This document shows positions 1-33,419 of a stretch of DNA of 33,419 nucleotides, piece by piece. The stretch spans positions 83,613,794 through 83,647,212 of the forward strand of contig NC_068988.1 of the NCBI RefSeq assembly GCF_001194135.2, written 5' to 3'. This DNA comes from Octopus bimaculoides. Taxonomy: Eukaryota. The notes under the pieces were generated by a model. It searched no databases. It worked only from the letters and a program-made list of their open reading frames with translations, and had not been told where the DNA came from. Positions within the stretch are counted from its first letter, which is position 1. Each line of letters begins with the position of its first letter. The translations under genes were made by a program, and so were the position numbers.

Positions 1-10999: not shown

Positions 11000-11561
11000 A
11001 CCTCCCAAATCCTGTTTTCTGATTGGGTAAAAATTATATATTGAGGATATAATCATTAAAATGATTATATCAGTGGCTAGCTTATAAAATAAATGACCAT
11101 ATCAGTAGAATTAATTTTTAAGTATATAATTAAAAAGGCTTTGAAACGGTGCATCCTCGAGAAAAACGGATTTGATTTTTGAAACCAGCGACATGGCTTT
11201 CTGTTATAATTAATCAAATCATAATTTGCTCCGAGAAATAACACAACTTTATATTGACAAATCTCTATCTGCCTCCACCAGTCTCTCTCTCCCTCTCTCT
11301 CTCTCTCTCTTTACGCCTTCATCTTTTTATATATATTTATCACACTCTTTATCACACTGTCTGTATATGTATATCTCTCACGCATGTTGCTCCCCCCCCC
11401 TCACACTTTCTCTCTCTCTCTCTCTCTCTTCATATGACGTGATTGCTTTCATTTTGTTTAAAACTTCATCGTTGTAATGTTTACTTTCATTTTATGATAG
11501 ACAGCTCTCACACCTAAAATGCTACCTCCCAAATCCTGTTTTCTGATTGGGTAAAAATTAT
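11000..11561. repeat. Pair of identical 38-bp direct repeats (11000-11037 and 11524-11561)
   Basis: acctcccaaatcctgttttctgattgggtaaaaattat occurs twice. Confidence 0.9.
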
Positions 11562-11710
11562 CAAACTTTAAACCTCTCTAACATTTTACTAAAAATTTTC
11601 TGGAATAAATTAATCACAAAATCGGATTCAGCGTGAAAAAAATGTATACCAATATACCAAATTTTCACTAAAGTTTCAAATTTCAAAATCTGTGGCAACA
11701 ACAGAACAGA

Positions 11711-11764
<54 letters not shown>

Positions 11765-12379
11765 AAGAAAAGCAACAAAAGTTCATTAGGTTATAGCAGT
11801 ACGTACGTTTCGTACAAACTTCATTTATTTATGTAGTGAGAACACCACATAAGATATGCAATGAAAATGTACTCCTCAGCTGCATAATGTTGATTAACAG
11901 CCCAGTCAAGATGGTATNNNNNNNNNNNNNNNNNNNNNNNNNNNNNNNNNNNNNNNNNNNNNNNNNNNNNNNNNNNNNNNNNNNNNNNNNNNNNNNNNNN
12001 NNNNNNNNNNNNNNNNNNNNNNNNNNNNNNNNNNNNNNNNNNNNNNNNNNNNNNNNNNNNNNNNNNNNNNNNNNNNNNNNNNNNNNNNNNNNNNNNNNNN
12101 NNNNNNNNNNNNNNNNNNNNNNNNNNNNNNNNNNNNNNNNNNNNNNNNNNNNNNNNNNNNNNNNNNNNNNNNNNNNNNNNNNNNNNNNNNNNNNNNNNNN
12201 NNNNNNNNNNNNNNNNNNNNNNNNNNNNNNNNNNNNNNNNNNNNNNNNNNNNNNNNNNNNNNNNNNNNNNNNNNNNNNNNNNNNNNNNNNNTACACTTTT
12301 CTCATTGTAAGCTTTCCTCCTTCTGTCTATATATTTACCACACTTTCCCTCATTCTCTATAAATGTATATCGCTCACAC

Positions 12380-12416
<37 letters not shown>

Positions 12417-12820
12417 GTTAGAATGTGTGTATGTATGTACGTGTGTGTGTGTGTGTGTGTGTGTTTATAAAACAGTGAGCTTTCTAATACACCATTGAAA
12501 ACAGCTTTGCTGCATTCAGTGAGTTTTTATGATATTTAATAGTACTTAAGTAATTTTCATGCCCAATATGGCTCTCCGCGGCAGTTATCTCGACATTCAC
12601 ATCTGTAAGAGGTTGAATTATGTTGGCACTGGAAGGGTGTCACACAATTCCTTACATCAATGTTTTTTGGGAAAATTAGCAGAACAAGAAAGTATTTTAA
12701 CAAAACAATCTTTTATTTGGTATGTACAAAATGTACAACTCGGGACAATCAGCAAAGTTATAGTTAATCATTCTTATGAAGACGATATCACACCTTGGAA
12801 CATTTAGAAGACAGGTCTGG

Positions 12821-13116
12821 TGTAAAAGGCAGCAAAACTGGAGTTAATAAAACTTTGTGAGGACATCTTTACAGAACTCCGGTAGGAATCAGAGCTGGAC
12901 AAATTCCAAGCTTCCGGGACAGGAGCGTAGGCGAACTCTGAGCTGCTGAAAAAAAAGCACGTCTGCAAGGTTCAGCGGCTGCGTCTAGAGTCAGAGACGC
13001 CAGAGATGCGAGAGAACTTTTTCCCCGCCAGTTTTCTGCGCATGCGCATGAGGGAACTTCCGGCAGGCCTTCTAGAAGATTCCAACCCTGAAGACTCTCA
13101 AGATGACGTCACTACA
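12821..13116 (-). mobile_element. Solo-LTR-like unit (TGTAGTG...TTTTACA on minus), 296 bp
   Basis: TGTA/TACA termini; CRE, ETS and NRF1 motifs near the minus 5' end; no TSD found. Orientation inferred by analogy with neighbouring units. Confidence 0.5.
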
Positions 13117-13466
13117 CATCTCTGACAAATATTGATTTATCTTATAGACCAATGGACAGAATCACCGATGTGGCTTTTTGTGTCAGAAAACAACCATCAA
13201 TGGAAGAGCAAGCCGATTGAGTTTTGCTACAGAAAAATGAAAATGTATTTTCTGACGTAAAATGTCCGTGAAATCAGAGATGCAACTCTATGGGATCGTC
13301 ATTGTAAAGGGGGAAAGAGAAAACGAAAGAAAATTTTACGGAATGTGATACCATTGATGTTTTATTTATTTAATTATATAAATTTGATAGATTTTATTTT
13401 TATTTAATATTATTTGCTTGTTTCATTCAATCATTGTTTAAAATTGCATGTTTCAGTTAGCTGGGG

Positions 13467-13735
13467 AAAGAATGAGGAGAAAAAAAACTACCGTGGAGCG
13501 ACAGCGACCGTTCATGGGCCGGTGTTTCAAGTGTCAGGGACCGTGCATGGCAAGAGACTGCGCAGAGACGAAGCCCGAACTCGTTTGCTACCGGTGCAGG
13601 CAGACTGGGCATATCACTCGAAACTACAACTAGGGAAAAGGCCACGGGGAAGTTGCTCTCTCAAACTTCCCCCGCAAGCAAGTAGAAGTATTCGTGCAGT
13701 CGCTGTCCGTACCTGAAGTCCTGGTTGGGGGAAAG
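13467..13735 (+). pseudogene. Gag zinc-knuckle/protease junction fragment; ~95% identical copy of 20494-20762
   Basis: Translates CFKCQGPCMARDC...CYRCRQTGHITRNYN*GKGHGEV...VPEVLVGGK; 13 differences in 269 bp against copy 2 by manual count. Confidence 0.9.
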
Positions 13736-13889
13736 CAGTTCTTCTTTCATGAGCCGTAATACCGAGTGTTTCATCTTCATCCCTCCTCATGTTACTCTCA
13801 TTTATAGCACACCCCGGCTTTCTCCTCTCCCTCCCCACTCTTTCTCCCATTCTCTCACTGAGTAAACGCATAAGCTCATCTCGGACTAC
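13736..13889 (-). mobile_element. Truncated LTR-like 5' segment abutting the gag fragment in opposite orientation
   Basis: Minus strand starts TGTAGTCCGAGATGAG, then a purine-rich U3 and CTATAAAT (plus 13800-13807); cut at 13736. Confidence 0.45.
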
Positions 13890-13904
13890 AATATCCAGTA
13901 TGTC

Positions 13905-14477
13905 TGTAACGGGTTGTTATGTGGATGATGATGATATTGACTCCGTGAAATAAAGACAGTGGTTGAAGTTACAAACAAATATTTTATTTAACCATTACAT
14001 GTGATCTTTACTTAACACGATGGGTAGATGATAATATCAACAATCGAGAGCAGATCTGTATAAAGAGGAGTGTTGTATTTCAGTGTCTGATACTGTATGG
14101 CTTTAGGTTCTACGCTGCTTGATCTCGTCAATCTAGCAGTAGTAGGGACATTGATAGAGTAATGGCACTGAAGGCGGAAAGCCGAGAGAGTCAGGAAAGT
14201 AAGTGACTTGTTCGTCGTGCGGCACAGCCCTGTTGCTATAATCCCTACTGGTGTGCTTTCTGCTCGTCCACTGAGGTGCCTCTGGTCGTCTCTTTTCACC
14301 AACTCATTTTTCCTTACGGAATTCTAGTATTTATAACTATGCAGACTAGCTAGAGATAGAGATATGTAGAGAAACGACCGTGCGAACCAAAGGAGAATGG
14401 TGACGAATGGAAACAGGCTCCTTTTAACGCGTCGCACGGTCGACACAAAATATGATATATATTATAATACTATAACA
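13905..14477 (-). mobile_element. Solo-LTR-like unit, 573 bp
   Basis: Minus strand TGTTATAG...CCGTTACA; TATA box TTATAAATA (plus 14328-14336); AATAAA (plus tttatt 13983-13988); no TSD (tgtc vs taag). Confidence 0.6.
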
Positions 14478-14692
14478 TAAGAGAACTAGGAAATGCCAGT
14501 AAGGTAAAGATAGAGATGACTCAACCGATAAAGATGTATGACAGTAAGTTTTATTGGTTATCAACTAGAATGTCTGCATGAATGTGAATGCGACATAATA
14601 AAACAATATAAGACAGGCCGTCATGTAAACAAAGCGTGTGTATACAAATATATGTTTGTAAATGCAAGAGGTACAGAGGATAGAAAAGAGTC

Positions 14693-15306
14693 TGTAACAC
14701 GGATAAGAAATACCAGTTCTCAGTTAAGGTACACAGTAGATTTGAAAGTCTGTATATAAGAGGTTGAGGCGTTGAGGCTGAGCTAAGTCACTTGTCGTGC
14801 AGTTGAGGCTTCTATGCCGGACCGAGCTACTTGATACAAGGTTTCTCGCAGGTGTCAAATTCTGGCTGTTATTTCGTGGTAAAACAATTCACACAAACAG
14901 TAGTGTTGAGAGAAGCTGCGGTTGCTGTTGGTAGCTTATGTACGTAGAGATGTCGTGTTGACGACGCTTGTAGTAAACAGTTGAACGATGGTGTTGATGT
15001 CGTCGCTGGAAACTGGCTGGTTGGTGTTACGTGGTCAACGACCAGACCTCAGAAGGTCAGAAGCCGCGACAAAGTGACGCGGATAAAACAGGCTATTTAT
15101 AGGTACAGATAGACTCCAGAAACATTAGAAAAACACTCCCTCACGTGACCTTATTAGATGGCCACGATTGGTCGGTATGCACCCTGGCGCAAATAAAAGT
15201 CAATCAGGGTGATGGACACAGCGGGGGCGAAGGCGGGAAAGAGATAGATGTTACCTGCTACGTTCGCATTTGTAAATAAATAACCGAGAGAGGTGGTTTC
15301 ACTACA
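14693..15306 (-). mobile_element. Solo-LTR-like unit, ~614 bp (left boundary could instead be 14535)
   Basis: Minus strand TGTAGTGAAACC...GTGTTACA; TATA box CCTATAAATAGCC (plus 15091-15103); no TSD. Confidence 0.55.
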
Positions 15307-15460
15307 TAGCGTCGCACCAGTCGGTTTGTCAAAGACAAAGCAGACGAAACAGGAAATAATTGTAGTGAAGAAACTGAAAGAACCTTTGGTCCAATAACTG
15401 GCACTTAGTCACCATTTAAGAGAAGCTGTGTGAACAGAATTACGTCGGCTGTATGAATAG

Positions 15461-15479
15461 AATCACGTCGGGGTCACCA
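15461..15479 (-). promoter_or_regulatory. Primer-binding site complementary to the tRNA-Trp 3' end
   Basis: Minus strand TGGTGACCCCGACGTGATT lies 3 nt after the LTR end CTACA; the plus strand aatcacgtcggggtcacca equals the metazoan tRNA-Trp(CCA) 3' end including CCA. Confidence 0.9.
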
Positions 15480-15482
15480 GTT

Positions 15483-16023
15483 TGTAGAGAAAGTTGTTTG
15501 TCTCTTACAACGCGCCAGCATGTCACATTTTCATTCCTGCACGATCGAGGCTCATAATACCTCATGCACCGGCTGGCAAAATTTCTCCTCAACCATTCCA
15601 GGGCATTTATCATACATTTCTTCGTTTCCTTTCTTCGTTCGCTTCCCTCCCAGGAAGCTTACTGGCGAGGAGAGTGATATAGGAATCTGGCAGGCGTGAA
15701 GTGGATTCGATCCACTATACCCATATTTGAATAGCTAGGCCGAAGCGGTCTCCACCACTTGACCCTTTTCTGACCTCTTCTACTCCATCTAGAATTGTGA
15801 TAAACAAGCTAAATCATTTGCACTCACTGCCCGGCTATATAAACAGGACACTCCAAGAAAACTTCCTCTTTTCTCTTTCTAGTGACCAGTGGTCACTTGA
15901 CGTCTCATGGAGAATGATGCCTGGCTGATCAGCTACAACTTGGCAGAGGGAGAAATAACTTTACTGTCAGCCACTGTCAGGCAACGTCGCCCACTTTATA
16001 ACCCTACCATCTCTCTCTATACA
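15483..16023 (-). mobile_element. 5' LTR of an LTR retrotransposon (tRNA-Trp primed), 541 bp, followed by ~170 bp of leader (15307-15482)
   Basis: Minus strand TGTATAGAGA...TCTCTACA (imperfect terminal inverted repeat), TATA-like at 15835-15843, PBS immediately downstream. Confidence 0.8.
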
Positions 16024-16752
16024 ATTACTACTATAAAAAAGGTACATACAGATACAGGCCTAAATTCTCAACCTTGCATGTTTTATATACTATTACACTG
16101 GCCTACCCGTCGTGGTATGGCAACATAGAATGTAACGGTAAAAATAAATATTTCTTATAAAAATGTTGATCATCGTTCAATCTTACAACCGTTACAGATA
16201 TATTGTTGAGAACAATGGGTAGTTCAATGTAGGTCACTCTTATTTTATTTCAACTTTTCATGACATAGAAGAGGTTAAGAGTAAAACGGAAAATACATAA
16301 ACTGACCTGGCAAAGTCATGTGTTGAACTTATCAACTTCCATTTTTCTGTGAGAAAAATGCTGTTGAAATTTTAGGGGAAATTTGCCGATTCAGGTTCGA
16401 ATCTACTCTATGCCCAAATGAAGTCACTACATGTCCTTCCCTACAAGAAATATTGTAAGAATCTGCTTCAAACAACTCTCTACTGTTTTAAAATATGAAG
16501 TACACCTTCGATAATGTAATTTTTGATACACCATTCACTCACCACCAAAACAAAGACTGACACGCTTTTAAGAATAGGTCTAATACGATCAGGACTGACC
16601 TGGGGCTAAAGAGCAACTAGAATACTAAAAAGCTAATAATTGTCAGCAGTGAAAAAAAAAAAAGTTAATAATTTTCATTACATTAGATAACTTTATGGGA
16701 GTTGTTTTTAACACCTTTTCCGATCACACCTAAATCTTGAGTTTATCATGCG

Positions 16753-17379
16753 TGTAGACTCCATTTCAGCCAATCAGAACTTTTATGTTTTTATGGTCAT
16801 GCGATAAGTTCTAGAACTTTCCTCCAACGATGGCCTTAATTACAGAGGCCTTTAGCGCGAAAAAGTAGAGGGAATTCGAATTTCGTTGAAACGGTCTCAG
16901 GTGAATTTTCTCTCCCATAGCTTTTCGCAGCTTCATACTCAAATCAGCAGGATTCTCCTAATTGCAGTTTTAATAGCTCTGTACCCAACCCGGCGATGGA
17001 TGAAGAATCAACACGACCATACGCAATTACAGTATAGGAAAGTGGGTTATACATCATTAGATGTATACCTGACTTTCCTATATAAAATTAAGAATATAAC
17101 GGAACGCTGAACTCCAGATTATCAACATAACAATTATTTATTTAAGGTGGTTAATATATACATCATTAGCTCTTGTTTGTTGAGACGTCTTCTGTGTGTG
17201 TGAGCATGGTTGTTGGGACGTTGGTATGTAGATGTGAGCGAGCTGTCTAGCGTAAGTTCGAAAGATGGAGAGAGACAGCTAAACACGTCCTTGCTCAATC
17301 GCTGGCCAGCAAGAAAGAGCCAGAATGAAGCGGGAAAGCTTGGTTGTTGAATTCCACGCATGCGCATGGCGTTACTACA
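16753..17379. mobile_element. LTR-like segment bounded by TGTAG...CTACA; orientation ambiguous, possibly two abutting LTR pieces
   Basis: Plus strand has CCAAT (~16770) and ctatataaaat (~17078); minus strand starts TGTAGTAACGCCATGCGCATGCG and has AATAAA (~17135-17143); no TSD. Confidence 0.45.
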
Positions 17380-18251
17380 ACAGCAACATGAAAAAATACG
17401 CCAAACTATCAATTATCTGTCAAGAACTCCGGCCCCTGTAAAACCCAATGTTTATATAAAATTGACATTGACTGTATTATTGCGTGAAGCCTTGTAATAA
17501 CGTAGCAATAAATTGTGTATATAAACTGACACCAAGTCTTTGTCATAACCAACGCTGTGGTGGGCGGGATGAGAGTTCTGACGTCTAAGATAGTCTACTG
17601 AAAATAAAACCACCATTGGTTAAATTTAAAGATTTGATCACCCTTTTCTAGGTGCCCCACCAATGGCTGTTTATTGCCTCCGTTAACCTCTACTTAATTC
17701 GCTAATCTAATCCGTGTATTGTTTGTGCGCCAGTAGAGGCTCGTTCAGCTTCAGTAACTAAATCTGTCTCAGGGTCCTGTCTAAGTCGACAGATCAGATC
17801 ACAAATTGTAGTCGTAAAGCTGACCAAATGAAACTGTGGGCACTATACACGACCTCTGTCTGCTGACGAACAAAATCTAATAATAATAGAACTGTTATAG
17901 TATTGTGTATGGAGTTTTTTGCAATATATACTCTGCAAATTGCAATCGACTGTCTTCTTTTGAGCAATGAATTTCACGCCAAAGTGATGAGTTTTCACAA
18001 AAATTACGTCAATTTGATCGTGCACATACACTGAAAATAAATCCGAAGTCTACATTGGAATTAAATTCCCCTTTGCAGTTAAAAAATAGCTGTAATGCAA
18101 TCTAACTTAATTATATCTCCGATCTTTAAAAGTTCTTGCTTCTGTTTTCTATTGAAGAGGTCAGTTGCATTATCTTGATATATAGCGTTATCATTAAATA
18201 TTTCTGAACGAACATTAATGAGATATTTTCCAGGCTAAATAGGAATTGTGT

Positions 18252-18901
18252 TTTAGGTTGGATTGGTTTGGATTAAAATCACAAAGCAGATTGCTAATGG
18301 CAATTGTAAAACTTGTTTTATCAAAAGAAATCCGATGTCACATTCAACGTCGCCATCTGACATCCATTTCAAGGCGAGGCATGATGAGGCTTGATAAGAT
18401 AGATTACAGGAAAATCAATAACTTTTTCATTTCTTTCCATTGGAACTTTTTGTTTCTTTTCTCATTTTTCTCTTATCCTATTATTAATTCTAACGTTTTT
18501 TTATTTACCTTAACTCTCTGTCCTCTCTTTTTCTTTCTGCCTGTCAGCCAAGCCACATTACGTGTAGGAAANNNNNNNNNNTTTAGGTTGGATTGGTTTG
18601 GATTAAAATCACAAAGCAGATTGCTAATGGCAATTGTAAAACTTGTTTTATCAAAAGAAATCCGATGTCACATTCAACGTCGCCATCTGACATCCATTTC
18701 AAGGCGAGGCATGATGAGGCTTGATAAGATAGATTACAGGAAAATCAATAACTTTTTCATTTCTTTCCATTGGAACTTTTTGTTTCTTTTCTCATTTTTC
18801 TCTTATCCTATTATTAATTCTAACGTTTTTTTATTTACCTTAACTCTCTGTCCTCTCTTTTTCTTTCTGCCTGTCAGCCAAGCCACATTACGTGTAGGAA
18901 A
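18252..18901. other. Identical 320-bp duplication across a 10-N gap; assembly overlap artefact
   Basis: 18252-18571 equals 18582-18901, separated by exactly 10 N. Confidence 0.9.
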
Positions 18902-20720
18902 AAAATTAAAGCATGAAAGAAAAAGATAAAACATACAATAATAAAATTAAACACACGATTAAATAAACATGGAATAAAGAAATTCTGTACAAATAAATTG
19001 CTAGGTGCAGTACAGCTCATGACTTAATGAAACCAGCTCTAACAAGGTTGCTTATAATGTCAGTGGGATGGTGTATTATCGTGGTAAACGGATTATAAAA
19101 ATAAATATCTTGAATTATGAACAAATTGACTTGGTGTTTGTTAATAAAACTAGAAACAAATAACCATATATGTTTGTTTTATAAAAGTGCAATAAACTCT
19201 GCTTTTATCAGCCAATCCGTCTGTCTACCTCTCTATCTATTTGCCTGTCCATCTTTCTGTCTGTCTATCTGCCTATCTGTCTATGTCTGTTTGTCTTTGC
19301 TGCTACTGTTGTTTTCCTTCTTTATTTGATGTGTCTGAAGGAAGGGACAGGGCCCCTGACATTTTGGAGTCTTTCAAGATCCGTTTAAACTGTCCGACAT
19401 CTGCAGGAAAGACACAAGTAGGTGACTCCAATAGACAAAAGAATGTATATATATAATTACATTACTGTTTTAAGAGTGAGTAATGTGGAATTGAAAATAA
19501 ACAGGTAATAACTGCGATTGTTTTCATAAACAAGAATATCAGTGACGAAGCAAATTGGGGATGGTGGTGGAGGGACAGTTGCTCTCCTTCCCACTGTGTG
19601 CAGGTGTGAACAGGCAGAAAATTTCCTCTTGCTTATCAAGTCAGTTAATTAAGGCAGGGTTGGGGAGCAAAATTGTCTCTGCTCTTTCGTTCTGAGAATT
19701 CATGCTATATCATGAAGGAATGTTCTTTATAAAATTATTTTGTTTGAGTAATGGAAGTGGGTAGGAAGATTCTGCAAAGTTGATAGAGATCCTCTTTGAC
19801 AAAAAACAAGTCTTTGCTAAATTTTGAGAGAATGTTTTGGGTGAATGTTTGCAGACTGAAAGGCTTGAAGACATCTTTTGTTTTCCCAATGGCTGTTGGT
19901 ACAAAGCTTGCAATCGAATTGCAAACTTTGTTGTCATCATTTAGCTGCTGATTGAACAGATGTATAATCGAAGGCATTCCAACCATNNNNNNNNNNNNNN
20001 NNNNNNNNNNNNNNNNNNNNNNNNNNNNNNNNNNNNNNNNNNNNNNNNNNNNNNNNNNNNNNNNNNNNNNNNNNNNNNNNNNNNNNNNNNNNNNNNNNNN
20101 NNNNNNNNNNNNNNNNNNNNNNNNNNNNNNNNNNNNNNNNNNNNNNNNNNNNNNNNNNNNNNNNNNNNNNNNNNNNNNNNNNNNNNNNNNNNNNNNNNNN
20201 NNNNNNNNNNNNNNNNNNNNNNNNNNNNNNNNNNNNNNNNNNNNNNNNNNNNNNNNNNNNNNNNNNNNNNNNNNNNNNNNNNNNNNNNNNNNNNNNNNNN
20301 NNNNNNNNNNNNNNNNNNNNNNNNNNNNNNNNNNNNNNNNNNNNNNNNNNNNNNNNNNNNNNNNNNNNNNNNNNNNNNNNNNNNNNNNNNNNNNNNNNNN
20401 NNNNNNNNNNNNNNNNNNNNNNNNNNNNNNNNNNNNNNNNNNNNNNNNNNNNNNNNNNNNNACGGAAGTCTGCGACGTAGTGCGACGACCAGTAAAGAAT
20501 GAGGAGAGAAAAAACTACAGTGGAGCGACAGCGACCGTTCATGGGCCGGTGTTTCAAGTGTCAGGGACCGTACATGGCAAGAGACTGCGCAGAGACGAAG
20601 CCCGAACTCGTTTGCTACCGGTGCAGGCAGACTGGGCATATCAGTCGAAACTGCAACTAAGGAAAGGGCCTCGGAGAAGTTGCTCTCTCAAACTTCCCCC
20701 GCGATCAAGTAGAAGCATTC

Positions 20721-21065
20721 GTGCAGTCGCTGTCCGTACCTGAAGTCCTGGTTGGAGGAAAGGCGTTCAAAGTCCTCGTGGATACGGGCTGTACGTCTCT
20801 CGTGACCCCAAAGGTGACAAACATAGGGAAGAGGATGAGTAGTGTTGGGGCGGTCGACGGCAGCGAAATTGGATGTAAGGGTAGCAGCGAAGTGGGGATA
20901 GCGGTGCAGGGCACAACACTGAGGCTGTGGGCGATTGTGATCGACCATGTAGTAGACGGAATTCCCGTGGTGATGGGCATGGACGCGATCAACCGCCTTA
21001 GAGGTGTCAGTGTCAGTGGAGGCGTGGTTTGTTTCGTTTGGTGGTGCAGAGGCGTCATTCGCTGA
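20721..21065 (+). pseudogene. Retrotransposon aspartic protease
   Basis: VPEVLVGGKAFKVLVDTGCT...VVMGMDAINRL (DTG active site and C-terminal GxD motif). Confidence 0.85.
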
Positions 21066-21149
21066 GTCTGTAACATGAGAGTGGACAGAGCTCTATGGGG
21101 GGGTTGTATTGCTTACACCATTAAGGACAAGGATTTTCGGGCTGTGGAA

Positions 21150-22420
21150 GTAGAGTGACGCCGAAGAAAAGGCTGAACTGCTACCAGCATACCTTGAAAG
21201 GACGTGCCAGAAGTGAGTTAGAAGGAGAGGTAGATTAAGGAGGGTGCCCTTATCCCGTGGAAGATGATGAGCGGAGTGCTACCACCAATGACAGTGGTAC
21301 AGACAATAAAGGGCAAAATCAGGCCGATACTGGACTTTCAAAGATGAATGGCCATGTATCGTACCACACGGGCAGCAAGATAACTGACGTCTGTGGCGAG
21401 ACACTGTGCTAATGAAGACAGATAATGAGGGCAACGACGATTGTCGACTTAAAGTCGGCATATCTGCAGCTCCATGTGAGTGAGAAATTGTGGCAGTATC
21501 AGCTGGTTCAATATACGGTCCAGACATTCTGTTTGACTAGGCTGGGTTTTGGGCTAAAGATCATAGCAACAGTGCTCAAATCTATCCTGGGAAAGGTGGA
21601 CAACATAAAAAAGGCCACCAATTCCTATACAGACATCTTGGTAGACGAGACTGTAGTGTCTGCTGCAGAGGTCGTAAGTCAACTAAAGTTCGGGCTGACT
21701 GCGAAGCCACCGGAGCCAATGGTTGAAGGAGCTGCACTGGGGCTCAAGCTTCAAGAAGACAAAACAGGTGTTTTAGTGTTTTGGAGGGAGAATGAGATCC
21801 CAGAACTTGGTTGCAGCATCAACAAGTGAGAACTATTCTCGATGTGTGGGAGACTAGTGGGTCACCATCCAATCGCGGGGTGGCTTCGAACAGCGTGCAG
21901 CTATATCAAGAAACAACCAGATAGAGCAAAATGGAGAGACAAAGTGAGAGAGGGGACAGTGGCGATGATGCAGGAGATCCTATAGAAGGCAAGAGCAGAA
22001 GACCCACTAAGTGGAAACTGGAACGTGCCCAAATTGGAGAATGGTATCGTATTGTGCGATGCTAGCAGCGTAGCAATAGGGGTTATTCTGGAAACTGGAA
22101 GCGTTGAAGTGGAGGATGCAGCCTGGCTTCAAAAAGCAGATGATTACAAACACATCAACGTGTGGACGCAGTACTGAATGGGGTGAATCTGGCCCTTAAA
22201 TGGGCCGATTCGGCTACTGTGCTTGGCTGGGTAGGATCAGTTACCACCATTGAAAAGAGGGTTCAAACCAAAGGGGATGCAGAGATGTTATGAAAGTGCT
22301 GCCTAGGGGCTCTGGGAGAACTAGCTGCCGAATTTGGTTTGAAGCTGAACATGGTCTTTGTGCCTTCAGAAAGATACAAGGCAAACGTTTTAACCAGGGT
22401 GAAAAAGGTCTGGTCGGTGG
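21150..22420 (+). pseudogene. Reverse transcriptase plus RNase H, frameshifted
   Basis: KGKIRPILDF, VDLKSAYLQLHV, CLTRLGFGL, eroded YxDD (NSYTDILV), CDASSVAIGVILE (~22055), DSATVLGWV, KANVLTRV. Confidence 0.8.
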
Positions 22421-22479
22421 AGCCAGAAGATTCGAAGCAGGGATTCGAAGCAGTGTGTCGGCTAAGTGACTGGAACTAA

Positions 22480-22930
22480 GGAGACTGCATGCCATGCATC
22501 ATATGAGCATGGGGAGAACCCTGTATCTTTCCAGGAAGCTTGACTTCAACGTTACTAGACAGAGTATTCAAAAGGAGGTCGGGAACTGTGATAGGTGTCA
22601 ATCCATCGACCTTGCTTCGGGTGTGCATGAGCAGGGAAACATCTCGGTGGAGCACAACTGGAGACAATTGGCAGTGGATGTGACACACTACTAGCAAGGA
22701 ATGTATCTTTTGATGGTCAACTGTGGACTGGATCAGATGGCCATATGGAGGGAAATGAAGACGGGTACTGCAGACAAGATTGCACGTATCCTGAATGAGA
22801 TACGTTTTGGATGTTTGCAGAATTGTTACATTGTTGGACAACAAAGATGGAGGAGGGGAAGAGAATGAGGCTCCCTTCCTGCGGAGAACACAGTGTGCAA
22901 GGCGTCCAAATGGGTGAATGGCAGACTTCA
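22480..22930 (+). pseudogene. Integrase with HHCC finger and first catalytic Asp; catalytic core deleted near 22800
   Basis: MHHMSMGRTLYL...CDRCQSID...WRQLAVDVTHY; the sequence passes from LNEI to terminal-looking sequence with no recognisable DNG/E motifs. Confidence 0.7.
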
Positions 22931-23497
22931 ACATGGAGTGAAGTGAAAAGGTGATCTTTGAGATTAAGGGTCCGTGTGAAGATGAGATGAACTGGAAGGA
23001 AAGGGCTGAGACGTCAACGGCTGAGGGGCCTCACCGGAACAGGAAGGGGGAGAGAGGAAGTGGGGGAAGCAAGACCAGCGTCGTCCTTTTTCAGCCTGGG
23101 GCAGTGGTGGTGAACATGGATTGGTAGTAGTAGCTGCTATCATAAGGTGAGACAGGTAGGGTACATGTTTGGACTTAACACAGTTGGACAGGCAACAACG
23201 AGAGGTAGGTGAACCATATTATATTCCCTGCATTACAGTTCTCTCATACCACACATGTGGTAGGCAGTATTCTTTATTGATTGTCCTGCAATAAGTGACT
23301 CACTTGGAGATACAAGGTGCATGGGCTTTGGTTGTGTGAAGGGATCTAATGAGACATACCTAGAAGGATGGTTTTGGTCATTCATTTAGCTGTCTTAGAA
23401 GGGTCACAGGTAAAACAATTTAGTAGTTGGTAAAGAGCTTACAGATCTCAGATAAGTTAACTGACTTTCAGTAATCACAAAGTCCAAGGAACAGTGG

Positions 23498-23752
23498 ATG
23501 TTGGGTGGAGGGAAACTGTGAAATATATTACACTGATGAGGTAAGAATTGGAGACTGTAACGGCTGGGTTTGGATGTAAGAAAGGGATTAAGGGTGTTTG
23601 GAGTGTGGTCAAAGTTGCAGATAGGAGAGAATTCTTAACTGGTGCAAAAATAATTCAGGATGGCAGCAATTTTTTGGTTAAATTATCATGATAATGAAAG
23701 TGCTTGTTTGGCAATTTCTGTACAAAATTTTTATTTCTTTAACTTTTTCAAC
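23498..23752. repeat. Copy 1 of a ~255-bp direct duplication (copy 2 at 27020-27274), ~96% identical
   Basis: atgttgggtg...tttttcaac; about 9 substitutions by eye. Confidence 0.9.
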
Positions 23753-23762
23753 NNNNNNNNNN

Positions 23763-24008
23763 GGCTTGTGCGGGTGGCACATAAAAGACACCATTTCGAG
23801 CGTGGCCGTTTTCGTGCGGGTGACACGTAAAAGCACCCACTACACTCTCTGAGTGGTTGGCGTTAGGAAGGGCATCCAGCTGTAGAAACTCTGCCAAATC
23901 AGACTGGAGCCTGGTGTTGCCATCCGGTTTCACCAGTCCTCAGTCAAATCGTCCAACCCATGCTAGCATGGAAAGCGGACGTTAAACGATGATGATGATG
24001 ATGATGAT
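23763..24008 (+). mobile_element. SINE 3' portion with (GAT)n tail
   Basis: gttggcgttaggaagggcatccagctgtagaaac...aacccatgctagcatggaaagcggacgttaaacgatgatg; internal repeat gtgcgggtgRcacRtaaaag occurs twice. Confidence 0.8.
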
Positions 24009-24107
24009 GTATATATGTATTTGTGTATACACATACATACACAAATATACATATATGTGCATAAATACATAAACACACGTATACTCACATATGCAATATA
24101 CATACAT

Positions 24108-24138
<31 letters not shown>

Positions 24139-25166
24139 CACACACATAAAAACATACATATATACACAAAAATAAACATCATGCTTACAAAGATATACAT
24201 ACATACATACATACATACACATAATACATACATAAAAACTTCATAAACATAAATGATTCAGGTGAAATAAAAATTTTGTACAGAAATTGCTGAACAAACA
24301 CTTTCATTATGATGCCACTTTAACCAAAAAATTGCCAGGATGGCAAATGACTTGGTCTTTGCCACAGCCATGTCATGTACGGTGAATATGGGAGCCAAGA
24401 GGAGTTGAAGGAGTTGTGTGCATTGAAGACACTGAAGATGATGATTTAAGTTTGGGGCAAGGTGAAATAGCAGCAATACAGGATGAGAAATAACTGAAAA
24501 ATTGCTGGTAGCTGAAGACATTCAGGACAGAAGAGAGACATAGAGTTAGAATAATTGAAGACCCATGCTGTTGATGTTCAAATGAGAGATGTGAATAGTA
24601 CAAAGAGTGGATTCTACATAAATATATACAATAGCTTTCAGAGCAAAGTTGAAATATTAGCATTACGTTCTCCTTTGCTGCTCAGCACATAGGATAATAA
24701 ATTTCTTCCATTGGGCTCACTCAACTGCTATTCTTGCACATGTAATGTTAACAGTCTTCAGGCCATCCTGAAATGTCAGCCACTAGGTGATCTTTGAACT
24801 ACCCTTTTTACATCTATCATCAGGTGGCATCTATGTTATGGCTGTTCACAAGTCCTATTCATCAGCTAGCTGGAGAATGTGGCCAGCCAGTTAGAATAAG
24901 TGCTCTTCTATAATATCATGCAGTCATTGTGACCTTTCTCTTCTCAGCATTAACCACACTCTTCTCAGTTGAAAACCACTTCTTACCCTCACCCATTTAT
25001 TACGCTCAGTAGTGTAATTGCCACGCAATAATCAACACTTGTGTATTCTTGGGTATTCTAACTCTAACTCTCTTTGAATTATATATATATATATAGATGT
25101 GCTGGCCTCCTGATAATTAATCGATATTAATTAATATATGATTAATTACCAGATTTTATAATGATT

Positions 25167-25215
<49 letters not shown>

Positions 25216-25496
25216 NNNNNNNNNNNNNNNNNNNNNNNNNNNNNNNNNNNNNNNNNNNNNNNNNNNNNNNNNNNNNNNNNNNNNNNNNNNNNNNNNNNNN
25301 NNNNNNNNNNNNNNNNNNNNNNNNNNNNNNNNNNNNNNNNNNNNNNNNNNNNNNNNNNNNNNNNNNNNNNNNNNNNNNNNNNNNNNNNNNNNNNNNNNNN
25401 NNNNNNNNNNNNNNNNNNNNNNNNNNNNNNNNNNNNNNNNNNNNNNNNNNNNNNNNNNNNNNNNNNNNNNNNNNNNNNNNNNNNNNNNNNNNNNNN

Positions 25497-25538
<42 letters not shown>

Positions 25539-25539
<1 letters not shown>

Positions 25540-25677
25540 CAATAGAAAGAAAACTTGGAGGAAAATTTAGATATATATATATACATACTGTGTATATGTA
25601 TAATGAATAGTTGCCAAATCTCTAAGCTAGGTTTTGAAACTGAATCTACATTTTCCTCCAAGTTTTCTTCGTATTGT
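25539..25677. repeat. 34-bp inverted repeat (31/34 match) with a 71-nt spacer
   Basis: acaatagaaagaaaacttggaggaaaatttagat (25539-25572) versus the reverse complement of 25644-25677, acaatacgaagaaaacttggaggaaaatgtagat. Confidence 0.85.
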
Positions 25678-25914
25678 TCTTGCCCATTGCACCATTGCAC
25701 TAGGAAATTTATGAGAGTAAACTGATCTCTTAGCCTAGGCAAAGGTATTAGAAGGTCAGACAAGATGTCTTGTGGTATCTTTTCTGGCTCTTTATGACTG
25801 CATAGTGGTGCCAGACTGTATCAACTCAAATTGCCTTCTTTTCATTTTGAATAACCATCAATATTGTGGAGAAGAGACATTTGCATAAATGGGCAACTAC
25901 CAATTTTTCCCAAA

Positions 25915-26150
25915 AATCTTGCCCAAGGCTGTGTATACTTGTACAAATGCAGGGCCAATTTCATTGATACAGGCTGTAATCTATTTTTTGATACTGTTCA
26001 TCTGTTTGTGCTATACTTATTTTGACTACACCACTGCCCAAGACTGTGTATACATGTGCAGATGCATACCCAATTTTGCCGAATGGAGGCCCTAACCTGT
26101 TTTGGTACTTTTCAACTATTTGTGCTATACTTACTTGCATTATACCATTG
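25915..26150. repeat. Diverged ~115-bp tandem repeat, ~2 units
   Basis: tgcccaaggctgtgtatacttgtacaaatgca vs tgcccaagactgtgtatacatgtgcagatgca; tttgtgctatactta occurs twice. Confidence 0.7.
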
Positions 26151-26339
26151 TCATGTTAAATTGAAAGGCTATATTTTCAGCAGAACATGAGTGAAAATTC
26201 AAATTATTATAGGAGACTCTTTCAGACAAATGCTTCAGAAATCACAACAACTTAATGCAACACTGCTTATAAGATTATTCTACCTTTTGTATAGTCATTT
26301 CTAGATGTCAGTGGATAAGAGAAATAATGTTGTTTTTTT

Positions 26340-26460
26340 TATTTAGGTACAAAGCCAGCAACTTTGAAGGGAGAGAAAGTACCATCAACCCAAGTGCTTA
26401 ACTAATACTTTATTTTATTCACTCTGGAAAGATGAAAAGCAAAGTTGACATTGACAGAAT
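26340..26460 (-). mobile_element. Old SINE remnant (family of 4573-4822)
   Basis: ggtacaaagccagcaac...gatgaaaagcaaagttgac resembles the reverse complement of the SINE body. Confidence 0.5.
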
Positions 26461-26864
26461 AGTGTATAAAAGAAATAACAATCTGTCCATGGAATTTATT
26501 GATGTTACAAGATTTGACATTTTACAACAATTCCTGGTATTATTTATTCAATTATGAAATCTTTGTCATACCAGTCTTTTTTTATCTCTTGCTCATGATA
26601 CAATCTCACTGACTGTAGTACCAAAGAGTTTGAGGTCTCTTTCTTTAAGTCATCATATTGCCTCTATGTGAATTACCCTCATCATCATCACCTATAAGTA
26701 TCTACACTATTCTCCAACTTGAAATGTAATTGAAAACAAAATCCCTCACTGAACGATTCAAAGTCACTGAATGTAAAAACTGTATCCATCAGACAAACAA
26801 GTATTTGCAACCTGCATAAATTCACTTGTCAACAGACTTACAAGTTGAAGTGGGTTTGATTTAA

Positions 26865-27005
26865 CCCTTTTAATACCAACCCATCTCAGATTCTGCCTCT
26901 GGTTTTATGATACAAACTTTGTTTTAAAGTGATCTAAGTTAAAACCTTTCTTCTCTTCCATATGTTTTCCTGTAGAATATGAGCTTGGTCTTTAAAAATT
27001 CAGGG
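26865..27005. mobile_element. piggyBac-like MITE with TTAA target duplication
   Basis: TTAA|CCCT...AGGG|TTAA (26861-26864, 27006-27009); the TIR match is only 4 bp. Confidence 0.4.
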
Positions 27006-27019
27006 TTAACAGAATAAAA

Positions 27020-27274
27020 ATGTTGGGTGAAAGGAAACTGTGAAATATATTACATTGATGGGGTAAGAATTAGAGATTGTAATGGCTGGGTTTGGATGTA
27101 AGAAAGGGATTAAGGGTGTTTGGAGTGTGGTCAAAGTTGCAGATAGGAGAGAATTCTTAACTGGTGCAAAAATAATTCAGGATGGCAGCAATTTTTTGGT
27201 TAAAGTATCATGATAATGAAAGTGCTTGTTTGGCAATTTCTGTACAAAATTTTTATTTCTTTAATTTTTTCAAC
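27020..27274. repeat. Copy 2 of the ~255-bp direct duplication
   Basis: See 23498-23752. Confidence 0.9.
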
Positions 27275-27659
27275 TGAATTGCTTATATTTATGTATTTTT
27301 TGTATATGCATCATGTGTTTGTGTGTATGTGTGTATATGTGTGTATGTGTGTATGTTCCTTTCTGTGGAAGAGTGTAGGCTTGAAACATTAAAGACTTTT
27401 TCAATTCCTGAGTATTATACTAATACATCTATTTTTCTACACCACGTCTGTTGCATTTTTGTGAATTCTCCCTATATGTATTAAAAAATTCACTTAATCT
27501 ATTTGGCACAGAGTGGATGAAACTATTCAAAGTATGGAATACGCCCATAAGTGTGAAAATATAGTCAGTTCAGTTGAAGGTTCAAATGCGGCTGAGGGAA
27601 TGAAACAAAAAATTGCAGTAAAACAGAGTGGAGCATCTCTATGTAAGCCAAAACAAAAT

Positions 27660-28801
27660 GAAAAATTGCCCAAAATAAAAAGTAAACATTGTTCAAAAGT
27701 AGATTTTCCATGGTAGAGACTACACATCGATTTCGCTGATCCTTTAAATGGTTCTTACTACTTAGTGGTAGTTGATAGTTTCTCGAAATGGCCTGAAAGT
27801 TGCAAGTGTAAAAAACCAACCTTCTCAACTGGGAATTTTTTACACGCATTGTTTTCAAGATTTGGCATTCCAGACAAGATAGTGTCTAACAATGGAACGC
27901 AATTTGTGTCTAATGAATTTTAAAAATTTTAGAAAACGTTCATGGTAAAACGTATAACTACAGCACCATACCATCACAGGACAGGTACAATGCTTTGTTG
28001 ATACCTTCAAAAGAGCCCTTAGAAAATCGAATAAGGAAGTCATGGATGATGTAGCTCTACAACAATTTGTAAGAGTGTACCATGTGACACTAAATCCGAA
28101 TACACTCGCAGGTAGATCACCAGCAGAGCTGATGTTTGCAAGGAAAGTAAAATCAGTTTTTGATAAATTGCTACCTGGCAAGAAAAGAGAAAGAGCCATG
28201 GAAGATATAGCAAGATTCTTTAAAGTTGGTGAAAAGGTGTATATGAGGGCATACAAGAATAGAAGGCAGAGTTGGGAAGATGGCGTAATTTCCAAATGCA
28301 TAGGTAAAATTATGTATTGGGTAATAAGTAAAAAAGGTATACAAAAGAAACACAGGAACCAACTGAAAAAGAGATTTGAGAAAAGCAAACCAAAGAAGTT
28401 GGAGGAACCAATGGAATGGTTGTATGATACGTTCCAAGTACCAATGCCACTGCAGGTGATTGAACCCAGGTGTACAAGTGAAAGGATAAGAAAACATACA
28501 GTAATTCCTGAAAATAAATGCCAAGTGAAAAAAATATTAAACTGTATGAAAAGAAAACTCAAAAAATGGAGGTAGGGTGAATAAAAAAAATCATTGCTAA
28601 ATAAAATGTCACTTCCTAAGAAAAACTTAAAAGAGGAGATGTCGTAGGGAATTAGTAATAATGGTACACCCCCCCCCCCATGTGACAAATGGAATTATCT
28701 AGTCACTATATGTAAAGAGAGTATGTAGTAGGCAGTCAGAGATAGTTGTATCTTTACTGGTTTTACTAAATATACTGTATACTGAAGTGGGCATTTTAAC
28801 A
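27660..28801 (+). mobile_element. 3' end of a Ty3/Gypsy element: decayed integrase, PPT (28629-28639) and 162-bp 3' LTR (28640-28801)
   Basis: KVDFPW*RLHIDFADPLNGSYYLVVVDSFSKWPE; FGIPDKIVSNNGTQF; SPAELMF; FKVGEKVYMR...KKHRNQL; aaaagaggaga|TGTCG...TTAACA. Confidence 0.9.
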
Positions 28802-29744
28802 ATCCAACATTTCAAAGATATAACAGTAACTTCATCAGTTATTTTATCATTATGTCTTCTTATATTTTCTGTCTTAAAAATACATCTCTATAAAGAGTTT
28901 TATAACATCAAAATTGATATAGAGATACACAGATTGCTATTTTAAACTAATACTTCTCTAGCACATTAGTGGTCAGCTAATTGCAACATCAATAATTTTT
29001 CAATCACTGTTTTCCAATATCAGTAAGAACAGATTTTATTTTATCATGCAGCTGCTGGTGAAAACTTCTGACAAATCCCAAAGCATCAGAAATAGACATT
29101 TAGCAATGCCACCACTACTGCTGGACAATTTTCATCTACTACTGACATGTTTTTGTCTTATTTAACACTGTACATCTATAACAGATACTTTCTCAGGATG
29201 AATATCATTGATTAGGTTTTCCATGATGTATCTGCTTTAAGTATGATACACAGATTGCTGATATAGAGACTTAGTGGAATGCTTAGCTGCTTATTTGTTA
29301 ATACAGAAGCAGATAATTCAGTTGATCAAACAATTGAATCCCCATCATTGAAATCTACATAGATCCATCCATAATGCATATATGCATGCACATGCACTGA
29401 ACAATGAAGCATCAAGCTCAGAAAATATATAGCATTTAGGTCAATATTGAATTTTCTTTTTCTTTTATTTAACACCAGACTGGCCTGGATAAGGAGTTCT
29501 TAGTGCATCAGGCTTATGGGAAAGGCATGAATATCACATCTTATTTCCTACCATTGTCAATATAAATCTTCCAATAGTCTTATACTACAAATCTATTGCA
29601 ATATCACCAAGGTGTATGTCATATATTTCAGATATTTCATAGTTAAGTCAGAAACCTAGTTTAAATTCATTGTTGTAATTTTTGTCTCGTTAAGGTATGA
29701 AGATCACTCAATCTTCTTTACTCACTCAACAAATCTATAACTTT

Positions 29745-29935
29745 ACAGTAGCAGCAGCAGCAGCAGCACCACCACCAACACCACCACCAACACCACCACC
29801 ACCGCCGCCACCGCCACCACCGCCACCACCACCAACCACCACCACTACCACTCACACCATTTAGTGTCTATGTTCCATGCTGGCATGAGTTGAATGGTTT
29901 GACCAGATCCAATGTGACAAAGGACTGCATGAAGC
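29745..29935 (-). mobile_element. SINE 3' end with an expanded trinucleotide tail (CAG/CAC/CCG)n
   Basis: tttagtgtctatgttccatgctggcatgagttgaatggtttgac is the decayed reverse complement of the tail of 23763-24008. Confidence 0.55.
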
Positions 29936-30925
29936 TCCAATATCTTCTTTCTTTAATAATTCCAATATTTCACATTAATGCATTACAAATGTCATGTTTT
30001 AATTGAATCTATTGTATGAGCAGTTAAGGTTTATTACCCACAGTGAATATAGCATAACACAAATGTTATATAATCAGCTGCATTGAAACATATGCAGTTT
30101 GTGACTAACATTGGTTCAGAGATGATATTAAGATACTAAGTGCAGTCCAGAAATGTATTTATTCTTCGTTATGTGACCTAGATTGCTTTTGACCTGAAAT
30201 AAAAAGGTTAAATGATGTCTACTGCTTCTAGTATTCACAGAAGTTTCTGTTTCTGCTTTATATCCATTTATATTTAAATGTTTAAGCTAAAGTTCACCAA
30301 TTTTCCTTTTACAGAAACACAAGAAACTTAACCACCAAAACAGATTAGTGTGACATCAAATTATTCTCATTTGAAAGAAAGGATTCCAACTGAATATCAT
30401 AAATATCGAACTGTTTGAACAAGAGCCAACAAGGGCCATGCTTATTTAATTGGTTAGAAATAGCTGCCAATCTCCCTCAAATCACATTCTGTTTTCTGAG
30501 GAAATGAAGAGCACAATCGATAATAAGGTTATAAAATATATTATATCTTAGAGAAAAAATTAGAATGTTTGTGACTAGAATGCTTTTGATCAAGTACCTG
30601 ATTAATCAGGACTGATCTGAAGTTGAACAACATTAGCTCTACTACTACCATCACTATCACTCCTACCATGACCATCAATGACAGAGCCTTCACATTATTT
30701 CTCACACTTCTAGAAATAATAGCTCTCAAACCCTATGATGTTATCATTTAAAAAAGAAGAACACAATTCATAATGCAATTCTGTATGTCTAAATAAAATA
30801 CAAGACAGTCATGGCTGGAACACCTTTAACCACAGATGTTCTGGGTCAAGGCCAACCTGAGGTTAAACAACAACACTGATAACAATTACTTGATAATTCA
30901 TCTCTAAATTCTTATTGTAGGTAAG

Positions 30926-31135
30926 TCTTGTGGCTATGACCTTTGCAAACCTCCTGAGATTTAGGTGTTGTGGCTATGGTCTGTCCAAACCCTCCAAGAC
31001 CTAGAGATTGTGGACATGATTTTGGATATGACCATGGATTCTGCAATACTTAAGGATTGTAGGCATTGTCTCTACAAACCTGAAATCTAGGATCTGTGGC
31101 TATGGTCCCTACAGAACCCCTGAGACTGCAGTAAA
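30926..31135. repeat. Degenerate ~40-bp minisatellite, ~5 units
   Basis: Recurring ttgtggctatg...caaacc...agatttagg/aaatctagg units. Confidence 0.65.
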
Positions 31136-31519
31136 ATAATATGTACAAGCAAAGACCTTCTCGAGGCCAAAATTCTGAGGAGGAAGGAGTAGTTTTTAGT
31201 CTGGAGCCTGAGGGTAGACAGAATCTGGATAATGAAAGATGAGTTAATAGAGAGTACATAAGTAGAGATAATATAAGGAGTATATTTTGAGGAGTAGAGA
31301 GGCCACTGTTGACGTGATAGAAAAGCATTATTGCTTGGCAAGTAGTTTACCAATGTATTCCCAATGGTGCCATAAAACATTAGTTATGATATCTACCAAC
31401 AGTACACTGCATTTATAACCATACCCCTACTGCAGCCACCACCACTTCATGATAGTAGTATCTGTTACACCATCTATGATACCACCACTACCACACAGCT
31501 GCTATAGCTACAACTGCAA

Positions 31520-31600
31520 CACCAATACTACAACTACTGTTGCATCACATTACCACTACAGCTACCACCACCACCACCACTACTGCTGCTGCTACTACCA

Positions 31601-31640
<40 letters not shown>

Positions 31641-31655
31641 AAGACCGCTACTACT
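31520..31655. repeat. Trinucleotide repeat (CAC/CTA/CTG)n
   Basis: Read directly from the sequence. Confidence 0.9.
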
Positions 31656-31963
31656 AAGTGGGAGCATGTATGTGGTCGCTGTAGCTGGTAGAAATAGCAG
31701 TCAAACTCTCTCTAATCACAGCCTATTTTCTTAGGAAAGGAAAGGACACTGGATAATATAGTGCTGAACATACTCCTTGAAAGACAAGATGGTCACAGCT
31801 TGAATGTTTTTAATCATAAGTTTGATCAATTGGGACAGACCTGGGTCAAGAATTACAACAGAATGTAATGTGACTGTGGATAAAGTACAGATAGTTAAAA
31901 AAAAAAACAGCTGTAGTTTTAAGAGATAAGAAATTATCTAATTTCATTCTTATAACACATACT

Positions 31964-32010
<47 letters not shown>

Positions 32011-32180
32011 TTATATTTTATAGATATTTACTATAACAGGTTGGAAACAGTTGATAAGGCACTACCTGCTTGTTTTTCATTATTCTAGTTATATTATCTT
32101 TCCACTGGCTGCCTGATTAACTTGATGTGAGACCAAATAATGTTTGCTATAGACTGGGTGTGTGTGTGTTTCTATATATA

Positions 32181-33029
32181 TGAGGGGATACCCAAAACAA
32201 ACTGGGGTTTTGTAGTAATATTTTATTCATTTAGATTTACATGTTTACACTTTTATCGCCTTCAAAGCATTCTCCATTTGAAGCAATGCATCAGTCTTGG
32301 GCATGTTTTCCACTATTTGAAGCAGCCCTGGAACTCTTGTGAAGTGATCCCTTTTAATGCCTGTCATTTTTTCTTCACCTCTTCTACATCTGCAAATTCC
32401 ATAGCACCAGCTTTCATTACCAGTGATGACCTTTGGAAAAAGGTCCAGATTAACTTCCAACTGTTCTTTCAGTTCATGATACGCATTCAGTTGTGACTGC
32501 TTTTGATCTTCTTTGAGCAAGCCAGACATAAGTTTTGCTGCAAATCTTTTCATTTGCAATTCCTTGCTCAAAATTCATTAGCAGGAGCTCCAGGAAACAC
32601 CAGTCATATCAACAAGTTTGTCAACTGTTTGGTGACAATCTTCCAATGTTGATGGTCACCCTGAACGAGGTTGGTCTTCAAGCGACAAGCATGGAAACCA
32701 CTCATAAACTTGTGTTTCACTTATGGCAGCATCTTTGTCAGCTGTTTTGAAGTATGACAACTGTTTCGGCTGCCATTTTCCCCCAGCAGAAAACTGAATT
32801 TCATGGAAGCATGCTGTTCCTTTGTCTCAGCCATCGCAAAAGTCAATGAACAAGGGAGAAGCACTGCAAAACAAAGACACACCAAGTGGCAGTATGAATT
32901 GACCGGACACCACTGGTCAGCAGACTGATACCAGAGGGTTGGATCAAATGCCTTCTAGTAGCAGAAGCCTGAACTACAATGGATTTGTCCCACAGAGAAC
33001 GTTTCCAGTTACTTTTGGGTACCCATTTG
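32181..33029 (-). mobile_element. Mariner (Tc1/mariner) element, internally deleted, with TA TSDs and ~25-bp imperfect TIRs
   Basis: TA|tgaggggatacccaaaacaaactgg ... ccagttacttttgggtacccatttg|TA; transposase remnants LGKMAAETVVIL, TQVYEWF, LEDQPRSG, MKRFAAK, VITGNESWCYG joined to ADVEEVKKK...CIASNGECFEGD. Confidence 0.9.
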
Positions 33030-33039
33030 TATAAATAAA

Positions 33040-33360
33040 GGCACATGACTCAGTGATTAGAGTGTCTGGATCACAATCATGAGGTAGTGAGTTCGATTGG
33101 GCTCTGTGTTGTATTCTTCAGCAAGACACTTTATTTCACATTGCTCCGGTTCATTCAGTTGTAGAAATGAGTTGTGATGCCACTGGTGCCAAGCTGTATC
33201 AGCCTTTGCCTTTCCCTTGGATGACATCAATGGTGGAGGGTGATATGCATGAGTGACTGCTGGTCTTCCATAAACAACCTTGCCCAGACTGATGCCTCGG
33301 AGATGAACTATCGAGGTACATCCTATGGTCATTCATGACCAAAGAGGGGCTTTTCCTTTT
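33040..33360 (+). mobile_element. tRNA-derived SINE with a conserved central domain, near full length
   Basis: A-box-like gactcagtgattagag, B-box gagttcgatt, core cagcaagacactttatttcacattgctcc, 3' end catgaccaaagagggg. Confidence 0.75.
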
Positions 33361-33370
33361 CATTATATAA

Positions 33371-33405
<35 letters not shown>

Positions 33406-33419
33406 TATGTATATTTATA

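Follow-up and report, generated by a model that had tools for sequence, protein, structure and literature searches.

A probable mixture of eroded retroelement debris and low-copy non-coding DNA in an intergenic stretch of the Octopus bimaculoides genome

Nested and eroded LTR-retrotransposon remnants are characterized by several families lying side by side, by non-coding content, and by the loss of target-site duplications (TSDs), partner LTRs, and internal regions, with at least one junction inside an element. The 4,559-bp stretch described here (positions 12821–17379 of a 33,419-nucleotide window of O. bimaculoides DNA, the window being the whole stretch of DNA that was analysed) resembles such remnants in all of these respects. 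It differs from them in that only a single LTR end and a single internal fragment were demonstrated, that the rest may not be derived from transposable elements (TEs), and that the 6-kb contig is not broken up by high-copy repeats. An earlier note on this DNA had proposed a stack of six mostly co-oriented LTR-like cassettes, with old insertions with eroded flanks as the mundane alternative. The evidence favours the latter. Probably, the stretch consists of deletion-eroded retroelement debris and low-copy non-coding DNA, located where an octopod genome is intergenic and rich in repeats. Unrelated elements would have inserted at different times, and deletions together with illegitimate recombination or end joining would then have removed the partner LTRs, the internal regions, and the original flanks; the lack of a surviving TSD or polypurine tract (PPT) and the presence of one junction inside an element would result from these later events. 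Judged from the nucleotide sequence, three pieces only are demonstrably retroelement-derived: an LTR end with a primer-binding site (PBS) at 15483, a gag-protease fragment at 13467–13744, and a repeat tail at approximately 16480–16665. Nothing points to a function of the stretch as a whole. A locus of this kind, made of TE-derived and low-copy intergenic cephalopod DNA, is routine, and its importance as it stands is small.

Avian leukosis/sarcoma-type retroviruses, and likewise some LTR retrotransposons, have a PBS for tRNA-Trp, and a common primer tRNA does not imply relatedness. The single PBS claimed for the stretch was borne out: an exact complement of the tRNA-Trp 3' end (TGGTGACCCCGACGTGAT, 18/18 match, 19 nt if extended to 15461) is located at 15462–15479 on the minus strand, 3 nt from the TGTAGAG end at 15483. 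The order on the minus strand is thus ...CTCTACA, then AAC, then the PBS. This string is the sole match in the window even when up to three mismatches are allowed (chance expectation, 0.04). PMC4635179 gives it as complementary to tRNA-Trp, and human tRNA-Trp, as shown in bioRxiv 10.1101/400127, has it as its reverse complement. The 18-nt complement and its position 3 nt after the ...ACA end are shared with the 5' LTR and PBS of avian leukosis/sarcoma-type retroviruses, but here gag-pol, the 3' LTR, the PPT, and the TSD are missing. We assign the fifth unit of the earlier note (15483–16023, minus strand) as a 5' LTR of an LTR retrotransposon, the PBS-adjacent end of which is secure and the distal end of which, at 16023, is provisional. 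The unit has an imperfect terminal inverted repeat (TGTATAGAGAGAG / TGTAGAGAAAG), and by the match of this repeat 16023 ranks second among the 26 ACA sites located 200–1500 bp away, with 16265 scoring slightly higher. No second, direct copy of this LTR was found in the window, and the PBS-bearing element is therefore truncated. The segment following the PBS (15307–15461, minus strand) is presumed from its position to be a leader remnant, with gag absent beyond it; its minus-strand frames gave no homologues, and an exact-pattern scan of the LTR/PBS junction gave no matches in JGI metagenomes and IMG/VR.

The second demonstrable piece belongs to the DUF7047-type retroelements of marine invertebrates. 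In relatives, the order of the domains is gag zinc knuckle, aspartyl protease, reverse transcriptase (RT), DUF7047, RNase H, and integrase, and a capsid-like gag of approximately 200 amino acids precedes the zinc knuckles. The fragment at 13467–13744 (plus strand, 278 bp, truncated on both sides) encodes the same gag end, with zinc knuckles (zf-CCHC, PF00098), and the same protease start, as does an element located at 20494–23150. Gag zinc knuckles followed by an aspartyl protease, homologous to those of DUF7047-type members, place the fragment in this family. Its DNA is 95% identical to 20494–20771, and the latter sequence goes on into protease, RT, and integrase. The element at 20494–23150 (plus strand), our reference copy for the fragment, is a degenerate and frameshifted DUF7047-type LTR retroelement that retains gag zinc knuckle, aspartyl protease, RT, RNase H, and integrase; its homologues include Octopus and Argonauta proteins, and it shows 69% identity over 1.8 kb to another O. 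bimaculoides locus, L001. The related DUF7047-type element at L001 has a 272-bp LTR that begins with TGTGGTATGACGTCAG. In contrast to intact DUF7047-type elements, the copies in the window are degenerate, one being frameshifted and the other a 278-bp stump, and the LTRs of neither were recognised.

On the left of the fragment, 13320–13460 is non-coding with a GC content of 15–20%, and on the right the homology ends within the protease directly after VLVGGK. Because the fragment is cut inside the coding region, an integrase cannot have made the junction 13744/13745. Together with the LTR end and PBS, the fragment confirms that the stretch contains LTR-retroelement material, and its right junction upholds the proposal that simple independent insertion does not account for the arrangement. 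Although its divergence from the element at 20494 is only 5%, the fragment is cut on both sides; the rearrangement is therefore not very old, a point against the debris reading. It is abutted by the second unit of the earlier note (13745–13890), a candidate LTR-like piece whose minus strand begins with TGTAGTCCGAG and carries TATAAAT at +85. No TSD was found for this unit, nor any copy in the window or in a 174-kb sample of O. bimaculoides DNA.

These observations raise the question of whether the patchwork consists of retroelement cDNA fragments captured in chromosome-break repair, with the LTR and PBS resembling plus-strand strong-stop DNA. TSD-less and end-truncated pieces of unrelated families would be adjacent because cDNA was captured at a break, and the missing TSDs, the exact PBS following the LTR, and the truncation of a gag-protease fragment that is only 5% diverged are consistent with such an event. 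However, the PBS-bearing element may continue beyond its PBS, with the following approximately 155 nt as a true leader, and ordinary deletion explains the same facts. We regard cDNA capture as extremely unlikely.

The third piece (approximately 16480–16665, plus strand) is an old fragment from the tail of a dispersed, SINE- or LINE-like repeat and ends in an A-run at 16650–16663. It matches four O. bimaculoides loci weakly (approximately 65–69%) and has a core in common with three loci (L003, L005, and L006). The orientations of the strand-readable pieces, the LTR with its PBS, the gag-protease fragment, and the repeat tail, are minus, plus, and plus, respectively. The claims that the units are co-oriented and that their promoter motifs tend to lie on the minus strand found no support: the TE fragments do not share one orientation, and TATA-like motifs number nine on the plus strand and eight on the minus strand, with no strand bias.

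Orientation also bears on whether the stretch belongs to a TE trap that produces piRNAs, in which a long precursor transcript with captured TE fragments gives rise to silencing small RNAs. Like unistrand (flamenco-like) piRNA clusters, the locus lacks genes and contains fragments from several families of TEs, and its neighbourhood is rich in TEs. Mollusc precedents exist, piRNA clusters rich in TE fragments being described in PMC6128900. In contrast to flamenco-like clusters, the fragments here are not co-oriented where they are readable; their orientations are mixed both within the 4.6 kb and in the window, no asymmetry of promoters or TATA motifs between the strands was seen, and the stretch itself has, to the extent that this is measurable, a low TE density. 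Known from its sequence alone, the stretch appears to offer no positive support for a unistrand piRNA cluster, which we consider very unlikely. Cephalopod piRNA clusters are, to our knowledge, little described, and small RNAs revealing the stretch as a piRNA source would matter for that reason.

The boundaries proposed for the six units were examined against the background of the window. The TGT starts were confirmed at 12821, 13905, 14693, 15483, and 16753, as were the ACA ends at 13116, 14477, 15306, 16023, and 17379; the end given as 13889 was corrected to 13890. The bounding of units by TGT...ACA, however, is at the level of chance. The 4,559-bp region contains 98 TGT and 91 ACA motifs, and it contains 83 TGTA...TACA pairs with a spacing of 150–650 bp; seven further 4.6-kb stretches of the window contain 87–166 such pairs, and shuffles contain 56 ± 17. 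The termini of units 1, 2, 3, 4, and 6, and of a further candidate at 16131–16431, are neither commoner nor more specific than the background. ACTACA is mildly enriched (six occurrences in the region versus 17 across the whole window).

As the earlier note had stated, no TSD of 4–6 bp was found beside any of the units, or beside 16131–16431, even when the boundaries were shifted by up to 12 bp; 3.3% of random pseudo-units score in this test. The absence of mutual similarity was likewise confirmed, with local-alignment z-scores of 3 or below for every pair. The statement that none of the units has a PPT is not strictly correct, since purine-rich runs adjoin 16431 (AGGGAAGGACA, just outside 16131–16431) and 14693 (AGAGGATAGAAAAGAG, 2 nt to the left of unit 4), but such runs cover 0.5–2% of all positions and occur at the background frequency. 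They were rejected as evidence for LTRs. The ratio of observed to expected CpG was not distinctive as a signal of age or promoters. Neither the window nor the 174-kb sample of O. bimaculoides DNA yielded another copy of any unit or junction, but this sample is far too small to exclude copies. Independent evidence, namely the PBS, is available for one of the six cassettes alone, and the far end of that one is ambiguous. The six cassettes are no established set of LTRs, five of them being defined by TGT/ACA motifs of chance frequency alone; these five may be low-copy LTR relics or just unique sequence. The lesson is that LTRs in AT-rich sequence are not definable by TG...CA ends alone.

The motif-defined candidates have the following properties. 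Unit 1 (12821–13116) is GC-richer and carries CRE-like (TGACGTCA), GCGCATGCGC, and CCGGAAG motifs; it lacks a TATA motif, a TSD, a PBS, and protein homology, and has no copy in the window or the 174-kb sample. A host promoter, suggested by these NRF1-, CRE-, and ETS-like motifs, is not favoured, there being no exon or homologue nearby. Unit 3 (13905–14477) has TGT/ACA ends and contains an open frame of 103 amino acids. A phmmer search of 1.84 billion representatives with this frame yielded no true homologue; its single match was a repeat-summing artefact produced by six identical weak repeats. Part of this unit (13974–14027) is inversely similar to 16103–16156 (54 nt, 74%, E = 2e-4). Unit 4 (14693–15306) has TATA-like motifs on both strands, and unit 6 (16753–17379) has a minus strand that starts with TGTAGTAACGCCATGCGCATGCG; neither shows a TSD or a copy in the window or the 174-kb sample. 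The candidate at 16131–16431, which was absent from the earlier note, starts on its minus strand with TGTAGTGACTTCAT, and this agrees with TGTAGTGACGTCAT of unit 1 at 13 of 14 positions, a likeness that is statistically not beyond chance.

It is conceivable, though unlikely, that the mundane alternative of the earlier note holds in full and all six (or seven) units are real solo or truncated LTRs from different low-copy families, nested over time and with eroded flanks. Unit 5 is a real LTR end, and unit 2, which a rearrangement junction cuts off, has a TGTAGT start and TATAAAT at +85. Three minus-strand ends (13116, 16431, and 17379) have a TGTAGTGACGTCAT-like start in common, and units 1 and 6 share the 12-mer CGCATGCGCATG near the minus-strand end. 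These resemblances hint at related LTR starts and to that extent speak against the debris reading, but chance is expected to yield triples of this kind when they are selected post hoc. The L001-type DUF7047 LTR is close to unit 1 in length, and a non-coding, low-copy region is as expected of LTRs of small families. Counting against genuine LTRs are boundaries that rest on motifs of chance density, the lack of a TSD for every unit, PPT-like runs at chance level, the absence of significant similarity between units or to the L001 LTR, and the 54-nt similarity, which runs across the supposed left end of 16131–16431. An assignment of units 1 and 6 and of 16131–16431 as LTRs of the DUF7047-type family, suggested because a CRE-like start is shared with the L001 LTR, was rejected (alignment z-scores of 2.2 or below against that LTR). 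Against the debris reading, some or all of the units could be real LTRs after all.

We also considered a compound element or recombination-assembled array, with the units copied as one. The individual TSDs are missing, and the sub-block 13905–16431 has TGTC on both flanks. This sole flanking repeat around a block is compatible with chance; for the 28 boundary pairs that were tried, roughly 0.1 matches of this kind are expected. The sub-block was rejected as an LTR element with TGTC as its TSD, its ends being without LTR-like direct similarity. Moreover, the block as a whole includes pieces in opposite orientations and a coding fragment that is truncated on both sides. Recurrence of a unit or junction was seen neither in the window nor in the 174 kb of O. 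bimaculoides DNA, which is weak evidence given the very small sample. The sequence appears to give no positive support to either the compound element or the recombination array, and we find copying as one scarcely credible. Even taken together, the readings in which the stretch is not passive debris, a compound block such as the TGTC-flanked 13905–16431 or a cDNA-ligation scar, are quite improbable; either would explain the TSD-less, truncated neighbours, one of which is still 95% identical to a relative. Junctions recurring across the genome would represent a new kind of composite mobile unit.

The absence of coding homology supports the mixture of debris and low-copy DNA that we prefer. A six-frame search with a 3,614-amino-acid concatenate of the open segments of 12780–17480 gave no protein matches, and no coding homology was found in any frame of the region outside the gag piece; therefore, the stretch contains no annotated exon of at least 36 amino acids. 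Exact-protein look-up of two window ORFs, one of which spans the 13735/6 junction, returned no record. A tRNA scan found none, and Rfam gave sub-threshold microsatellite 'miRNA' matches alone, all outside the region. The window around the stretch is a mosaic of repeats; approximately 29% of this window matches interspersed repeats in the 174 kb of O. bimaculoides DNA, and it also holds a Gypsy-type integrase besides the degenerate DUF7047-type element. No high-copy repeat match at E < 1e-5 was observed in 12500–18571, compared to 29% elsewhere in the window. This lack of high-copy repeats is unusual for this genome and counts against the debris reading. A strong hairpin of 52 nt was predicted at 17032–17083 within unit 6 (MFE −28.5 kcal/mol, z = −7.6).

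An earlier note divided window positions 12821–17379 into six LTR-like cassettes bounded by TGT...ACA (units 1–6: 12821–13116, 13736–13889, 13905–14477, 14693–15306, 15483–16023, and 16753–17379), to which a candidate at 16131–16431 can be added. The bounding trinucleotides are found at these coordinates, except that unit 2 ends at 13890 rather than at 13889. The 4,559-bp stretch contains 98 TGT and 91 ACA, and TGTA...TACA pairs spaced at 150–650 bp number 83, as compared with 87–166 in seven equal-sized stretches and 56 ± 17 in shuffled sequences. ACTACA, the end used for most of the units, is mildly over-represented, with 6 of its 17 occurrences in the window falling in the region. With pair and motif counts at the chance level, bounding by TGT...ACA is uninformative as a definition of cassettes here. 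The proposed minus-strand promoter signal also disappeared, since the TATA-like motifs are divided between the plus strand (nine) and the minus strand (eight). Purine-rich runs, of the kind expected before a 3' LTR, adjoin 16431 and 14693; such runs cover 0.5–2% of all positions. What stands of the original observation, besides the coordinates, is that the units are mutually dissimilar (the local-alignment z-score of every pair is ≤3), that no 4–6 bp target-site duplication (TSD) is present at any unit even when the boundaries are shifted by up to 12 bp, and that the stretch contains exactly one primer-binding site (PBS).

This PBS, at 15462–15479 on the minus strand, is an exact match to TGGTGACCCCGACGTGAT, the complement of the 3' end of tRNA-Trp (PMC4635179; bioRxiv 10.1101/400127), and begins 3 nt after ...CTCTACA. 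The window has no other match even when three mismatches are allowed, against a chance expectation of 0.04. The exact tRNA-Trp PBS at a distance of 3 nt from ...CTCTACA led us to conclude that 15483 marks a true LTR end, belonging to an element on the minus strand. The distal end is insecure: 16023 ranks second among 26 ACA sites by terminal inverted-repeat match. No gag was found after the PBS, and no second copy of the LTR was found in the window.

A gag-protease fragment lies at 13467–13744 on the plus strand. It is 95% identical to 20494–20771, within a degenerate, frameshifted LTR retroelement (20494 to ~23150, plus strand) with a gag zinc knuckle, aspartyl protease, RT, RNase H, and integrase, the relatives of which carry DUF7047. 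The fragment comprises the zinc knuckles and the gag stop, followed by the first protease residues. Its relatives possess ~200 aa of capsid-like gag ahead of the knuckles, which is missing here (the DNA upstream of 13467 is 15–20% GC and non-coding), and at the right edge the homology ends within the protease; the fragment is therefore truncated at both sides. The junction 13744/5, at the start of unit 2, is inside an element and thus cannot be an integrase product. The third demonstrable piece (~16480–16665, plus strand) is an A-tailed end, from a dispersed repeat that several O. bimaculoides loci share. As the LTR end with its PBS is on the minus strand and the other two pieces are on the plus strand, the proposed co-orientation is unsupported, and the mixed orientation counts against a unistrand piRNA cluster.

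The comparison sample consisted of nine O. bimaculoides loci (GCA_001194135.2; 174 kb excluding Ns, a very small part of the genome) around relatives of the TE-derived proteins of the window, the best named of which are from Octopus bimaculoides, O. sinensis, and Argonauta hians. At E < 1e-5, no match to 12500–18571 was found in this sample, versus 29% matching in the rest of the window, suggesting that the stretch is low-copy or unique DNA. Both small LTR families and ordinary unique DNA would account for this status equally well.

The best-supported reading of the stretch is the mundane one, retroelement debris. We infer that elements of different families would have inserted at separate times, and that subsequent deletions and end-joining would have stripped away the partner LTRs along with internal regions and flanks, leaving TSD-less stumps set in low-copy DNA. 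Among the interpretations put forward in the note, support extends to this branch only. A compound element copied as a unit, a recombination-assembled array, and a unistrand piRNA cluster have no positive support and are improbable rather than refuted; for the first two, nothing recurs within the window or in the 174 kb sampled, itself a tiny share of the genome. Two oddities lend a small probability to a compound unit or a scar of cDNA capture: the 6-kb contig is entirely free of high-copy repeats, and the gag-protease fragment is merely 5% diverged though cut at both sides.

When every combination of left and right boundaries (28 pairs) was scanned for TSDs, only TGTC around 13905–16431 was found. 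This 2.5-kb block, TGTAACGG...CACTACA, is flanked by TGTC on both sides, or by ATGTC if it ends at 16430. Chance alone would yield about 0.1 such matches across the 28 pairs, and the two ends of the block show no LTR-like repeat similarity. We judged the flanks to be a chance occurrence.

Units 1, 2, 3, 4, and 6 and the candidate at 16131–16431 are without independent support as LTRs. A concatenate of all open segments of at least 36 aa in six frames (3,614 aa) had no match in 5.8 billion proteins, which argues against an annotated exon in the stretch. When the longest open frame served as the query of a full HMMER scan, the sole result was an artefact. On the minus strand, the starts at 13116, 16431, and 17379 resemble TGTAGTGACGTCAT, and a rare CpG-rich 12-mer, CGCATGCGCATG (an NRF1-like palindrome), occurs in unit 1 (13038–13050) and unit 6 (17356–17368), each within ~70 nt of an ACTACA end. 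A DUF7047-type element in one O. bimaculoides locus has a 272-bp LTR pair (locus positions 8172–8443 and 11803–12074, 98% identical) that starts with TGTGGTATGACGTCAG and ends with ...ACACCACAA; GCTATTTCGGCCCCACG, which follows the 5' copy, is unlike a standard TGG... PBS. Alignments of the units to this LTR were at the background level. The similar starts, that of this LTR included, and the 12-mer are hints of relatedness, none of which survives correction for post-hoc selection. An inverted similarity of 54 nt (13974–14027 versus 16103–16156) spans one of the supposed boundaries. With TGACGTCA and two motifs of the CCGGAAG type in addition, unit 1 has the appearance of a housekeeping promoter. 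Unit 6 contains a near-perfect 52-nt hairpin (17032–17083; 23-nt arms and a 4-nt loop) with an MFE of −28.5 kcal/mol versus −9.4 in shuffles (z = −7.6), which may represent either a miRNA-like fold or the insertion of a small palindrome.

The neighbourhood is repeat-rich: many interspersed repeats are common to the window and the nine loci (65–94% identity), and the window contains several SINE-like families. A Gypsy-type integrase remnant (27498–28572, ~27500–28600; plus strand), with a 205-aa C-terminal segment still open, shares 54–74% identity with proteins that the O. bimaculoides and O. sinensis annotations call 'K02A2.6-like'. Minus-strand open frames at 5300–6900 and 32245–32571 resemble, by eye, a putative non-LTR (RTE/CR1-like) reverse transcriptase and a putative mariner-type transposase; the two ORFs tested from them had no Pfam match. 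The window is draft scaffold with nine N gaps, and variable-length gaps of like style occur in the sampled loci; together with the protein relatives and the repeats in common, this points to an octopod source, most likely O. bimaculoides or a species very near to it. The stretch lies wholly within a single gap-free contig (12292–18571). The 320-bp copies at 18252–18571 and 18582–18901, 100% identical and flanking a 10-N gap, are almost certainly a gap-closing or scaffolding artefact of the draft assembly. A 255-bp direct repeat (23498–23752 and 27020–27274; 96.5% identity), with a partial inverted copy at 24264–24335, is a dispersed repeat family and not the LTR pair of a recognisable element. 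Another direct repeat of ~255 bp (431–683 and 1150–1405; 93% identity) adjoins microsatellite-rich sequence, and a high-copy SINE-like repeat at 4602–4896 is overlapped by 11 matches from the nine loci (67–85% identity).
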